Virus record (IMG/VR): IMGVR_UViG_3300032116_015796 | Location: 16,257 to 80,256 of that record | DNA from: a virus | Length of the DNA stretch: 64,000 bases | Strand: one strand, 5' to 3' | Part shown: piece by piece, positions 1-64,000 of the stretch | Numbering within the stretch: position 1 is the stretch's first letter | How the letters are laid out: each line of letters opens with the position of its first letter | Made by a program: the position numbers and the translations under genes | The notes under the pieces: generated by a model | Databases searched by the model: none | The model's input: the letters and a program-made list of their open reading frames with translations, nothing else | What the model was told of the DNA's origin: nothing

Positions 1-573
1 GAATTAATCCAAAAACTTATGATGTCCAAAAAAATAATGGACATACACAATAAAACACCAAGAACCCAAAATCCAGGTATGAACATTAATATGCCTGTTG
101 TTGAGGAATTTTCCGCTCCTCAGGCATCATACAATATACCACAAGATGTGTTAACTGAAGTTAGTCATACATCATCACCTAAAAAAATGACACAAGAAAT
201 TCCTACAGAACAAAGAATTATGTCATCTAAACTACCTGATGAAATTAAAAGACTAATGATTGAACATCCAATCGCACAACCTAACTCAATGGCGGGTCCT
301 ACATTATCAAATGACTTGGTTGAGAAAGCGTCAAGATTAATGGGAACAACTCCTCAGATTCAAGAAACAACACAACAAACAAGAAGACAAACTAATACGT
401 CTAATATAGATTTAGACGAAATTAGGTCTGTTGTTAGAGAGACTGTTGAAGATGTTTTAAAGGAAAATGGTCTTTTAGTTGAATCCACAACTAAATCTAA
501 CGAAACAATTACCTTTAAAGTCGGTAAACACATTTTTGAAGGTAGAGTTACCAAAGTGAAAAAAATCCAATAA
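1..573 (+). CDS. Hypothetical phage protein, 5'-partial
   Basis: Frame is open from base 1 (ELIQKLMM...); C-terminal helix DEIRSVVRETVEDVLKENGLLVES; followed by a terminator. Confidence 0.75.
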   Translation, partial: ELIQKLMMSKKIMDIHNKTPRTQNPGMNINMPVVEEFSAPQASYNIPQDVLTEVSHTSSPKKMTQEIPTEQRIMSSKLPDEIKRLMIEHPIAQPNSMAGPTLSNDLVEKASRLMGTTPQIQETTQQTRRQTNTSNIDLDEIRSVVRETVEDVLKENGLLVESTTKSNETITFKVGKHIFEGRVTKVKKIQ

Positions 574-581
574 CTACCTAT

Positions 582-610
582 AACCCCTCAAATAGAGGGG
601 TTTTTTATTT
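582..610 (+). terminator. Intrinsic terminator
   Basis: AACCCCTC-AAATA-GAGGGGTT stem followed by a T run. Confidence 0.85.
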
Positions 611-671
611 TTACAAAGGTTGATTAAAAACATTAGATGTACTATATTTCAATTATTATATTGAAAATACT

Positions 672-1892
672 ATGTCTAAAAAAATTAATGTTTTAATACT
701 TCCATCAGATAAAACTGGTGTTGGTAAATTCCGCTCTGTAGACCCTCATATTATGCTACAAAACTTATATCCTGATGATTTTCATGTGGATATTGATTAT
801 GAACCTAGAATAAATGACCCTAATTTTTGGAAAAAGTACCAAATCGTACACGTTCACAGAAACATTGGAGTTAACTACGACCAAACTCCTCATTTAATTA
901 AATCTCTTAAAGAGATGGGTATCATTGTGATTGTTGATATTGATGATTATTGGTTACCAACTAAAGAACATCCAATACACTCTATAATTTTACATGATAA
1001 AATTCATGAGAAAATTGTCGCTAATCTTAGAGTTGCAAGTTACGTAACTACAACAACAAAAATATTTGCTGACGAAATTCGCAAATTTAATAAAAATGTT
1101 GTCGTTTTACCGAACGCAATTAATCCTGATGAACCTCAATTCAACCAACCAACAGAAGAATCTGATAGAATTAGAGTGGGTTGGTTAGGGGGGTCTTCCC
1201 ACTTACACGATTTAAAACTTTTAGACGGTTTCATCTCAAAAAATGGTTCTGAGATTAACAATAAATTACAATATGTTATTTGTGGTTTTGATACAAGAGG
1301 TTCTGTAACTGAAATAGACCAAAAAACAGGTCAAAGAAAACAAAGACCTATTCGACCTGAAGAAACTGTTTGGGCAAGGTATGAGGAAATTTTTACAAAC
1401 AAATACGGCATAATTGATGAAAACTATAAAAAGTTCTTATTAGAATTTAAAGAACAAGAATATGTTGGTGACAGTACGTTACCGTATCGAAGAGTTTGGA
1501 CAAAACCTGTTAATCAATATGCAGCAAATTATTCTAAATTTGATATTTCATTAGCACCAATTAAAAATCACATTTTTAACAGAATGAAATCTCAACTTAA
1601 AGTTATTGAAGCGGGATTTTATAAAAAAGCATTAATTGCATCCCAAGTAGGTCCTTATACAATTGATTTAAAACACGCGTTAAAAGAAGGTCAATTTACT
1701 GATGGTAATGCTTTGTTAGTTCAAGAGGCACGAAATCATAGTGATTGGTCTAAGTACATTAAAAAATTGGTACAAAACCCAAATTTAATTACTGACTTGG
1801 GAGAAAGACTATATGAAACAGTTAAGGATACCTATCACTTGAAAAACGTGACAATAACAAGAGCAGAATTTTATAAATCTATTGTTAACTAA
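672..1892 (+). CDS. Glycosyltransferase, GT-B/GT4-like
   Basis: DIDD motif, VLPNAIN, RVGWLGGSSH..DL, DISLAP....FNRMKSQLKVIEAG. Confidence 0.85.
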   Translation: MSKKINVLILPSDKTGVGKFRSVDPHIMLQNLYPDDFHVDIDYEPRINDPNFWKKYQIVHVHRNIGVNYDQTPHLIKSLKEMGIIVIVDIDDYWLPTKEHPIHSIILHDKIHEKIVANLRVASYVTTTTKIFADEIRKFNKNVVVLPNAINPDEPQFNQPTEESDRIRVGWLGGSSHLHDLKLLDGFISKNGSEINNKLQYVICGFDTRGSVTEIDQKTGQRKQRPIRPEETVWARYEEIFTNKYGIIDENYKKFLLEFKEQEYVGDSTLPYRRVWTKPVNQYAANYSKFDISLAPIKNHIFNRMKSQLKVIEAGFYKKALIASQVGPYTIDLKHALKEGQFTDGNALLVQEARNHSDWSKYIKKLVQNPNLITDLGERLYETVKDTYHLKNVTITRAEFYKSIVN

Positions 1893-1893
1893 T

Positions 1894-2367
1894 ATGGAAT
1901 CACCAAAAAAAATAATAGGGTTTACCGCAGGTAATTTTGATTTATTACACCCTGGATACATTTATACTTTTGAAACTGCGAAACAACATTGTGATTATTT
2001 TATGGTATTTCTTCAGAGAGACCCTTCTGAAACCAGATTTACCAAATACAAACCTGTAATCCCACTTTATGAAAGATATAAAACTTTAATGTCAATAAAA
2101 TATATTGATGAAGTTGTAACATATCAGACTGAAGAGGATTTGGTTAAATTAATTGAATTTTATAGACCTGACGTAAGAATACTTGGTGATGATTATATTG
2201 GTAAAAGATTTACAGGAGACCATTTACCTATTAAAGTTATTTACACAACCCGTTCACATAATTGGTCAACCACAAAAATTAAAGATTTGATAACAATACA
2301 AACTATCAAACAAAATCCTGAGATTTTAAATAAATTAGAAGATTATGATAAAAATACCAATAACTAA
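1894..2367 (+). CDS. Cytidylyltransferase (TagD/RfaE-like HxGH nucleotidyltransferase)
   Basis: GNFDLLHPG, GDDY, WSTTKIK; ATG at 1894 preferred over the track start at 1882. Confidence 0.85.
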   Translation: MESPKKIIGFTAGNFDLLHPGYIYTFETAKQHCDYFMVFLQRDPSETRFTKYKPVIPLYERYKTLMSIKYIDEVVTYQTEEDLVKLIEFYRPDVRILGDDYIGKRFTGDHLPIKVIYTTRSHNWSTTKIKDLITIQTIKQNPEILNKLEDYDKNTNN

Positions 2368-3067
2368 AATTTTATTTTTAGATATCGAGACCGTTGGGTG
2401 TTGCCCTGATTACGAAGTTTGCCAAAACTTAAATTCTAGTATGGCCAATCAATTTGAAAAATATTTTGATTGGTTTTTAAAACGATTTCCTGAAGACAAC
2501 CAACTTGGTATGGAATCTTTAAATTCACAAATGAACGAGGTCTTTAAAAAACGAGCGGGTCTTGTTCCTGAATTTGCTAAAATTGTTTGTGTGAGTATGG
2601 CCTTTGTTATGGATAATGGAGAAGTCAAAAAACAAACATTTGCAAGTGACGATGAAAAAGAAATTTTAACCCAAGTTCAAAAATTATTAATTAGATGTGG
2701 TAATTTAGATTTCTTTTTATGTGGACATAACCTGAAAAATTTTGACATCCCTATGTTGGCAAAAAGAATGATTATCAATGGTTTAGTCCCACCTCCAATT
2801 CTTCCTTCATACGATACCAAACCTTGGGAGATAAAGGCAATTGATACTAAAGAGATTTGGCAATATGGAGCGTATTCCTCAATAGGTTCGTTAGATTTAT
2901 TATGTACTTGTTTGGGTATTGAGTCTCCTAAAGACGGTGAAATTACTGGTGATAAAGTTCATCAGGCGTATTGGGAAGGAAATAAATTGTCTGAAATTTC
3001 ACAATATTGTGAAAAAGATGTTAAGGTATTAATAGACATCATTAAAAAATTAAAAGAGTTACAATGA
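2345..3067 (+). CDS. 3'-5' exonuclease (DnaQ/PolB-exo-like)
   Basis: ExoI LDIET, ExoII GHNLKNFD, ExoIII YCEKDV. Confidence 0.85.
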   Translation: MIKIPITKILFLDIETVGCCPDYEVCQNLNSSMANQFEKYFDWFLKRFPEDNQLGMESLNSQMNEVFKKRAGLVPEFAKIVCVSMAFVMDNGEVKKQTFASDDEKEILTQVQKLLIRCGNLDFFLCGHNLKNFDIPMLAKRMIINGLVPPPILPSYDTKPWEIKAIDTKEIWQYGAYSSIGSLDLLCTCLGIESPKDGEITGDKVHQAYWEGNKLSEISQYCEKDVKVLIDIIKKLKELQ

Positions 3068-3654
3068 CACCAAATTTAATGGATTTACAAGAGCAATTAA
3101 AAAAGTTGCAAGATATGGTTAATAGCGAAGAGGAGATTGACTATGAAGATATAATGAGTGAACTTGGTTTAGATGTAAAACAATTAGAAGAAGACATGAA
3201 AAACTACACTCCTCAGTTACCACTTAAATTTTCTAAATTACATCCTGACGCAGTTTCTCCAAAATACAATTATCCAACCGATTCAGGTTTTGATTTACAT
3301 TCAGTTGAGGATTTGGAAATCCCTCCTTTTGGTAGAATCTTAGTCCCGACAGGTTTATCATTCGATATTAAAGATGGGTATGAAATTCAAGTTAGGTCTA
3401 AAAGTGGTCTATGTATTAAACAAGGACTAATGGTTCTTAATTCACCAGGAACTGTAGATAACGGGTATACAGGTGAAGTACAAGTAATTGTTTTTAACAC
3501 AAATAACCACAAGGTCTCGATTCCAAAAGGGATGAAAGTAGGGCAAGCAGTTCTTTGTCCTGTTGTAAATGGGAAGTGGGTTGAGTTAATCGAAAAAAAT
3601 AAAATCTCTGAAAAAGACAGAGGTAGTAATGGTTTTGGAAGTACAGGGATATGA
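3064..3654 (+). CDS. dut: dUTPase (trimeric) with acidic N-terminal extension
   Basis: SGFDL, RSKSGL, GTVDNGYTGE, RGSNGFGSTG motifs. Confidence 0.95.
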   Translation: MTPNLMDLQEQLKKLQDMVNSEEEIDYEDIMSELGLDVKQLEEDMKNYTPQLPLKFSKLHPDAVSPKYNYPTDSGFDLHSVEDLEIPPFGRILVPTGLSFDIKDGYEIQVRSKSGLCIKQGLMVLNSPGTVDNGYTGEVQVIVFNTNNHKVSIPKGMKVGQAVLCPVVNGKWVELIEKNKISEKDRGSNGFGSTGI

Positions 3655-5144
3655 TTACTATAATTTATTCAACACATAAAGATTCAGAATATAATAACAA
3701 ATTTAGACAACATTTGTTACAAACTGTTGGCTTAAAAGATGTTCAAATCTTAGAATATCAAAATAATAATCAATATTCACTTGCACAAGTTTACAATAGT
3801 GGAATAACCGAATCAATTTATGATATTGTTGTTTGTTGTCATAATGATATTAAACTTGAAAAAAATTGGGGTAAAAAATTACTTGAAGATTTTTCAAACA
3901 ATACAGAATTCGGAATAATTGGAAAAGCAGGTTCTTGTTATTTCCCTGAATCAGGAGTTTATTGGGAAAAGATGAATAAGACCATGGTTGGTCAAGTTTA
4001 TCACCATCCTGAAGGACAGAATAAATGGTTGAGTCAATATTCATCTAAATTACCGTTTTTAATACCCGTTGTTACTGTTGATGGTTTGATTATTTGTTTT
4101 GATAAAACTAAAATCAAATATAAATTTGATGAGTCTTTTGGTAAGTTCCATTTTTATGACCATGGATTTTGTTTACCTAATTACATTAACGATGTTAAAA
4201 TCGGTGTTACCTCATCATTTGAGATTACTCACCAATCTGTAGGTCAACCAAACCAAGAATTTTATGATAGTAAAGAAAAATTCTTAAAAAAATGGGGACA
4301 TATGTTACCAATGGATTTAAAACCAAAAGAAGTTTTTTTTGAAAATATTGTAGAAAAACCTATTAAGAACATTGGTAAAGTGGCGATTATCATACCTACA
4401 AAAGGTAAAACGGATATGTTATTTGAGTGTGTAAAATCTTTTTACACCCACTGCAATTCAGACCTGTTTGATATTATAATTGCCGATACGGGGTCATCTG
4501 AAGAAGAAAAGGAATGGATAAAAACCAACATTTTAAATTTAGGTAATATTAAATTAATCGAATATGATTATTATAATTTTGCTAAAGTTAATAATGATGT
4601 TGTTAAAAATTACACAAATGATTACGAATTTATTTTATTCTGTAATAATGACATAAAAATACTAAACAATGTTGTTTACGGATTACTTGAAAACTTTAAA
4701 AAGTATCCCCAAGCAGGGACTATAGGTTGTAGACTTCATTATGAAGATAACACCGTTCAACATAATGGATTGGCTGCGAAAGTGGATTCTAACAAATTTT
4801 TTAGGGTTGATAACAAATCCACAGGTTCTTACTATTCATACACCATAAATAGTAAAGAGGTTTTAGGTAATACCGCCGCTTTATTTATGGTTAGAAAAAA
4901 TGTTTTTCAAAAATTAGGGATGTTTAATGAACAGTATTCAAACTGTTTTGAAGACGTAGAATTTAATCTTAAATCAATTGTTACGGGTCACAGGAACTAT
5001 ATTTGTGGTAATTGTGTTGCATATCATTATGAAAGTAAAACTAGAGAAAGGAATACCGAAGTTGAGAAACAAGATTATTTTAATAACCTAATACCTTTTG
5101 TTCAAAAATACCTTGATAAATTTATCACTAAATTATATATTTAA
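3651..5144 (+). CDS. Two-domain GT-A/GT2 glycosyltransferase
   Basis: N domain CHND...FHFYD; C domain IIIPT, DTGS, NND, EDVE. Confidence 0.85.
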   Translation: MITIIYSTHKDSEYNNKFRQHLLQTVGLKDVQILEYQNNNQYSLAQVYNSGITESIYDIVVCCHNDIKLEKNWGKKLLEDFSNNTEFGIIGKAGSCYFPESGVYWEKMNKTMVGQVYHHPEGQNKWLSQYSSKLPFLIPVVTVDGLIICFDKTKIKYKFDESFGKFHFYDHGFCLPNYINDVKIGVTSSFEITHQSVGQPNQEFYDSKEKFLKKWGHMLPMDLKPKEVFFENIVEKPIKNIGKVAIIIPTKGKTDMLFECVKSFYTHCNSDLFDIIIADTGSSEEEKEWIKTNILNLGNIKLIEYDYYNFAKVNNDVVKNYTNDYEFILFCNNDIKILNNVVYGLLENFKKYPQAGTIGCRLHYEDNTVQHNGLAAKVDSNKFFRVDNKSTGSYYSYTINSKEVLGNTAALFMVRKNVFQKLGMFNEQYSNCFEDVEFNLKSIVTGHRNYICGNCVAYHYESKTRERNTEVEKQDYFNNLIPFVQKYLDKFITKLYI

Positions 5145-5146
5145 AT

Positions 5147-5776
5147 ATGGCTAATGGAATATACAAAATAACGGAAGACTTTGAAAAAGAACTGTCCGAT
5201 TACACAAAATCACCGTATGTTGTTACGGTAGATAATCAAAGTAATGCTTTATTTTTGGCGTTAATGTATGAGAAAGTAAGTGGTATGGAAATTGAAATCC
5301 CCTCTCGTACTTACCCCTCAGTACCATGTGAGATAATTCATGCAGGTGCAAAAGTTAAATTTAAACCTGTGGAAGGTAAAACAATTAAAGGGTCATATCA
5401 ATTGTATCCTACTAAAGTTTGGGATTCGGCTCTTTCTTTTACTTATGGAATGTACAAACCAAATACCCATATGTGTATTTCTTTTACAGGTCCTTATAAA
5501 CATTTTAAATTATCTAAAGGTGGAGCAATCTTAACTGACGACTATGACGCTTATTTATGGTTTAAAAGAGCGAGATACAGTGGCAGAAGAGAATGTTCTT
5601 ATCATGATGACCATTTTGATATGTTAGGATGGAATTTCTATATGATGCCTGAGTTAGCTGCGAGAGGAGTACTTTTGATGAAACAATTTTATAATGTTGA
5701 CGGAAGTCCTAAACATAATGAGGATTTAGAATTACCTTACCCTGATTTATCCAAGTTCGATGTCTATAAACAATAA
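5147..5776 (+). CDS. Short DegT/DnrJ/StrS-like PLP sugar aminotransferase
   Basis: FEKELSDY, ALFLAL, DSA, SFTGPYKH (PLP lysine), GGAILTDD, GWNFYM. Confidence 0.8.
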   Translation: MANGIYKITEDFEKELSDYTKSPYVVTVDNQSNALFLALMYEKVSGMEIEIPSRTYPSVPCEIIHAGAKVKFKPVEGKTIKGSYQLYPTKVWDSALSFTYGMYKPNTHMCISFTGPYKHFKLSKGGAILTDDYDAYLWFKRARYSGRRECSYHDDHFDMLGWNFYMMPELAARGVLLMKQFYNVDGSPKHNEDLELPYPDLSKFDVYKQ

Positions 5777-6467
5777 ACATATCTGTGTTTTAATATGTTT
5801 TAATAACTATGAACATATAGTTAAATGTTTCGAATCTATAAAAAATCTACCTTTAGATTTTTTTATAATAGAAAACCCATCTAAAAATTCCGATAAAATT
5901 CAAAAATATTTTAAAGAACAAAAATTAAAAGGGTATGTTAGATTCGAAGAAAATATTACAAATAACGCGGTTGATATAATAAGAGAAGATTACTCACCTT
6001 TATTTCAATCTTATGAATATATAACTTTTTCAGATTGTGATTTATTTACTGATTCCTCCTCTTCATTATTTTCCGAAATATATAGAATATTAGAATATGA
6101 AGAAGTTGGAGTTTGTTGTACATCATTATGTATGGATAACCTTCCTAATGTTCCTGACGCAAATGGTTGGATTCCTAACCCAATATCAATTCACGAAGAT
6201 TATATTAATGTAAATACAGGTGTTCATTTCATGACTATGAAACAAAAAAATTATTCATTATTATATGGGACAAAATTTAAAGACACCTTAATGGTTTCTT
6301 TAATTAGAAGTAAGAACCTAAAATGGGTTTCAACAAAAGAAAACAAATCAATTCATTTGACTTGGGATTTGTACTACCAAGGTAACGAGTACTATAATTT
6401 TAAAATTGAGCGTGGTTTAGAATCATTGTGGTCACATAACGAAACATCGGATTATATTATTTTATGA
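5760..6467 (+). CDS. GT2-like glycosyltransferase
   Basis: N-terminal beta strand then FNN, IIEN.S, SDCD (DxD) motif. Confidence 0.6.
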   Translation: MSINNKHICVLICFNNYEHIVKCFESIKNLPLDFFIIENPSKNSDKIQKYFKEQKLKGYVRFEENITNNAVDIIREDYSPLFQSYEYITFSDCDLFTDSSSSLFSEIYRILEYEEVGVCCTSLCMDNLPNVPDANGWIPNPISIHEDYINVNTGVHFMTMKQKNYSLLYGTKFKDTLMVSLIRSKNLKWVSTKENKSIHLTWDLYYQGNEYYNFKIERGLESLWSHNETSDYIIL

Positions 6468-7039
6468 AAAGAGCGTTAATTGGTTTTGGTGGTCATGCGA
6501 GAGAAGTTATCGCTCAAATGAAAGTTAATTTACCTTGTTTTGTTGATGATTCTTTTTTAACTAAAGAAACCCTACCGTTATCTAGATTTAATCCAAATGA
6601 GTTTGAAATAATGGTTGCGATTTCAGACCCAAAAAAAAGAATGGAAATTGTAGGTCGATTACCAAAAGAAACTAAATATTTTACATTTATCCACCCTACC
6701 TCACTTATAATGTCTGAAGTTAAAATAGGTCACGGTTCTTTTATTGGGGCGTATTCAGTAATTACGACAAATATAACAATTGGTACTCACTGTATTTTAA
6801 ATCGAGGTAACCATATAGGACATGATTCAATAGTCGGAGATTTTTTTAGTGCAATGCCGTGTTCAGTTATTTCGGGTAATTGTTTAATTGGTGACAGAGT
6901 TTATTTCGGTACTAATTCATCCGTAAGAGAAAAAATTGAAGTATGTGATGATGTAACTATCGGTTTAAATTCAGGTGTGGTCAAACACATAACAGAAAGT
7001 GGGGTGTATGTAGGTGTCCCCGCAAAAAAAATAAAATGA
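6464..7039 (+). CDS. Sugar acetyltransferase (NeuD/PglD-like, hexapeptide repeat)
   Basis: IGFGGHAREV, FIHP, IGHDS, VYVGVPAK. Confidence 0.9.
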   Translation: MKRALIGFGGHAREVIAQMKVNLPCFVDDSFLTKETLPLSRFNPNEFEIMVAISDPKKRMEIVGRLPKETKYFTFIHPTSLIMSEVKIGHGSFIGAYSVITTNITIGTHCILNRGNHIGHDSIVGDFFSAMPCSVISGNCLIGDRVYFGTNSSVREKIEVCDDVTIGLNSGVVKHITESGVYVGVPAKKIK

Positions 7040-7755
7040 TGAAGAATACAAAATTAGCAATTGTAATTGCAACATATCGTAGAGATGACGGTAAAAGTTT
7101 TGAATTTTTATACAGAACATTAGAAAGTATAAAAAAACAAACCTATAAAAATTATAAAATATTTTTAATAGGTGATAAATACGATAAACCCGAAGAAGTT
7201 AGTCGGGTAATAAAAGATTTGTCGTTGGATAAAATTTATTTTGAAAATTTACCTATTGCAAAAGAAAGAAGTAGATATACTGGTCATGTACTTTGGTCTT
7301 ACGGTGGAGTTAATGCAATTAATCATGGAGTAAAAATAGCTTTAAGTGAAGGTTTTGATTATGTGTGTCATTTAGACCACGATGATTGGTGGTACGAAAA
7401 CCATTTAGAGTTAATCAATAAATGTATTTCAGAAACAGGTTCGGAATGGGTTTGTACTAAATCCACATACCGAAACCCTTTTACATTTTTACCCCCAGTA
7501 GATACTAATGATGAATATGTTGATTTTCATCCTAGGTCATCAATTTTAATACACTCCTCAGTATGTATGAATTTCAAAAAAATCCCCTTATTATATCGGG
7601 ATATTTACGAAGAAACAGGTGTAGTAGGTTTACCAACTGACGCAGATTTGTGGGAAAGATGTAGACAATATATAATATCTAATAAATTAAAAAGTACATT
7701 AATAAATAAAATAACTTGCCGTCATGATGAAGAAGGATATGAAAGACTCAAATAA
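7036..7755 (+). CDS. GT2 glycosyltransferase
   Basis: IVIATY, SIKKQTYKN, HLDHDDWW, DADLW. Confidence 0.85.
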   Translation: MMKNTKLAIVIATYRRDDGKSFEFLYRTLESIKKQTYKNYKIFLIGDKYDKPEEVSRVIKDLSLDKIYFENLPIAKERSRYTGHVLWSYGGVNAINHGVKIALSEGFDYVCHLDHDDWWYENHLELINKCISETGSEWVCTKSTYRNPFTFLPPVDTNDEYVDFHPRSSILIHSSVCMNFKKIPLLYRDIYEETGVVGLPTDADLWERCRQYIISNKLKSTLINKITCRHDEEGYERLK

Positions 7756-8386
7756 AATTAACATAACTGAAGACTCTATTAATAGAGTAAACGAAATAAT
7801 TCAAAATATGGAAGGTAAATCCTTTCATAATCATTACCATATATTGTATGATATTATTACTTCATTAGGTAAGAAAAATCAAACCTATTTAGAAATTGGT
7901 GCTTACTGTGGTGGGTCGGCATCTTTAGTATCAACAAACGAAAATGTTTCAAAAGTTTACAGTATTGATATTGGACATCCAATACCTAAAGAAGTACCAA
8001 TTAAAAATGTTAATAAATTTAAACATTCTAATTGTGAATATGAATATTTTCATGGAAACTCTAGATTAAACAACACTATTGAAAAGGTTAAATCAAGTGT
8101 TCCTGAAATTGATGTTTTTTTTATTGACGGTGACCACTCATATAATGCGGTTATTGAAGATTTTAATAACTATAAAGATTTAGTGTCTAAAGGGGGTGTT
8201 ATTGTTTTTGATGATTATCACGATAAAATCCATAGTCCTGATGTATTTCATGCAGTTAATGATATTGTGAAAACACTTAATTTAGATGAATATGAAATTA
8301 TTGGTAGTTTAAACTATGATTTAATAAAGAAAACAAATTTCCCAAATATAGAATCAAGTAATGAGTTTATTTTAATTAAAAAATGA
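7724..8386 (+). CDS. Class I SAM methyltransferase (Methyltransf_24-like)
   Basis: LEIGAYCGGS, FIDGDHSY, GGVIVFDDY. Confidence 0.85.
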   Translation: MMKKDMKDSNKINITEDSINRVNEIIQNMEGKSFHNHYHILYDIITSLGKKNQTYLEIGAYCGGSASLVSTNENVSKVYSIDIGHPIPKEVPIKNVNKFKHSNCEYEYFHGNSRLNNTIEKVKSSVPEIDVFFIDGDHSYNAVIEDFNNYKDLVSKGGVIVFDDYHDKIHSPDVFHAVNDIVKTLNLDEYEIIGSLNYDLIKKTNFPNIESSNEFILIKK

Positions 8387-9213
8387 AAAAAATAATAAAC
8401 TTTACGCCTACAGGAACTCAAACTAATCGACAAAATTCTTTAGCGCCTTTAACTCCTAATGAAATTATTGAAGAGGTTCATGAAGCGTATGAATTGGGTA
8501 TTACTCTAACTCATATTCATGCCAGAGACCCTATTACATTAGAGAATACTTACAATAAAAATGTATACAGAGATATTTTGGAGGGTATAAGGAAACATTG
8601 TCCTGACTTATGTGTTTGTGTTTCATTAACAGGTAGGTTATTTCCTGAATTTGAAAAGAGGTCTGAGGTTTTAGAGTTATACCCTGACATGGGGTCTTTA
8701 ACTATGTCGTCATTAAATTTTCCAAGAGGAGCCTCGGTTAATGAACCTGAAATGATATTGAAACTAATTACAAAAATGGAGGACTATGGTGTCACTCCTG
8801 AAATTGAATGTTTTGATACGGGTATGTTAAATTACACAAATTATTTAATAAGTAAATCAATTTTAAAAGGACCTCATTATATTAATGTAATACTTGGTAA
8901 TCTATATAACGCTCAAACAGATTTATCGACATTCTCATCAATTTATAATCATAAACCCAAAGACTCTTTAATGTGTTTGGGTGGGATTGGTAATCAACAA
9001 TTGAAATCAAATATTATGGGATTATTATATTTTGATGGTTTAAGAATTGGTCTTGAGGACAACCTATACTTTCGTGAAAAAGAAATTACAAAAAACATTA
9101 ACTTATTAAAAAGAATACATTTAATATCAGAAGAATTAAATTATCAAATAATGAACCATAAAGAATTCGGTGAGAATGGTTTTAAAAATAAAAAAAATGA
9201 AAGTATCAATTAA
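8383..9213 (+). CDS. Beta-keto acid cleavage enzyme (BKACE/Kce, DUF849)
   Basis: TPTG, PLTPNEI, HIHARD metal site, PEIECFD, RIGLEDN. Confidence 0.9.
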   Translation: MKKIINFTPTGTQTNRQNSLAPLTPNEIIEEVHEAYELGITLTHIHARDPITLENTYNKNVYRDILEGIRKHCPDLCVCVSLTGRLFPEFEKRSEVLELYPDMGSLTMSSLNFPRGASVNEPEMILKLITKMEDYGVTPEIECFDTGMLNYTNYLISKSILKGPHYINVILGNLYNAQTDLSTFSSIYNHKPKDSLMCLGGIGNQQLKSNIMGLLYFDGLRIGLEDNLYFREKEITKNINLLKRIHLISEELNYQIMNHKEFGENGFKNKKNESIN

Positions 9214-9862
9214 TCAACCTTATTTTTTTCCTTACCTCCCATTTTATCAAATGGTTAATTATTCTGATGTTTTTGTGTCATTAGATAGTGTGAATTTTTG
9301 TAAAAAAAAATTCATTAATCGGAACGTTATCACCGATAACAATGGTAGAAAAATCAATTTCACACTACCAATAAGAAATCTATCTCAGAATAAAAAAATT
9401 AATCAAAGTGAAATATTTAATTTAAAAAAAACTAAAGATTCTTTTATTAAAAAATTGAAACTAACTTATGGTTTTAGGAAATCTAATTTAGAGGTTTTTG
9501 ATGTAGTTGATTCGTGTTTCACGTCAAATCTAATATCAGAAGTTTCAACAAATTCGATTAAAAACGTTTTTAATTACTTAGGAATTGAAAAATCAATTTT
9601 ATTGTCTTCAGAATCATTTAAGAGTTATGACGAATATAAAAAAGAAATCAAAATTTACGGAATTTGTCATGAATTAAATTGTACCGATTACATTAATTTA
9701 CCGAATGGTAATTTATTATATGATAAAGAAGATTTTACAAAAAAAGAAATCAAATTATCCTTTATTTCGAATGACCTAAACTATAATACATCTATTTTAG
9801 ATGTATTATTTAGGGAAGACAAACAACAAATAATAGGCAAACTAAACAATCACATTCAATAG
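9197..9862 (+). CDS. wbqC: WbqC-like protein (putative aminoacyl/glycyl transferase of sugar modification)
   Basis: QPYFFPY, INRN, YIN..G..LY, SILDVLF; start probably at MKVSINQ. Confidence 0.8.
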   Translation: MKVSINQPYFFPYLPFYQMVNYSDVFVSLDSVNFCKKKFINRNVITDNNGRKINFTLPIRNLSQNKKINQSEIFNLKKTKDSFIKKLKLTYGFRKSNLEVFDVVDSCFTSNLISEVSTNSIKNVFNYLGIEKSILLSSESFKSYDEYKKEIKIYGICHELNCTDYINLPNGNLLYDKEDFTKKEIKLSFISNDLNYNTSILDVLFREDKQQIIGKLNNHIQ

Positions 9863-10488
9863 TGAATACAGTAGTTTCAATAGGATTTACCGAATCCCAT
9901 TTATTAATGGTTTCTGATTTGTTATTTTCATTAAATCTAAATCCGAATATACTAATTTTTGATAACCAAAAAAGATTTAAATCAGAAAAAAACTTTATCT
10001 ACCATAAATACGATTTTATTGATACTTTAGAAAATCAAGATAATTTATTTTTTGGTTTTGCAAAACCGTTAGGTAAAAGTAAATTATTCCATTCTATAAA
10101 TATAGATTCAAAAAAATTCATAAACTTAATACATTCAAAAAGTGAAATATCAAAATACTCTGAATTAGGTATTGGAATAAGAATTGAACCTGGGACAGTT
10201 ATTGTGGCAAAAACTAAAATTGGTAATTTTGTTAATATAAATAGAGGTGTTAATATTGGTCACCATTGTAGTATAAGTGACTTTGTAACTATTAATCCAG
10301 GGTGTTCAATTGCAGGACATGTGACAATAGGAGAAAATACGGAAATATGTATTGGTACAACAATAATTGACGGTATTAATATTGGTAGTAACACTATAAT
10401 TGGTGCTGGTTCAGTAGTTACTAAAGATATCCCTGACAATGTTGTTGCTTATGGTAACCCTTGTAAAATAATCAGAAAAAATTTATAA
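9862..10488 (+). CDS. Second NeuD/PglD-like acetyltransferase
   Basis: Hexapeptide repeats, IGHHC, GAGSVVTKDIP..VVAYGNP. Confidence 0.9.
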   Translation: MNTVVSIGFTESHLLMVSDLLFSLNLNPNILIFDNQKRFKSEKNFIYHKYDFIDTLENQDNLFFGFAKPLGKSKLFHSINIDSKKFINLIHSKSEISKYSELGIGIRIEPGTVIVAKTKIGNFVNINRGVNIGHHCSISDFVTINPGCSIAGHVTIGENTEICIGTTIIDGINIGSNTIIGAGSVVTKDIPDNVVAYGNPCKIIRKNL

Positions 10489-10490
10489 AA

Positions 10491-11114
10491 ATGTTACATA
10501 TAATAACACCCCTTTATCGATTTGAGAATTTAGAAACAACATACAATTCTATTTTAATGAATGAAGATATTACTTGGCACATATCAAAATCAAATCAACG
10601 AGAAGACATAGTATTAGATTTTATTAAAAACGATAACAGAGTTAAAGTGTACAATGTAAATTGTACCGATGAAGAAGCATTTAAAAAACGTCAACACGTT
10701 TTGGAAAAACTAGATTCAGGATATTTTTGTTTTTTAGATGACGATACTATATTCCATGAAAATATGTATATAAAGTATTTGGAATGTTTAGAAAACAATT
10801 TTATTGGTATGGTAATCGGACAACAAGTCATAAATGATAGACATCTTAGATTAACCGCAAGTATACCATTATATAGACATATCGATGTTGGTAATGTTTT
10901 AAGTCACACTAAATGTTTAAGTGAATGTAAATGGCCGTCAAGTCACATTTCAGGGGTTAATCAGAAGGATTTTCTTTTTTGGGAATCTGTCTATAATTTT
11001 TATAATAAAAAATGTATTTTATGGAATAAGCCAATTTCATATTACAATTTTTTAAATACCGAATCAAAAAGTATAGGAAAAAATAAACTTTTTATTGCAG
11101 GAAATATAAATTAA
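10491..11114 (+). CDS. GT-A glycosyltransferase-like protein
   Basis: IITP at N-terminus, FLDDDT DxD motif. Confidence 0.65.
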   Translation: MLHIITPLYRFENLETTYNSILMNEDITWHISKSNQREDIVLDFIKNDNRVKVYNVNCTDEEAFKKRQHVLEKLDSGYFCFLDDDTIFHENMYIKYLECLENNFIGMVIGQQVINDRHLRLTASIPLYRHIDVGNVLSHTKCLSECKWPSSHISGVNQKDFLFWESVYNFYNKKCILWNKPISYYNFLNTESKSIGKNKLFIAGNIN

Positions 11115-11131
11115 TAAACTCAATTTGAATT

Positions 11132-11920
11132 GTGAAATATAACGATAGGATAGACATTGAAAGAATTGGGGTTACAGGTTCTTATTATTATAACATTAGT
11201 GATAACATTATATCCGCAAGAATCTTAAGTTCTTTTTGGTTAGTTATGGAAGACTCAAATGATGAATTTGTACCTCATTTAAAAAAAGATGGATTTTGGG
11301 AATCATGGGTATCTCTTTGGATTAGTCAGAATGTCTCTCCTGGTAGTATCTGTATTGATGGGGGAGCTAATTACGGGTATTACACCTTTCAATTATTACT
11401 TCATGGTTGTGAGGTATACTCAATAGAAGCCAATCCATTTTTAATACCGTTTTTGGAAAAATCTTTAAAATTAAACGGTAAATTACCTCTAACAATAATT
11501 AATTCCGCAATAACTGACGGGACTACCGATAAAATTGTTCTGAACATAACCAAATCCCCATTACATTCAAGTGTTTTAAATTTTAAAACTAGCGAATCAC
11601 AGGTTGAGGTGAATACAATCAGTCTACAAAGTTTTAAAGGAAAAAAAATAGATTTCATAAAATTAGATATCGAAGGTTGTGAACAACAAGTTCTCCCAGA
11701 TTTGTTTTTACTTCAAAATGAAAATCCTAACATGGTATGTTTAATAGAATGGGTTTACGATTCGTACCCAAATAAAAGTAGACAATTTTATGAGTATTTA
11801 ATAAACCATTTCTATGTAACATATATTGATTTTGATGGTAAAGAAAAAAATCTTGAATCTTATGAATTTATTGAAAATGAAACTTTAGATTTAAGAATGT
11901 ATGTACTCAGAAAAAAATAA
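11132..11920 (+). CDS. FkbM-family methyltransferase
   Basis: DGGANYGYYT, IEANP, IDFIKLDIEGCE. Confidence 0.9.
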   Translation: MKYNDRIDIERIGVTGSYYYNISDNIISARILSSFWLVMEDSNDEFVPHLKKDGFWESWVSLWISQNVSPGSICIDGGANYGYYTFQLLLHGCEVYSIEANPFLIPFLEKSLKLNGKLPLTIINSAITDGTTDKIVLNITKSPLHSSVLNFKTSESQVEVNTISLQSFKGKKIDFIKLDIEGCEQQVLPDLFLLQNENPNMVCLIEWVYDSYPNKSRQFYEYLINHFYVTYIDFDGKEKNLESYEFIENETLDLRMYVLRKK

Positions 11921-11931
11921 AAAAAAACAAT

Positions 11932-12660
11932 ATGACTAACAGAAAAAAAACCCCTTCATTAACTCAAGAACCAGAAAGAAAACTTTCTAAAAAAACATTA
12001 ATAACTGAGATAATAAAGAAGAAAACAAAAGAAAAATTTTTAACAATAAATCAAAAAAAATATTACGACACTTTAATCTCTAGTGAAATTACCGTTTGTT
12101 CAGGACCTGCGGGTGTTGGTAAAAGTTATATAACAATGAAAGCGGCGATTGATTTAATATCAGACCCGTCAACACCTTATGAAAAAATTATTATTGTAAG
12201 ACCTGCAGTTGAGGCTGAGGAAAAATTAGGGTCTTTACCTGGCAATGTCGAAGAAAAATTAGACCCGTACATTTTCCCTTCTTACTATTTGATGAATAAA
12301 ATAATTGGTAAAGAAGCAAGAGAAAAATTAAAAGATATTGATGTAATTGAGGTTTTTGCATTGGCATATATGAGAGGAATGAATATTGATAACTCAATAT
12401 TAATTTTTGAAGAGGGTCAAAACTCTTCCCCAAGTCAAATGAAATTACTACTAACCCGAATAGGTTTTAATAGTAAGTTTTTTATTTCAGGTGACGTTGA
12501 GCAATCCGACAAATATAAAAACAAAACTCAAAGTGGTTTATGGGATGCAATTGAAAAATTCAGAGATGATAATCAAGTTTCAGTATTTGAATTTAAAGAT
12601 AAAAAGGATATTGTAAGAAATCCTTTAATAACTAAGATTTTAGAAAAATATGAAGAATGA
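11932..12660 (+). CDS. phoH: PhoH-like ATPase
   Basis: GPAGVGKS Walker A, LGSLPG, AYMRG, EEGQN, GDVEQSD, VRNPL. Confidence 0.95.
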   Translation: MTNRKKTPSLTQEPERKLSKKTLITEIIKKKTKEKFLTINQKKYYDTLISSEITVCSGPAGVGKSYITMKAAIDLISDPSTPYEKIIIVRPAVEAEEKLGSLPGNVEEKLDPYIFPSYYLMNKIIGKEAREKLKDIDVIEVFALAYMRGMNIDNSILIFEEGQNSSPSQMKLLLTRIGFNSKFFISGDVEQSDKYKNKTQSGLWDAIEKFRDDNQVSVFEFKDKKDIVRNPLITKILEKYEE

Positions 12661-13781
12661 TAAAGTTTGTTAATAATGCAAGTGTTACTAAAGATGTATC
12701 GGGGTCAACTCGTGGAGTAAACATTTATGGGTTTGCAAATAAAATTTCGGGTTTAGGTCAAAATGCCAGACAAGTACTAAGAGCAATAAATAATACTGAC
12801 ATATCTTACAATTATTTAGATTTGTTTTCGGCATCTAAAGAGTTCAAATTTATTGAACCAACTATTAATCACAAATTCAAAACTAATCTATTTTGTTGTA
12901 ATCCTGATATTGATTTGACTGATTTTATTAATCTTAAAAAAAATAATCATAAAAAAAATATTGGTTTATGGGCATGGGAAGTAGAGGTTCTTCCTGAGTA
13001 TTGGATTAAATATTCAGAGCTTTTTGATGAAATATGGACAATTTCTAATTTTACTAAAAGTATTTTTGAAAAGGAATTACCAAATAAAATTATAAAATCT
13101 TTAAATATTCCAGGAGCACCATTTAAACTGTTGGACAAGTCCACATGTAAACAAACATTTGGAATTAATTCCAATACTTTTTTGTGTTCATTTGTTTTTG
13201 ATTCATTTAGTGATATAAATAGAAAAAATCCATTACATGTTATAGAGTCTTTTGAATCATCATTAGGGGATGAAGATTCTGTTTTATTAATAAAATGTCA
13301 AAACTTAAGTCAAGAAAACAGGGACATATTACTTAACTACCCTAAAACTAAAAAAGTTAAATTTATTTTTGAAACTTTTTCAGACGAGTTAATGAATCAT
13401 TTATTTTGTGCGACTGATTTATACATTTCTCTTCATAGAAGTGAGGGGTCAGGACTGACAATAATGGAGGCATTATCAGTAGGCACACCTTGTTTAGTGA
13501 CAAATTATGGTGGATGTTTAGATTTTTGTCTTCCTGAATTTTGTGAGTTAGTTGATTATAACTTTATAGAAATTACTGAAGATATTTGGTATAAAAATAA
13601 CTTTTTTAAAGACAAGGAAGTTTTTTGGGCAAACCCTATAGTAAATGACGCGTCTAATAAAATTAAAAAAATATTTGACAATTATGATGACTACCTTATT
13701 AAAACTAATGAATTAAAAAATTTCATAGAGAATAATTACAATTTAGAAAATATGTCTATTTTTTTAAAAAACAATTTATGA
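12657..13781 (+). CDS. GT4 glycosyltransferase
   Basis: WAWE, RKNP, SLHRSEGSGLTIMEA. Confidence 0.9.
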   Translation: MIKFVNNASVTKDVSGSTRGVNIYGFANKISGLGQNARQVLRAINNTDISYNYLDLFSASKEFKFIEPTINHKFKTNLFCCNPDIDLTDFINLKKNNHKKNIGLWAWEVEVLPEYWIKYSELFDEIWTISNFTKSIFEKELPNKIIKSLNIPGAPFKLLDKSTCKQTFGINSNTFLCSFVFDSFSDINRKNPLHVIESFESSLGDEDSVLLIKCQNLSQENRDILLNYPKTKKVKFIFETFSDELMNHLFCATDLYISLHRSEGSGLTIMEALSVGTPCLVTNYGGCLDFCLPEFCELVDYNFIEITEDIWYKNNFFKDKEVFWANPIVNDASNKIKKIFDNYDDYLIKTNELKNFIENNYNLENMSIFLKNNL

Positions 13782-14380
13782 GGATTGGTATAGAAATTAA
13801 CGGTGTTCTTAGAAATACTTTGGGTAAAATTGAACAAACCTATAATAAATTTTACGTGGAAAAAACCGAAGGTATTGAAGATGAAGACGAGTTCAAATAT
13901 GAAGTTATTTCTGGATTGGATTCTTTAGATGTTAAATCTCATCTAAAATTTAGAGATGATGAGGAATTATTTTCTTTTTTATATGAAGAATTCCCGATGG
14001 AAATTTTTGGTCACGCTCAATCCACAGAGTACACCACGTTTAACGATTTAAATGAATTGTATTTTCAATTAAGAGATAAGCACGAGATGATAATAGTATC
14101 AGATGAGATTGGTAAATCAAAACCAGCTTCATTGTTTTTCTTATCTAAATTTGGTTGTCAATTTGAGAAAATTGTATTTTATAGTAACTACACTATAAAT
14201 GAAATGTGGAATCAAGTTGATATTTTAATTACATCAAATCCAAATTTATTAGAAAATCATCCTGAAGATAAAATGGTTATAAAATATAACACAATATATA
14301 ATAAACAAGTTGATTCTTTTCACTCAATTACGTCTATTAGAGAATTAGAATCTAAAATAAATGAAACAGTACTATGTTAA
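13778..14380 (+). CDS. HAD-fold 5'(3')-nucleotidase-like protein with a degenerate motif I
   Basis: RIGIEINGVLRN corresponds to the usual IxIDxDGVL; overall fold resembles phage NT5C-like proteins. Confidence 0.6.
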   Translation: MRIGIEINGVLRNTLGKIEQTYNKFYVEKTEGIEDEDEFKYEVISGLDSLDVKSHLKFRDDEELFSFLYEEFPMEIFGHAQSTEYTTFNDLNELYFQLRDKHEMIIVSDEIGKSKPASLFFLSKFGCQFEKIVFYSNYTINEMWNQVDILITSNPNLLENHPEDKMVIKYNTIYNKQVDSFHSITSIRELESKINETVLC

Positions 14381-14643
14381 AAATTTTAGGAGAAAATTAT
14401 TATCTCGATTTAGACAAAATCGAGGACTACATCAATGTTGAACCCCCAAAAGATTATACAGGGGTTCCTGAAAATCATATAAGCGTTGTTAAATATGATA
14501 TGGTTAAAGCATTAACTGAAACATTATTAACCGAAAGTGAAGAAGTTGATGAAAACTTGGGTTCTAAAGCGTCAGGTTTATCGATACCATTTAAACTAGC
14601 GTTCAATACCCTCCTTAATAAAAAATTACTAAATAAATATTAA
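14374..14643 (+). CDS. Hypothetical protein
   Basis: Tightly packed ORF in the operon. Confidence 0.75.
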   Translation: MLKILGENYYLDLDKIEDYINVEPPKDYTGVPENHISVVKYDMVKALTETLLTESEEVDENLGSKASGLSIPFKLAFNTLLNKKLLNKY

Positions 14644-14647
14644 AAAA

Positions 14648-15712
14648 ATGAATCAAGAAAATTTATCAAAATTAGAAAAATCAATTGAGAACTTAAAAAA
14701 CAAAAAAAGTAAAATTTATTTGTTGGTTCAAGACACCAAAGGTAACGCAAAGGCTTCTATCGCGTATATCTATAATTTAGGAATGTCACTACTTAATAGT
14801 GGTTTTAATCCTATTATTCTACATGAAAAACCTGACTACACAGGTGTTGCAGGATGGTTAGGAAAAGAATATATGGATTCTTTACCTCATAAATCTATTG
14901 AGGGCGAAAATTTAGAAGTCTCACCTGAAGACTTCATCATTGTCCCTGAATTGTATGGTTTTGTAATGGCACAGTTATCAAAACTTCCTTGTGGTAAAAT
15001 TGTCTTATGTCAAGCTTATGACCACATGTTAGAAACATTACAACCTGGTATGACTTGGGGTCAAACAGGATTCCATAAATGTATAACAACTTCTGAATTC
15101 CAAAAAGAATTCATTTCAAATGTTATGAGAAATGTTTCATTTGACGTTATTGAACCTTTTATTTCTGACAAATATAAAAAACAAACTAAACCATCTAAAC
15201 CTATTATAACAATTCATTCAAGAGAACAGAGAGACACGACTAATTTAGTTAAATCTTTTTATTTAAAGTTCCCTCAATACAGATGGGTAACGTTTAGAGA
15301 TATGAAGAGTCTAACTGAAGACCAATTCGCACAAGCGTTTCAGGATAGTTTCTTATCAATTTGGATTGACGAAACAAGTGGTTATGGTACATTTCCATTA
15401 GAATCTATGAAATCAGGAGTACCCGTTTTAGGTTTAGTACCAAATGTACTTCCTCATTGGATGAGTGAAGATAATGGTCTTTGGATAAACAATAAAACTC
15501 AACTTGTAGATTTTGTTGCGGACTTTCTTCAAAATTGGTTAGAAGATAATATTAATGAAACTCTTTTGACTGAAATGAAAAACACTGTTGATAAACTACC
15601 AACAAAAGAAACTTTTGACTCTAAAGTATCTGAAGTTTTTGAAAGTTATATAAACACTAGATTAACTTCATTTGAAGAACAATTAAATAAATTTACAACA
15701 ATAGAAGAATAA
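14648..15712 (+). CDS. GT-B/GT4-like glycosyltransferase
   Basis: IIVPE; SGYGTFPLESMKSGVPV resembles the EGFGxxxxEAM motif. Confidence 0.75.
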   Translation: MNQENLSKLEKSIENLKNKKSKIYLLVQDTKGNAKASIAYIYNLGMSLLNSGFNPIILHEKPDYTGVAGWLGKEYMDSLPHKSIEGENLEVSPEDFIIVPELYGFVMAQLSKLPCGKIVLCQAYDHMLETLQPGMTWGQTGFHKCITTSEFQKEFISNVMRNVSFDVIEPFISDKYKKQTKPSKPIITIHSREQRDTTNLVKSFYLKFPQYRWVTFRDMKSLTEDQFAQAFQDSFLSIWIDETSGYGTFPLESMKSGVPVLGLVPNVLPHWMSEDNGLWINNKTQLVDFVADFLQNWLEDNINETLLTEMKNTVDKLPTKETFDSKVSEVFESYINTRLTSFEEQLNKFTTIEE

Positions 15713-15716
15713 AATT

Positions 15717-16520
15717 ATGGAAAAATTCGATATCTCGGTAATACTACCAATTAAGTCGGCAGCGGCTAGAGGATTTGATGAACTTTTTGAAAAAGCGATT
15801 GAATCTATTAAAATACAAACTTTACAAATTAAAGAACTAATCATTGTTCATACAGACGAAACCGCATTAGTAGAGTTTTTAGACCGATTTAATTTCGGTG
15901 ATATAAATGTTAAAAGAGAAGTTTGGACAAAACCGCCAAGCTACGCGGAACAAATTAATCACGGAGTTAGAGTTTCTACAGGTAATTGGATTTCATTGTT
16001 TGAATTTGATGATGAATACTCTAAAATTTGGATTAAAAACGTTAAACTATATTCAGAATCATATCCTGAAATTGACGCATTCTTACCAATTGTTGTCGAT
16101 ATTGATGAAAAAAACCAATTCGCTGGTTTTACAAATGAAGCAACGTTTGCATTAAACATTGCATCTGATATGGGTATGTTGACAAATGAAACATTACAAA
16201 CTTACCAAAATTTCCAAATATCAGGTATGGTTATTAAAAAATCAAAATTTATTGATTTTGGTTTAATTAAACCAAGTTTCAAACTTACGTTTGGCTACGA
16301 ATTCTTTTTAAGAATGACACATAATAATGTTAAATTCATGTCTATTCCAAGAATAGGGTATAAACATGTAAACCTAAGAGAAGGTTCTATTTTTTGGAAT
16401 TACAAAAATGGTGACAATGTGTTATCTGAGGATGAGGTTAAATTTTGGGTTGAGTCGGCTAAGAAAGAATATTTTTTCATCAATGACAGAGCCATAAAAT
16501 ACGAACCTTCCGAAGTTTAA
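15717..16520 (+). CDS. GT2 glycosyltransferase
   Basis: ISVILPI, SIKIQT, INHGV, EFDD (DxD variant). Confidence 0.8.
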   Translation: MEKFDISVILPIKSAAARGFDELFEKAIESIKIQTLQIKELIIVHTDETALVEFLDRFNFGDINVKREVWTKPPSYAEQINHGVRVSTGNWISLFEFDDEYSKIWIKNVKLYSESYPEIDAFLPIVVDIDEKNQFAGFTNEATFALNIASDMGMLTNETLQTYQNFQISGMVIKKSKFIDFGLIKPSFKLTFGYEFFLRMTHNNVKFMSIPRIGYKHVNLREGSIFWNYKNGDNVLSEDEVKFWVESAKKEYFFINDRAIKYEPSEV

Positions 16521-17269
16521 TGAGTGAAGTTAATGTTTTAACGGGAGCAACAGATGTATTAACAAAAAAGAAAGGTAGAAAACCAAAACAAGCAAATTAT
16601 TTTGATGTCCAAGAGGAATTAGCGGTTATCAGATTTTTAGAAACCGATTCTATGGAAGAAAAAAATAAAATCTACAACGATTTTTTGAGAAAACCTCTGG
16701 ATAAGATGATATCTTCTATCATAAGAAGGTATAAATTGTATCGAAAAGATATGGATTTTTACGAAATCCATACTGACACTCATTCATTTTTAATGACTAA
16801 AATCGATAAGTTTAAGCCTTCAAAAGAGAAGAAGGCTTATTCTTATTTTGGTACTATCTGTAAGAATTATTTGATGGGTCAAATAATTAAAGACCAAAAG
16901 GAAATTAATAGAAAAATATCTTATGAAGATATTTCGCCCATACTTGAAAATAACACCGACTATTCATATTCCATAGATTCTGATTCTGTTGATTCGGAAT
17001 TAGTAATAAGAAATTTTCTTACAGAATTAGATAAATTCTTGAAAGAAGGTAATCTAAATGAAAATGAAATTAAGTTAGGTTACGCTTTATATGATTTATT
17101 TGAGAACTACGACAGTATTTTTGAAGGGAGTTCAAATAACAAATTTAATAAAAATATTATTCTTTTGTCATTAAGAGAAATGACAAACTTGTCTACCAAA
17201 GAAATAAGAAGTTCCATGAAAAAATACAAAGTTATATATGTGAACTTGGTTGATAAAATGGCTAAATAA
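16520..17269 (+). CDS. Phage sigma factor, gp55-like (putative late transcription)
   Basis: KIDKFKPSK..KAYSYFGTICKNYL resembles sigma region 2 of gp55-type factors. Confidence 0.6.
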   Translation: MSEVNVLTGATDVLTKKKGRKPKQANYFDVQEELAVIRFLETDSMEEKNKIYNDFLRKPLDKMISSIIRRYKLYRKDMDFYEIHTDTHSFLMTKIDKFKPSKEKKAYSYFGTICKNYLMGQIIKDQKEINRKISYEDISPILENNTDYSYSIDSDSVDSELVIRNFLTELDKFLKEGNLNENEIKLGYALYDLFENYDSIFEGSSNNKFNKNIILLSLREMTNLSTKEIRSSMKKYKVIYVNLVDKMAK

Positions 17270-17294
17270 AATTACAGAATAACTATTTATTATT

Positions 17295-17669
17295 ATGGGA
17301 AGACCTCAAAAAAAAGAAATTAATTTATCAAAAGAATCCATTCTTTCATTGATGCAAGAGATTTATAATGAACTTGTTGAGCAGAGAAATACTGCAATAA
17401 GAATTCAAAATAAAATGTTGTCGATGATGAAAGAGCCTGAGGACATGACTCTAATTGGTCCTGTAATTGAAAAACAACAAAAAATTATAAATGACTGTGT
17501 AGATAAAAAATTATCGTTGTCTAAGTTGCAATCAAGTATTTGGGAAAAACAAAGTTCAAGTAAGGAGTCATTTTCTATTTCCGATATTGACATCGATGAT
17601 GAGATAATTAAAGACTTGTTAGAAAAAGATATTTCTAAATCTGACGGTAGTTACAAAATGAATAAGTAA
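17295..17669 (+). CDS. Hypothetical coiled-coil protein
   Basis: ORF with upstream TATTTAT motif. Confidence 0.75.
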   Translation: MGRPQKKEINLSKESILSLMQEIYNELVEQRNTAIRIQNKMLSMMKEPEDMTLIGPVIEKQQKIINDCVDKKLSLSKLQSSIWEKQSSSKESFSISDIDIDDEIIKDLLEKDISKSDGSYKMNK

Positions 17670-17671
17670 AA

Positions 17672-19579
17672 ATGGCTTCATTAGATTTAAATGCGGATTA
17701 TAAGGCGATTCAGGATAAAGTCAAAGCCACTCAATCATATAAAGATGCTAAAGCGGATTATGATAAGGCGAAAAAAAGAAAAGGAGAAAGTTTTGATAAA
17801 AAGAAATCTGAAGTTACTGAAAAAATCAATAACTTTAAAAAAGATACTAAAAAATATCAAAAACAGATTAAATCTCAATTTGAGCAGTTATTAGATTTAA
17901 ATAACGTTACAGGAGGTAAAGGAAGTAATTCATCTAAGTACATAAAAAAACTAATGTTACAGGCTTTAAAAAACATTGAGCCAAAAATATTAGAAATTTT
18001 ACGACAAGAAGCGATTAACGCGGTTGGTTGTGACCAACAACAAGTATTTAATGCACAGGTCTTATACATAAAAGTTTCATCGGTTGATTTAGGGTCAATG
18101 CTAAAAAAAGACCCTGCAGATGAAATAGGTAAAGTTTTATACGAAAAAAATCCAATAGCCATTCAGTCATTCCCATTTTCAATGAATAGGGAATTATATC
18201 AAAGAATACAAAGTGGACAACCATATTCTGTGGATAATGGTCAGTTGTATTTAGGAGCGTCTACTCAACCATTGTTCGATATACAATATGTTGAGACAGA
18301 TAACATAGGACAAACAGGTCCTTGGTTTAAGGTAACCTTACCTAACAGGATTGGTAATGTTAACAAGGTTGGTGAATTCTTAGTTGATTATTACAAGACA
18401 ATCAAATTAGTTGATTTTACTAATATTATCGCCCAAATTATGGAGGCGTTATGTGGAGCAATTTCAATTCAGGCGAACGTTGGTTTAGTACAAGCCGAGG
18501 ACGCAAGTAAATTCATGTTAATTTTACAAAGAATACTTGGGTTGTGTTTTGATTCTGTAAAAGAAATTGATGTTAGTGGTGTTGCGAAAGTATCTGAGTT
18601 GGACGGTATTGATGAATCTTTTTTTGAATTTACTGAAATTGATTTAAGAAATATAGACCTTAGAATTGCTAACATAAAAAAAGGTGTAATACAATTTGAG
18701 GATTGTGGTAATGTAGATATCCCTGTAGACTCTACATCAATATTAAATGCTCTAAATAACTTAAATTTTGTACCTGATTCAGATTTGGAAAACGCGTCTG
18801 ACCAAGTGACTAATGTTTTAGCCAATAATCCTGAACTTAATGGTTTAGGGATTGAAGCAAATATTCAAGCGTCAGTTGATTTTAACTTTATTAAGTTATT
18901 AGCACAAGGGTTAATATTCGCTCTTTTAACTCCAAAAATTTTGTTACCGATTATGACCATGTTAAAGGCTATCGGACAAAGTGCGATTGATGGTATTGAT
19001 TCGTTCCAACAATTTGCGAAAACTTTTAGAAAATTTGTATTAAACTTAGTTTCTAAAGTAGGTTCACTATTTGTTCAGGAATTATTTAATTTAATAAAAA
19101 GAGACATTCAAAATTTAATCCAACAAGTGATAATGGATTTGGCAAGAGAAAAGGCCGACAAAAGAATTATTATGATTTTGAAATTAATCCAATTGTTACT
19201 TTTAATTGCACAGTTTATATCCGATTGGAGGAAGTGTAAAAGTGTTATTGATGAACTATTACAGTTGTTGAATATCGTCGCTTCAGGATGGGGTGGTGAA
19301 GTACCATTACCACTTCTTTTTGCCTCCCAAATCTTAGACGGTTATTCTGAAACAAGAGCCTTTATTGGTACTATAGAAGAAATGCAAAAATTAGGGATTC
19401 CTACAGGTCCTATGCCTGACGGAAGCCCCAACTTAAATGTACTTTCTAAATTCGCTCAAATGAAAGCTCAAGCTAAAGAAGAATCTGAAAATGGTAAAGT
19501 TCAAGTTGCGGTTGGTGCTCTTAGTATTACACCTGCAGGATTAACAGTTCCATCAAGTGCTTTTGGTAAAAAAATGTAA
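17672..19579 (+). CDS. Hypothetical protein, probably virion/baseplate associated
   Basis: 635-aa ORF in an operon with the baseplate spike; helical C-terminal half with hydrophobic segments. Confidence 0.6.
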   Translation: MASLDLNADYKAIQDKVKATQSYKDAKADYDKAKKRKGESFDKKKSEVTEKINNFKKDTKKYQKQIKSQFEQLLDLNNVTGGKGSNSSKYIKKLMLQALKNIEPKILEILRQEAINAVGCDQQQVFNAQVLYIKVSSVDLGSMLKKDPADEIGKVLYEKNPIAIQSFPFSMNRELYQRIQSGQPYSVDNGQLYLGASTQPLFDIQYVETDNIGQTGPWFKVTLPNRIGNVNKVGEFLVDYYKTIKLVDFTNIIAQIMEALCGAISIQANVGLVQAEDASKFMLILQRILGLCFDSVKEIDVSGVAKVSELDGIDESFFEFTEIDLRNIDLRIANIKKGVIQFEDCGNVDIPVDSTSILNALNNLNFVPDSDLENASDQVTNVLANNPELNGLGIEANIQASVDFNFIKLLAQGLIFALLTPKILLPIMTMLKAIGQSAIDGIDSFQQFAKTFRKFVLNLVSKVGSLFVQELFNLIKRDIQNLIQQVIMDLAREKADKRIIMILKLIQLLLLIAQFISDWRKCKSVIDELLQLLNIVASGWGGEVPLPLLFASQILDGYSETRAFIGTIEEMQKLGIPTGPMPDGSPNLNVLSKFAQMKAQAKEESENGKVQVAVGALSITPAGLTVPSSAFGKKM

Positions 19580-19582
19580 AAA

Positions 19583-19796
19583 TATGACAAAAAAAGAAAC
19601 TGCGGAAAAAGTACTAAAAATAGTAAAAGATTATAAATCCCATTCAAACAAGGATTTAACATTTGCTATGGATTTTATCCAAGAAGATTTTAATTTAACA
19701 AAAGAAACTCTTTTGAGATTATCTACTCATTTGGATAAATTAGAAACAACATACAATTTAATTTTAAAAGAATACGAAGGTAGAGTTAAAAAATGA
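19583..19796 (+). CDS. Hypothetical protein
   Basis: Probable start at MTKKETAEK (coordinate approximate); stop overlaps the next ATG. Confidence 0.65.
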
Positions 19797-21367
19797 ATAT
19801 AACTAACGACAATCAATATCAAATCATATTTCCTGGTATCGTCTTGGATGACCAAGACCCAATGATGCTTGGTAGATTAAGGGTTATGCCAGAAACAGAA
19901 GTCTACCGAGATATCATCGCTTCAGTTCCAAATTGGAGTGAGGAAAAAGATAAATGGTCAAGTAGAGACCCTTTAATATTTTTACCTTTATTACCGTTTT
20001 TTTTAAGTCAAATACCAAAAAAAGGAGAATACGTTAATATCATTTATCAAAATAAAAAATTTGTTTTTCAAAACCAATTCTATATTCAAGGACCGTATTC
20101 TTCACCTATGTTATCTCCTTTTGAATACTACCAAGGTTCTAAAAAGTTTTTAGCTACGGGTGACAGAATAAAACAAGGTTTAAGTATTAAAAATACTGAT
20201 GGAACTTATAGAAATAAAAATAGTTTCGGGGTATTTCCTGAACCTGGTGATAATTCTCTTTTAGGTCGTGGTAGTGCCGATGTTATTGTAAAACAAGATG
20301 AAGTTTTAATAAGAGCGGGAAAAACTAAAACTCTTAAATCAACTCAGTTACCTGCGGGTAATCCTCTTAGGTCGTTTTTACAACTATCATATTTTCCTCA
20401 GACAAAAAATTTAGAAGACCCTGAATCATTTGCAAGACTTAAAGAAATTGTAAAAGTCGTTAAAAAAATGGTTGTGTGGGATATTATGAATTTAGAAAAT
20501 ACCCAAGATGTTTTTAATGGTTCTGTTAAATTTTATAACGTAATACCTTCTGAATCGGTTAATACTCAAAATTTTAAATCCGATACAATAACTAAATTAT
20601 CTGAAGGAACAAATTATACATTTCTTTGTGGTATTAATTTTAACTCAGTTTCTTTTGAAACTGCGGTTAATATAATTAACAAAACTATACAAGGTGTTTT
20701 TAACAGTTTTATTCAACCCGACCCAAACTATCCTTTATTACCCTCAACACCAAATGTGGTTGACCAATTCCCATTTATTGTCACACCATCAAAATTAACT
20801 TATGAAACGGGTAACAAATTTACAACCGCATCTACCGCAAACGATATTGCTGAATTAGTTAATTTTAAAAGGTTTTATAAAAAAATAAAAATTAACGATG
20901 GTATTAAACAAAGTGGTTTCTTTTTGGTTTCAGAAAATAATAATGGTAAACCTAAGATAGGTCCTAGTTCTGAAGTTGTTACTGAGACAGTTACTCCAGC
21001 AAATTACACTCAAAGTTCTATTACTTATGGTGTTTTAGGAGGTCAAAGACTTTATTTACTATCACAAGATTCTGCAGGTCCTAAAGGTCAAATTAGTTTA
21101 AGTCAAACTTTATATGGTATTCCACAAGAAAAATTTATTGGTAGTGAAAAAAGTATTCAAACACAAACTTACCCAACTGTAAGAGGTGATGAGTTAATGA
21201 TTTTACTTAGAAAAATGTTTTCCTACTTAAAAGGACACGTGCATCCCGAATCAACAATACCTCCTGTTCCTGTTGCCGCAGGTAATGGTCAGACAAGCAC
21301 AGAAATTGACCAAATATTAGCAGACGCTGAAAATACAATTCTAAATCAAAATATTCGAATTAATTGA
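19793..21367 (+). CDS. Baseplate central spike (gp5/gp138-like OB fold)
   Basis: [17 protein letters not shown] resembles the gp5 N-terminal OB motif; C-terminal HVH metal-binding tip motif. Confidence 0.7.
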
Positions 21368-21391
21368 TATTTATTAAACAAACAACGTTTA

Positions 21392-22861
21392 ATGTCAATT
21401 AATAATTCGTATTTCAGTAAAAATAACACTATTATATCTAATAGCTTCACAAACACAGGAAGAAATCCTGTGACTGAACTATTTTTTGGTTCATTAGCAA
21501 CTTCTCAATATCCTAATGGGTATAGCCGATTTATATTTGATTTGGATTTGACTCTTTTAAAAGAAAAAGTAACTAATGGTACAATTTCTCTTGATTGTAA
21601 TGAAAAACCAAAACACACACTTAGAATGGTTAACACCTCTTCTTTTGACCGTGAGTTATTGAATACGAGAACTTCACAAGGCAGAATGAGAGCAACATCG
21701 TTTGACCTTGTTCTTCTTAGAATTCCTTATATTAATGATGATATGGATAGACCTCAATTATGGGATGAAGGGGTTGGTTATGATTTTGCTGACTTGGTTT
21801 ATGATTATAGTGAGTTTGATAAAAACTTTTCAGATAGACCATCTAATTGGTATCAAACAACAACATTAGGTGTTTGGACAACAAATGGTATATATGACAA
21901 CACAAATTCAGGAACTGGTAATACCATTCATTATTCAGCATTAACAAAGGTTGCTGAACAACATTTTGAATTTGGTGATGAAAATATCGAGTTTGATATG
22001 ACAGGTGAAATAAACGATATTTTAAATGGAGTTTTAAATAACGTATCGGGATGGGTAATTGCTTATAAACCACAATTAGAAAACATTACAGGATTAACTG
22101 ATATATATGAAACACAATTCTTTACTCGTCATACCCAAACATTTTATGAACCTTATTTAGAGACAAACTATAATGACTTTATTGATGATGATAGAAATAA
22201 CTTTACGTTAGGTAGAGTTAATCATTTATACCTTTATCTATATGATAATGGAAATCCTGTTAATTTAGACTTCAATCCTACTGTCGACATCTTAGACAAC
22301 GGTGGCGATGTAATATTATCTAATCTCCCTACTTGTAAAAAAACAAGAGGAGTTTATGAAGTTACTGTACCAGCTCTTAATAGTTATAAGACACCATGTA
22401 CATTTTCAGATAAATGGAAAAACTTAAGTTTAAATGGATTTCCAATAAATCCAATTTTAAATGATTTCACCCTTTATCCGTTTAAAAATTCAATTCAAAT
22501 TGGAACTGAATCTCAAGAACCAAAACTTTATGGTTTTGATTATTACGGAATTAAACAAGATGAAAAAATCTTTAATACTGACATAAGAAAAGTTGGGGTT
22601 GTAATTAAACAGGCATATACTACAAATAAACTTTTACAAAAAGTAGAGGCTTTTTATAGGATATATGTTAGAGAAGGTCAGACTGAAGTACAGGTTCAAG
22701 ATTGGACAAAAATAAATAGAACACCAAATGAGTATTATTTCATTTTTGATACAAGAGATAAAATACCAAATGAGTATTATATCGATATACAAGTTAAAAG
22801 TTCTAACGAGGTTAACACCTATAAAAAACAAATAAAATTTCAAATTGTAAATTATAAATAG
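21392..22861 (+). CDS. Hypothetical virion structural protein
   Basis: Beta-rich 489-aa ORF with upstream TATTTAT, located in the tail region. Confidence 0.6.
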   Translation: MSINNSYFSKNNTIISNSFTNTGRNPVTELFFGSLATSQYPNGYSRFIFDLDLTLLKEKVTNGTISLDCNEKPKHTLRMVNTSSFDRELLNTRTSQGRMRATSFDLVLLRIPYINDDMDRPQLWDEGVGYDFADLVYDYSEFDKNFSDRPSNWYQTTTLGVWTTNGIYDNTNSGTGNTIHYSALTKVAEQHFEFGDENIEFDMTGEINDILNGVLNNVSGWVIAYKPQLENITGLTDIYETQFFTRHTQTFYEPYLETNYNDFIDDDRNNFTLGRVNHLYLYLYDNGNPVNLDFNPTVDILDNGGDVILSNLPTCKKTRGVYEVTVPALNSYKTPCTFSDKWKNLSLNGFPINPILNDFTLYPFKNSIQIGTESQEPKLYGFDYYGIKQDEKIFNTDIRKVGVVIKQAYTTNKLLQKVEAFYRIYVREGQTEVQVQDWTKINRTPNEYYFIFDTRDKIPNEYYIDIQVKSSNEVNTYKKQIKFQIVNYK

Positions 22862-22863
22862 TT

Positions 22864-24708
22864 ATGGCAGCGAATTCAATAAATTGTGTAAACTTAGATG
22901 AAAAAGATATAGATTTCAATGGTAACATTATAAATTCAGGTGAATATTGGGTTGGGATGACTGACCCATTTGACCAATTTTTCACTCAAAGAATATGTGT
23001 TGAGACAGTGTCCAATATTGATAGTCCTGGAAGTGGTTTATTTGCCACACAACAATATACAAGTTGTTATGATTGTGTAAGTAATAATAATGGTTTAATA
23101 CAATTAAACCCATGTTACCAAACTGTTTTTGAAGTTTTATTTATTAATGTAAGTGCTTTAACAGAATCACAATATTTGGAAATTTATTCAATTTCTACAG
23201 GAGACACTGGACAAGCTTTATATATAGAATTTTTAAATAACGGTACATTACAAAAAGGGTGTTTTAATAAATCTAAAATAGTAACTGTAAGTACCGCAGA
23301 ATATGTTCAAATTACTGCTCAACTACAATCTATAGGTCAACAAATTGTAAATGATTTAAATTATACTGCTCAAACCGACTGTCAAAGTTGTTTAACAGTC
23401 TCTTCGTTTATTTATGAAGTTTCCAATTGCGTGACAGTTGACGAAATTGAGTATGTTTATTTACCTTATGATTTTCCTTCAGGACATTTAATTTCATATA
23501 CTGATGGAATTAATGAATTTTGTGGTGTTGTTCGCGGTCTGACCGTTGAAAATGTTGCAACATATACTTTTGTCACTGATTACGGTCCATGTCGTTTTGA
23601 ATCTTGTTGTGATACTTGTTTAGAAAATGTAAATAAAAAAGTATTAATTGAAAATTGTGTAGATGATACAGACCAACAAGTAGTTTGGGCGTCTCTATTA
23701 TTTGGTTTGGAGTCAACTAATTTTGAGTTAGGTGGGGGTTGTTTTAAAATTATGGGAGAGACATCAGACCCTATAAGTTTTGTAGGGTACTTAGATTATG
23801 AACCTCATAGTAGTTGCGAATCTTGTCTTACTTGTAATGGAGTTATATATCAATATGCTTCTTGTGATGACCCAACAACTCCTGCTGGAGTGATTCAAAC
23901 AAATCAAATATTACCAAATGGTTTTTCTTTTATAAATCCTTTTGAAGATAAATGTTGTATTATTTTAGGTTTATCAACGGGGTCACCTATTAGACCAGAA
24001 TCTTTACCAAGTGTACAACCTTGTGTTTGTGATACTGTATTAGAATATCAAGTATTTCCTGCAACAGAATGTTTAACAGGAATACCTGTAGGAGTTTTAA
24101 CGGATATGAACGCCCAAGATGGTGACATAGTAAAAATAATGTATGGTGAGGTTGAATTTTTGTGTGTTCAACTTAATAGTACGGGTAGACTTCCTAGAGT
24201 GACATACAATTCTGAACGAGATGTTAATGGTGATACAATTATATATAATAACTGTACGGACTGTATAAGTAACAGAGAGATTGGTGTAAGAACTGTAAAT
24301 TGTGATACTCAAGAATTTAGTATTGTAAATGTTCCATATTCATCATATACAGAATTTTTATTTAATCGAGATGATAATTTCATTTTCAATTGTTTTGTTG
24401 ATGCTGAAGGTTATTGTAGAACCGTAGTTGAACCTTGTCCTCAACCACCAACAGGACGTTTATCTATCCCTGTGACAGATTATTTTAGTTGTCCTGTGTG
24501 TCGAACGTTTAATCCTGACATACCTCCAACAACAGTATCGGCAGGAACTGAATATACCGTATGTGTGATATGTGAGGACTGTTGTCAATCAGGAACAACT
24601 GCAACTGTAATAAAACCTCCTCATCCAACTTGGTCAAGACTTAACGGTGATGCCGTTGTTTTATTAGACGCGGTACAATTAGGAGGAATGTTTGGATTAA
24701 ATGCTTAA
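22864..24708 (+). CDS. Cys-rich CxxC-repeat protein A (putative fibre/decoration)
   Basis: Repeated (Y/F)xxCxxC modules; C-terminus shared with the next gene. Confidence 0.7.
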   Translation: MAANSINCVNLDEKDIDFNGNIINSGEYWVGMTDPFDQFFTQRICVETVSNIDSPGSGLFATQQYTSCYDCVSNNNGLIQLNPCYQTVFEVLFINVSALTESQYLEIYSISTGDTGQALYIEFLNNGTLQKGCFNKSKIVTVSTAEYVQITAQLQSIGQQIVNDLNYTAQTDCQSCLTVSSFIYEVSNCVTVDEIEYVYLPYDFPSGHLISYTDGINEFCGVVRGLTVENVATYTFVTDYGPCRFESCCDTCLENVNKKVLIENCVDDTDQQVVWASLLFGLESTNFELGGGCFKIMGETSDPISFVGYLDYEPHSSCESCLTCNGVIYQYASCDDPTTPAGVIQTNQILPNGFSFINPFEDKCCIILGLSTGSPIRPESLPSVQPCVCDTVLEYQVFPATECLTGIPVGVLTDMNAQDGDIVKIMYGEVEFLCVQLNSTGRLPRVTYNSERDVNGDTIIYNNCTDCISNREIGVRTVNCDTQEFSIVNVPYSSYTEFLFNRDDNFIFNCFVDAEGYCRTVVEPCPQPPTGRLSIPVTDYFSCPVCRTFNPDIPPTTVSAGTEYTVCVICEDCCQSGTTATVIKPPHPTWSRLNGDAVVLLDAVQLGGMFGLNA

Positions 24709-24735
24709 GCGAGATATTTATAAATAAAATTTAAA

Positions 24736-27507
24736 ATGGCATTTCAAAGAGTATATGTAGAACCTTGTGGTAAAGGTTTTGGTTATGATTTATTAATAGA
24801 TAATTCAGTAACTTCAATTTCGGTAGGTCAAACATATTTTATATCAGGTACTACAGGTCAACCTCCAAAACAACAACAAATAGTTGGTTGTTTTTCAGTA
24901 AAAAACATTAAAGATGTTCAATCAGGACCTGCGGATTCTTTAACATTTAGCACTCCTTATTTAGGTTGTGAGGAGTGTGAATTAGCCAACGCTAATTTTA
25001 TCCTATTAAGAACTTGTTTTGATAGTCAATATGGTCAAATAATAATTAATATAGGTGATATTACCCCTACACCGTCTATAGATGATGTCTTTTTAATGGA
25101 AGTGATTATTTTAGATGATTTTGGAGGGTCAATTAGATTAACTTCATGTTTTTCAGTATCTGGTTTTTTATCATCAAATTTTGATTTTAATCCCACAGGA
25201 GTTTTATCATATTCATCAAGAACTGACTGTCAAGATTGTTTAAATAATTCACCAATAATTCATGAGGTTTATGACTGTATAGATTCTAATGAACCATATT
25301 ATATCGCATTTCCATCAACAGGTTTTCAAGACCATTTAATTACTTTCACAGATTTATTTGGTATTACACAATATTGTGGAACAGTTAAAGGACAAGTTGG
25401 AGATGTTGCAATAACAGGTTTATTAGTGACAGATTTGGGTAAACCAGACGAGACAGGAATTAAGTGTGATGATTGTTTGGCAAATGTTGCCGAAAAGAAA
25501 AAACTACAAAACTGTATAGATTCTGATGAAATTCAAATTGTTTGGGCGTCCTCATTATTTCAACCAGATAATTCAACACATTTATCAAACGCTAATGGAT
25601 GTTATACAGTTCTTCCTGATGTTGTACCACCTGAAGAACCTATAACTGTAAATGAACTTGCAAACTTTGACCCTCAAAATAATTGTGAAGATTGTTTGGA
25701 ATGTTACGGTATAGAATTTGATTTTGTTACTTGTGAAGAAATTGAAGTATTTGAACCTGTAAATCAAATTAATACAAATGGAGCTGGTTTTAACTTTTTA
25801 TCCAGAGAAATAACTATTGACTCCTCAAATAAATTATTTGCGGTTTTTCAAAATTCAGGTAGAATTGCAAAATATAATCTAGGTACTTTGAGTTGGGAAG
25901 AAAATTCTGTACCAGTTTTGGTCAACCCTTGGGGTATTGCAATAAATGAAACCGATGGGATTATTTGTGTTTCAAATTTATCGACTAACCAAGTCACATT
26001 TTTTGACTATAATAATATTAATCTTAGTAATTCAATATCAGTTCCATTGTTTAGTGGTCAAAAAGTTTATTTTGACCCTATTGGTTCTAAATTTTATGTA
26101 GTGTTCGCAAATACTGGTGTTCCTAACATCGCTGTTTTTGGAGGGTCGAGTTACTTAGGGATGTCTTATATTATATTTGGTAGTTCATCCGCACGATATA
26201 CTGATGTTGTTAGAATTGGTACAGGAATTTATTGTTTAAACTATAGTAATCAACAACTAGAGGTTTATGATTTAAGCTATACCTTAATTAACACTTATGG
26301 TTTAACAGGAAAACCATTGTCTTTAGATGTAGATTATATTAATACTACTATTTACATTGCAACAAATGCTTCAAGGTATATCAAATTTAATTACACCACA
26401 ATTAGTTTTGTTGACGTAAATTATAGTCCGAATTGTGTGACAGATGAACAAAAAATTAAAATTGAACCATCTACTAATCTTTTGTACATCACTGACGTTA
26501 ATTGTAATCATATCTATATTTTTGATTTGACTACCGACACTTTAGTAAGGTCTGTAACAAATTTTGATAATCAATACGGTATTAATAGCATTTATGGAAT
26601 GGCGTTAGATACGTCAAATAATATATGGTTTGGTTCTAATGTTAGAATATTCCAAACTCAAACATCTAATCAATTTGTTAATGGGTCTTCAAGTACAAAT
26701 GAACTTTTAACTGTAGGTCAAACTTTCTTCAATCCTGTATTAAGCGCATGTTGTGAAGTTACAGATACAAACTCAATTACTAACGACTCATTTCTAAATA
26801 TAACAGAATATCCTAGTATACTTAATTTTAATGACTGTACAGAATGTTTAAGTACTCCTGTAGAATCTTTTGTTTGTATAGACTGTATAACAGGTAATGA
26901 GGCTATTTTAGTTGCACCAGCAGGTACTTTTATTATTGGAAATTATGTCCGTTCTCAATACGGTAACTCAGATTGGTTATGTTTTGAAATTGTTGATAAC
27001 TACACTGTAGAAAACTACGGTGATTTATTTAAATTAGAATCAAATGGTGTTGTGTATTCAAGTTGTGAAGAATGTCAATCAGGAGCGACTATAGGTATTA
27101 CATTAATCAACACTGAAACATTACAACAAGAACAATACAACATAACTTTAGATGTATGGTATCGAATTGTAGGTTTTCCTTTTTCACTACCATTATCTTG
27201 TCTTAGTGATAAAAATGGTGTTTGTTATCAGGTGATTAATGCTTGTCCTATCGATAATGTACATCCTTTATTTGAACCTGGAGATTTCTTCCTAAATCAA
27301 TCTTTATGTAGATTAAATAGTGAACGATTACCTGTATCAGCGGGTACTGAATATTTGGTTTGTCAAATATGTGAAGATTGTTGTGGTTCAGGAACAACCG
27401 CAACATTAATTGTTCCTCCTCACCCTGTATGGACAAGACCTAACGGTCAACAAGTAACATTGTTAGACGCAGTTGCTTTAGGTGGAATGTTCGGATTAAA
27501 TAATTAA
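24736..27507 (+). CDS. Cys-rich CxxC-repeat protein B with inserted beta-propeller (NHL/YVTN-like)
   Basis: Paralog of the previous gene plus a ~310-aa insert with PWGIAIN, PLSLDVD and IYGMALDTSNNIWFG blades. Confidence 0.7.
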   Translation: MAFQRVYVEPCGKGFGYDLLIDNSVTSISVGQTYFISGTTGQPPKQQQIVGCFSVKNIKDVQSGPADSLTFSTPYLGCEECELANANFILLRTCFDSQYGQIIINIGDITPTPSIDDVFLMEVIILDDFGGSIRLTSCFSVSGFLSSNFDFNPTGVLSYSSRTDCQDCLNNSPIIHEVYDCIDSNEPYYIAFPSTGFQDHLITFTDLFGITQYCGTVKGQVGDVAITGLLVTDLGKPDETGIKCDDCLANVAEKKKLQNCIDSDEIQIVWASSLFQPDNSTHLSNANGCYTVLPDVVPPEEPITVNELANFDPQNNCEDCLECYGIEFDFVTCEEIEVFEPVNQINTNGAGFNFLSREITIDSSNKLFAVFQNSGRIAKYNLGTLSWEENSVPVLVNPWGIAINETDGIICVSNLSTNQVTFFDYNNINLSNSISVPLFSGQKVYFDPIGSKFYVVFANTGVPNIAVFGGSSYLGMSYIIFGSSSARYTDVVRIGTGIYCLNYSNQQLEVYDLSYTLINTYGLTGKPLSLDVDYINTTIYIATNASRYIKFNYTTISFVDVNYSPNCVTDEQKIKIEPSTNLLYITDVNCNHIYIFDLTTDTLVRSVTNFDNQYGINSIYGMALDTSNNIWFGSNVRIFQTQTSNQFVNGSSSTNELLTVGQTFFNPVLSACCEVTDTNSITNDSFLNITEYPSILNFNDCTECLSTPVESFVCIDCITGNEAILVAPAGTFIIGNYVRSQYGNSDWLCFEIVDNYTVENYGDLFKLESNGVVYSSCEECQSGATIGITLINTETLQQEQYNITLDVWYRIVGFPFSLPLSCLSDKNGVCYQVINACPIDNVHPLFEPGDFFLNQSLCRLNSERLPVSAGTEYLVCQICEDCCGSGTTATLIVPPHPVWTRPNGQQVTLLDAVALGGMFGLNN

Positions 27508-27511
27508 TAAT

Positions 27512-28210
27512 ATGAAAAGAAAAATTAGATTAACAGAAACAGAACTTAATTCTCTAATCAAAAAAATGGTTAAAGAATCTGACTTTACAGTTGAGCCTGA
27601 AATAGGTACTCAACCAAGAGAGAAAGACGTAAAATCTATGTTTGGTCAAAAATATGGAGCTTACATCCCAATGGATGTTCTTAGATACATGAGAAAGAAC
27701 CCCGCATTAATCTTCAAAAGATTATATGATATCTATGGTGATAGTGCATATGATTACTTAGATAAAGCCAAGGGTAATGATGATTTAATGGAGTCTCATG
27801 AAGGTATGAGTAATCGATACATGTTCTTTAGTAATTTAGAACAGATGGAAAGACAATGTAATCTTTTATTAGACTTAGACCAAGACACGATAGAAGGAAT
27901 ATTAGAAGACGGTCATGATTGGGCACAAGACCATATTGCGGAAGCAAAAAATAACATGGACCAAGTATTTGATTTTATTATGAATCAAACAAATGGTGGA
28001 GATGAATATATGGACGATGAAGAAGAAATGGTAATGATGGAATCTGAGTTATCTGAAAAAAAGAAAAAAAATGTTCCTACAAATCCATCACTTTGGCAAA
28101 GTTGTTTACAATGGGCAAAACAAAGATATAAAGTTTGTCCAAGTGCTTATTGTAATGGAGCTGCCGCCAAACGATATAAATCAAAAGGTGGTAAATGGAA
28201 AAAGAAATAA
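27512..28210 (+). CDS. Putative internal head protein with a DUF5872-like C-terminus
   Basis: N-terminal RLTETELNSLIKKMVKES; C-terminal PTNPSLW...PSAY..G...YKSKGGKW. Confidence 0.6.
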   Translation: MKRKIRLTETELNSLIKKMVKESDFTVEPEIGTQPREKDVKSMFGQKYGAYIPMDVLRYMRKNPALIFKRLYDIYGDSAYDYLDKAKGNDDLMESHEGMSNRYMFFSNLEQMERQCNLLLDLDQDTIEGILEDGHDWAQDHIAEAKNNMDQVFDFIMNQTNGGDEYMDDEEEMVMMESELSEKKKKNVPTNPSLWQSCLQWAKQRYKVCPSAYCNGAAAKRYKSKGGKWKKK

Positions 28211-28234
28211 GTGGTTTTTATACCACTTTTTTTA

Positions 28235-28379
28235 TCTTTATAGGATTGACAGAAATAAGGGATACACAAAAGATAATGTTGTATTATGTTGTTATTCTGC
28301 TAATATAGGACGAAATGAGAATGATGAAGATACTTGGAAAAAATTTTTAAGTATTTTACAAATCAGTTTGAATAACTAA
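28235..28379 (+). pseudogene. C-terminal remnant of an HNH homing endonuclease
   Basis: RIDRNKGYTKDNVVLCCYSAN matches the DRIDxxKGYxxxNV HNH motif; it has no start of its own and lies behind a terminator-like hairpin. Confidence 0.6.
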
Positions 28380-28398
28380 ATTAATGTTCCTATATTTG
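28367..28398 (+). promoter_or_regulatory. Bacteroidota sigma-A-type promoter
   Basis: TTTG-N20-TATATTTG. Confidence 0.65.
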
Positions 28399-28419
28399 TG
28401 GTATTGTAAATTTAAAGAT

Positions 28420-28863
28420 ATGTTTAGAGGATTGAAAAGGTTGACAAAAAGATTTTATGTGAAATGGAAATTAAAGTCAAGGTATAAGTGGTTACAGGAA
28501 GAGAGAAAGAATACTGAGGCAGAATCCGTTTGTCTATCAATTTGTAGAAGTTTAATTTCCCACCCTACTTCTAAATTTCTGATAGCACCAATCTCGATGA
28601 AGAGATATATAAAAAATGAACAATTAGGTTTGTTTATTATATTAGAAGATAGAAACATCAGCGTAACTAACCACGTTTACCATTATGATGTGAAACTATC
28701 GGAAAGAGATTGGGATAGAATTTGTACTATGTACGATTCAAAAACTGAAAAAATAAGAGAGGAATATGAATCTGAAATCATGCGTCAGATTCAACACTCT
28801 CTAAGAAATATAAAAGATAAGATTGAAAAATTAAATCAAACTTCTCAAGACATTTCTAACTAA
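28420..28863 (+). CDS. Hypothetical protein
   Basis: Start at MFRGLKR lies downstream of the promoter; the track start at 28384 overlaps the promoter. Confidence 0.7.
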   Translation: MFRGLKRLTKRFYVKWKLKSRYKWLQEERKNTEAESVCLSICRSLISHPTSKFLIAPISMKRYIKNEQLGLFIILEDRNISVTNHVYHYDVKLSERDWDRICTMYDSKTEKIREEYESEIMRQIQHSLRNIKDKIEKLNQTSQDISN

Positions 28864-29556
28864 TCTTTCAACAGATTCGTTTTGTTTTTTTCTTGGTTTG
28901 TAACTCACCATTTTAGGTTTGTTACCTGTACCACCTTTAGGATTTGTTTTTTCCGCTCTTCTTTTTTGAGCACAAGCGGCTTTTTTCTGTGAGTCAGTCA
29001 TCTTTGATGCAACACCTGCCGCTCTACATTTAGGATATCCTTTATCAGTTGCTTCAGGTCTACCACATGGAGGATGTCCTCCGCCTTCTTTTTTTCTACA
29101 AATATTAACCCAAGGACCTTTAGGTTGTTTACTACCTTTAGGTTTCTTTTTTGTACCAAACCAAACCGCCAAATCTTCGTTTAATAAATCGTCAGTAATT
29201 TCAATCCATTCACTAACATTTTTTTTGTTATTAACTTTTTGTTTAACTACCTTAAATTTATCCGCAAATTCGTCTTCACCTTCTTCTCTATTTTGAATTT
29301 TAAAATCTTGATTACTTAGTTTTTTAGAAATCTTTTCTTTACCCCCAATATTTTTATTGTTTTTACTCATTATTCCGTCTAAAGAATCGTAATTATTTTT
29401 TGCGTTAACATAATCTGAAATTTGTTGATTAAATGGGTCTAAACTATTTTTTAACCATTTTCTAAATCCAGGTCTAAAAGGAGGATTATATGAACCTCTT
29501 GCACCTGTTTCACTTGTGGCTTCTTTAAGAACTTTTTTAATGGTATCTCTTAACAT
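28831..29556 (-). CDS. Basic putative internal head protein
   Basis: EDLAVWF..PWVNIC..HPPCGR..YPKC; IKKVLKE-type helices at both ends. Confidence 0.65.
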   Translation of the reverse strand: MLRDTIKKVLKEATSETGARGSYNPPFRPGFRKWLKNSLDPFNQQISDYVNAKNNYDSLDGIMSKNNKNIGGKEKISKKLSNQDFKIQNREEGEDEFADKFKVVKQKVNNKKNVSEWIEITDDLLNEDLAVWFGTKKKPKGSKQPKGPWVNICRKKEGGGHPPCGRPEATDKGYPKCRAAGVASKMTDSQKKAACAQKRRAEKTNPKGGTGNKPKMVSYKPRKKQNESVERLVRNVLRSLI

Positions 29557-29603
29557 TTCAAATTATTTTCCTTATTATTATAAATATCACATAGAAACAA
29601 AAA

Positions 29604-29816
29604 ATGGAAGAAGAACTATTCGGTAAATTATTTAATACAGTTCCACTTGTAGATGAAAATCATTTAGATACGATTTTAAGTACAATGGACAAACCACACG
29701 CAACTTATATACTCGTACAAGCAGTTAAACACGCATATCACTCAGGAGTATACTCATTGGGTGAATCCGAAGTAATCTCAAAGTGTATTAGAGTCTTAGG
29801 AAAAGAAGAGTCATAA
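29604..29816 (+). CDS. Hypothetical protein
   Basis: 70-aa ORF between a divergent start and a terminator. Confidence 0.7.
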   Translation: MEEELFGKLFNTVPLVDENHLDTILSTMDKPHATYILVQAVKHAYHSGVYSLGESEVISKCIRVLGKEES

Positions 29817-29848
29817 AAAAAGGTCAGTTTTATAACTGACCTTTTTTA
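29815..29848. terminator. Bidirectional intrinsic terminator
   Basis: A-run-GGTCAGTT-loop-AACTGACC-T-run between convergent genes. Confidence 0.85.
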
Positions 29849-29867
29849 TTGTGATTTAATTTTTTTA

Positions 29868-30206
29868 TTAGAAGTCCGCACCTTCTCCCGCAGTTGTGTC
29901 TTTACCATCTTTACCTGTAGTTGGTTGAGTTCCTAAAGATGCTCCAGTCGGAAGTTGTTCCGCTGGTTTAGTTGGTAACTTACCAACTTCGCCTCCTTGT
30001 GTTGCAGTTTTACCTTTTAATGCGTTTTCGATTGCAGCAATTGTTTTAGAACCTAATTTACCATCAACAGTTAATCCCGCTTTAAAAGTATCATTTAATA
30101 ATTGTTGTAACTCAGTTGCGGTCGCTTCGTTGATTCTTCCTTTGGAAGGTGAATACATATTAATGATTCTATTTTTTTCTGATTCTGAAATTGTCATTCT
30201 TTTCAT
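29868..30206 (-). CDS. Small peptidoglycan-binding-domain protein
   Basis: True start MKRMTISESEK at 30206; ELQQLLN..LTVDGKLGSKT is PG_binding_1-like. Confidence 0.75.
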   Translation of the reverse strand: MKRMTISESEKNRIINMYSPSKGRINEATATELQQLLNDTFKAGLTVDGKLGSKTIAAIENALKGKTATQGGEVGKLPTKPAEQLPTGASLGTQPTTGKDGKDTTAGEGADF

Positions 30207-30228
30207 TGTCGTATATTTTTTTATTTTG

Positions 30229-31131
30229 TTATGCTTCACCTCCAACAACGTTTGTAGATGTTGCAGGACCTGTTGGTGTAGATTTAAGTTTATTATAAAT
30301 CGCGTCAATCGTTGCTTGGTCCATCGTACCTGATTCCGTAACTCCAACTTGTTTTTGAACTGATTTAATTCTTGGTGCTAATGATGTTCCTGTTCCACCT
30401 CCTGATTGCATTTTAGAACCTGGTTTAGGACATTTCCATCCTGAGTTTTTATATCCCTCAACATCATTACCCCAACCACATTTTTGTGCGTTTGTAGCAA
30501 CATCACCACCTTTTGTTGATTGGTCAGGATTTGTTTGTTGTTGTTGAGCTTGTTTAATAATTTGTTGTGTTCTTCTGTATGATTTAATCATAGGTTGATA
30601 AACATATTTATTCCATTCAGAATCATCATCAATATCACCATCTAAATCATTAAATAGTGTATATCCTGGGTGGTTCTCAGCATATCTTTTAACAACCGCA
30701 CATAAATCAGGAATTGTTTGTAGTGAACCAAAAGCTTTACCGATTGCTGCCTCATCAGTTCCTAAACCTTCCATTGCGTTCCATAATTGGTCAACAACTC
30801 CGTCAATTGCGGAGTCATCCATTGTTGTTTCACCAACACCTTTAGCATTACAACCCTGTGTAATTTTTTGTGCCGCGTCTTTTGACCCAGGACCACTAAA
30901 CGCTTGATAAATAAGGTTAGCTGCTCCACCTATGATAGCTCCAGGAATAGCACCGACACCCGCGAAAGCCGCTCCACCTGCCGCTCCCGCCGCAGTTGCA
31001 GTTCCAACTTTACCCCAATCAATTTCATCCAATTCTTCAGATTCTTTTAAATATTGTTTTCTTGTTGCATATTCGTGCATTCCAAGAATTCTTTCTCTTT
31101 CAGATTCATTTATAGAAAATAAGTTCTTCAT
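30229..31131 (-). CDS. Glycine-zipper + annexin-like repeat + PG-binding protein
   Basis: GAAGGAAFAGVGAIPGAIIGG; LWNAMEGLGTDEAAI; C-terminal IKSVQKQVGVTESGTMDQAT. Confidence 0.7.
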   Translation of the reverse strand: MKNLFSINESERERILGMHEYATRKQYLKESEELDEIDWGKVGTATAAGAAGGAAFAGVGAIPGAIIGGAANLIYQAFSGPGSKDAAQKITQGCNAKGVGETTMDDSAIDGVVDQLWNAMEGLGTDEAAIGKAFGSLQTIPDLCAVVKRYAENHPGYTLFNDLDGDIDDDSEWNKYVYQPMIKSYRRTQQIIKQAQQQQTNPDQSTKGGDVATNAQKCGWGNDVEGYKNSGWKCPKPGSKMQSGGGTGTSLAPRIKSVQKQVGVTESGTMDQATIDAIYNKLKSTPTGPATSTNVVGGEA

Positions 31132-31245
31132 AACATTTTTGTTTATTAATAAATATCGTAATCAATAAAAAAAGTACAAATAAACTTTTCTTAATTTAAT
31201 TTGTTTGTATATGAATTATATTTATTTATAAAGTTGTTTTGAAAT

Positions 31246-32346
31246 ATGAAAAAATTAATCTTAATAGTAGTATTAATGATGTTAAGTTTAACGTCATTTT
31301 CACAAACATGTACCACATTAGTTGCAAATGATAGAATGGAAACATTCGATTGGTTTGGGGATTGGTGGTTATTACAATCAAATTCAGGGTTTTATACAAA
31401 TGCCTCAACATCTCCAACAACAAGTGCCGCAATATATGGACTAGGTTCAGGAACTTCTGCAATTGAACAGAATTGGTATGTTTTACCAAATATAACGGGA
31501 TTAAACCCAACTAGTACATATCAATTTAAATTTAGACTTGCATCATATAAATTTTCATCTTCCGCAACTTCAGGAGGCGTTGACGGGGGAACAAGTCCTG
31601 ATTTAATTGAAGTTCAGATATCAACTGACGGTGAGGTTACGTACACTTCAGAAATAAGAATCAGGGGATTTTCAAACGCATTTTGGGATTACAATACAAA
31701 TGGTGTAATTAATAAAACCTCAAACGGAGCTCTTACCACATACTCACCCGTTGCGGGAGGAAATAGAACAACAACAGGTGATGGTTATTCTGTTATAACA
31801 CTTACAATACCTCCAGGAATTACACAAATAGCCGTTGATGTTTTGGCAAGAGTAAATGCCGCAGGTGAAGAATGGTGGTTCGATGATTTTGAATTATATG
31901 AAATATTTGATTGTACTCCATTACCAATTGAATTAATTAATTTTGACGGAACAAATAATGTTAGTTATAATAAATTATTTTGGTCAACCGCATCTGAAAT
32001 AAATAACTCACATTTCACTTTAGAAAGAAGTATTAATGGTCAAGATTGGATTACAGTATCAACCATTAATGCCGCAGGTAATTCAAACACAACACTATCA
32101 TACGAATATAAAGATTATAGTTATGTAAGAACCCATGTAAATTATTATAGGTTAAGTCAAACAGATTATGATGGAGTTAAAGAATACTTCAATATAATAG
32201 CAATTCAACCTGATGATACAAATAGTAGTTGTGACGAGTTCGAATATTTTAGTTTGTCAGGAGTAAAAATTGATATTAATCAAGTACCGACAGGAATTTA
32301 TTTAAGAAAATGTGATGGTATTGTAGAAAAAATATTTAAACCATAA
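31246..32346 (+). CDS. Secreted Bacteroidota-type surface protein with a T9SS type-A-like C-terminus
   Basis: Signal peptide ending SFS-Q; PLPIELINF..W.TASE.N...F.LERS..YYRL.Q.D.DG module; PTGIYL...KIFK end. Confidence 0.75.
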   Translation: MKKLILIVVLMMLSLTSFSQTCTTLVANDRMETFDWFGDWWLLQSNSGFYTNASTSPTTSAAIYGLGSGTSAIEQNWYVLPNITGLNPTSTYQFKFRLASYKFSSSATSGGVDGGTSPDLIEVQISTDGEVTYTSEIRIRGFSNAFWDYNTNGVINKTSNGALTTYSPVAGGNRTTTGDGYSVITLTIPPGITQIAVDVLARVNAAGEEWWFDDFELYEIFDCTPLPIELINFDGTNNVSYNKLFWSTASEINNSHFTLERSINGQDWITVSTINAAGNSNTTLSYEYKDYSYVRTHVNYYRLSQTDYDGVKEYFNIIAIQPDDTNSSCDEFEYFSLSGVKIDINQVPTGIYLRKCDGIVEKIFKP

Positions 32347-33019
32347 TTTTATTTGATTTTCTTATATTTTCTTTTCCCCACATTGGTTGAAGATTTGATA
32401 GTGACCAACATTTCATAAACTCTTCGTCACCAATTTCTTGTATATTATACACTGAAATAGGTAATATGTGGTCGACATGCCATTCCCCATAGTTACCCCA
32501 TGTCATACCGTCTTTAAATTGGTTTTCCAAATGACCAATAAGTTCTTCAGGAGAATATTTTAGAACTTCAAAATAATGACCATTCTTTTGTACATTATTC
32601 TCTTTTAATACTTGGTAGATTGCAGTTCTGAAATTATTAATTAATTTATAAATGGGGTCGTTTGCTTTACGAGTTTTTTCGTAAGTTCTTTTATTTTTTC
32701 TATGTCTATCTATATTTTTATCTCTCCATTCTTTATGATATCCATTAAGATAATCTCTATTTTCTTTAGACCATTTTTGGTGACTTTCTGAAAGTCTTGT
32801 TTTATTTTTTTCTCGATATTTTTTATCAGAAACTTTTTTACCTCCTAAAAATTTTCTTCCGCTCCCTTTAATATTAACACCATTCTCTTTTAATATTCTA
32901 CTAATTGTAAACGTAGACCAACCAAACTTTTTAGATATTTCGCGCAATCCTTTAAGTTCATCAACGAACATTTTTTTTATTTCAGTAATCTCTTGTTCTG
33001 TGGGGATAATCTTATTCAT
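32336..33019 (-). CDS. HNH homing endonuclease with N-terminal HTH
   Basis: WHVDHILP..NLQPMW..ENIRKSNK; start probably at MNKIIPT. Confidence 0.8.
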   Translation of the reverse strand: MNKIIPTEQEITEIKKMFVDELKGLREISKKFGWSTFTISRILKENGVNIKGSGRKFLGGKKVSDKKYREKNKTRLSESHQKWSKENRDYLNGYHKEWRDKNIDRHRKNKRTYEKTRKANDPIYKLINNFRTAIYQVLKENNVQKNGHYFEVLKYSPEELIGHLENQFKDGMTWGNYGEWHVDHILPISVYNIQEIGDEEFMKCWSLSNLQPMWGKENIRKSNKIMV

Positions 33020-33073
33020 ATAATATAAATATATTATATTATTACAAAAAAACAACTATTTAATTTTAATAAT

Positions 33074-33102
33074 AAAAAAAGGTCAGATTTCTCTGACCTT
33101 TT
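33074..33102 (-). terminator. Terminator downstream of the major capsid gene
   Basis: A-run-GGTCAGA-TTTC-TCTGACC-TTTT. Confidence 0.85.
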
Positions 33103-33124
33103 AAAGATTTATTTAAAGATTTGA

Positions 33125-35002
33125 TTATCTCAATTCTTGTAAATCAAATGTACGAACACCATCAACAGTAATACGTGCGTAGAAGCGGTTGTTCACCATC
33201 TTTTTCGCGTATCTTGTCATAATACCTTTGATAGGTGTGAAGTTGAATGGGTTGTACATTGTAGGTGTTAATTGTAGAGGTACATACGGTGCGTAGATGT
33301 AACCTGTGTCTAACAATGATGTTCCTTTGTGCCCGATTAACACTTGGTTAGGTGGGAAGTAAGGGTCACGGTAAACTTGGTAACGTCCTGCAAGAGTACC
33401 AACTCTTTCAATACCCATGTTGTATTGGTCTTGCTCAGGAGACGCGTTAGATACGTGGAAGTATTCTAAATCGTCGAAGATTGCAGAAACCTCAGATGAT
33501 ACAACAATCCAGTTAGCTCCACCACGAAGTGTAGACTTGTGGATTTGTGCTGACAATTGGTTGATTGCAGTAATCAATGTTTGATTCCAATCTTTCTGAG
33601 TGTAAGAAGTTGTTAAACCTTGAACTCTTCTCCATCCGTTGTAATCCCAACGTAGGTTCCAAGCCGCTCCTTTACGTAAGTCACGTAAGATTTCACGGTC
33701 AATTTCAGCCGCAACTTGTTCAGAAAGAAGAGCCGTTAACTCAGCTTCTGCGTCAATGTTGTGGAATGCCGCTACGTCTTGAGCAAGTTCTGGAGACCAC
33801 TGAGCTCTTAACTTTCTTTCAGTTACAGTAACTGTTACTGATTGAAGGTCAAAAGATACCTCACCAATCTTATCTTCGAACTCAAGTTCTTCGTAACGTC
33901 TGAATACCGCAGTTAAACATGTATCTCCTGTAAGAGCCGCAGTAGCCCCATCAGCAAATGTTGTTCCTGTGTAACCATCTAAAGTACCATCACCACATGT
34001 TGCACATACTGGACAAGATAAATCCATTTCTAAATAGATACATCCGTCAGGAGTACAAATGTCTTGATAAGTACCACCGTTTCCTTTGTCAGCCCAAGTA
34101 GCAGTTGCACGTTTAGTGTAAAGACCGTTAACAATACCTTGACCATATTGTTGTGTAACAACACGGAAAAGAATTGACTTTGGTTTTGAAGTATCTCCAT
34201 CTACATAGAATGGATTACAAGTTGAAGCGGTGCTCACTAAATCACACTCATTAGACGCAAATAAACGAAGGTCAGACAAGAAAGTTTCTGTGTCATACTC
34301 GTTACCATCAGGACCAATCATTTTACCAAGACCGTCTGGTGCGAAACCACAAAGTCTTACGATAAGTTTTCTTACATTTAAACCATCAAGGTCTACTGTA
34401 GTAGCTGAAAGAGGTGTTAATACTCCATTTTCCCATACTACAACGTCTGCATTAACAGTAACTGCTGACCAACGACCTTTAGAGTAGTCAAACAACCCTG
34501 GAGGGTCTAATTCAGGTTCGTTACCTTCGTAGAATAAATCGTAAAGGTTTTTAGCGTAAGCTCCTGCCCCTGTGTAACCATTTGATGGGTCACCAGGATA
34601 GTTACCAGGAGAACCGATAGGAGCGTAGTGGTCACCACTGAAATCTCCTGCAGTACCACCTGAGTAACCTTGGATTTTAGGTACGAAGTAGAACAATTTA
34701 CCGATAGGTAAGTTCATAGCTTGTACAGAAACGATATCATTCGCTAATAATTTAGAGAATACACGTCTAACGATAGGGAATACTACAGTTTCGAATGAAC
34801 CTGAGCTACCGTCAGAAGTTGCTTCATTGATTAGGAAAGACGCTTGGTTCTCATATAACTGAGCTACGTTTTCTTTTAGGTGGCCTTTAAGACCTTCTAG
34901 GAACCCTAATCTGTCCCATTTGTTAATTGTATCTTCTTTGATAACCTTAAGGTGCTTAAGACCTATGTTACCAACAAGACCTGATTCTAATAATGCTCCC
35001 AT
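33125..35002 (-). CDS. gp23: Major capsid protein (T4 gp23-like)
   Basis: VSVQAMNLP.G, RKLRAQWSPELAQD, EIDREI, YAPYVPL, P.KGIMTRY. Confidence 0.97.
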   Translation of the reverse strand: MGALLESGLVGNIGLKHLKVIKEDTINKWDRLGFLEGLKGHLKENVAQLYENQASFLINEATSDGSSGSFETVVFPIVRRVFSKLLANDIVSVQAMNLPIGKLFYFVPKIQGYSGGTAGDFSGDHYAPIGSPGNYPGDPSNGYTGAGAYAKNLYDLFYEGNEPELDPPGLFDYSKGRWSAVTVNADVVVWENGVLTPLSATTVDLDGLNVRKLIVRLCGFAPDGLGKMIGPDGNEYDTETFLSDLRLFASNECDLVSTASTCNPFYVDGDTSKPKSILFRVVTQQYGQGIVNGLYTKRATATWADKGNGGTYQDICTPDGCIYLEMDLSCPVCATCGDGTLDGYTGTTFADGATAALTGDTCLTAVFRRYEELEFEDKIGEVSFDLQSVTVTVTERKLRAQWSPELAQDVAAFHNIDAEAELTALLSEQVAAEIDREILRDLRKGAAWNLRWDYNGWRRVQGLTTSYTQKDWNQTLITAINQLSAQIHKSTLRGGANWIVVSSEVSAIFDDLEYFHVSNASPEQDQYNMGIERVGTLAGRYQVYRDPYFPPNQVLIGHKGTSLLDTGYIYAPYVPLQLTPTMYNPFNFTPIKGIMTRYAKKMVNNRFYARITVDGVRTFDLQELR

Positions 35003-35040
35003 TTTATTGGTTTTTTTGTTTTTAGTTTAGTTTATTTTTA

Positions 35041-36558
35041 TTATCTTAGTTTACCCATTAAATCTTTCATTCTAAGGAATTGAGGATTTTCATAAGTTTT
35101 TGACTCAATTAAGTTAACCGCTGAACCTGTTGAAGGTGCTTTTTCAATTACACGTTCGATAGACTCATTCATTGGTTGACTTGTCGTAGTTGAAAGCTCA
35201 TCTTTAATGGTCTTATACAAATTCTTAGATTCTTTAATAGTTTCAACTCCATCGAATCTTCTAAGAATGTTGATTTTTTCTTGTTTTGATGTTGAGTGTT
35301 CAGTGAACAAACGTGTAGCGTATGCTAAGTTTGAGTTGAATACCGCAACTTCGTTTAGTTTGTTTCTGAAGATGTTAAGTGCTTTTCTGTATTCTTCATT
35401 CTTCTCTCTAAGGATTTGTAACTCTCTTAAAGTTTCACCTTCTTTAATTGCGGTGTTTGCTTTTGAATGAGCTCTTGGTTTTGGTAAACCACCCTTTCTG
35501 AAATTAGAACCACTACCATAAGTTCTTGAAGCTTCTTTAGTCTCCATTTTCTTAGGTTTGTGTTTGAATTCACCGTCAAGAGTTTCAGTATCTTTGTAAA
35601 CGTTAACTTTCTTAGCGTTTCCTGTACCCATAGTCTTGTCAGATTTTTTCTTAACCACTTTAAAACCTCCACTTGTATTAGGATTTTTAGAATAGATGTC
35701 TTTTTTAGGACCTTTTCCGATTCCAACGCCTTTTGGTTTAACTGTTTTTTTAGACTCCATCATGTAGTCGTCTTCTTCATACATTTCTTCTTCCATATCT
35801 TCTTCGTCATCCTCAAAAGAAATTTCGTAGATTGTTTCTGAATCCATACCTTCCATCATTTCGTCTTCTAAGTCTGCGTCACCGTAGAACTCTTCTTCTT
35901 CCATCATTTCGTCTTCATCTTCCATCATTTCTTCGAAGTCCATTTCTTCTTCGTCTTCGAAATCCATGTCCTCTTCATCTTCGTAATCCATATCTTCTTC
36001 ATCTTCATCTCCGAAAACTTTCGATACGATTGATTCAATAGACTCATCTTCTTCGTCCATTTCTTCATAACCTTCGTTCTCTTCGTCCCACATTTCGAAC
36101 ATTTCCTCTTCTTCTCCTTCTTGAACAATCATGTATTCTTTGTTTGTTTCGTTATCCTTAAGATTAATATTTCCAGCACCGTCTTTTTTAACGATGATTT
36201 TATCTTCAGGGTCCATCAATTCGAATACACGAAGAACTTGTTCATCGGATTGACCTGTCAAGTCGATTGTGTCCATAGAGTCCATGGCCATCATATCTTC
36301 GTCTTCATTATCAGTATCCATGTCTTCACCTTCTTCGTCGTCCATTTCTGGCTCTTCCATTTCAGGCTCTTCCATTTCAACATCTGTTTCAACCTCTGCA
36401 TCTTCTTCTTCTTGTTCAGATAGAGATTCTTTTACTAGTTCTTTGATTTCTTCCTTCATTGTTGAAGCAAGTATTCCTTTTGCGTTTTCAGCAACCGCTT
36501 CTTCCAAATTTTTCATTTGGATGATTGCTTCTTCTACTAAAGATTTTTCTTTTGCCAT
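35041..36558 (-). CDS. Prohead core/scaffolding protein
   Basis: Extremely acidic; lies between the protease and MCP; start at MAKEKSLVEE. Confidence 0.8.
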   Translation of the reverse strand: MAKEKSLVEEAIIQMKNLEEAVAENAKGILASTMKEEIKELVKESLSEQEEEDAEVETDVEMEEPEMEEPEMDDEEGEDMDTDNEDEDMMAMDSMDTIDLTGQSDEQVLRVFELMDPEDKIIVKKDGAGNINLKDNETNKEYMIVQEGEEEEMFEMWDEENEGYEEMDEEDESIESIVSKVFGDEDEEDMDYEDEEDMDFEDEEEMDFEEMMEDEDEMMEEEEFYGDADLEDEMMEGMDSETIYEISFEDDEEDMEEEMYEEDDYMMESKKTVKPKGVGIGKGPKKDIYSKNPNTSGGFKVVKKKSDKTMGTGNAKKVNVYKDTETLDGEFKHKPKKMETKEASRTYGSGSNFRKGGLPKPRAHSKANTAIKEGETLRELQILREKNEEYRKALNIFRNKLNEVAVFNSNLAYATRLFTEHSTSKQEKINILRRFDGVETIKESKNLYKTIKDELSTTTSQPMNESIERVIEKAPSTGSAVNLIESKTYENPQFLRMKDLMGKLR

Positions 36559-36675
36559 TTTGCGTGTTGATTTTTTATATATAAATATTACCAATTCCTA
36601 AAAAAGTCGTTTTTTGACTTTATTCAGAATTAGTTTTTTTATTTGTATATAAATATTTCCTTTTTTGGGAAAAAC

Positions 36676-36703
36676 AAAAAAGGAGGTCAAAGACCTCCTT
36701 TTT
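36676..36703 (-). terminator. Intrinsic terminator
   Basis: AAAAAGGAGGTC-AAA-GACCTCCTTTTT. Confidence 0.85.
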
Positions 36704-36734
36704 AAAATTGATTATTAAATTATTGAAATTTAAA

Positions 36735-36944
36735 TTATTCTATCACCTCATCAATCTTACTTTCAACAATCGCGGTTATTCTCCAATCTTGAGTATAATG
36801 TTCGAACACCTTGGTTACTTTTGCTTCTACATCAGTTGGATTATAACCCTTAACCAACTTTTCTTCTTTTTGTTTTTTTACTTTTCCTGATTCTGCGTCA
36901 ACCATGTCGATGGTAACTCTTGCAATGAAATATTTTTCGTCCAT
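36735..36944 (-). CDS. DUF4494-like small protein
   Basis: YF.ARV...GKVKK..E..LV......EA.V pattern recalled from Bacteroidota DUF4494. Confidence 0.55.
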   Translation of the reverse strand: MDEKYFIARVTIDMVDAESGKVKKQKEEKLVKGYNPTDVEAKVTKVFEHYTQDWRITAIVESKIDEVIE

Positions 36945-36956
36945 AATAAAATGTTT

Positions 36957-37679
36957 TTAATATCCTAAATAATCGGATAATTTTTTCATTAAGTCAAGAG
37001 ATTTGTTTGCTGAAGGTCCAACTTCTCTTTCTGCCCTCATTCTATTTTCTTCTTCTAAGTTCTCCTCAAACTGATGTCTTCCATCGGGTTCTAAGAAAAG
37101 ATAAGCTCCTGGGGTGGATGGGGATGATACCAAGTCAAAACAAATTAATTCAAAATCATCTTGAACTTCATTTTGTTCCCCAACTTTTTTAAGTGAACCA
37201 ACCCCTCTTGAAGAGATTCCTAATGTAACACCTTGTCTTAAATAATTTGCAGCTAAATCTCCTTTAGTTGAACAAACTCCTCTTTCATGGAAACCAGGAC
37301 TTGTTAATAGTTTAAGTTTTCCCATAAGTACAGGTCCGTCCCACCATATATCAGTTATAATATGAGATACTCTATCTAAGTCAATTAAAGATGATTCAGG
37401 GTGGTTTAACTCAGAAAGTGATGTACCTTTCTGAATCATCTTTTTGTAGTTTTCAGCTTCTCTTTTTAAAATTCTTTCAGGGTAAATTCTACCGTTTCTA
37501 TTTGGAGTATTGTATTTTTGTAATACCGCATAAAACTCAAATGGTTTTGAGTAATCCAAAAGATTTTTAGATTCCATGATATATTGATTATTGTCGGTTT
37601 TAGGATTTATATATCCTGCATCATACTCAATCAATATCCCTTTTCCTGTTTGGCCAGGTTGTATAATTTGTAAACTCAT
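36957..37679 (-). CDS. gp21: Prohead protease (T4 gp21-like)
   Basis: NRNGRIYP, ELNHP, VSH, GISSRGVGS, DLVSSPS. Confidence 0.95.
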   Translation of the reverse strand: MSLQIIQPGQTGKGILIEYDAGYINPKTDNNQYIMESKNLLDYSKPFEFYAVLQKYNTPNRNGRIYPERILKREAENYKKMIQKGTSLSELNHPESSLIDLDRVSHIITDIWWDGPVLMGKLKLLTSPGFHERGVCSTKGDLAANYLRQGVTLGISSRGVGSLKKVGEQNEVQDDFELICFDLVSSPSTPGAYLFLEPDGRHQFEENLEEENRMRAEREVGPSANKSLDLMKKLSDYLGY

Positions 37680-37701
37680 TGTCTATTTTTAATAATAAAT
37701 A

Positions 37702-38172
37702 TTAATGAGTTTCTAATTTTACCTTACTTTCCTTTGTTTTACCGTTTTTAGTTAAATGAAATTTAAAATAGTCGTTTTTAGAAAAACCATGTTGTATAAC
37801 ATTTTTTACCATTTGTTTTAATTCATCTCGTAGTTTAATTGATTTAAAGTCGGTGATTAACTCTTTAAGGTATAAATTAATTTCTAAATTCAAAAAGGAT
37901 TTTTTCCCGACTGTAATACCACTTGACCTTAAGTCTAAGTCAACGATAAATTTGTCATCAAAAAAAGACCTGTCTAATGTTTCATAAATTACATGTTTAA
38001 TTGACCTACTAAAATTAAGAACAATACGATTCCAATTTTCAGAATCTTTTATGGGGTCTACCCAAGTTTGAATGTTTAAATAGAGTGATTTAAAATTTAC
38101 TGAGTCTACTGTACCGTATAGTACTTTGACTGTTTTGAATCCTTGGATTCGAGAGGTTTTCCCCTTTTTCAT
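37702..38172 (-). CDS. Hypothetical protein
   Basis: 156-aa ORF in the head module. Confidence 0.75.
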   Translation of the reverse strand: MKKGKTSRIQGFKTVKVLYGTVDSVNFKSLYLNIQTWVDPIKDSENWNRIVLNFSRSIKHVIYETLDRSFFDDKFIVDLDLRSSGITVGKKSFLNLEINLYLKELITDFKSIKLRDELKQMVKNVIQHGFSKNDYFKFHLTKNGKTKESKVKLETH

Positions 38173-38216
38173 TAATATTCATATTTTTCTGTTTATTTTA
38201 CTAAAAAATAAGAATA

Positions 38217-38248
38217 TTTGTGTGATTAGTCAAAATTTATTATCTTTG
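38217..38248 (+). promoter_or_regulatory. Bacteroidota-type promoter for bS21
   Basis: TTTG(38217-20)-N20-TATCTTTG(38241-48). Confidence 0.7.
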
Positions 38249-38265
38249 TGGATATTTGTATATAT

Positions 38266-38457
38266 ATGTTGATTATCACCGTTAAAAAAAACAATTTAGA
38301 GAGAGCTCTAAAAGAATACAAAAGTAAGGTCATTAAAACAAGACAAATGACTGAATTAAATAACCGTAAAACTTTTGTTAAGCCGTCAGTAAAACGCAGA
38401 AACCAAATTTCTAAAGCAAAATATGTTCAGAAGAAGTTTGGGGACAATCAAGATTAA
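38266..38457 (+). CDS. rpsU: Ribosomal protein bS21
   Basis: MLIITVK..NLERALK.YK.K......EL..RK.FVKPSV.RR....KAKY; ATG at 38266. Confidence 0.92.
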   Translation: MLIITVKKNNLERALKEYKSKVIKTRQMTELNNRKTFVKPSVKRRNQISKAKYVQKKFGDNQD

Positions 38458-39167
38458 AGATTTTCTTTTAATCCTTTTAACTTGAAATAAGTTAACTTGT
38501 CGTATTTCTCAGCGGAAACTTTATTGATAGTTTCATTTATTCTGTTCATAGTTTCAGAATCAGAACCCTCTTTAAGATTTTCTAATTTGTTTAGTACACC
38601 TTCTTTTAGAGAATCAAAATTATTTTTTAATTCACTATCATCCGAGTTTAAAAATTTAATTAGTTCTTTTTTCTCAGATTCATTTAATGACTCCATGTAA
38701 TTTTGAATTGTTTTGTTTGCAACACTAATCATCGTACTCATAGGGAGTTTAACAATTTCTTTTTCAATTGGTCTTGGTCTTTTTAAAGATTCCGCAATTA
38801 TTTTTTTACTTTTAATTCTTGATTCGATTGTTAAAACATCATTTGAGAATAAGTTATCAATATTTTCATATTCATTAGTCGTCTCAACTTTGTTCACCCA
38901 ATTTTTTAAAATCTGTAAATCAGAAGATTTAATCTTATTAAGACTATTCTCATAAATTGTAATACATTCATGAATATAATCATTCACGTATGATTCATTT
39001 AGACCTTTTTTCGAGTTTAACTCATCATATAAATAAAAAATCTTAGCAATGTTTTTTTTGTCTAAAACATTTGTTTTAAAATTTTTCAATTCATTTTTAA
39101 AAGTATTATTAGAGTATGATTCCAATAATACTTTTTCTATTTTAGATTTTAAAATTCCGAACTTCAT
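38454..39167 (-). CDS. Hypothetical head-module protein
   Basis: Helical 237-aa ORF downstream of the portal, with upstream TATTTAT. Confidence 0.75.
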   Translation of the reverse strand: MKFGILKSKIEKVLLESYSNNTFKNELKNFKTNVLDKKNIAKIFYLYDELNSKKGLNESYVNDYIHECITIYENSLNKIKSSDLQILKNWVNKVETTNEYENIDNLFSNDVLTIESRIKSKKIIAESLKRPRPIEKEIVKLPMSTMISVANKTIQNYMESLNESEKKELIKFLNSDDSELKNNFDSLKEGVLNKLENLKEGSDSETMNRINETINKVSAEKYDKLTYFKLKGLKENL

Positions 39168-39188
39168 TTTCTTTTTTATTTATAAATA

Positions 39189-41000
39189 TCAATCTCTTAA
39201 AAGTTTTCCTAATTGATTCTCTATTTCCCCCAAATAATTCTTTCCTTTGGATAAATCAATAAATGAGTCTTCGTCAGTTAAACTTTCAGATTCTAAAAGA
39301 ATTTTTAAATTATCCCGATTAAATGACTCGGGTGTTACCCCCGATTCACCTCCTGGTGGTGGGGGTGGTGGAGGTGGTGGTGCTCCTCCTTCTTCTCCTC
39401 CAGGTGGAGGTGGTGGTGCGGATGCTCCTCCTGTTGCTCCTGAAACACTCTTATATAATTTATCAACGTTATCAAATATTCCTGTCTTAGTTATAATTGT
39501 TGCGGTATTAGTTAATTCAGCTCCAACCGCCTTTTCAATTCTTTGTTGTTGTAGGTCAAGTTTAATTTCTTCATCAGACAAACCAAGAATGTGTTTTTTA
39601 GCCCAAGATACTGATACAGGGGCGATTCCTTCAATAGCGGCAACCGCGTCTTTGTATAGTAATATTTTCTCTTTCCAAACATCTACCTTTAACAAATCGG
39701 CTTGTGTCGAAGGGTTTGTGAGACCTAATGTAAAGTTACTTAATTCGTCTTCAAACCCTAAAAGGAATAAGTGAATAATCGCTATTTTATTAAGTTCGGC
39801 AATCATAGATTTTTGAATCCTGTTGATTGTTCGAGCAAAACGAATGTCGAGTAATGATAAGTTTTTACCGTCTCCAACCGCCTCTTCAAACCCAAGATAC
39901 GCCTTAGGTATTCTAAGAGCGGTAACAAGTTTTTTCTGAATATATTCAATATCCGCAATTTCCGCTAAGTTTTGAGCTCCAGGTAAAGTGTCAATAGGAT
40001 TTGGTGCTGCTGGGTCACGAACAGGAATAAAATAATCTTGGTCAACTGCCATTTGATTGAACCTCATGTCAACATTACCTGATTGACTATCAACAACTTG
40101 ATTTCTTTTAAATTTGTTTGCAACACGTTGTACATATGGTTCAACATCTGCGTCATCCATATTTCCCACAAACACTTTAAAAACACGTCTTTCAGGGGCT
40201 CTTGATGTTCTATAAATCAACATAGCGTCTTCTGAAAGAAGTAATTGTTTCCATATACGTCTCGCTTTTTCTAACATGGATGTTCCGTAAGGAAGTTTTC
40301 TGTCATCACCTAATAATCTGAAGTGAGCGATTTCCCAAGAGTTAAATTCCATGTCTTTCGCTTTCCACTTAAATCTTAACCCTCTATTTTCTTTTGGTTC
40401 ATCAACCTTTTGAGCAGACCCTTGTGAAGGCATACCTCTTTCTAATCGTTCAATTTCAATGTTGGGTAGTTGCATACATCCTACAACCCCTTTTTCAGCA
40501 TCTAATTTTAAGTAAACAAAATTATCACCATACTTACATGTGTTTCTTGTCCACATAGGTAAATTAGTGTTTACGTCAAGTACATTGTTAAATAAATCGG
40601 CTAAAATACCTTTAATTCTTTTTGACTCAGAATATATCTGTAACATATAACCATTTTGGTCAACAGTTGTTGATTCTTCTCCGTATATGTCAAGAGCGGC
40701 GGAAATCTCAGGCGTATATTCCATAGATTCGTAATCATAAAATGACGCCAATCTAGTTGGTTCATAATATACGGCTTGTGTATATAAATTACTTTCTATT
40801 TTAGTCCATTGATTTGCTAAATAGTAAGTTTGTTGAGCCTGTAGTAATTCTTTATCAAATTCTTGTTTAGAAGTGGTTTTGAGTAATTCTTTTCTATCGA
40901 ATTTATAAGTTGGATAATCTTGGTTCAGTAAAGCGTTGGGTCCGAACGCGTGGGACAACCTTTGCCAAACTGTCAGATTATTATTTTGTGTATTTTCCAT
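39189..41000 (-). CDS. gp20: Portal protein (T4 gp20-like) with Pro/Gly-rich tail
   Basis: PYGTSMLE, EDAMLIYRTSRAPERRVF, DYFIP.R, IDTLPG, LRIPK. Confidence 0.95.
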   Translation of the reverse strand: MENTQNNNLTVWQRLSHAFGPNALLNQDYPTYKFDRKELLKTTSKQEFDKELLQAQQTYYLANQWTKIESNLYTQAVYYEPTRLASFYDYESMEYTPEISAALDIYGEESTTVDQNGYMLQIYSESKRIKGILADLFNNVLDVNTNLPMWTRNTCKYGDNFVYLKLDAEKGVVGCMQLPNIEIERLERGMPSQGSAQKVDEPKENRGLRFKWKAKDMEFNSWEIAHFRLLGDDRKLPYGTSMLEKARRIWKQLLLSEDAMLIYRTSRAPERRVFKVFVGNMDDADVEPYVQRVANKFKRNQVVDSQSGNVDMRFNQMAVDQDYFIPVRDPAAPNPIDTLPGAQNLAEIADIEYIQKKLVTALRIPKAYLGFEEAVGDGKNLSLLDIRFARTINRIQKSMIAELNKIAIIHLFLLGFEDELSNFTLGLTNPSTQADLLKVDVWKEKILLYKDAVAAIEGIAPVSVSWAKKHILGLSDEEIKLDLQQQRIEKAVGAELTNTATIITKTGIFDNVDKLYKSVSGATGGASAPPPPPGGEEGGAPPPPPPPPPGGESGVTPESFNRDNLKILLESESLTDEDSFIDLSKGKNYLGEIENQLGKLLRD

Positions 41001-41040
41001 ATTACAATTTTAATGTTAAATCTATATAATTAAATATTTC

Positions 41041-42180
41041 TTAAGTTATTCCCCATCTATTTTTCAAGAATAAAACAACATCGTCATGGACTGCAACACT
41101 GTGTTGAGTATTGAATATTATTAATTCTGCTAAGTAACCATTATATGGGTATTCTCCAGGACCTCCATCAAACGAACTACCAATTCTTAGTGGACCGTGA
41201 GAGGCATTATTTAAACTAAGACTATTTTGTGTGACTCCTGTAACAAAAACACCATTCACATATGAATTAGCAGCAATTGTAACTAAATCACCTGGGTCTG
41301 ATGCTCTTACCGAAAAAACTCTTAAATCTTTACCATCTAAAACAGGACCACTTCCATTAACTTCAATTGGTAATGTTATCATATTGACAGGTCCTGGACC
41401 TAAACCTGTGTTTACTTCTAAATAAACATCTGAATTAGAATTAATATATAAACTTTCACTATTACGTGAAAATGATGGACCTGATATTCTAGTACTAAAT
41501 ACAAAAGAATCGGCTGATACTGACAATGGTTTTGCAACTAAATATATCGTATAAGAATATCCTGTTTTGTGAATAAAAGTGATATCATCTGTTGTCACAT
41601 ATTGACTTGCACACGTTCCTGTACAAGGTGGTGGCCAACAACCTCCTGGGTCGCCAGAGAAAAACAACATATTATACCCACTTAAATTATCGTAACTAGC
41701 AACACATCCCGTATCTCCTGTCGCAATTTCAACACTATCACTATATCTGTAAAGTTCTGTTATTCCATCTCCTGAAATTGGTGAAGAAGGGTTTAGGTAA
41801 TTAGTATCAAATGTTTGATAATATAATACAGGTTGACCTAAACTAATAGGGTTAATTCCCTGATATGATAATGACGGTGTAATTGTAGGGGTTACTGTAG
41901 GTGTAGTTGTTTGAGTAATTGTAGGTGTTACAGTTGGTGTTGGTGTTTGAGTAATTGTAGGGGTTACAGTAGGTGTTTGAGTAATTGTAGGGGTTGGTGC
42001 TGGTGTTTCTGAATTAGTTACTGAAGGTGTTTTTGTAGGTCTTGGTACTCTACCAATTTGTTTATGGATATGTACTTTATCATTAGGACTTCTCTCAACT
42101 GTAAAAATACCTTGACCTGGCACATTTAATTTAGTACCACCAAAGTCTCTACCTGATTTTTTTCTTCTCTCTAAACCCAT
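41041..42180 (-). CDS. Thr/Pro-repeat protein with a C-terminal lectin/LamG-like domain
   Basis: (TPT[IV]TQ) repeats; YVNG..LRIG..YNGYLAELIIFN....FLKNRWGI end. Confidence 0.7.
   Translation of the reverse strand: MGLERRKKSGRDFGGTKLNVPGQGIFTVERSPNDKVHIHKQIGRVPRPTKTPSVTNSETPAPTPTITQTPTVTPTITQTPTPTVTPTITQTTTPTVTPTITPSLSYQGINPISLGQPVLYYQTFDTNYLNPSSPISGDGITELYRYSDSVEIATGDTGCVASYDNLSGYNMLFFSGDPGGCWPPPCTGTCASQYVTTDDITFIHKTGYSYTIYLVAKPLSVSADSFVFSTRISGPSFSRNSESLYINSNSDVYLEVNTGLGPGPVNMITLPIEVNGSGPVLDGKDLRVFSVRASDPGDLVTIAANSYVNGVFVTGVTQNSLSLNNASHGPLRIGSSFDGGPGEYPYNGYLAELIIFNTQHSVAVHDDVVLFLKNRWGIT
41872..42006 (-). repeat. Coding tandem repeat (TPTITQ/TPTV)
   Basis: Recurrent TTGAGTAATTGTAGG units. Confidence 0.85.
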
Positions 42181-42192
42181 TTTTCATAAATA

Positions 42193-43959
42193 TTACCTAC
42201 CACCAAATAGCCACCCATATTTCATATATTCTTCTTTTCCAATGTTACCATTACTAAATTGACTTTTTCTTTCATTATAGTGAGGAATAACAGGATTGAA
42301 CGATATTGAATTAGCGACATTTTCATTATTGTTTACTGACCAAGAATCAATCATAGCCTTTGTTTGTTGAGTAACTTTTGTTAGGTTACTAAATGATGAT
42401 TCAGCAACATAAGTGGCCATAGATATCGCCATAATTAAGTCATCATGATGACCTTTTTGGTGGTCGGGTCTACCATTTATATAAACAAACGTGTTCATTT
42501 CATTATATAAACGTGTACTGTAAATTCTAAATTCATGTCTCATAGCTTCCTCAAAAGAAGCAATTATTTGAACCCTTTTGTTATTGAAGTTGATACCAGG
42601 AATTTTCTCATTTGCTTTAGGGTCATACTTCCACTTGTTTCCAATTTCAATACCATCTACGTATAAATTTTTGTAACCCATTTCTTGGAGTTTTCTTGCA
42701 GTAGAAACACCCATACCACCCGTGATATCAATCACAATATAACAAGAATACATATTAGCCCATTTATAACAAATCTCTGCCATAGTATCAGGAGGAAGTT
42801 TTCCAACATATTCTGCAACCTGTTCTCTTGTGTCAAAATCAATTATTTGGAATGAACTAAAGTCTTCAGAGTCACCTCTCGATACATCGACACCCATTAC
42901 ATATTTGTGACCTACAACAGGTTCTTTCCATATCCAAAGAGCGTTACCCATCATTTTGTTTTCAGGGTCTTTAATCATATTTTCTCTAACTTTTTGCATC
43001 AAGTTGGAATCAAATACATTATCTCCTGAACCTAAGAAATTACATTCTAATTCCTGAGAAACCTTTCTCTTATCATATTTTAGTTTTTTAACCATGCTTT
43101 CAAACCAATAGGAACATGGTTTGTACCCATCATCCATTAAACTTTGTAGTTCTTGATAATCTCTTTCAGGAAATGGTATTGATTGCCAACTAAGAATATC
43201 AGATTCTGTATATTCTTCTTTGTTTAGTAGGTAATGAATAATATCTTTTGTTTTAACTAAATATAAATCTTTGGTGTACCTTGGGTCTCTAAACCAATAC
43301 ATCTCAGAAATTTTGAAGTCATTCATGTTTCTTAATGCTTGGTCGTAAATTTCATAATAAATTGGGTCGTATCCATTTGGAGTTGAGACAACGATAACCT
43401 TACCACCTGTAGAGAGTGAAGCCATACAAGCCGCCCAAAAATCACTATCTGCTTCAATAAACGCCGCCTCGTCAAAAATAAGTACTGTCGGGGTAAATCC
43501 ACGTAAAGCATCTTTTGATGTTGCGACCGCTTTAACCTCACAACCATTTGTTAATTTATAATGTTTTTGAGAATTTTTTTCAGGTGCAAAATCTATATTC
43601 ACCCAAGACGGCCATTGACCAACAAATGCTCTAATTTTGTTTGCCATCTCTAAAGATGTATCAAGTTTGTTAGCGATAATTAGAATTTTTTCAGGTTTTT
43701 CTTTTTTCGCAAAGGCTAATTTTTTTGAAACCCAAGCGGCGGTTACTGTGGATACTCCCGCTTGACGATATTTTAATGCAATATTTTCATTGTATTCTTC
43801 ATAATCTTGTAATAAAGATATTTGGTCAGGAAATAACTCTAAAGGGACATATTTTGATACTGTATTATCGTAAGTCTGTAAATACGTTTTAAGCGCGTAT
43901 GGAGTATCTCTCATACATTTTACGTATTCCATAATTACTTGTTCTTTTGTTAAACTCAT
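42193..43959 (-). CDS. gp17: Terminase large subunit (T4 gp17-like)
   Basis: KYRQAGVST Walker A, IFDEAAF Walker B, STPNG, GVDVSRG and HDDLIMA nuclease motifs. Confidence 0.95.
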   Translation of the reverse strand: MSLTKEQVIMEYVKCMRDTPYALKTYLQTYDNTVSKYVPLELFPDQISLLQDYEEYNENIALKYRQAGVSTVTAAWVSKKLAFAKKEKPEKILIIANKLDTSLEMANKIRAFVGQWPSWVNIDFAPEKNSQKHYKLTNGCEVKAVATSKDALRGFTPTVLIFDEAAFIEADSDFWAACMASLSTGGKVIVVSTPNGYDPIYYEIYDQALRNMNDFKISEMYWFRDPRYTKDLYLVKTKDIIHYLLNKEEYTESDILSWQSIPFPERDYQELQSLMDDGYKPCSYWFESMVKKLKYDKRKVSQELECNFLGSGDNVFDSNLMQKVRENMIKDPENKMMGNALWIWKEPVVGHKYVMGVDVSRGDSEDFSSFQIIDFDTREQVAEYVGKLPPDTMAEICYKWANMYSCYIVIDITGGMGVSTARKLQEMGYKNLYVDGIEIGNKWKYDPKANEKIPGINFNNKRVQIIASFEEAMRHEFRIYSTRLYNEMNTFVYINGRPDHQKGHHDDLIMAISMATYVAESSFSNLTKVTQQTKAMIDSWSVNNNENVANSISFNPVIPHYNERKSQFSNGNIGKEEYMKYGWLFGGR

Positions 43960-43982
43960 AAAATCACTTTATTATAAATATC

Positions 43983-44013
43983 AAAACCCTCATTTAATAC
44001 TAAATGAGGGTTT
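43983..44013 (-). terminator. Intrinsic terminator
   Basis: AAACCCTCATTTA-loop-TAAATGAGGGTTT. Confidence 0.75.
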
Positions 44014-44032
44014 CAAAGTGTGTAGGTTTGAT

Positions 44033-45355
44033 TTAGAATAAACCTGATATGTCTATATCATCTAAATCGTCATCATCATATTGTTTCATTGAATCTTCAT
44101 AATCTTTTTTCTTCAAGTCAGACACGATTTCATCAACCATTCTTTGTATAAATTGAGTTCCTTTAGGGTCGTCTTTTAGAATTAACTTTGCAATTCTCAT
44201 GAATTCTTTAGCGTCCAATCTTGAGAATCTCATAAACAAATAATGTTGGATGTGTTTTTTATCTTCATCAAACAGTTCAATAGGATAAGTTTTTGTAAAT
44301 TTTTCCCAAAAGATAGGTCCTAATCTTGAATCCCATATCTCGGCAGGTAATGTATCTTCCGCAGCTAAAACCATTTCAGCTTGTCTTGGGTCATCAGGTA
44401 AACCGTGTGTACCGAATATCTCATAGACACCTTTTACTAATTCGTGAACAAGTAATGGGAATGTTCCTGCTCTCGCCTTAACTGTCGGTGGGTCGGTTTG
44501 GTCATCAATTTCTGATTGTCCCATTTGTCCTCCTCCTGAACCTGCCATGGATTCCATATCAGGATATACCCAATACAAGTGTTCCATTAACGATTGTGTT
44601 ACACCATATAAATTAAGTAGTCTTGGGTCTAATCTATTTAATTCCTGACCTACCAAAACATACATGTGACCTCCTTTGAACGCGGCGCCTTGAATTAATG
44701 AGTTTAAAAATCTTCTTTTTGCTCTCTCAAGGTTAAATTGTTCAAATGCGTCTGCAAATTCTTCTAAATCTTCTTTGTGTTTAAATGCTTCTTCAACATC
44801 CTCTTCATCAGGTTCTTGACCTTGAGTTTGCATTCCCTCCGCAGCTCCCATAGGACCGAAAACAAGTTTCGCGTCAAATTGTAAAGAACCTTCGGGAATA
44901 CCTAATTCTTTTTTAACTAAGTCAACCGCCAAGTTTTCTAAATATTCTTTGTTTTGTCTTTCAATCGATGAGATTTGTTGTAAACCTCCCATTGCCATTC
45001 CCATTAATCTCATTAATGGATTAGGACCTTGTATCGCTCCTGTATCACCTAAATAACGTCTAACTTTTTCTACTGAATCCTTAAATCTTTTAGAAGCAAT
45101 TAATTCAATAAAATCTCTATCCCCTTCAGGAATTGCAGGATGCTGATGGTATGGGGTTTGTTTCGAAGTGATTTTTCTTTCGATTCCAGGTTCCATTCTT
45201 TCAGGTCCTTCGTAATCTATCGGAGCTTCTTTTAATATTTTTTTAGTTTCATTTAATAATGAACGTTCTTTTTTTGTCAAACCCTCTGAAACTAATTTTT
45301 TTTCCAAATTAGATTTGGTTTTAAGTACTTTTTCCATTTTCGCGTTTAAACTCAT
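44033..45355 (-). CDS. Hypothetical protein (contains an HELVKG zincin-like half motif)
   Basis: 440-aa ORF in the late operon. Confidence 0.7.
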   Translation of the reverse strand: MSLNAKMEKVLKTKSNLEKKLVSEGLTKKERSLLNETKKILKEAPIDYEGPERMEPGIERKITSKQTPYHQHPAIPEGDRDFIELIASKRFKDSVEKVRRYLGDTGAIQGPNPLMRLMGMAMGGLQQISSIERQNKEYLENLAVDLVKKELGIPEGSLQFDAKLVFGPMGAAEGMQTQGQEPDEEDVEEAFKHKEDLEEFADAFEQFNLERAKRRFLNSLIQGAAFKGGHMYVLVGQELNRLDPRLLNLYGVTQSLMEHLYWVYPDMESMAGSGGGQMGQSEIDDQTDPPTVKARAGTFPLLVHELVKGVYEIFGTHGLPDDPRQAEMVLAAEDTLPAEIWDSRLGPIFWEKFTKTYPIELFDEDKKHIQHYLFMRFSRLDAKEFMRIAKLILKDDPKGTQFIQRMVDEIVSDLKKKDYEDSMKQYDDDDLDDIDISGLF

Positions 45356-45357
45356 TT

Positions 45358-46398
45358 TTACTTTAAATTAATTCCGATTGATTTAAATGACAACCAATTA
45401 GGTAATTCTTCTTTACCCGCCTTTGGTGCTGGTTTAGGACCTGGCTTTGGTCTATAAGGGGTATCAGGAGTTGTCGGTTTTGTTGGTGTTTTTGGTTTTG
45501 GTGGTGCAATTGTTGGTGACCCTTGTTCGTTAGTCTCTTCTTTATTTGCTTTAGGATTTGGTTTAGGTCCTGGTTTTGGTTTATAAGGATTGTCACGTTC
45601 TCTTTCCTTAGTTCTTTCCTTTTCCTTGGTTCTTTCCTTTTCTTTAGTCCCTTGTTCAGAAACCAAAGATAAAAATTCTTTTTTAGACATTTTTGGTGTC
45701 AGATGTTTTTCCAATATATTCATAATTCCTTTTTCTAAGTTACTTTCAAATTTTAAACTTGGACTAATGTCAGCAATTTTATTTTGCATATTTTTGTTAA
45801 ACGCATTTCCAACCATATCCATATAGTTTTCGTTAGTTTCTTTTTTCTTTTTGTATTTTACTGTTTTCTCAGGGTGTAACTTTTCAGGTAATTTCTGAAA
45901 CTGTTTTTTAGATGTCTTATCTGAAAACTCTTTAGCTTTTTTACACCATTCTTCTTTTTGTTTACCTTTACTTTTATCACATTTTGCCCAAAAATATTTT
46001 TGTTGAGCTTTAGACGCAAATTTTTCGGTTAATTCCATATTAGATAACGCTAACGCCATTTCGTCATCACCTTTAGCACCTAATGATAGTGCAATATCAT
46101 CATTTTCCAAATCGTCAGTTTCTTGAACGACCCTCATTCCACCATCAGGTAAAGGTTGTAATTGACCCCCTTGTGGAATATTTATTGATTGTCCTTTACT
46201 CTTCATTGTGCTAACCTCTCCTGATGTATAATCAGTATAAGTTTTGGTCTCAGTTTTGGTGGTGGCTTCTTTAAGTTCTTTTTTAGACTCAACAAGTTTT
46301 CTGTATAAAACATTCACTTGTGATTCGTTTAATTCACCAAGAAGATTACCACTAAAACCATGGTTTAACAAATGTAACAATTTATCGTTAGTTTTCAT
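45358..46398 (-). CDS. Hypothetical Lys/Pro-rich protein
   Basis: KEKERT repeats and a duplicated PY[KR]PKPGPKP.PKA; start probably at MKTNDK. Confidence 0.7.
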   Translation of the reverse strand: MKTNDKLLHLLNHGFSGNLLGELNESQVNVLYRKLVESKKELKEATTKTETKTYTDYTSGEVSTMKSKGQSINIPQGGQLQPLPDGGMRVVQETDDLENDDIALSLGAKGDDEMALALSNMELTEKFASKAQQKYFWAKCDKSKGKQKEEWCKKAKEFSDKTSKKQFQKLPEKLHPEKTVKYKKKKETNENYMDMVGNAFNKNMQNKIADISPSLKFESNLEKGIMNILEKHLTPKMSKKEFLSLVSEQGTKEKERTKEKERTKERERDNPYKPKPGPKPNPKANKEETNEQGSPTIAPPKPKTPTKPTTPDTPYRPKPGPKPAPKAGKEELPNWLSFKSIGINLK

Positions 46399-46798
46399 AA
46401 ACAACTTTCTTTTCAAATTCTAAAACGATGTCTCGTTCATATAATTTATCTTTTACGGAAGATTCGGTTTCCCCAAATCTGAATACCAATCTTTTATTTA
46501 ATTCAAAATTAACCTCATCAGATTCATTTTCCCAAGCCAATGCAATAACTCCGTCAACCGCATCGACCATTGATAACCAATCGGATTTTTGAATCACTGA
46601 AAAATTAATTATATCGTGTTTCAATACTCCGACTTTTTTTATGTGTTCTAAATCAGGTGGTAAAGGATAACCATTTGCGGGTTTTGATTCCCAAGATTCC
46701 CCCCATATGTCCTCTATACTATCTGAGAAAATAAATTCGTAAATATTATCTCCTTTATAGTTCGGTCCTAATTCATTCACATAAATTAAAAAACTCAT
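46388..46798 (-). CDS. Hypothetical protein
   Basis: Overlaps both neighbouring genes. Confidence 0.75.
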   Translation of the reverse strand: MSFLIYVNELGPNYKGDNIYEFIFSDSIEDIWGESWESKPANGYPLPPDLEHIKKVGVLKHDIINFSVIQKSDWLSMVDAVDGVIALAWENESDEVNFELNKRLVFRFGETESSVKDKLYERDIVLEFEKKVVYEN

Positions 46799-48114
46799 AT
46801 AATACTACCTTTTGGTGTTACTTTAAGAGTTTTATTCTGTACTTCAAAAACTAAACATTTGTTATTTTTATTTTTTCCAACAAGTTTTGCGTTAGGGTAT
46901 TTTTTTACCAACTTTGCTGAAGCAACTTCTTGGGAAATACTTTCTGACAAACTTTTAATTCTTTGCCTTGTCTTATTAGTTTTTTCAGTTTCAATATTTT
47001 TTTCTTTTTTCTTTTCTTCCAACATCAATCTTTCTTTTTCATCAATTTTGAAATACTTAGTTAATACTTTTTCTACCTTAGACTCACCGAATAAACCTTC
47101 AATCATCTCTTCCATTCTACTAGCTTCTTCGTCTTTAATACCGCGGTGTTTAAGTTTAGAAGTTGCTCTACTTCCACCTGGTTTTCTATGTCTTGGGTAG
47201 TCGTCCTCCATATCGTCTTCTTCAGTGAAAAAACTTGCAACTAAATTTTCCTTTTCTTTTTCACTCATGAAATCATCTTCTTCCGCCATTTCACCTTCAG
47301 GTTGTGGAGGTTCAGGAGCTTCCATACCCATTTCTTCTTCTCCACCTTCAATTCCCATTTCTTCTTCTCCACCTTCGAATTTAGACATAATTTCATCTCT
47401 ATCTTCTTCATCTAACGAGTTCAAATCTAAAGCCGATAATACTGAATTAATAACGTACTTTATATCCTTAGATGTCATTTCATTTTCTTCGTTAGATAAA
47501 AATGTTCTAATTTTTTGACCTAATTTACCTGTTAGTTTTTGGATAGTTTTAAACGTAACCTCTTCTTCATCGTCTTCCATGTCTTGAGTATCGACTTCAT
47601 CTTCCATTCCCATGTCATCTTCCATTCCCATATCATCAGTAGGAGCGGGTGCAGGAGCAGGTGCAGGTGCGGGAGCAGGAGCGGGTGCGGGAGTAGGTGC
47701 AGCTGGGGCTGGCATCTGTTCGTTAGTTTCGTGTTTTAAAAAGTATTTTTCTTCACCTTCACTTTCAGTGAATAAAGATAGATTTTTGTCAAAACCCTCA
47801 TTAACATTAACTTCCTTTGCAATTAAGTTCAATCTTTTCAAAGCTTGAGAATATGAAGAAAAATATCTTCTATGTTTCATAGGTTCAATATAGTCAGATG
47901 TAGACTCATTCAACCCTTTTTTAATAACATACCCATTTTTTTCTTTTACAATTTGATATGTGTTACCGTCTGATAAAATTTTCTTATATTCTGAAGAAGA
48001 ATCCTCATTAATAGGTTTTGGTATATATTCGTTGTATCTGGCAATTTCAATCATACGATTGATTTTTTCCATTCCTTGTAGTTTTTCACTACCAATTGGT
48101 TTTAAATCTCCCAT
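46795..48114 (-). CDS. Acidic putative prohead/internal protein with a PA linker
   Basis: (PA)n repeat, acidic tracts and several [LI]xE sites. Confidence 0.7.
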   Translation of the reverse strand: MGDLKPIGSEKLQGMEKINRMIEIARYNEYIPKPINEDSSSEYKKILSDGNTYQIVKEKNGYVIKKGLNESTSDYIEPMKHRRYFSSYSQALKRLNLIAKEVNVNEGFDKNLSLFTESEGEEKYFLKHETNEQMPAPAAPTPAPAPAPAPAPAPAPAPTDDMGMEDDMGMEDEVDTQDMEDDEEEVTFKTIQKLTGKLGQKIRTFLSNEENEMTSKDIKYVINSVLSALDLNSLDEEDRDEIMSKFEGGEEEMGIEGGEEEMGMEAPEPPQPEGEMAEEDDFMSEKEKENLVASFFTEEDDMEDDYPRHRKPGGSRATSKLKHRGIKDEEASRMEEMIEGLFGESKVEKVLTKYFKIDEKERLMLEEKKKEKNIETEKTNKTRQRIKSLSESISQEVASAKLVKKYPNAKLVGKNKNNKCLVFEVQNKTLKVTPKGSII

Positions 48115-48181
48115 TTTTTGATTTTTTTTAAAAAATTATTTTATTAATAAATATATCATAAACTTCATTTATCATTTAGAA

Positions 48182-50488
48182 TTAGGCTATATTAGTTGCA
48201 ACGTCAAACTTTTCTGACGCGGCAATCGCATTAGACCTATGACTACTTACACCTCCACCCGCATTTATATCCGCAAAATATGTTGCGGCATCAACTTTAT
48301 CTTTAAATTTAGGGAAGGTACTTGCGGGTTTACCTTTAGTGAAGAAAGCCACCGCGACTTGAGCGGCGATGTCAGGTTCATTAACTAAATCAGGGTTACC
48401 AACCAAGTCTTTACCAATCATGTTACCATATTTTTCATAATTCTTTTTACCTGTAAGTTGGTTGAATCCTCTACCTCTATATCTCCATCCGTCACCTCCT
48501 CCTTGGTTACCAACAGTTTTTGCATACACTACGTTAAAGAATTTCTCAGGGTCGCTCTTCAAGTCGTTTAATTCACTATCAGAGTATTTTGCAACCCTTG
48601 AGCCGAAAATACTTCTAATTCTAGAGTTGGAAGTCCCTGCGTATGATACCTCTGATTTAGGTTTGAACCCAGATTCTTTTGAAATTACGGATAATATACC
48701 TATTTGAGCTAATGGGTCAGTAATTCCTGTTTTGTTCATGTAGTCAATCATAAGTTTGATGTTATTTTTTTGAACTGCATCAAAATTACCTACCAATTGA
48801 ACATCTCCTGTAGAAATGTTTGATGTGTCAGGGTTACCTTCAATTTCAATCCCTGACATGTTAGAGTCTTTAAAGTTTTTAATTGTTAAAATCGAAAATA
48901 ATTTCGTTAAATCTTCTTTATTTAAAACTCCTGTTTCAGTTAAACCATATTTTTGTTGGAATTCTTTAACCGCTTGTTCTGTTTCAGGACCAAATTTTCC
49001 GTCAACACCCCATTTAGGTAATAAGAAACCTAAAAACTGTAAACCTGTTTGTATCAATTCAACACCTCGTTCTACTGGTATTGAAGACTCTACACCTTTT
49101 AAATTTTTATATTCTTTACCACTTGAAAGTAAATCATAAAACTCTTTCATGATTTTGTTTTCACCACTTTCAATCTCAGATAAATTTTTGTTAACCTCAT
49201 CTTTATTAACTGATGTGAATTCAGATTTATTTAGTAAATCTTGTAATGATGATACTATAGACGTATTAACAGTTGTATTATCAACGGGGTCTGTTTTTTC
49301 AGTTGTTGAGGGTTCTGAAGTTTCCCCTTTACCTGTAAAAATTTTATCTGAGTTTACTAAAAGTTCTCTTAAATGCCTTCCTCTTGGTAAACCGATGTGA
49401 ACGTGTTCCATACCTTCATGTCCAACCCATTCAGAAATTACCCCTATATAATCTCCAACTTTTACACTATCACCTTTTTTTAAATTAACATTTTTTAAAT
49501 GAGTATAAAAAATATCAGGAAAATTATTATCACCAGATATTGAAACTTGTGTTCCAAAGATTTTTCCTGAATTTTTGCCCGTATCCCTAATTCTTGAAAC
49601 AACTCCGTCAGTATATGAATTTACAACAGTACCTGGTGGAGAAAAAATGTCCCAAGCGTTGTCTGACTCCCAATTACCAAGAGCTCTACCACCGTGGTTT
49701 CTAGGTCCGTTTTCTAAATCGGTTTTAAATGTTCCTCCGATGTTTGTTGTTGCTTCTTTAAGGGATAATTCTTTATCGGTGTGTTTTGTCTCAAAATCGA
49801 AAAGTTTTTGAATATAATTGTTTCTTCTTAAAACTTTGAACACTAAATTCTCATCTGAATACTCTCCACCTTTTTCTAATCCGCAAGTTCTATATTTTTT
49901 AATTTTATCTTTATACTTATCAATTAATTTTCTTGCATCATCCAACGGTTCACCTTTTGCAGATTCAATAACACCATCAATTATTTTCATCCATTGTTCA
50001 GATTTATTCTTAATTAATTCGGTGTCAATTTTAGGATTTTCTTTTTTTGGTTTTGTAATCCATTCATTTTTTAATACCGAAAAAACTCCACTACTAAAAT
50101 GAGTTTCAGATTCGTCTTGTACATACAATTCTACATCATAACCAAAAATTGTTATGTCGTGTTTATCGTTAAATAAAGTTTTTTTTAATTTGAATAACTC
50201 TTCATATAGGGGTAACTGAGCTGCATTAAATTGTTCGTAATCTACCAATATATGTAAATCAATGTCCGAAAAATTAGACCAATTGTAATTAGCTAATGAA
50301 CCTGTCATTATGATATCTGAAACAATGACATCAACTTTTAAGAATTCGATAAATTCATTGGATATTTCCAATAATCTATTTCTAACTTTAGGGTTAATAA
50401 TAATATCTCCACCCTTTTCTTTCCAAATTTTAGGGTTTAATTCATCCCTAAGATGAAAACTTTTCAATATTGATTTTAAATTACTCAT
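48182..50488 (-). CDS. Fusion: Pol-beta nucleotidyltransferase + M23 peptidase + PG-binding + GH19 lysozyme
   Basis: GS.ANYNW..SDIDLH..DVELY; DIFSPPGT..YTHL..VKVGD.IG..HVH; VDGKFGPETEQAVKEFQ; YRGRGFNQLTGKKNY. Confidence 0.85.
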   Translation of the reverse strand: MSNLKSILKSFHLRDELNPKIWKEKGGDIIINPKVRNRLLEISNEFIEFLKVDVIVSDIIMTGSLANYNWSNFSDIDLHILVDYEQFNAAQLPLYEELFKLKKTLFNDKHDITIFGYDVELYVQDESETHFSSGVFSVLKNEWITKPKKENPKIDTELIKNKSEQWMKIIDGVIESAKGEPLDDARKLIDKYKDKIKKYRTCGLEKGGEYSDENLVFKVLRRNNYIQKLFDFETKHTDKELSLKEATTNIGGTFKTDLENGPRNHGGRALGNWESDNAWDIFSPPGTVVNSYTDGVVSRIRDTGKNSGKIFGTQVSISGDNNFPDIFYTHLKNVNLKKGDSVKVGDYIGVISEWVGHEGMEHVHIGLPRGRHLRELLVNSDKIFTGKGETSEPSTTEKTDPVDNTTVNTSIVSSLQDLLNKSEFTSVNKDEVNKNLSEIESGENKIMKEFYDLLSSGKEYKNLKGVESSIPVERGVELIQTGLQFLGFLLPKWGVDGKFGPETEQAVKEFQQKYGLTETGVLNKEDLTKLFSILTIKNFKDSNMSGIEIEGNPDTSNISTGDVQLVGNFDAVQKNNIKLMIDYMNKTGITDPLAQIGILSVISKESGFKPKSEVSYAGTSNSRIRSIFGSRVAKYSDSELNDLKSDPEKFFNVVYAKTVGNQGGGDGWRYRGRGFNQLTGKKNYEKYGNMIGKDLVGNPDLVNEPDIAAQVAVAFFTKGKPASTFPKFKDKVDAATYFADINAGGGVSSHRSNAIAASEKFDVATNIA

Positions 50489-50518
50489 TAAACATAAATA
50501 TTAGAGTAATTTTATTTG

Positions 50519-50761
50519 TTACAGTTTCTTGTATTTAAATATTTTTGAGATTTTTGTACTGAAAAACTTACCTTGGGATTCTGAAACTCTAAACTGTGTA
50601 TAAAGTTGGTGTGGGATTTCATCATATTCATAACGAGCCCCGTTATTAAATTCAACAATTAATTTTTTGGTTTCAGTATCATATTCGGTTTTAGCCAAAT
50701 TACTTGACTTGATTTCATTCAAAATCTTCGTCCCAACTATCTCTTCTTTTACTATCGCCAT
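50519..50761 (-). CDS. KTSC-domain protein
   Basis: SSNL...YD.....L.VEF.NG..YEY..IP........SES.GKFF. Confidence 0.9.
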   Translation of the reverse strand: MAIVKEEIVGTKILNEIKSSNLAKTEYDTETKKLIVEFNNGARYEYDEIPHQLYTQFRVSESQGKFFSTKISKIFKYKKL

Positions 50762-51059
50762 CTTCTAATGGTATTTCTAAATTTATTTCTTTTAATTTAT
50801 CTTGAAGATAATCAACAAACTCATTATGGTCAATATCAGGGAAAAAACCTTTTAACTCAGAAAACAATTTACTGTGTAAGGAGCTGAACTTTTGAAAGTT
50901 TCTCATAATATCATTTGGATAATATGGGGGTTTTTCTAAATCTTTTTCTGTCCATCCTTCTCTTTGAAACGCTCTTCTTAACTCTCGATATGTTTCTAAA
51001 ATATCTTCATCGGATTTTAAGGTCTCAATATATTTTTTATAATGTTTCATCATACCCAT
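50715..51059 (-). CDS. Hypothetical protein
   Basis: ORF with upstream TATTTAT. Confidence 0.7.
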   Translation of the reverse strand: MGMMKHYKKYIETLKSDEDILETYRELRRAFQREGWTEKDLEKPPYYPNDIMRNFQKFSSLHSKLFSELKGFFPDIDHNEFVDYLQDKLKEINLEIPLEDGDSKRRDSWDEDFE

Positions 51060-51128
51060 ACTTATAAATATAAGATTATTTGAGTTGAAATTACCAAATT
51101 AAAGATTATACTTTAAAAAAAGACTAAT

Positions 51129-53159
51129 ATGATAGAATCGAAAGATAATGATGGGCAAAATAAAAACAGAGGTAACGAGAGTACCTCTACGCCAGTTTTA
51201 GATAATTTCAGTCGTGATTTGATAAAATTAGCTGAAGAAGGAAAATTAGACCCTGTTATAGGTCGTGAACAAGAGATTAATAGAATCGCACAAATTCTTT
51301 CAAGAAGAAAGAAAAATAACCCAATTATTATAGGTGAGCCAGGATGTGGTAAAACTGCAATCGCAGAAGGATTAGCAATAAAAATATTCAATGGAGAGTG
51401 TCCACGTAATTTGATGGATAAAAAAATTGTCTCATTAGATATGACATCTATTGTCGCGGGTACAAAATATAGAGGTCAGTTTGAGGAAAGAATGAAAGTT
51501 ATTATCGAAGAACTTCAAAACGCACCAAACATAATTGTATTTATTGATGAAATTCATACCATAGTTGGCGCAGGTAATTCATCAGGGTCATTAGACGCTT
51601 CGAATATTTTTAAACCCGCATTGGCAAGAGGTGAGATACAATGTATTGGAGCGACAACATTAGACGAGTACAGAAAAAACTTTGAGAAAGACGGAGCATT
51701 AGAAAGAAGATTTCAGAAAGTTATAGTTGATTCCGCGTCTAAAGAAGAAACAATTCAGATTTTAAAAAATTCAAAAGAAAGATATGAAAATTATCATAAA
51801 GTAATCTATTCTGATGAAATTTTAAATCTATGTGTTGATTTGGCTGAAAGATATATTACAGATAGAGAATTTCCTGATAAAGCGTTTGACATTTTAGATG
51901 AGGTTGGAGCTAGAAGTCAGGTTGAGGTTAAAATTCCTGAAATAATTGAGAAACTTAAACAACAAGCTTCTGATATAAAACAAGAAAAAATTGAAGTTGT
52001 TAAAAAACAAAACTATGAAGAAGCCGCAAATCTAAGAGATAAAGAAAGACGAATATTAGATAAATTAGATTTGGAGAAAAAGAAATTTGAGTCCGAGCTA
52101 ACTAATTCTAAAAAAGAAGTTACGGAGGACTTAGTTTATGATGTGGTTTCTAATATGACTAAAATTCCTGTATCTAAACTAAATTCAAATGAGACTCAGT
52201 TGTTATCAAAATTAGATGAAAGTCTAAATAAAAAAGTAATAGGTCAGTCTGAAGCGGTTACAAGAATTGCTAAATCAATTAGAAGAAATCGTTTAGGTAT
52301 TAAAGACCCTAACAAACCTATCGGCTCATTTATTTTCTTAGGGTCAACAGGTGTTGGTAAAACATATTTAGCAAAACAATTAGCGAAAGAGATATTCGGT
52401 AGTGAAGACAATATGATAAGAATCGATATGTCAGAATTCCAAGAAAAACATACAATATCTCGTTTAATTGGTGCTCCTCCAGGATATGTCGGTTACGATG
52501 AAGGAGGTCAATTAACTGAACAAGTTAAGAACAAACCGTATTCAGTTATTTTATTTGATGAGATAGAAAAGGCCAACAAAGACATATTTTCTTCATTATT
52601 ACAAGTTTTAGATGATGGACACATAACTGACGGTTTAGGTAGAAAAATTAATTTCAAAAATTGTGTTATAATTATGACATCTAATATTGGAGTTAAAAAA
52701 TTACAGGATTTTGGTACAGGTGTCGGATTCAAAACGTCCTCAAGTTCATACGTTGAGGAAGAGCATAAAAGAGCAGTTTTAAAGAAGGAGTTACAAAAAT
52801 TTTTCGCTCCTGAATTTTTGAACAGAATTGACGAAGTAATAATTTTCAACACTCTTAAAAAAGAAGAAGTTAAACAAATTGTTAAATTGGAGATGGATAA
52901 ATTAATTTCAAGATTAACTAATTTGAAATACAAAATTTCATATTCTGATGATGTTTTGGATTTAATTTCTGAGGTTGGTTTTGATGAGACTTATGGTGCA
53001 AGACCATTAAAAAGAGCAATACAAGATAAAGTTGAGGACTTTATTTCTGAAGAAGTTCTTAAGGGGTCAATAATCGAGGGTAATTCTTATAGTCTTTATG
53101 TTAAAGACAATGAAGTAAAACTTAAGGAAAAAAAGGTAAGAACAAAAAAAGGGGAATAA
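51129..53159 (+). CDS. clpC: ClpC-like AAA+ unfoldase lacking Clp_N domains
   Basis: GEPGCGKT and GSTGVGKT Walker A motifs, UVR-like YEEAANLRD, GVGF ClpP-docking loop; begins directly at STPVLDNFSRDL. Confidence 0.9.
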   Translation: MIESKDNDGQNKNRGNESTSTPVLDNFSRDLIKLAEEGKLDPVIGREQEINRIAQILSRRKKNNPIIIGEPGCGKTAIAEGLAIKIFNGECPRNLMDKKIVSLDMTSIVAGTKYRGQFEERMKVIIEELQNAPNIIVFIDEIHTIVGAGNSSGSLDASNIFKPALARGEIQCIGATTLDEYRKNFEKDGALERRFQKVIVDSASKEETIQILKNSKERYENYHKVIYSDEILNLCVDLAERYITDREFPDKAFDILDEVGARSQVEVKIPEIIEKLKQQASDIKQEKIEVVKKQNYEEAANLRDKERRILDKLDLEKKKFESELTNSKKEVTEDLVYDVVSNMTKIPVSKLNSNETQLLSKLDESLNKKVIGQSEAVTRIAKSIRRNRLGIKDPNKPIGSFIFLGSTGVGKTYLAKQLAKEIFGSEDNMIRIDMSEFQEKHTISRLIGAPPGYVGYDEGGQLTEQVKNKPYSVILFDEIEKANKDIFSSLLQVLDDGHITDGLGRKINFKNCVIIMTSNIGVKKLQDFGTGVGFKTSSSSYVEEEHKRAVLKKELQKFFAPEFLNRIDEVIIFNTLKKEEVKQIVKLEMDKLISRLTNLKYKISYSDDVLDLISEVGFDETYGARPLKRAIQDKVEDFISEEVLKGSIIEGNSYSLYVKDNEVKLKEKKVRTKKGE

Positions 53160-53173
53160 TTTCCCCTTTTTTA
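53145..53173. terminator. Bidirectional terminator
   Basis: AAAAAAGGGGAA-TAAT-TTCCCCTTTTTT between convergent genes. Confidence 0.85.
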
Positions 53174-54001
53174 TTACATGAACATTCGATATTGATTTCC
53201 TTTGGGTTCAATATATCCGTGTTTACTATAACCCAATTTTTCAATCATTTTTTTTCCTGTTAAAATACCATTATAAACATCCTCAACAACAACATACTCT
53301 TCTCTTGTGTGATAATTGTAATAACCAATTGCAAAATTAATACAAGAAAAATCAAATTTTTGTTTTAGTGCATAAACATCAGTATATGGGTGAGATTGAT
53401 ATTTGTTTCTATTATCAAAATTTTCGGTTAAAACCTCATCACAAGATTTAAAAAATTCACTATTTCTATCAAATAATTTTGTCCCCATGCAGTATTCCGA
53501 AACCATAGAATTTCCAGGAGCGTCAAACTGAATTGCATAACCAACATTAATAAAGAAATTTGAATCCGCGTTTCTTGAACCATGACAACCTGTTTCTTCT
53601 GATACAAAAAACGCGGCTTTCAGATTTGGTAATTCCTTTAGTAATTCAAGACAGGCGTAAATCCCACATTTGTCGTCACCACCAATTCCTGTAGGTAACC
53701 CTTTATCATTATACGCCTTCAATGAAGGTTTTAGGACTTTTTGTTCGTTGGGTAAATTTTCTTCTCTAATGTTTATTGAGTCTAATTCGTGTACAGTATC
53801 TGTATGGGACACAACACAAGGGAAATATTCGATATTTGGGTCAGTTTGTTTTGTTGCATAGATGTTGAACATATCATCAACTTCAAACGGTATATTGTTT
53901 TCAGTCAACCAATTTGTTATAAATTCAACCATCATATCCTCTTTGTAAGTTTTACTAGGGATTGATAGGACATTTTTTAAAAGTGTGTAATCTCTTTGCA
54001 T
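53174..54001 (-). CDS. M20/M28-family zinc peptidase
   Basis: SHTDTVH, GGDDKCG, EETG, D, YH metal ligands. Confidence 0.85.
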   Translation of the reverse strand: MQRDYTLLKNVLSIPSKTYKEDMMVEFITNWLTENNIPFEVDDMFNIYATKQTDPNIEYFPCVVSHTDTVHELDSINIREENLPNEQKVLKPSLKAYNDKGLPTGIGGDDKCGIYACLELLKELPNLKAAFFVSEETGCHGSRNADSNFFINVGYAIQFDAPGNSMVSEYCMGTKLFDRNSEFFKSCDEVLTENFDNRNKYQSHPYTDVYALKQKFDFSCINFAIGYYNYHTREEYVVVEDVYNGILTGKKMIEKLGYSKHGYIEPKGNQYRMFM

Positions 54002-54010
54002 GATACAAAG

Positions 54011-55399
54011 TTACAACTTTTTCCGAGATTTCAAAACTTTTCTTTCAAATAATTCAAAATTATATAAAAAAGAATTAAATTCATCAAGAGTTAAACTTCT
54101 ATTTTTTGTAGATTCAAATTGTCTTTGAGTTACAATATTTATCTTATTTGTTTTAGGGTCAATTGAACGAATGTTAAATTTAAGGTCTTTGTCTTTTGGT
54201 GTAGGATACCATTTATCAAAATCATAACGTTTCCTAACTTCAAGATTAACATATTTAAATTCATCTAGGTTTGAGAATCTGTCACTACTTTCTACCTCTT
54301 CTATCATTTTTTCAATCTGAGATAGTGCGTAATTATTAAAGGATTCAGTATCAAAATCGTCACATCCATACTCATACATATATTCTTCATAAGGTCCAAC
54401 ATTTAATTCGTGTCCTAACTTGGATAACAATTCTTGTAAAGTTAAATCAGTATCTTTATAAAGTTTATAAAGTGATAATAAAACATTAACGGTAGTAACA
54501 TAACTGTGGAAAGTATTTTTTTCAAATATACCGTAATTAACAAATGGATTTGATAACTCATTTGTTATTTCTTTTTCTGCAGTTCTTGACATACACTGTT
54601 CCTTTTCAGATTGAAAGTCGTCAACTATATTTTCCGTTAATCTTGGAAATGTATCCATTAATAATTTAGAAATTTTTTGAGCGGTTTCATCATTAAGGTC
54701 TTTTACATTAGGTATAAAATAAGAAACTAACTCAAACAATTTTTCTCTTGCTTCACCATTTATGTCGTAAATTAGATACCCCTCATTCCAATCTTGATAC
54801 GCATAGTCAGAATGATAAAATCCCATTTCATAGCTCCCATAATAAGAATATAAATTTCTTAAAAACCATATATCATGTTCACCTAAATCAAAAAGTTTAA
54901 AATAATCTTCATTATCATCAAAAGTTAATTTAACCATACTTTTACCAGGTGATTTTTCATTAAATTTAAATCCCCCTATTAAATCATCATATCTACCTAA
55001 TGTGTGTTCAGGATATTTTTCACCGCTTTGTATTTTTTTTAGTAATTGGTATATATTTTGAACGGGTATTGTTTTGTAAACAATATTCTCAATCTGAGGG
55101 AATTGATTAAACAACTCTGAAGATTTTATTTCTTGGTCCTCGTCATCTAAATAATGTACCCCATATTCTCCAACACTGATTACATATGATTTTGTTGGTA
55201 ACCATTGATTACCTTTTTTATCAACTACTATAAAAGTATCACCGTATTTGTGAGTACCCCATTTTTTCCATAGAAATGGAGGGCCGAAGTATTTCGCAGA
55301 TTCATATGAAAGACATTTTAGGAAAATAACCTCATCATCTTCATACAAGATTTTACTACCTTCGTAGGCTTCGTTTTTTAATTCTTCTTTTTCGGACAT
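54011..55399 (-). CDS. Hypothetical protein
   Basis: 462-aa ORF with no motif recognised. Confidence 0.75.
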   Translation of the reverse strand: MSEKEELKNEAYEGSKILYEDDEVIFLKCLSYESAKYFGPPFLWKKWGTHKYGDTFIVVDKKGNQWLPTKSYVISVGEYGVHYLDDEDQEIKSSELFNQFPQIENIVYKTIPVQNIYQLLKKIQSGEKYPEHTLGRYDDLIGGFKFNEKSPGKSMVKLTFDDNEDYFKLFDLGEHDIWFLRNLYSYYGSYEMGFYHSDYAYQDWNEGYLIYDINGEAREKLFELVSYFIPNVKDLNDETAQKISKLLMDTFPRLTENIVDDFQSEKEQCMSRTAEKEITNELSNPFVNYGIFEKNTFHSYVTTVNVLLSLYKLYKDTDLTLQELLSKLGHELNVGPYEEYMYEYGCDDFDTESFNNYALSQIEKMIEEVESSDRFSNLDEFKYVNLEVRKRYDFDKWYPTPKDKDLKFNIRSIDPKTNKINIVTQRQFESTKNRSLTLDEFNSFLYNFELFERKVLKSRKKL

Positions 55400-55425
55400 A
55401 TTTATACAAATAAATACACGAAAGA

Positions 55426-55477
55426 TTTGGTATTAATCTTTTTATTCGTATATTTGTAAAACAAAAGTTCTTTAACA
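55426..55477 (+). promoter_or_regulatory. Bacteroidota-type promoter plus boxA-like element for tmRNA
   Basis: TTTG(55426)-N19-TATATTTG(55449-56)-TAAAACA; GTTCTTTAACA at 55467-77. Confidence 0.8.
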
Positions 55478-55480
55478 TAT

Positions 55481-55871
55481 GGGGGTAACTCTGGAATTGA
55501 CTGGCATAGATAGTCATTCGGGGCACGTCAGGGACGAACTAACCCTGTCAAAATGGTTCAAAAACGATAAACGGCAACGTTATCAACAAACTTTCTGCGG
55601 TAGGTCTTATCCGTACTGAGGAAAGCGTAGCAGTAGCCTAATTGAATTAGGTTACTAAAGGGGTCGGCAGACATATAACCTTGCAACAGAAGTCGTAGTT
55701 GTGGTGGATTACTATTGAACCCTAAATCGAATGGTAACCATTGTTTGTTGATTTACGATGGTGAAGAACAAATCAACTATTTTTGGAACATTAGAAAATG
55801 TTAACCTAAGCGTGTAGTCCTTAATGGGTAATGTGAACAGGACTTGGGTTCGAGTCCCAATACCTCCACCA
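55481..55871 (+). ncRNA. ssrA: tmRNA; tag (A)GNVINKLSAVGLIRTEESVAVA
   Basis: GGGGGTA/TACCTCC-ACCA acceptor stem with G3:U70, GGAATTGAC D-loop, T-arm GGGTTCGAGTCCC, tag ORF at 55573-55641. Confidence 0.93.
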
Positions 55872-55875
55872 AATT

Positions 55876-55903
55876 AAAAACCCACCAATCGGTGGGTTTT
55901 TTT
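55876..55903. terminator. Bidirectional terminator
   Basis: AAAAACCCACC-AATC-GGTGGGTTTTTT. Confidence 0.85.
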
Positions 55904-56465
55904 ATTTTAATAGTGTTATATGTCCGTAGGTTTGATGGAATCTATTATCTACATCTTTCCATTGTAAACAATAAACATAAACACCATCTTGACACATTTT
56001 ACCATTGTAAGTTCCATCCCATCCGTAATCCAAATTGTAGGACTCAAAAATAATCTGACCCCATCGGTTTACTATAAAAAAATGCTCATCAAAGTAATTG
56101 TAACCTTGTGGTTTCCATACATTATTAATTTCATCACCATCAGGTGTAAAAGTATTTGGAGCCCACATTGTGGTGTTAGGACATTCAACTAAATTTACAG
56201 TATAGTATACCATATTTGAGGGACATAAATCCTCTCCTTGTATCGCACTTAGTTGGTATGACCCGATAGAGTAATTACTCCAATTTACTGTCAAACTAGT
56301 TGTTGTAAAAATTTGACTGTCTAAAGACCAAGATATTAAACCTGATACTGTAGATTGAGTACTATAAGTAAAAGTTAAATCATTATCCTCACATTTCTCA
56401 ATAGTTTGTTGAGAGAACAGACTTGATGAACATACCAATGATAATATAAGAAATAGTTTCTTCAT
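55902..56465 (-). CDS. Secreted protein with a T9SS type-B (gliding motility-associated) C-terminal domain
   Basis: Signal peptide; PNTFTPDGD..N.W.P..NRWGQ..F....WDG.YNG....GVY.Y...GHITLLK. Confidence 0.88.
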   Translation of the reverse strand: MKKLFLILSLVCSSSLFSQQTIEKCEDNDLTFTYSTQSTVSGLISWSLDSQIFTTTSLTVNWSNYSIGSYQLSAIQGEDLCPSNMVYYTVNLVECPNTTMWAPNTFTPDGDEINNVWKPQGYNYFDEHFFIVNRWGQIIFESYNLDYGWDGTYNGKMCQDGVYVYCLQWKDVDNRFHQTYGHITLLK

Positions 56466-56467
56466 AC

Positions 56468-57034
56468 TTAATTGTGTTGTATTGGGGATAAAACAGGAAT
56501 TGGATTAACCGTTACTGAAGTGGTAGTTGTAAATGTACAACCGTTTTGTGTTACCGTGTAAGTTATGTTAAATGTACCGACACCACTTGTAGTTGGACAA
56601 AATTGATTACCAACAACACCTGTTCCTGACCATGTACCTCCAGCAGGTGTTCCAACTAAATTAACACAAGGGTCGTTAGAGCAAAACGGACCTATTGATG
56701 TTATTGTTGGGTTAATCTGTAAAATAAAAACATTTAAATTTACAGGAGTACTTACACAACCTCCAGGACCTGTAGCGGTTACAGTAACTGCATTTGTAAT
56801 CAACCCAGGACCTGCGGCAGACCAATTGACATTTATACTATTTGTACCCGCTCCACTCGTAATAACACCTGGTGCTAAAACAGTCCAAGTATAAGTGTAT
56901 CCCACTCCCAAAGAAGGGACTTGGTAAATTGACCCTGAAGTATTGATACATACAGTGTCGGGATTAGTTGTTGTTAATTGACCATAACTTATCATGGAAA
57001 TTAACATTAGTAGTATTGTGAGAAATTTTTTCAT
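56468..57034 (-). CDS. Secreted Ig/PKD-like protein ending in PIQHN
   Basis: Signal peptide; YTWTV..G.ITSGAGTNSINVNW; GTPAGGTWSGTGV. Confidence 0.8.
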   Translation of the reverse strand: MKKFLTILLMLISMISYGQLTTTNPDTVCINTSGSIYQVPSLGVGYTYTWTVLAPGVITSGAGTNSINVNWSAAGPGLITNAVTVTATGPGGCVSTPVNLNVFILQINPTITSIGPFCSNDPCVNLVGTPAGGTWSGTGVVGNQFCPTTSGVGTFNITYTVTQNGCTFTTTTSVTVNPIPVLSPIQHN

Positions 57035-57052
57035 TTTTTTCTTTTTTATATT

Positions 57053-57640
57053 TTAGTTATGACTTATAGGTCCAACAATTGGTGGTGTAGGGTTGCTTGT
57101 TCCGTTGTAAATATTAAATGGTGTCGCCAAATCACACGAAGTACTATTCCAACTTCCCCATAACCCATCTGAACCAGGTGTAACTTGTATTAATAAATTT
57201 TGTGGTGTACATAAAGTGGATACTGTTACTTGAAAACAAAAAGTCCATACACATGAACCATTGTCCCCAAAGTCATTCGCAGGATTACCATCAATAGTTA
57301 AATCAAAGAAATATCCAGGACCTATAGGACCCACAGGTGTAGGACATGATGTCATCCAAATCCATTGTCCTCCTGAAACCGCTCCTCCACAATTTGCGGG
57401 TGGAGATACGGGTGTTAATCCTGTCCATCCAGGACCTAAAGTTAAATCAAAACCCTCAATCCAATTGGACCCCGTTTGAGTATACCCATTCATGGTATAA
57501 CATACGTTAACTACAGTACCAGGAGTATATCCACCAACAGGTGGTGTTGGGGTTAGTGTAAAAGTTTGAGCCCCATTACACTGACTAAAAACAGGTAATG
57601 ATAAAAGAAAAAATAATATAGTGAAAATCGTTACCTTCAT
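57053..57640 (-). CDS. Secreted Cys/Gly/Pro-rich beta protein ending in PISHN
   Basis: Signal peptide ending VFS-QC; same C-terminal motif as its neighbour. Confidence 0.75.
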   Translation of the reverse strand: MKVTIFTILFFLLSLPVFSQCNGAQTFTLTPTPPVGGYTPGTVVNVCYTMNGYTQTGSNWIEGFDLTLGPGWTGLTPVSPPANCGGAVSGGQWIWMTSCPTPVGPIGPGYFFDLTIDGNPANDFGDNGSCVWTFCFQVTVSTLCTPQNLLIQVTPGSDGLWGSWNSTSCDLATPFNIYNGTSNPTPPIVGPISHN

Positions 57641-57685
57641 TACTATAAATACGAATATTTCACTATAAAGTTGTCTGTTATAAAC

Positions 57686-57728
57686 AAAAAAAGGGAGAAT
57701 ATTGGTGGTTAGTCAATTTCTCCCTTTT
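57686..57728 (-). terminator. Terminator closing the RNA locus
   Basis: AAAAGGGAGAA...TTCTCCCTTTT stem; the A run at 57686-92 is the minus-strand U tract. Confidence 0.8.
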
Positions 57729-57729
57729 A

Positions 57730-58095
57730 ACCGTGGAACTTTCTCTGTCGGTAAGTCCAACCCGATACTTTTGTTAGTGAGACAAAAGTAACCATTGTCG
57801 TATGGTCGAGTTTGTACAATTTAAACGTCTATGTTTTTTATCATTTTTTCATATTTAAACACCTACTAAAATTTTTGTGGTTATCACAGAAATCCACATC
57901 TTAAAAAAAGGTGTCGTACAGTTTTCTGTCTATTGCCAGACAAAGTCATGTCGAGGACTCAAGCGGCGCTCTTATTTCCTTTACTTTTTTCCTTAAGGGT
58001 AAAAATGTGTGACAAAGAGTCTGAACCATCACGAATAAAACCCTGATTGTTCTGTTTTGTTCTCAGTTTAAACTCATGTTAGGTGTGATACAATT
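57730..58095 (-). ncRNA. Unidentified structured ncRNA candidate (~320-370 nt)
   Basis: No ORF; nested stems found by eye (CTTTGTC/GACAGAG, AGTCC/GGACT, ACACCT/AGGTGT, TGTGG/CCACA, TGTCTG-GCAA-TAGACA, three-way junction); boundaries approximate. Confidence 0.5.
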
Positions 58096-58122
58096 CTAAA
58101 GAACACCTATCGGAGTCACTTG

Positions 58123-58194
58123 TTGCGGGAGAAGGATTCGAACCTTCGACCTCAAGGTTATGAGCCTTGCGAGCTTCCACTGCTCTATCCCACT
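58123..58194 (-). tRNA. tRNA-Met(CAT), initiator (fMet)-like; CCA not encoded
   Basis: 72-nt cloverleaf AGTGGGA-TA-GAGC..GCTC-G-CAAGG-CTCATAA-CCTTG..GAAGG-TTCGAAT-CCTTC-TCCCGCA-A; 1:72 mismatch and A11:U24. Confidence 0.92.
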
Positions 58195-58202
58195 ATATGG
58201 CT

Positions 58203-59061
58203 AAGGCTGAGATTATACCTTTTATTTGAGAACCTTTCGAGTCATTATTGCTTCTACTCTTATCCACTTCCTTTTGAGAAGTATTTCTCAGTGACGGTCT
58301 TTTAGGTTTACCACTCCTTGAGGTCTTGGTTACTCTCTTATTACTCAACTCTCTTCGAGGATGCCTCCCCAATTAATCCTTGCGGGATTAGAGGTCTTTG
58401 GTAAAACTACACTCGGACTTGGGGTCTTTGTGTGCAATGAACGGCTCATTACTATGTAGTCACCTTTCACCAAAACCTGGTAGACACTTTTCCTTAGATT
58501 TCATAATTAATAGGACTTAATTTTTAGTCATAAGTTTTGTGTCGTGGATGTATCGAAGTAGTGGTCTACCCTAAGCTCAGTCATCTTTTGAACAACTGAA
58601 TACTAAACTACTCCGTGAGATGTCCCCACCTCCATATTTCAAGTTTACTTCGTACCAAGACCTTGGTGGGTCTTTGATAAGGATAGTAGCGACACCACTC
58701 GTTCTCTATCTTACCTTTCGGTTTTAAGTCCACTTTCATATTGGAACCCGCAATTATGTAATTGGATAACTACACCTCTCACTTGATTCCTATGGGTTAT
58801 TCTTATTGGTGTTCCCACCTCAACCAAACAATCCACATTGCTTGGTCACCCAACCACTTTCCCTAAAGCGTCGCCCTCAGTACTGAAGGTCGGGTGATAT
58901 CCCACTTGTATACTCGAGTTCGGTTTCCCAAACCGCAGAATCATCAACACGGGTGATTCCACTTTATCCTACTTTCGTAGTTTATTTAACGACCATATAC
59001 GGCCGATTATCTTTTACAGGTTATCATCTCCCCGAAGGGGTACTTTCACCTGATGGATAAT
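58203..59061 (-). ncRNA. Large structured ncRNA, GOLLD-like (~860 nt)
   Basis: No credible ORF; GC-richer than flanks; many GNRA/UUCG hairpins on the minus strand; abuts a tRNA; 3' hairpin AAGGTATAATCTCAGCCTT resembles my recollection of GOLLD 3' ends; family needs a covariance-model search. Confidence 0.7.
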
Positions 59062-59067
59062 TCAATC

Positions 59068-59137
59068 TTTCAAAGAACTCTATCGGACGTTTCCGATTTG
59101 TTTTACAAAGTTAAGAACAATTTTTTTAATTTCCAAA
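59068..59137 (-). promoter_or_regulatory. Promoter/hairpin/boxA cassette 1
   Basis: TTTG-N20-TAACTTTG-TAAAACA, ATCGGA-AACG-TCCGAT hairpin, GTTCTTTGAAA. Confidence 0.8.
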
Positions 59138-59158
59138 TTTTTCTCAAACTTTTTTTTC

Positions 59159-59275
59159 GGTTATTATAACTGTTGCGGTAACATGTCTCATTTACACTTT
59201 AAATGCGAAGGATTCCCGTAGTCACTTTCCTCACATACAACAGTAGCCCTACGGACCTAGACTGTTTCTATAACC
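59159..59275 (-). ncRNA. Small pseudoknotted ncRNA candidate (~117 nt)
   Basis: GGTTAT/ATAACC terminal stem, AACA-GTCT/AGAC-A-TGTT, CCGTAG/CTACGG, CATTTA/TAAATG and pseudoknot ACTGTTGT/GCAACAGT; has its own promoter cassette. Confidence 0.55.
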
Positions 59276-59281
59276 AATTTT

Positions 59282-59349
59282 TTTAAAGAACTCATCGGAC
59301 ATTTCCGATTTGTTTTACAAAGTTAAGAAGAACTTTTTAATTTTCCAAA
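59282..59349 (-). promoter_or_regulatory. Promoter/hairpin/boxA cassette 2 (direct repeat of cassette 1)
   Basis: TTTG-N20-TAACTTTG-TAAAACA, ATCGGA-AATG-TCCGAT, GTTCTTTAAA. Confidence 0.8.
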
Positions 59350-59366
59350 TTTTTCTTCAACTTTTT

Positions 59367-59510
59367 TTAAGATACTACGTATACATCGTCAGTACCGTGA
59401 AATTTAGCTCTTGCCATTGCAAGAACGGCACTACAAGTGTAATACTTCACACCATCATTCCCATAGTAGTAGAACAAAGGTTCGTCAATTACTTGTGTTT
59501 CGTTACTCAT
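59367..59510 (-). CDS. 47-aa small protein MSNETQVIDEPLFYYYGNDGVKYYTCSAVLAMARAKFHGTDDVYVVS
   Basis: ATG-TAA ORF below the track cut-off, directly downstream of cassette 3. Confidence 0.65.
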   Translation of the reverse strand: MSNETQVIDEPLFYYYGNDGVKYYTCSAVLAMARAKFHGTDDVYVVS

Positions 59511-59543
59511 GTTTGAGTTTTTAAACAGTTAATACTCGGTTAA

Positions 59544-64000: not shown

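Follow-up and report, generated by a model that had tools for sequence, protein, structure and literature searches.

A predicted multi-pseudoknot RNA family encoded behind GOLLD RNA in large freshwater phages

Results

A stable-RNA transcription unit in a phage genome

We analyzed a 64,000-nucleotide stretch (the window) of an IMG/VR virus record (IMGVR_UViG_3300032116_015796, positions 16,257 to 80,256). The record has 80,256 bases and is 27% complete by CheckV, which indicates a large phage. The minus strand of the window carries a promoter, a hairpin, a boxA-like leader, GOLLD RNA, tRNA-Met, the element studied here and an intrinsic terminator, in that order. We call the element, which was flagged by an earlier sequence-only reading of this DNA, X. 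It occupies 58121-57686 of the minus strand (~436 nt). Positions within X (p) are counted from p1 = 58121, such that the window coordinate is 58122 - p. The other stable-RNA features are as follows.

59068-59135, minus strand: start of the transcription unit, with a TAACTTTG-type promoter, a 6-bp hairpin (TCGGA..TCCGA) and a boxA-like GTTCTTTG; conserved in related loci
Upstream of the Rfam match to about 59066, minus strand: GOLLD 5' domain, ~450 nt, homologous in 45 other GOLLD loci
58204-58615, minus strand: GOLLD RNA, Rfam match RF02032, corresponding to the 3' domain (312.9 bits, model positions 1-416 of 416)
58122-58194, minus strand: tRNA-Met (CAU), found by ARAGORN and by Rfam (61 bits, 58194-58123)
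55481-55871, plus strand: tmRNA gene with a 22-residue tag, found by ARAGORN and Rfam; a few kb from GOLLD and convergent with it

GOLLD (Rfam RF02032) was described by Weinberg et al. (2009), and a 14-mer cage has been determined by cryo-EM (Kretsch et al., bioRxiv 10.1101/2024.12.08.627333). The sequence-only reading had called the RNA upstream of X "cassette 1" and had not recognized it as GOLLD. The leader of the GOLLD unit (TAACTTTG-type promoter, hairpin and GTTCTTTG) resembles the leader of an rRNA operon. A leader with promoter, hairpin and GTTCTTTG is also present in L224, L131, L066, L090, L137, L184 and L016, and GTTCTTTG is retained in nearly all related loci, including L112 and L124, in which the promoter differs. 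The tmRNA gene is convergent with GOLLD in nearly all related loci, with X present or absent.

Genes neighbouring the unit encode a type IX secretion CHU_C domain and a PKD-like domain, and the promoters in the window and related loci are of the TAnnTTTG kind. Based on these domains and promoters, the host of the large freshwater phages that carry GOLLD and X is probably a member of the Bacteroidota.

Homologs of X

We found homologs of X in other GOLLD loci. Loci were fetched from IMG/VR by a GOLLD motif and searched with X by single-sequence nhmmer. Nine GOLLD loci matched (E down to 2e-20), each just 3' of GOLLD, and the homologs spanned X end to end. We widened the search by iterating a profile, scanning IMG/VR twice for motifs and scanning JGI/ENA metagenomes and GTDB genomes once each. 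Two of the search patterns also matched coding genes; those matches were checked and dropped. In total, we collected 51 loci from IMG/VR and lake metagenomes. They comprise 29 distinct sequences, which group into 15 clusters at 90% identity. GTDB genomes gave 29 exact-pattern matches, none of them to a homolog, and no cellular or prophage copy of X was found there. A collection of phage records contained no homolog of X; the sole long match was to part of GOLLD only, in one 635-kb uncultured phage.

Members of the family are about 415-465 nt long and have sharply conserved blocks, with a mean column identity of about 61%. X spans the sequence from AAGUGACUCC to the intrinsic terminator and, in most loci, starts 2-6 nt past the tRNA body. 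The extent given by the sequence-only reading (57730-58118) captured a real element that is longer at both ends, reaching from 58121 to the end of the terminator at 57686. The homologs fall into a long subfamily (the window, L194, the L224 and L131 groups, L066, the L090 group and the L124/L172 groups) and a short subfamily (L030/L024, L155, L157, L183, L137, L184, L118/L120 and L016).

Coding potential, known families and folding energy

The copy of X in the window has no ORF of at least 40 aa, which bears out the earlier description of an ORF-free stretch 3' of tRNA-Met. Stop-free frames in the homologs are 38-80 codons long, and their length is not conserved.

We found no match to X among known RNA families. 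A permissive cmscan of 57500-59400 against Rfam 15 (4227 models, E<=10) gave no match inside X; it reported only GOLLD, the tRNA and chance-level matches outside X. The GOLLD model (RF02032, threshold at least 150 bits) had no match in 57686-58121 even at E<=10, and there was no match of X to the ROOL model at E<=10. Rfam ribozyme models, including those for HDV-like, twister, hammerhead, hatchet and pistol ribozymes, also gave no match to X at E<=10, and the strand order of P2, H1 and P4 is not that of the HDV double pseudoknot. In full-text searches for papers on GOLLD and ROOL, and in the cryo-EM paper, we found no mention of an RNA trailing GOLLD.

The predicted folding energy of X was unremarkable. 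The minimum free energy of the window copy was -88.7 kcal/mol versus a mean of -84.4 for shuffled sequences (z = -0.70), and 23/100 shuffles were as good. The case that X is more than a chance structure is therefore made by its homologs and covariation, not by folding energy. The sequence-only reading would have given up its proposal if the energy were no better than that of shuffled controls and there were no conserved homologs; the energy is indeed no better, but conserved homologs exist. Judged by sequence comparison, X is a genuine structured non-coding RNA family that is absent from the Rfam catalogue, in agreement with the earlier claim of a large structured RNA of no known family. X would be a new family within the large ornate phage RNAs.

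The 1.41-kb GOLLD-tRNA-X stretch is contained in 20 public runs. Six of these are labelled RNA and contain 47-63% of the sampled words of the stretch. Because X makes up only 30% of the stretch, these figures do not establish its transcription.

Conserved pairings in X

We found compensatory base changes in X above the level of controls, as expected of a structured RNA. The predicted parts, all on the minus strand, are listed below.

58116-58120, minus strand: PK_A, the 5' end AGUGA (p2-6), complementary to the H9 loop; AGUG/CACU is paired in 27-29/29 and both strands are invariant, so it is predicted without covariation
58072-58116, minus strand: P2, ACUC (p6-9) with GAGU (p47-50), enclosing H1; 100% paired (29/29), with one double change (AUUC/GAAU in L194)
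Inside P2, minus strand: H1 hairpin, p13-19 with p36-42; arms differ by lineage and complementarity is kept
58009-58032, minus strand: P5 hairpin, p90-96 with p107-113; arms CGUG/CACG, UUGGU/ACCAA, UAGGU/ACCUA and GGUG/CACC across lineages
57943-57960, minus strand: Hb hairpin, p162-166 with p175-179; arms AGUC/GACU, UGUC/GACA and GGUC/GACC, with three types of outer pair in the short subfamily
57858-57915, minus strand: Hout helix, p207-213 with p258-264, with the invariant hairpin inside it; the arms have a different sequence in almost every lineage and are still complementary (automated counting gives only 75% for the short subfamily because MAFFT columns are shifted)
57876-57898, minus strand: invariant hairpin UGUGG/CCACA with a 13-nt loop ending in AUAA (p224-246); 100% paired (29/29), four pairs never vary
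57828-57832, minus strand: PK1, AUAGA (p290-294) with loop bases UCUGU (p232-236, window 57886-57890); paired in 29/29 in the structure-blind alignment
57799-57827, minus strand: PK2, CGU (p295-297) with ACG in the H8 loop (p321-323); invariant in 29/29, so predicted without covariation
Within 57799-57827, minus strand: H8, p316-320 with p327-331; double changes in 4/5 pairs
57767-57789, minus strand: H9 hairpin, p333-340 with p348-355, with a conserved 7-nt loop, CUCACUA; double changes in 8/8 pairs (model-based alignment) or 5/7 (MAFFT)
57736-57765, minus strand: H10 hairpin, p357-360 with p371-374; double changes in 4/5 pairs
p364-369 with p381-386, minus strand: PK10, between the H10 loop and a strand downstream of it; confined to the long subfamily, with arms that vary yet are complementary in all 8 of its lineages
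57724-57686, minus strand: intrinsic terminator, stem p398-404 with p423-429 (GGGAGAA/UUCUCCC) and U-tract p430-436 (U7); stem and T run are present in every homolog

Four tests bear on these pairings. A covariance model of the 3' core (H8, H9 and H10), made from a MAFFT alignment, was used to realign 25 sequences, and this alignment is thus fitted to the model. In it, 16/18 pairs change on both sides, and covariation was 0.465 compared to 0.215 for shuffles (0/500 as high) and 0.07-0.13 for slid partners. In a plain, structure-blind MAFFT alignment of 29 sequences, we scored six helices that invariant blocks hold in register; 94.5% of cells were paired, versus 25-46% with slid partners. For the short subfamily, a full model with four kinds of bracket and 18 helices (91 pairs) was 85.7% paired versus 37-48% with slid partners.

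The remaining test used tables of helix arms obtained by a window-guided helix search and inspection, a by-eye fit for which the per-sequence shuffle p-values are weak. The arms of these helices (H1, P4, P5/P5a, Ha, Hb, the Hb-loop pairing, Hout, Hpost, PK10 and the terminator-loop pairing) vary among lineages yet remain complementary, and the helices are probably real. In these tables, the Hb loop pairs with the strand after an A-run (CCAA/UUGG, CCGA/UCGG or ACCA/UGGU), and Hpost crosses Hout. Several strands of X have two possible partners. Automated folding was less informative: RNAalifold on a raw 21-sequence MAFFT alignment, in which variable helices were misaligned, gave only 21 pairs; voting with 4-bp stems was too noisy in the AT-rich X; and averaged base-pair probabilities gave local hairpins only.

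PK1 is the best case for a pseudoknot among those predicted in X. Its 3' strand is the five bases just 5' of the invariant CGU, about 55 nt downstream of its partner in the loop of the invariant hairpin. Three of the five pairs show double changes, which affect 10, 9 and 11 sequences and give as many as four types of pair, and the short subfamily agrees.

The 3' end of X appears to be knotted as well in the long subfamily. The terminator has an 18-nt loop, and UAACC in that loop (p411-415) pairs with GGUUA upstream (p390-394); the whole part spans 57686-57732. Since this loop exceeds 8 nt, a simple terminator scan misses the terminator of X. The pairing is GGUUA/UAACC in the window and L194 and GGCUA/UAGCC in most long-subfamily lineages; the MAFFT alignment of this subfamily has the window and L194 one column off register here. 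The short subfamily has neither this nor the other terminator-proximal pseudoknot and keeps the core. Taken together, the comparisons predict a compact RNA with at least four pseudoknots, perhaps seven, and with both ends tucked into the structure.

The conserved 5' motif contains a 10-nt palindrome, AGUUUAAACU, at window 58068-58077 (p45-54). It is found in 13 long-subfamily sequences, and the short-subfamily version is non-palindromic. The palindrome might enable X to pair with itself, or could simply follow from the presence of P2. The Hx hairpin has palindromic loop cores (GUAC, GCGC, UUAA and GUAUAC), each unremarkable relative to shuffles (P 0.07-0.77; 0.005 for L066). These loop cores are weak hints that X might oligomerize.

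About three of the eight pairings drawn in the sequence-only reading survive comparison with the homologs: ACACCT/AGGTGT (Hout, also H1), TGTGG/CCACA, and a local hairpin at the GCAA site, although its loop is not conserved. The other five fail. CGTG pairs locally, in P5, and not with the distant CACG. Similarly, the AGTC of AGTCC/GGACT pairs locally in Hb, and GGACTT pairs with AAGTTC. AACTCGA/TCGGGTT is not conserved, TCGG pairing instead with CCGA (H10), and neither CTTTGTC/GACAGAG nor TGTAC/GTACA is conserved in homologs.

That reading had also placed a "spacer boxA" in X. The 19-nt string on which this was based does resemble the GOLLD leader and is present at 58114-58096; within X, GTTCTTTAG is one base off the GTTCTTTGA of that leader. 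However, GTTCTTTAG occurs only in the window copy, and L194, the nearest relative, and all other lineages have unrelated letters there. X also differs from an rrn-type boxA leader in that no promoter precedes the box, which sits in the 5' arm and loop of H1. A GYTCTTTRA-type box downstream of a promoter was not found in X homologs, whereas the GOLLD leader does keep its box.

X is linked to GOLLD and not to an intact tRNA

Of the copies of X, 45 have 520 nt or more of preceding DNA, and in all 45 the GOLLD 3' domain lies there in the same orientation as X. Among copies with enough upstream DNA, X was seen only behind GOLLD, and Rfam confirmed GOLLD in 13/13 representative X loci. This strict linkage is the most informative fact about X. 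The distance from GOLLD to X was 12 nt in 3 of the 45 loci, 83-93 nt in 36 and 641 nt in 6.

These distances reflect what lies between the two RNAs. The 83-93-nt gap contains tRNA-Met. In L118, L120 and L199, X begins 12 nt after GOLLD without a tRNA; the L118/L120 lineage retains a 12-nt remnant only. In the 641-nt group, a gene for a 178-aa GIY-YIG/NUMOD3 (SegE-like) homing endonuclease lies between GOLLD and the remains of the tRNA, whose 5' half it replaces:

L024 1522-2058, minus strand: homing-endonuclease gene, 178 aa; the same in L072, L096, L109, L130, L163 and L200

The stop codon of this gene in the L024 group is the TAA of the former tRNA-Met anticodon loop.

ARAGORN found no tRNA in L024, L118 or L112, all of which retain X. 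In L112, a tRNA-Met-like sequence that ARAGORN does not see lies between GOLLD and X (about 4213-4300), and the close relative L062 has an intact tRNA; the tRNA of L112 may be decaying. X is thus independent of an intact tRNA, as three lineages keep X without one. Release of X by tRNA 3' processing, as the sequence-only reading had proposed, is plausible given how closely X follows the tRNA in most loci, but these lineages indicate that it is not the general route.

X is an optional module, inserted after the last stable RNA of the unit and before its terminator, since closely related loci without X run straight to the terminator: a similar terminator hairpin directly follows tRNA-Met (L067, L038 and L015) or GOLLD (L047 and L023). 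A covariance model of the X 3' core detected nothing in about 100 other GOLLD loci, which thus yielded no divergent X. A search for a covarying pairing between X and GOLLD gave only 5-6-nt complementarities between invariant segments.

Downstream genes vary among loci, so X is not a leader of one particular gene. We rejected X as such a leader because the gene that follows differs by locus (a secreted-protein gene in the window; other ORFs in L112 and L118). A T-box or other tRNA-sensing leader was also rejected: there was no RF00230 match, the AUG by P2 is changed in some lineages, and the downstream genes vary. A codon-anticodon interaction, suggested by the complementarity of UUAUGAG to the tRNA-Met anticodon loop, was dropped since the AUG is ACG in one clade and the GAGU is used by P2. 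The AUG beside P2 is ACG in the L224/L131/L150 lineages, whose tRNA keeps CAU.

Discussion

X as a module of the GOLLD unit

Our results are probably best explained if X is an independently folding, multi-pseudoknot non-coding RNA that forms the optional last module of the GOLLD unit in large freshwater phages and acts together with GOLLD. X would be transcribed by read-through from the GOLLD promoter. At loci with an intact tRNA, cuts by RNase P and by 3' tRNA processing would part GOLLD, the tRNA and X, leaving AAGUGA as the 5' end of X. The H9 loop would hold this end and the terminator hairpin would secure the 3' one, so that X might form a compact, nuclease-resistant particle. It could then serve as a partner, adaptor or cargo of the GOLLD cage and would not regulate a neighbouring gene. 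As to its role, our best guess is that X is a partner of GOLLD or a third domain of it.

In a more specific form of the partner idea, X would be a hetero-partner dedicated to GOLLD: a second RNA subunit that would dock on the cage, cap it or lie within it, and that may dimerize via the palindromic hairpin loop of the long subfamily. We put this forward tentatively, as a possibility that we consider unlikely on present evidence. If true, this would make GOLLD and X the first natural quaternary machine built of two RNAs and no protein, and would give a first clue to the cargo of the cage.

X resembles two other large phage RNAs. Like X, GOLLD is large, phage-borne and rich in pseudoknots, and lies beside tRNA and tmRNA genes; the two share a transcription unit and phages. 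X differs in that it has no sequence or model match to GOLLD, is half the size and is found in only part of the GOLLD loci; GOLLD oligomerizes, whereas for X the palindromic loop cores are only weak hints of this. ROOL RNA (Weinberg et al. 2017, PMC5737381), whose cage is also described by Kretsch et al., shares with X multiple pseudoknots, a size of about 0.4-0.6 kb, a place in phages or prophages near tRNA islands, and the lack of a known protein partner. X has no match to the Rfam model of ROOL and is found in freshwater phages and only behind GOLLD, whereas ROOL is reported in the literature from rumen and Lactobacillales.

Alternative explanations

X might instead be the third, 3'-terminal domain of an extended GOLLD variant, covalently joined or tethered by the tRNA, that decorates or fills the cage. 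The lineages without an intact tRNA are consistent with this: X begins 12 nt past GOLLD in L118, L120 and L199, and it is retained in the L024 lineage, in which the tRNA is disrupted. The whole unit has a single promoter and a single terminator, and tRNAs are sometimes found in the GOLLD linker (Kretsch et al., bioRxiv 10.1101/2024.12.08.627333). However, 36/45 loci have an intact tRNA between GOLLD and X, where RNase P would normally cut. The pairing of the 5' end of X inside X points to a fold that is complete in itself, X is absent from many GOLLDs whose 5' and 3' domains are the same, and no covarying contact between X and GOLLD was found. We therefore regard a third domain, the main alternative, as unlikely, though worth keeping in view.

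A role in cis, as a 3' element of the GOLLD operon that controls stability or termination or blocks exonucleases and does not act in trans, seems improbable to us. The position of X fits such a role, since X fills the space from the last stable RNA to the operon terminator, with which it always ends. Two loops of the long subfamily, those of the terminator and of H10, are predicted to be pseudoknotted with flanking strands. But a plain terminator hairpin suffices in relatives without X, and the short subfamily lacks both terminator-proximal pseudoknots yet keeps the core. Known 3' protective elements also need far less than the roughly 400 nt and more than 15 conserved helices of X.

Alternatively, a self-cleaving ribozyme in the 5' part of X could trim the tRNA or GOLLD that precedes it. 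HDV-like "theta" ribozymes are found immediately 3' of phage tRNA genes, are about 70 nt long and have their first nucleotides in a pseudoknot. X shares this position and arrangement, starting within a few nt of the tRNA 3' end with first bases that are invariant and predicted to be pseudoknotted. In contrast to theta ribozymes, X is about 430 nt long (5-8 times the size of small ribozymes), matches no ribozyme family at E<=10 and persists after loss of the tRNA. The order of its strands (P2 5', H1, P4 5', P2 3', P4 3') differs from the nested double pseudoknot of HDV, and loci without X manage without such a device. A ribozyme is thus very improbable. We give next to no credence to the notion that X is a non-functional spacer or decaying remnant whose structure arose by chance. 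The folding energy close to that of shuffled sequences, and the ease with which AT-rich sequence makes short helices, would allow it; conservation across 15 lineages down to about 60% identity with invariant blocks, compensatory changes far above the shuffle and slide controls, and the fixed position of X behind GOLLD all argue against it.

Implications for GOLLD

GOLLD has been without a known function since 2009, and the cage structure of 2024-25 raised the question of what the cage holds or binds. As a conserved and apparently knotted RNA of ~430 nt that is tied to GOLLD, X is the most specific candidate so far for a GOLLD co-factor. X offers a new handle on the role of GOLLD, and natural GOLLD loci with and without X allow comparison. 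X would also add a class to the short list of large pseudoknot-rich RNAs of bacteria and phages, and it indicates that phage "stable RNA operons" (GOLLD, tRNA and X, with tmRNA nearby) are modular.

Other genes near the stable RNAs

In two GOLLD loci without X, an Rfam group I intron overlaps or abuts the phage tmRNA gene (L086 8352-8575, 95 bits; L116 2963-3186, 86 bits), and the tmRNA of these loci may be interrupted by the intron. In the window, a gene for a T4 Rnl1-type RNA ligase (61932-63005, minus strand; Pfam RNA_lig_T4_1, E 1e-19) immediately precedes the stable-RNA cluster on its upstream side, a position that would fit a theme of tRNA repair or translation takeover.

Follow-up and report, generated by a model that had tools for sequence, protein, structure and literature searches.

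A very probable full-length GOLLD RNA gene on a large freshwater phage and a small acidic protein gene linked to it

GOLLD RNAs, reportedly first described in 2009 by Weinberg et al., form protein-free cages that have been recognised since 2025 and are larger than the ribosome. We know of no function or partner for them. The cages consist of RNA only and contain 10 to 14 subunits, and their function is still unknown (PMC12286853; PMC12990946). The env-38 GOLLD, 833 nt in length, assembles into a homo-14-mer cage (PDB 9MEE) and carries both of its domains in a single chain (PMC12286853); its 5′ domains form the caps and its 3′ domains the rings, with the linker inside (PMC12286853; PMC12990946). 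The GOLLD of Streptococcus agalactiae (Sag) has 700 nt and forms a dodecamer, the 3′ domain by itself assembling into a decamer (PMC12990946); this 12-mer RNA is without P9, P11a-c and P21b (PMC12286853; PMC12990946). In the solved GOLLD structures, subunits contact each other through two kissing loops, L21b and L21a, the latter having a GC/CG dinucleotide that is self-complementary. Nanomolar RNA concentrations suffice for stable cages and the 5′ region has been described as less conserved (PMC12286853), and some members of the family hold tRNAs embedded in the linker (PMC12286853; PMC12990946).

The window analysed here is a stretch of 64,000 nucleotides (positions 16,257 to 80,256 of IMG/VR virus record IMGVR_UViG_3300032116_015796). 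An initial annotation of its letters had named an RNA on the minus strand as GOLLD from size, context and a 3′ motif. The name holds: the Rfam GOLLD covariance model (RF02032) matches 58615..58204 (minus strand), untruncated, with 312.9 bits (E = 1e-88), the cut-off used for GOLLD membership being the gathering score of 150 bits, and model positions 1–416 of 416 are all matched with high posterior probabilities. The proposed check against the GOLLD and ROOL models was thus positive for the former, and ROOL gave no Rfam match at E ≤ 1 in 54000..64000. All five minus-strand hairpins that the annotation had listed are in the sequence where it placed them, and the context and size that it had invoked, with phage genes and an adjoining tRNA-Met, fit GOLLD. 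Its account of the family stands as regards function, still unknown, and was outdated on structure, RNA-only 10- to 14-mer cages being known (PMC12286853; PMC12990946).

Two of the listed hairpins, the GCAA-capped one (58389..58375) and the one closing the 3′ end (58219..58204), are hairpins of the RF02032 model; their stems vary among 66 relatives while their loops are fixed. The loops of the two P21 hairpins, CCGCAAGG and GGCA, are invariant or nearly so across the 66 relatives, and were tentatively placed as L21a and L21b via the Rfam consensus position rather than by alignment with env-38. ARAGORN found no tRNA inside the linker of the 3′ domain (Table 1). There is no ORF longer than 59 aa in 57641..59366, and the only noteworthy one in 57641..59884 has 47 codons for amino acids. 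We consider it very likely that the minus strand at ~59101..58204 holds a complete GOLLD RNA gene, borne by a large freshwater phage whose host is probably a member of the Bacteroidota. As a new copy within an already known RNA family, it adds little to the GOLLD family alone.

Table 1. Features in and around the GOLLD locus (window positions)
Feature	Positions	Strand	Details
GOLLD 5′ domain	58616..59061	−	~446 nt
GOLLD conserved 3′ domain	58204..58615	−	Part covered by RF02032, 412 nt
Single-stranded linker in GOLLD 3′ domain	~58553..58480	−	74 nt, A/U-rich
Two P21 hairpins of GOLLD 3′ domain	58389..58375 and 58370..58357	−	
GOLLD promoter	59106..59136	−	TTGGAA (59136..59131), 17-nt spacer, TAACTTTG (59113..59106)
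Transcribed leader	59068..59101	−	Predicted start ~59101, hairpin, boxA-like GUUCUUUGAAA (59078..59068)
tRNA-Met (anticodon CAU)	58122..58194	−	ARAGORN; Rfam tRNA 61.4 bits
Trailing non-coding RNA	57686..58121	−	~400 nt; ends in intrinsic terminator
Promoter/leader duplicate and putative small RNA	59160..59368	−	94-nt duplicate 59368..59275; RNA of ~115 nt 59275..59160
Small ORF	59510..59367	−	47 aa, acidic; own promoter and boxA-like leader at ~59603..59544
Phage-encoded tmRNA	55426..55871	+	Tag peptide GNVINKLSAVGLIRTEESVAVA
Two small phage proteins	55902..57034	−	CHU_C type IX secretion signal domain and PKD-like domain
ClpB/ClpA-like double AAA+ ATPase	51129..53159	+	AAA_2, AAA_lid_9, ClpB_D2-small
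T4 Rnl1-type RNA ligase	61932..63005	−	PHROG 562, Pfam RNA_lig_T4_1; 3 kb from the GOLLD/tRNA/tmRNA cluster

Since RF02032 covers only the conserved 3′ domain, the 450 nt upstream were examined separately. A search of IMG/VR with a pattern of the 3′ domain yielded 109 GOLLD loci, to ~60 of which window positions 59110..58616 were aligned by nhmmer over their full length. In every one of these ~60 full-length relatives the 5′ part directly abuts the 3′ domain, the RNAs measuring 880–943 nt. Covariation was assessed on an alignment of 35 non-redundant sequences, from which RNAalifold predicted 19 helices in the 5′ domain; one spurious helix, which paired the promoter, was dropped and 105 pairs were kept. 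In these pairs 97.5% of the cells are paired, as against 36–40% when the partners are slid by 1–3 columns, and compensatory changes occur in 64 of the 105, as against 16–24 after sliding; none of 500 shuffles reached any of the five covariation measures. The whole 898-nt RNA folds at −255.9 kcal/mol, compared with −220.1 ± 5.7 kcal/mol for shuffled sequences (z = −6.3), and does better than all 20 shuffles. Covariation and folding alike bear out the structured RNA that had been supposed from its hairpins.

The window sequence itself retains the pairs of the covarying 5′ helices. The hairpin CUAC-GAAA-GUAG (58980..58969) is helix 5 of the consensus, with compensatory changes in three of its four pairs and a GAAA loop that is invariant in the 35 sequences, and ACC-GAAA-GGU (58722..58713) is helix 16, present in 35/35. 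The CCCC-UUCG-GGGG hairpin (59040..59030) lies within a hypervariable insertion close to the 5′ end (59050..59020); its length and sequence differ among the relatives, and around this insertion only the enclosing helix covaries. The clade of lake phages thus provides a deep covariation alignment for the poorly modelled 5′ domain of GOLLD.

The promoter of the GOLLD gene is conserved throughout the 35-sequence alignment, usually as TTGACA-N17-TAACTTTG, and the Bacteroidota −7 motif TAnnTTTG is part of TAACTTTG. On the 3′ side of the promoter come TAAAACAAA, a covarying hairpin and GTTCTTTGAAA, in this order. The hairpin, AUCGG-AAACGU-CCGAU (59097..59082), is helix 1 of the alignment and changes in concert between UCGG/CCGA, CAGG/CCUG and UUGG/CCAA; the boxA-like GTTCTTTGAAA (59078..59068) is nearly invariant, and motif and hairpin are both kept in 35/35 phage sequences. 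Judging from the spacing of the promoter, the transcript probably starts near 59101, the first GOLLD helix beginning ~40 nt further on at 59061. The extent of ~860 nt (58203–59061) proposed at the outset is therefore right for the beginning of the first helix and short of the likely transcript start, as indicated by the conserved promoter and leader.

Leaders of rRNA operons carry boxA antitermination signals, whose consensus is known from E. coli and B. subtilis. The GOLLD leader has in common with them the order of promoter, hairpin and GTTC(T/A)TTGA motif, as seen in Tenacibaculum and Flavobacterium: in the 16S leaders of these two genomes, TAnnTTTG, a hairpin and GTTCATTG follow each other in the same order. 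The hosts read GTTCATTG whereas the phage reads GTTCTTTGAAA, one base apart. A scan of 185,579 genomes for the exact promoter-plus-boxA cassette returned 77 matches; none of them (0/77) stands before a 16S gene, and most look like chance occurrences within genes. The scan thus lends no support to an exact copy in a host and points to no host, and the likeness is accordingly based on two genomes and a motif with a one-base difference. No publication was found that contains the boxA motif string. We regard the resemblance to an rRNA-type hairpin and boxA leader as apparently real but only partly tested.

The TAnnTTTGTAAAACA cassette occurs in exactly four copies in the 80-kb record, before the tmRNA, the small ORF, a small RNA of ~115 nt and GOLLD. 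At the tmRNA, the TAnnTTTGTAAAACA promoter is accompanied by a boxA-like AGTTCTTTAAC and there is no hairpin. Upstream of GOLLD, 94 nt of its promoter and leader are duplicated as a direct repeat with 83% identity, and this duplicate appears to drive the separate small RNA of ~115 nt. The small RNA contains no ORF and matches no Rfam family (59275..59160); nhmmer found related sequence upstream of GOLLD in three other loci (L069, L048 and L065).

A tRNA lies just past the end of the RNA, as the initial annotation had stated, with a gap of 9 nt (58203..58195) instead of the ~8 nt that it gave. This tRNA-Met(CAU) has an A1-A72 mismatch and no encoded CCA. The mismatch is initiator-like, yet only two of the three expected G-C pairs are present beside the anticodon loop, and the tRNA may be an initiator, an elongator or tRNA-Ile2. 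Among the relatives, tRNA-Met stands 9–24 nt downstream or 27–175 nt upstream of GOLLD and is adjacent in ~30; many others have no tRNA in the available DNA around GOLLD. Behind the tRNA follows the trailing RNA, whose terminator (57724..57686) consists of GGGAGAA (57724..57718) and UUCUCCC (57699..57693) followed by U7. No ORF and no Rfam family were found in it (57686..58121). Four further loci (L082, L019, L061 and L106) have conserved counterparts of it after their GOLLD, and a consensus fold drawn from only five sequences has 53 pairs, 14 of them with compensatory changes. From the span of ~1.4 kb between promoter and terminator, GOLLD, tRNA-Met and trailing RNA are probably made as one ~1.4-kb transcript that is cut by tRNA-processing enzymes. 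The clade offers a clean picture of GOLLD expression: the gene has a promoter of its own and a leader like that of rRNA, and tRNA-Met and the trailing RNA are probably transcribed along with it.

The 47-aa ORF upstream of GOLLD was searched for in 96 GOLLD loci by tblastn and then with an HMM built from the matches. It was found in 60 of the 96 loci, and each of the 60 HMM matches stands immediately before GOLLD in the same orientation; a six-frame translation of ~1 Mb contained none elsewhere. Its stop codon usually falls ~50 nt before the −7 promoter box of GOLLD. A reverse search started from the protein alone (on a sub-alignment) gave 56 loci, 51 of them with at least 150 nt of downstream sequence. 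In 47 of these 51 a GOLLD 5′ domain of the same orientation follows at no more than 650 nt, and the downstream sequence of the other four (≤352 nt) is too short to show GOLLD. The pairwise difference is 0.37 at the first, 0.35 at the second and 0.59 at the third codon position, the last being the most variable, and conserved residues use two to four synonymous codons (three or four each for Thr, Ala, Gly and Val). By this pattern, the ORF is a protein gene under coding selection.

The gene next to GOLLD belongs to 12 families upstream and to 21 families downstream among 86 distinct GOLLDs. Because the pair of ORF and GOLLD persists in nine of the 12 upstream and 10 of the 21 downstream neighbourhoods, their linkage is more than plain synteny. 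In this phage and in about one third of its relatives the small ORF uses a promoter cassette of the stable-RNA type found at GOLLD. It is missing in about one third of the clade, chiefly at loci with tRNA-Met upstream. The protein family has a median pI of 4.8 and a predicted beta-beta-alpha-beta fold (pLDDT 81). In a large database of 5.8 billion proteins it forms at least 222 clusters, all unnamed and without a Pfam family, and the protein itself matches no Pfam or PHROG family. Comparison with the PDB by Foldseek gave a best E of about 1, VIA-align a best Z of 3.8 to a generic mini-protein fold, and the ESM Atlas scores of 0.80 or below, which is chance level; tblastn found no match among GenBank phages.

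One further sequence, P0121 (467 aa), is a RimO-like radical-SAM methylthiotransferase with the small-protein sequence at residues 427–466, at 70% identity to the copy of locus L095. It is a single sequence on a metagenome contig of 1.7 kb and was therefore not accepted as a fusion; it could possibly be a gene-calling run-through caused by a lost stop codon.

The position of the gene, directly before GOLLD and on the same strand only, the variety of the neighbourhoods in which the pair is kept and the common cassette lead us to put forward the 47-aa acidic protein as a candidate for a dedicated GOLLD partner, which might be a cofactor, a cargo or a factor for the assembly or disassembly of the cage. 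This proposal is tentative, and we hold it with clearly less than even confidence. Neither the GOLLD cryo-EM paper nor the 2026 review, the two sources compared, mentions a protein partner or an upstream ORF. If the proposal were true, the small protein would be the first protein handle on GOLLD function.

The carrier is part of the genome of a large freshwater phage; its IMG/VR virus record has 80,256 bp and is estimated to be 27% complete, and the window encodes major head, portal and large terminase genes. The domain composition of the two small proteins encoded beyond the tmRNA (CHU_C and PKD-like) is odd for a phage and hints at a Bacteroidota host. With the CHU_C type IX secretion signal domain, which we take to be a Bacteroidota marker, and the TAnnTTTG promoters, the host probably belongs to the Bacteroidota. 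The RNA ligase may act in tRNA repair. On the other side of the small ORF, 24-nt tandem repeats (TTTTCCTTTTTTTCTTTTTCAGAT, plus strand) occupy 60085–60209 within an M23-peptidase-like ORF of 218 aa (59885–60541, minus strand).

A near-identical stretch occurs in 20 sequencing runs from 19 studies, mostly of freshwater. Six of the 20 runs are RNA libraries, with 34–58% of the sampled words of the stretch, which shows no more than that much of it is present in RNA-library assemblies. Among GenBank phages, only LR745206.1, an uncultured ‘huge phage’ of 635 kb, matches the GOLLD RNA of the clade, and no culturable model phage with this RNA was found there. In LR745206.1 (420443–421225; locus L002) GOLLD is preceded by tRNA-Met at a distance of 27 nt, and a search for the small ORF there found none. 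A search for Rfam GOLLD in 151 sampled genomes from the phylum of a Flavobacterium MAG found none and gave no prophage or host lead.

Other readings of the locus have to be weighed against a full-length, cage-forming GOLLD. The RNA could be mainly a giant structured leader and processing scaffold for tRNA-Met, which would obtain stable, rRNA-like expression and ordered RNase P processing from it, the cage being incidental. The tRNA-Met is indeed only 9 nt away here and stands at the distances given above, on one side or the other, in ~30 relatives; the gene has a promoter and leader like those of stable RNAs, and the linker of some GOLLDs has tRNAs embedded in it (PMC12286853; PMC12990946). 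However, many relatives lack a tRNA in the available flanks and the tRNA may stand on either side; a covarying structure of ~900 nt, in which putative inter-subunit loops are conserved, goes far beyond the needs of a leader, and the cages are stable at nanomolar RNA (PMC12286853). We judge this explanation improbable.

Another view would separate 59061..58616 and the part matched by Rfam into two RNAs lying side by side, as might be suggested by an Rfam model that spans only the 3′ 412 nt and by a 5′ region described as less conserved (PMC12286853). It is largely refuted, and we give it very little weight: no gap separates the two parts in any of the ~60 full-length relatives, neither a promoter cassette nor a terminator lies between them, and env-38 carries both domains in one chain of 833 nt (PMC12286853). 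Equally slight is the probability that we are dealing with a remnant of a GOLLD that is decaying and has lost its function. Nothing specific speaks for decay beyond the fact that the record is a 27%-complete fragment in which function is not demonstrable by sequence, whereas the full-length model match with its high posterior probabilities, the retained pairs of the covarying 5′ helices, the intact promoter, leader and terminator and the near-identical sequence in 20 runs of 19 studies all argue against it. A new RNA class that is merely GOLLD-like in size and context had also been considered; no point in its support was left after testing, and a match to the entire model at 312.9 bits, where the curated cut-off is 150, rules it out for practical purposes.

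Under the favoured reading of a full-length GOLLD gene, the host RNA polymerase would start at ~59101 and transcribe GOLLD, tRNA-Met and the trailing RNA of ~400 nt before stopping at the terminator (57724..57686). The hairpin and boxA, which resemble an rRNA leader, would shield this long untranslated transcript from premature termination, and a cut by RNase P at the 5′ end of the tRNA would release GOLLD with a 9-nt tail. The RNA would then self-assemble into a protein-free cage, with caps built from the 5′ domains, rings from the 3′ domains and an inward-facing linker of 74 nt. By analogy, this cage is probably of the 14-mer type of env-38, the sole ground for this guess being that P21a and P21b are both present. 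As to its role, our best guess, and a doubtful one, is that the cage holds or shields a translation-related RNA or protein during infection; it is prompted by the promoter type that the cage gene shares with the tmRNA and the small RNA, by the adjoining tRNA-Met and by the nearby RNA ligase, and it is weakened by the many relatives in which no tRNA adjoins GOLLD.

Among the known systems, env-38 and the RNA of the window, compared here by features and not residue by residue, have in common the conserved 3′ domain, matched in full, and a covarying 5′ domain of ~450 nt in which some hairpins are capped by GAAA. They further share a single-stranded linker after the first hairpin of the 3′ domain, the two P21 hairpins, whose GC-containing loops are conserved, a phage origin and an adjoining tRNA-Met. 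They differ in length (833 nt for env-38, ~860–900 nt here) and in the side on which the tRNA-Met lies, downstream of GOLLD in the window and upstream in env-38, and the window RNA has, unlike env-38, its own hypervariable insertion. The Sag GOLLD is of the same family and has the same 3′ domain core (P14–P27), but its setting is a Firmicute prophage; the window RNA, with both P21 hairpins and a longer 5′ domain, is therefore closer to env-38 than to Sag. ROOL is likewise a large ornate phage RNA found near tRNA genes, which forms RNA-only cages (an octamer) and whose function is unknown, but in sequence and fold it is unrelated to the RNA described here.

What the first reader, a model, noticed from the sequence alone, without database searches (positions are those of the whole stretch)
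59159..59275. Compact pseudoknotted small RNA with its own promoter
Seen: four nested stems plus an 8-bp pseudoknot, in which the loop segment ACUGUUGU (59237-44) pairs with the 3' segment GCAACAGU (59169-76). The RNA exactly fills the gap between two promoter cassettes and has no ORF. I cannot match it to hammerhead, HDV/theta, twister, pistol or common riboswitch cores. Inference: a ribozyme, protein decoy or antitoxin-like RNA.
Basis: partly seen in the sequence, partly recalled or inferred. Interest (0 to 1): 0.7.

Follow-up and report, generated by a model that had tools for sequence, protein, structure and literature searches.

The report
New kissing-loop RNA in phages
The 117-base stretch is a real gene for a small, tightly folded non-coding RNA of a family that is in no RNA catalogue; large lake phages carry it beside their tRNA, tmRNA and giant GOLLD RNA genes, and so do 29 cultured Flavobacterium phages, so its unknown job can now be tested in the laboratory.

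Summary
Confirmed as a real structured RNA gene on the minus strand, 59275..59159. Single-sequence folding gives no support (z -0.36) and Rfam 15 has no match. Comparison with more than 75 distinct homologues fixes the fold.

- Well over 100 viral and metagenome contigs, mostly from lakes, carry it. So do 29 cultured Flavobacterium psychrophilum phages (FpV4 group) and a 735-kb phage.
- P1 joins the two ends. A short hairpin, P1b, follows.
- P3 is almost invariant in sequence. P5 is a hairpin, and some members have an optional insert, P4.
- A 6-7-bp kissing pseudoknot joins the P1b loop (UCCGUAG) to the P3 loop (CUACGGG).
- P1, P1b, P2, P5 and the pseudoknot show many compensatory changes. G-U pairs fix the strand.

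The gene has a Bacteroidota sigma-A promoter, a leader hairpin and a boxA-like word. It has no ORF and no terminator of its own. Downstream come GOLLD, tRNA-Met and a further RNA. In other phages it lies flush between tRNAs or before a tmRNA. Metatranscriptome contigs cover it at modest depth.

The function is unknown. My best guess is a trans-acting folded RNA that offers its invariant core to a conserved partner. The ribozyme, decoy and antitoxin readings are untested. This scan had flagged the same family before on other DNA.

The parts
59346..59349 (-). -33 element TTTG of the RNA's own promoter
   Evidence: Read. It lies 20 nt upstream of the -7 box. The same layout is repeated at 59134-59137 for GOLLD.
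59318..59325 (-). -7 box TAACTTTG (Bacteroidota sigma-A type); predicted start near 59313
   Evidence: TAnnTTTG at -12 to -5 is the sigma-A consensus in Flavobacterium psychrophilum (PMC9723704). The promoter is conserved in homologous loci. The start site is inferred, not measured.
59294..59309 (-). Leader hairpin ATCGGA-AATG-TCCGAT (boxB-like position)
   Evidence: Related loci have hairpins of other sequences at the same place.
59282..59291 (-). boxA-like word GTTCTTTAAA
   Evidence: In this window the same word follows TAnnTTTG promoters before tmRNA (55467, + strand), the 47-aa ORF (59553), this RNA (59291) and GOLLD (59078); GTTCTTTAG stands at 58104-58096, just after tRNA-Met, at the head of the next RNA. 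The likeness to rrn boxA rests on my own knowledge and was not tested.
59159..59275 (-). The RNA itself (117 nt, short form without P4)
   Evidence: CM R1 scores 130 bits, E 5e-43; single copy in the window and in the 80-kb record.
59268..59275 (-). P1, 5' strand (pairs with 59159-59166)
   Evidence: All 8 pairs show changes on both sides.
59245..59263 (-). P1b hairpin: stem 59263-59260 with 59248-59245, 11-nt loop 59259-59249
   Evidence: 3 of 4 pairs show changes on both sides; 97.8% paired on a MAFFT alignment.
59249..59255 (-). Pseudoknot 5' strand UCCGUAG, in the P1b loop
   Evidence: Pairs with 59215-59221. 6 of 7 pairs change on both sides and 96.3% are paired. At least 8 different complementary word pairs occur.
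59237..59244 (-).
   Evidence: Pairs with 59169-59176. 6 of 8 pairs change on both sides.
59229..59236 (-). P3, 5' strand AUGUGAGG (pairs with 59203-59210, CUUCGCAU)
   Evidence: 100% paired; the sequence is almost invariant, with two conserved G-U pairs. Compensatory changes occur only in distant members: FpV4 has ACAUGAGG:CUUCAUGU and LR756501 has GUGUGAGG:CUUCGCAC.
59211..59228 (-). L3, the terminal loop of P3: AAAGUGA, then pseudoknot 3' strand CUACGGG (59221-59215), then AAUC. This is the site of the optional P4 insert in other members.
59177..59197 (-). P5 hairpin with loop UG.AA.AU
   Evidence: All 6 pairs change on both sides. FpV4 has an insert of about 80 nt in this loop.
59169..59176 (-).
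59159..59166 (-). P1, 3' strand
59063..59156 (-). Second promoter, hairpin and boxA cassette, which drives GOLLD
   Evidence: Direct repeat of 59275-59368. TTTG 59137-59134, TAACTTTG 59113-59106, hairpin 59097-59082, GTTCTTTGAA 59078-59069.
58204..59060 (-). GOLLD RNA, the next gene in the same transcription unit
   Evidence: Rfam RF02032 scores 312.9 bits on 58615-58204. Metatranscriptome contigs cover 58208-59015 at high depth. The 5' boundary is inferred.

Best explanation
This is the gene for a discrete, stable, folded non-coding RNA of a family that no catalogue holds. SHOWN: the fold. P1 closes the 5' and 3' ends. A 4-bp hairpin, P1b, runs straight into an 8-bp P2. P2 continues into an 8-bp P3 of nearly invariant sequence, and a hairpin P5 branches at that point. 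The last 6-7 bases of the 11-nt P1b loop pair with the middle of the P3 terminal loop, which makes a kissing pseudoknot. The lengths of P2, P3, the P1b loop and the 5' half of L3 are fixed across the family. P1, an insert in L3 (P4) and the P5 loop vary. G-U pairs show that the minus strand is the functional one. SHOWN BY SEQUENCE: a host-type (Bacteroidota sigma-A) promoter, a leader hairpin and a boxA-like word precede it. No terminator follows, and the next units are GOLLD, tRNA-Met and a further RNA, ending at a hairpin plus T-run near 57700. INFERRED: the unit is transcribed like an rRNA operon, with antitermination and read-through. The roughly 117-nt RNA is trimmed out. In other phages it lies flush between tRNAs, so RNase P and the tRNA 3' processing enzymes would set its ends. 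It then acts in trans as a folded RNA. Most likely mechanism, about one chance in two among the functional readings: the pseudoknot locks the two junctions so that the invariant core is presented as a binding surface for one conserved partner, a protein or RNA of the tRNA and translation sphere. That core comprises the P3 helix with its G-U pairs, AAAGUGA, the UUAAA junction and the P5 loop. The RNA would work as a scaffold or decoy, not by antisense pairing. The variable sequence of the kissing strands argues that they pair with each other and not with an outside target.
For: Homologues: an exact 20-mer occurs in 22 viral contigs. Wider patterns give 34 viral contigs, 65 metagenome stretches and 1 genuine genome-contig hit, and 20 divergent members come from a pattern that avoids the pseudoknot strands. 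CM R1 gives 57-173 bits. Covariation: the whole structure is 94.9% paired, against 36-55% for slid controls, and no shuffle of 500 reaches it. P1 has 8/8, P2 6/8 and P5 6/6 pairs with changes on both sides. On an alignment not fitted to the structure, the pseudoknot has 6/7 and P1b 3/4. P3 covaries in FpV4 and LR756501. There is no ORF, no Rfam family and no tRNA. The gene is single copy. Context: GOLLD lies 600-1270 nt downstream on the same strand in most loci with enough DNA. Elsewhere the RNA sits directly before a permuted tmRNA, or within 0-6 nt of tRNAs in large arrays. FpV4 has a tmRNA 400 nt downstream. Promoter consensus: PMC9723704. The boxA-like word stands before or at the head of all the RNA genes of the window. 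Expression: a 485-nt contig of metatranscriptome X1 spans 58980-59464 with one mismatch at depth 34.7, and a contig of X5 from a relative matches exactly 59160-59283. Not found in 151 sampled Flavobacteriales genomes, and only one genuine hit among the contigs of 185,579 species, so it is a phage RNA.
Against: Nothing here shows a discrete transcript of about 117 nt, its ends or its abundance. The RNA evidence is assembled contigs, at a depth only about 3 times that of neighbouring mRNA regions and 10-100 times below GOLLD. No partner is known: no protein gene co-occurs with it beyond clade synteny, and no consistent pairing site on GOLLD was found. An invariant helix with conserved G-U pairs and conserved junction purines would fit a catalytic or ligand-binding core equally well. 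Whether the kiss forms within one molecule or between molecules cannot be told from sequence.
Confidence: 0.5

Rival explanations
1. Self-assembling RNA, or partner of GOLLD. The two complementary loops pair between molecules, head to tail as in phi29 pRNA rings. This would build oligomers, or dock the small RNA on or in the GOLLD cage that is encoded next to it.
For: The two loops are complementary to each other, covary, and are not self-complementary. P1b, P2 and P3 could stack into one rod with the loops at opposite ends (inference). GOLLD follows on the same strand in most loci and is co-transcribed without a promoter between them in L017 and L019. GOLLD forms a 14-mer cage that might enclose other molecules (PMC12286853). 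Other phage RNAs under 200 nt form cages, trimers and filaments (bioRxiv 10.64898/2026.07.01.735769).
Against: The family also occurs without GOLLD, in tRNA arrays, before tmRNA and in FpV4. No conserved pairing site on GOLLD was found in 7 phage pairs. P2 and P3 are both fixed at 8 bp, which fits P3 folding back along P2 so that L3 meets the P1b loop within one molecule (inference).
Confidence: 0.13
2. Ribozyme. The invariant core is a catalytic centre, for self-cleavage that releases the RNA from the polycistronic RNA-island transcript or for another reaction.
For: It is compact and pseudoknotted. Peripheral inserts vary while junction purines are invariant, and an invariant helix carries conserved G-U pairs. 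It lies in multi-RNA transcripts that must be cut. RNA ligase genes are nearby.
Against: No match to hammerhead, HDV-like, twister, twister-sister, pistol, hatchet, hairpin or any other Rfam family, even at E up to 10. There is one copy per genome. In arrays its ends coincide with tRNA ends, which tRNA-processing enzymes already explain. No cleavage data exist.
Confidence: 0.1
3. Cis-acting element of the RNA operon. It would be a leader domain that helps transcription, folding or processing of the stable RNA that follows (GOLLD, tmRNA or tRNA), and not an RNA with a job of its own.
For: It usually stands upstream of another stable RNA on the same strand. In L017 and L019 it lies between the promoter and the boxA that precedes GOLLD. 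It has no terminator of its own. A metatranscriptome contig bridges it to GOLLD.
Against: In this window a complete promoter, hairpin and boxA cassette separates it from GOLLD. The downstream partner differs from lineage to lineage while the RNA core stays invariant. In large arrays it lies mid-array between unrelated tRNAs.
Confidence: 0.12
4. Ligand-sensing aptamer, a stand-alone riboswitch-like RNA.
For: It has two junctions locked by a loop-loop contact and invariant unpaired purines, as in several aptamers (inference).
Against: There is no expression platform, no regulated ORF downstream and no Rfam riboswitch match. It has its own promoter, and in arrays it has tRNA neighbours.
Confidence: 0.05
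5. Not an RNA at all: a DNA-level signal, or chance complementarity between two repeats.
For: The single-sequence fold is no better than shuffles.
Against: More than 75 distinct homologues show compensatory changes in five helices. Conserved G-U pairs would be A-C mismatches on the other strand. The region is present in RNA libraries.
Confidence: 0.02

Closest known systems
GOLLD (Rfam RF02032) and ROOL: orphan structured RNAs of phage tRNA islands
   Same: Phage-encoded, in the same RNA islands beside tRNA and tmRNA genes. In this window it lies in the same transcription unit, with the same promoter, hairpin and boxA-like leader. Function is unknown and the structure is supported by covariation (PMC12286853).
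   Different: It is 115-230 nt rather than 600-800 nt. There is no sequence or structure match to either model. It occurs without GOLLD in many phages. One word, GAAAG(G)UGACUAC, is shared with the GOLLD 3' domain (58468-58456), but part of it belongs to the covarying pseudoknot strand, so the likeness may be chance.
phi29 packaging RNA (pRNA, Rfam RF00044); features quoted from my own knowledge
   Same: About 120 nt. A helix joins the 5' and 3' ends, there is a three-way junction, and two loops have mutually complementary sequences that covary between phages. It is a phage-encoded single-copy gene with its own promoter.
   Different: No Rfam match. pRNA loops pair between molecules to ring the portal; here it is unknown whether pairing is within or between molecules. 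pRNA is known from Bacillus phi29-like podophages and lies at a genome end, whereas this RNA lies in tRNA, tmRNA and GOLLD islands of large phages. Nothing links it to packaging.
Pseudoknotted self-cleaving ribozymes (twister, HDV-like, pistol, hatchet)
   Same: Compact size, crossing helices and a variable peripheral hairpin.
   Different: No covariance-model match. The helix order differs from HDV: here the stretch between P2/P3 and the pseudoknot 3' strand has no local P3 hairpin. One copy per genome. Cleavage untested.
Three-way-junction aptamers held by loop-loop contacts (purine riboswitch type); from my own knowledge
   Same: Side-by-side arms joined by a loop-loop interaction, with conserved junction residues.
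   Different: It is not in the 5' UTR of an mRNA, has no expression platform, has a longer (6-7 bp) kiss and matches no Rfam family.
rrn operon leader (boxB hairpin, boxA; NusB-NusE antitermination; PMC10250234, PMC3177189)
   Same: This concerns the expression cassette, not the RNA. The order is promoter, small hairpin, then GTTCTTT(A/G)A, ahead of untranslated stable RNAs.
   Different: The word differs from the E. coli boxA by a few bases (own knowledge). The host boxA was not checked here, and binding of Nus factors is untested.

Membership tests
Any Rfam 15 family, including hammerhead, HDV-like, twister, twister-sister, pistol, hatchet, hairpin, pRNA, Y RNA, 6S, SRP, RNase P and riboswitches | Score at or above the family's gathering threshold with its covariance model | tested here: not met
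   cmscan of the window at gathering thresholds finds only GOLLD, tmRNA and tRNA. With E up to 10 on 57600-59900, the only overlap is RAGATH-12 at 16.2 bits (threshold 75, E 5), which lies mostly in the leader.
GOLLD RNA (RF02032) | Is part of the GOLLD molecule, that is, its variable 5' region | tested here: not met
   A complete promoter, hairpin and boxA cassette lies between it and GOLLD. The family occurs in phages and loci without GOLLD.
GOLLD RNA (RF02032) | Constant genomic linkage with GOLLD | tested here: inconclusive
   GOLLD lies 600-1270 nt downstream in roughly three quarters of loci with at least 1.7 kb of downstream DNA. Many of those loci are near-duplicates from one phage clade.
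tRNA or tRNA-like | Cloverleaf with T and D arms | tested here: not met
   ARAGORN and Rfam tRNA find nothing at 59159-59275.
Type III antitoxin RNA (ToxI type) | Tandem repeats of a short unit next to an endoribonuclease toxin gene | tested here: not met
   One copy, with no tandem repeat inside. The neighbours are a 47-aa ORF with no family, an M23 peptidase-like protein and GOLLD.
Riboswitch | Aptamer in the 5' UTR of a regulated gene, with an expression platform | tested here: not met
   A second promoter and a non-coding RNA follow it. No terminator or start-codon sequestering helix is present. In arrays it is flanked by tRNAs.
Self-cleaving ribozyme (any class) | Site-specific self-scission | not testable with these tools
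   Only assembled contigs of RNA runs were available, and these cannot show ends.
phi29-type pRNA (working likeness) | Two covarying complementary loops on a closed three-way-junction RNA | tested here: met
phi29-type pRNA (working likeness) | Loops pair between molecules; the RNA binds the portal and is needed for packaging | not testable with these tools
   Sequence cannot separate pairing within a molecule from pairing between molecules. No packaging genes lie nearby.
rrn-type antitermination leader (for the cassette) | Promoter, then hairpin, then boxA word ahead of an untranslated RNA | tested here: met
   The order is seen before this RNA and GOLLD. Before tmRNA and the 47-aa ORF the word follows the promoter without a clear hairpin.
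rrn-type antitermination leader (for the cassette) | The word matches the host's own rrn boxA and binds NusB-NusE | not tested
I did not check it. Two papers searched for the E. coli word returned nothing.

The most novel reading that the evidence does not exclude
The RNA is a small self-assembling or GOLLD-docking module. Its two covarying loops would pair between molecules to build rings or filaments, or tie it to the GOLLD nanocage. That would give the first functional handle on what GOLLD-type cages do in infected cells.
Probability: 0.12. Interest if true: 0.85.

Novelty: new variant of a known kind. Interest (0 to 1): 0.6.

Why it matters
Phage tRNA islands hold several abundant, elaborately folded RNAs, such as GOLLD and ROOL, whose function has been open since 2009. 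This adds a small and therefore tractable member. Its fold is fully supported by covariation. Its core is invariant across very different large phages. It is often physically linked to GOLLD, and it has an identical copy in 29 cultured Flavobacterium psychrophilum phages, where it lies in an unannotated 2.3-kb gap and two records annotate a hypothetical protein over it. That makes knock-outs, Northern blots, pull-downs and structure work possible at once. A partner or activity found for it could also show what the neighbouring giant RNA does.

Tried and rejected
- Single-sequence folding gave z -0.36 on the minus strand and -0.62 on the plus strand: no support either way.
- Rfam at gathering and at E up to 10, and ARAGORN: nothing for the region.
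- The search for related loci with the neighbouring M23-like protein found no relatives.
- The pattern CTTCGCATTTNAAGTGT brought in about 15 chance matches inside coding regions, which were discarded. L059, L111 and L113 were also chance matches.
- An alternative 5' hairpin, ACAGU:ACUGU, is 84.6% paired, fails in the L028, L067, L078 and L112 lineages, and clashes with the better-supported P1b and P2. Rejected.
- Base pairing of the conserved 5' region or of L3 with GOLLD: the best duplexes fall at different GOLLD positions in each of 7 phages, so there is no consistent site. A first attempt with shuffles timed out.
- Protein neighbours: only clade synteny was seen (lipoprotein, M23-like, 205-aa protein, Rnl1-like ligase, 47-56-aa ORF), and no family spans all contexts.
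- Mutual-information scan of all column pairs: the top pairs are the known helices and the rest is clade signal.
- Word likenesses to RNase P CR-I (GAGGAAAG), SRP, 16S h23, the 23S L11 site and the hairpin ribozyme were considered. Each involves short words or covarying helix strands, so they were dropped as chance.
- A kink-turn at the end of P3 was considered. The opposite strand lacks the GA, so it was rejected.
- Cellular homologues: none in 151 sampled Flavobacteriales genomes. The one genome-contig hit (L112, a MAG labelled Deltaproteobacteria) lies beside genes with PHROG matches (a PnuC-like transporter, an NMN adenylyltransferase), so it is probably a phage contig.
- Literature: no paper describing this RNA was found.
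- Metatranscriptome stretches without cover (57400-57700, 59622-59900) are not used as evidence.
- Look-ups of the E. coli boxA word in two papers returned nothing.

Full report
THE PLACE. The window is part of an 80-kb IMG/VR virus record judged 27% complete, with about 30% G+C. On the minus strand the order is as follows.
- A 47-aa ORF (59510..59367).
- A 94-nt cassette (59368-59275).
- The candidate (59275..59159).
- A second copy of the cassette, 83% identical (59156-59063).
- GOLLD RNA: Rfam RF02032, 312.9 bits on 58615..58204, with the variable 5' half upstream of that.
- tRNA-Met (58194..58122).
- A further conserved ORF-free stretch that ends at a hairpin plus T-run (57724-57685).
A tmRNA lies at 55481-55871 on the plus strand. 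Each cassette holds TTTG-N20-TAACTTTG, a 6-bp hairpin and GTTCTTT(A/G)A. TAnnTTTG at -12 to -5 is the sigma-A box of Flavobacterium (PMC9723704). A protein with a type IX secretion CHU_C domain nearby also points to a Bacteroidota host.

THE OBSERVATION. Alone, the sequence folds no better than shuffled versions (z -0.36). It matches no Rfam family, even at E up to 10, and is not a tRNA. No ORF of 30 aa or more lies within it.

HOMOLOGUES. A 20-mer from the candidate occurs exactly in 22 viral contigs. Flanks diverge there, the core is nearly identical and the terminal stem changes in a compensatory way. Wider patterns raised this to 34 viral stretches, 65 metagenome stretches and one genuine genome-contig hit. 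I aligned 55 distinct full-length copies (A1), built a covariance model (R1) and re-aligned 64 hits, 56 of them distinct (A2). The first patterns contained one pseudoknot strand. I therefore searched again with GTATGYGAGGAAARTGA, which avoids both strands. That gave 20 more divergent members at 57-145 bits (A3). BLAST of a long-form member against deposited phage genomes found 29 Flavobacterium psychrophilum phages (FpV4, Fpv1/2/3/20/21 and the FPSV series) and the 735-kb uncultured phage LR756501. The gene is single copy in the window and in its record.

THE FOLD. On A2 the structure is 94.9% paired. Slid controls give 36-55% and none of 500 shuffles reaches the observed values.
- P1 (59275-59268 with 59166-59159): 8 of 8 pairs change on both sides.
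- P5 (59197-59177): 6 of 6 pairs.
- P3 (59236-59229 with 59210-59203, AUGUGAGG:CUUCGCAU): 100% paired but almost invariant, with two conserved G-U pairs. True compensatory changes appear only in distant members: FpV4 ACAUGAGG:CUUCAUGU and LR756501 GUGUGAGG:CUUCGCAC.
- Pseudoknot: invariant in the first set, so unproven there. In the divergent set UCCGUAG:CUACGGG is replaced by CCAAUC:GGUUGG, CAGUC:GGCUG, CAGUC:GACUG, CAAUC:GAUUG, CUAGUC:GGCUAG, GCCAUC:GGUGGC, GCAGUC:GGCUGC, CUGUAG:CUACAG, and in FpV4 UCUGUGG:CCACAGG.
- On a plain MAFFT alignment of 46 distinct 53-nt segments (A4), 6 of 7 pseudoknot pairs change on both sides and 96.3% are paired.
It has 3 of 4 pairs changed on both sides and 97.8% paired. 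Its 11-nt loop carries the pseudoknot 5' strand.
The pseudoknot is therefore a kiss between the P1b loop and the terminal loop of P3. A competing 5' hairpin that I first considered is weaker and was dropped.

Many members carry a hairpin insert of about 32 nt (P4) after the pseudoknot 3' strand. L011 has a different insert there, and FpV4 has about 80 extra bases in the P5 loop. The window copy is the minimal form. The lengths of P2 (8 bp), P3 (8 bp), the P1b loop (11 nt) and AAAGUGA (7 nt) never change. For the window sequence the nested consensus is worth -14.4 kcal/mol and the kiss about -8.7, which together come close to the MFE of -24.7. G-U pairs kept in P1, P2 and P3 would be A-C on the other strand, so the minus strand is the RNA.

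CONTEXT.
- In the window's clade the RNA has its own promoter and GOLLD follows 600-1270 nt downstream on the same strand. This holds for about three quarters of loci with enough DNA.
- In L017 and L019 no promoter separates it from GOLLD.
- In other lineages it lies directly before a permuted tmRNA (L053, L055, L065, L092).
- It can lie before a roughly 100-nt unknown RNA and tRNA-Met (the L002 group), or 3-5 nt before an odd 92-nt tRNA-Pro (the L028 group).
- It can lie in the middle of large tRNA arrays of 140-305-kb contigs, within 0-6 nt of the neighbouring tRNAs.
- In FpV4 it lies in an unannotated 2.3-kb gap with a tmRNA 400 nt downstream.
- No protein family accompanies it across these contexts.
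- It was not found in 151 sampled Flavobacteriales genomes.

EXPRESSION. Four metatranscriptomes from different studies hold exact contigs of the GOLLD region at word depths of hundreds to thousands. One (X1) has a 485-nt contig spanning 58980-59464 with one mismatch at depth 34.7. One (X5) has a contig from a relative whose match ends exactly at 59160 and 59283. Contigs cannot show ends, strand or level, so this is only modest support for transcription. It is compatible with read-through from one unit into the next.

MECHANISM. The evidence shows a phage gene for a compact kissing-loop RNA, expressed from a host-type promoter with the same leader as the phage's other stable RNAs. Three steps are inferred. 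The RNA is trimmed out, in arrays by the tRNA-processing enzymes. It then acts in trans. The kissing strands change freely as long as they match each other. P3, AAAGUGA, the junction and the P5 loop do not change across very different phages. I therefore read the kiss as an internal clamp and the invariant core as the working surface, most likely a binding site for one conserved partner of the tRNA and translation sphere. The rivals are intermolecular assembly or docking to GOLLD, a ribozyme, a cis-acting leader for the downstream RNA, and a ligand sensor. None can be excluded with these tools.

COMPARISON AND NOVELTY. The RNA is not a member of any Rfam family and not part of GOLLD. In kind it is closest to the orphan structured RNAs of phage tRNA islands (GOLLD, ROOL). 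In architecture it recalls phi29 pRNA, with closed ends, a three-way junction and two covarying complementary loops, but there is no evidence of common descent or of a packaging role. I found no paper that describes it. Earlier notes of this same scan had flagged the family on other DNA (e1-5391262, e1-5861956) and the boxA leaders (e1-5392087, e1-6103419). My tests agree with those notes. They add covariation proof of the pseudoknot and of P1b on an unfitted alignment, covariation in P3, the tRNA-flush contexts, the metatranscriptome contigs and the cultured FpV4-group carriers.

Noticed in passing
window 57685-58104 (minus strand): An ORF-free stretch directly after tRNA-Met begins with a boxA-like GTTCTTTAG (58104-58096) and ends at a hairpin GGGAGAA..TTCTCCC plus T7 (57724-57685). 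Exact metatranscriptome contigs cover 57744-58106 in three runs. It is 66-70% identical over about 440 nt in related loci and has no Rfam match. It is probably another uncatalogued RNA of the same operon.
   Followed up: partly
L004, L005, L012, L019 (between promoters near the RNA): Conserved small hairpins of 30-50 nt, such as GAGAAUGACAACGAUUCAGAUACAACUCUC, sit right after TAnnTTTG promoters. In some loci they take the place of the leader hairpin; in others they stand alone before the next promoter. Their meaning is unknown.
   Followed up: no
L002, L046, L098, L109 and others, just 3' of the RNA; also 5' of it in L003: A conserved unknown RNA-like segment of about 100 nt (GAGGUCUAGUGUGAACCUGAC...GUCUGUAGCAC) lies between this RNA and tRNA-Met in phages that lack GOLLD at that place. 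It has no Rfam match.
   Followed up: no
L028:5881-5972, L048, L114, L116-L118, L128, L148: An unusually long (92-nt) tRNA-Pro(UGG) follows the RNA by 3-5 nt. ARAGORN also calls tRNAs with four-base anticodons (aagg, ggaa) in L104, L114, L117 and L118. These may be frameshift-reading or aberrant tRNAs.
   Followed up: no
window 61932-63005 (minus strand): There is a T4 Rnl1-type RNA ligase (PF09511, E 1e-19) 2.7 kb upstream of the RNA island. A second ligase-like ORF occurs in related loci. So RNA-repair genes flank the island.
   Followed up: partly
window 58456-58468 versus 59218-59229: GOLLD's conserved junction word GAAAGGUGACUAC resembles GGAAAGUGACUAC in L3 of the small RNA. Part of the latter is the covarying pseudoknot strand, so the likeness may be chance.
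   Followed up: partly
MK764441.1 20493-20730 and MK764449.1 86523-86760: Two deposited Flavobacterium phage records annotate a hypothetical protein across the RNA gene. The other annotated records leave it blank, and many records carry no annotation at all.
   Followed up: no
window 59367-59510 (minus strand): A 47-aa ORF with its own promoter and boxA-like word matches no Pfam family. It is conserved (about 56 aa) just upstream of the RNA in 16 related loci.
   Followed up: partly
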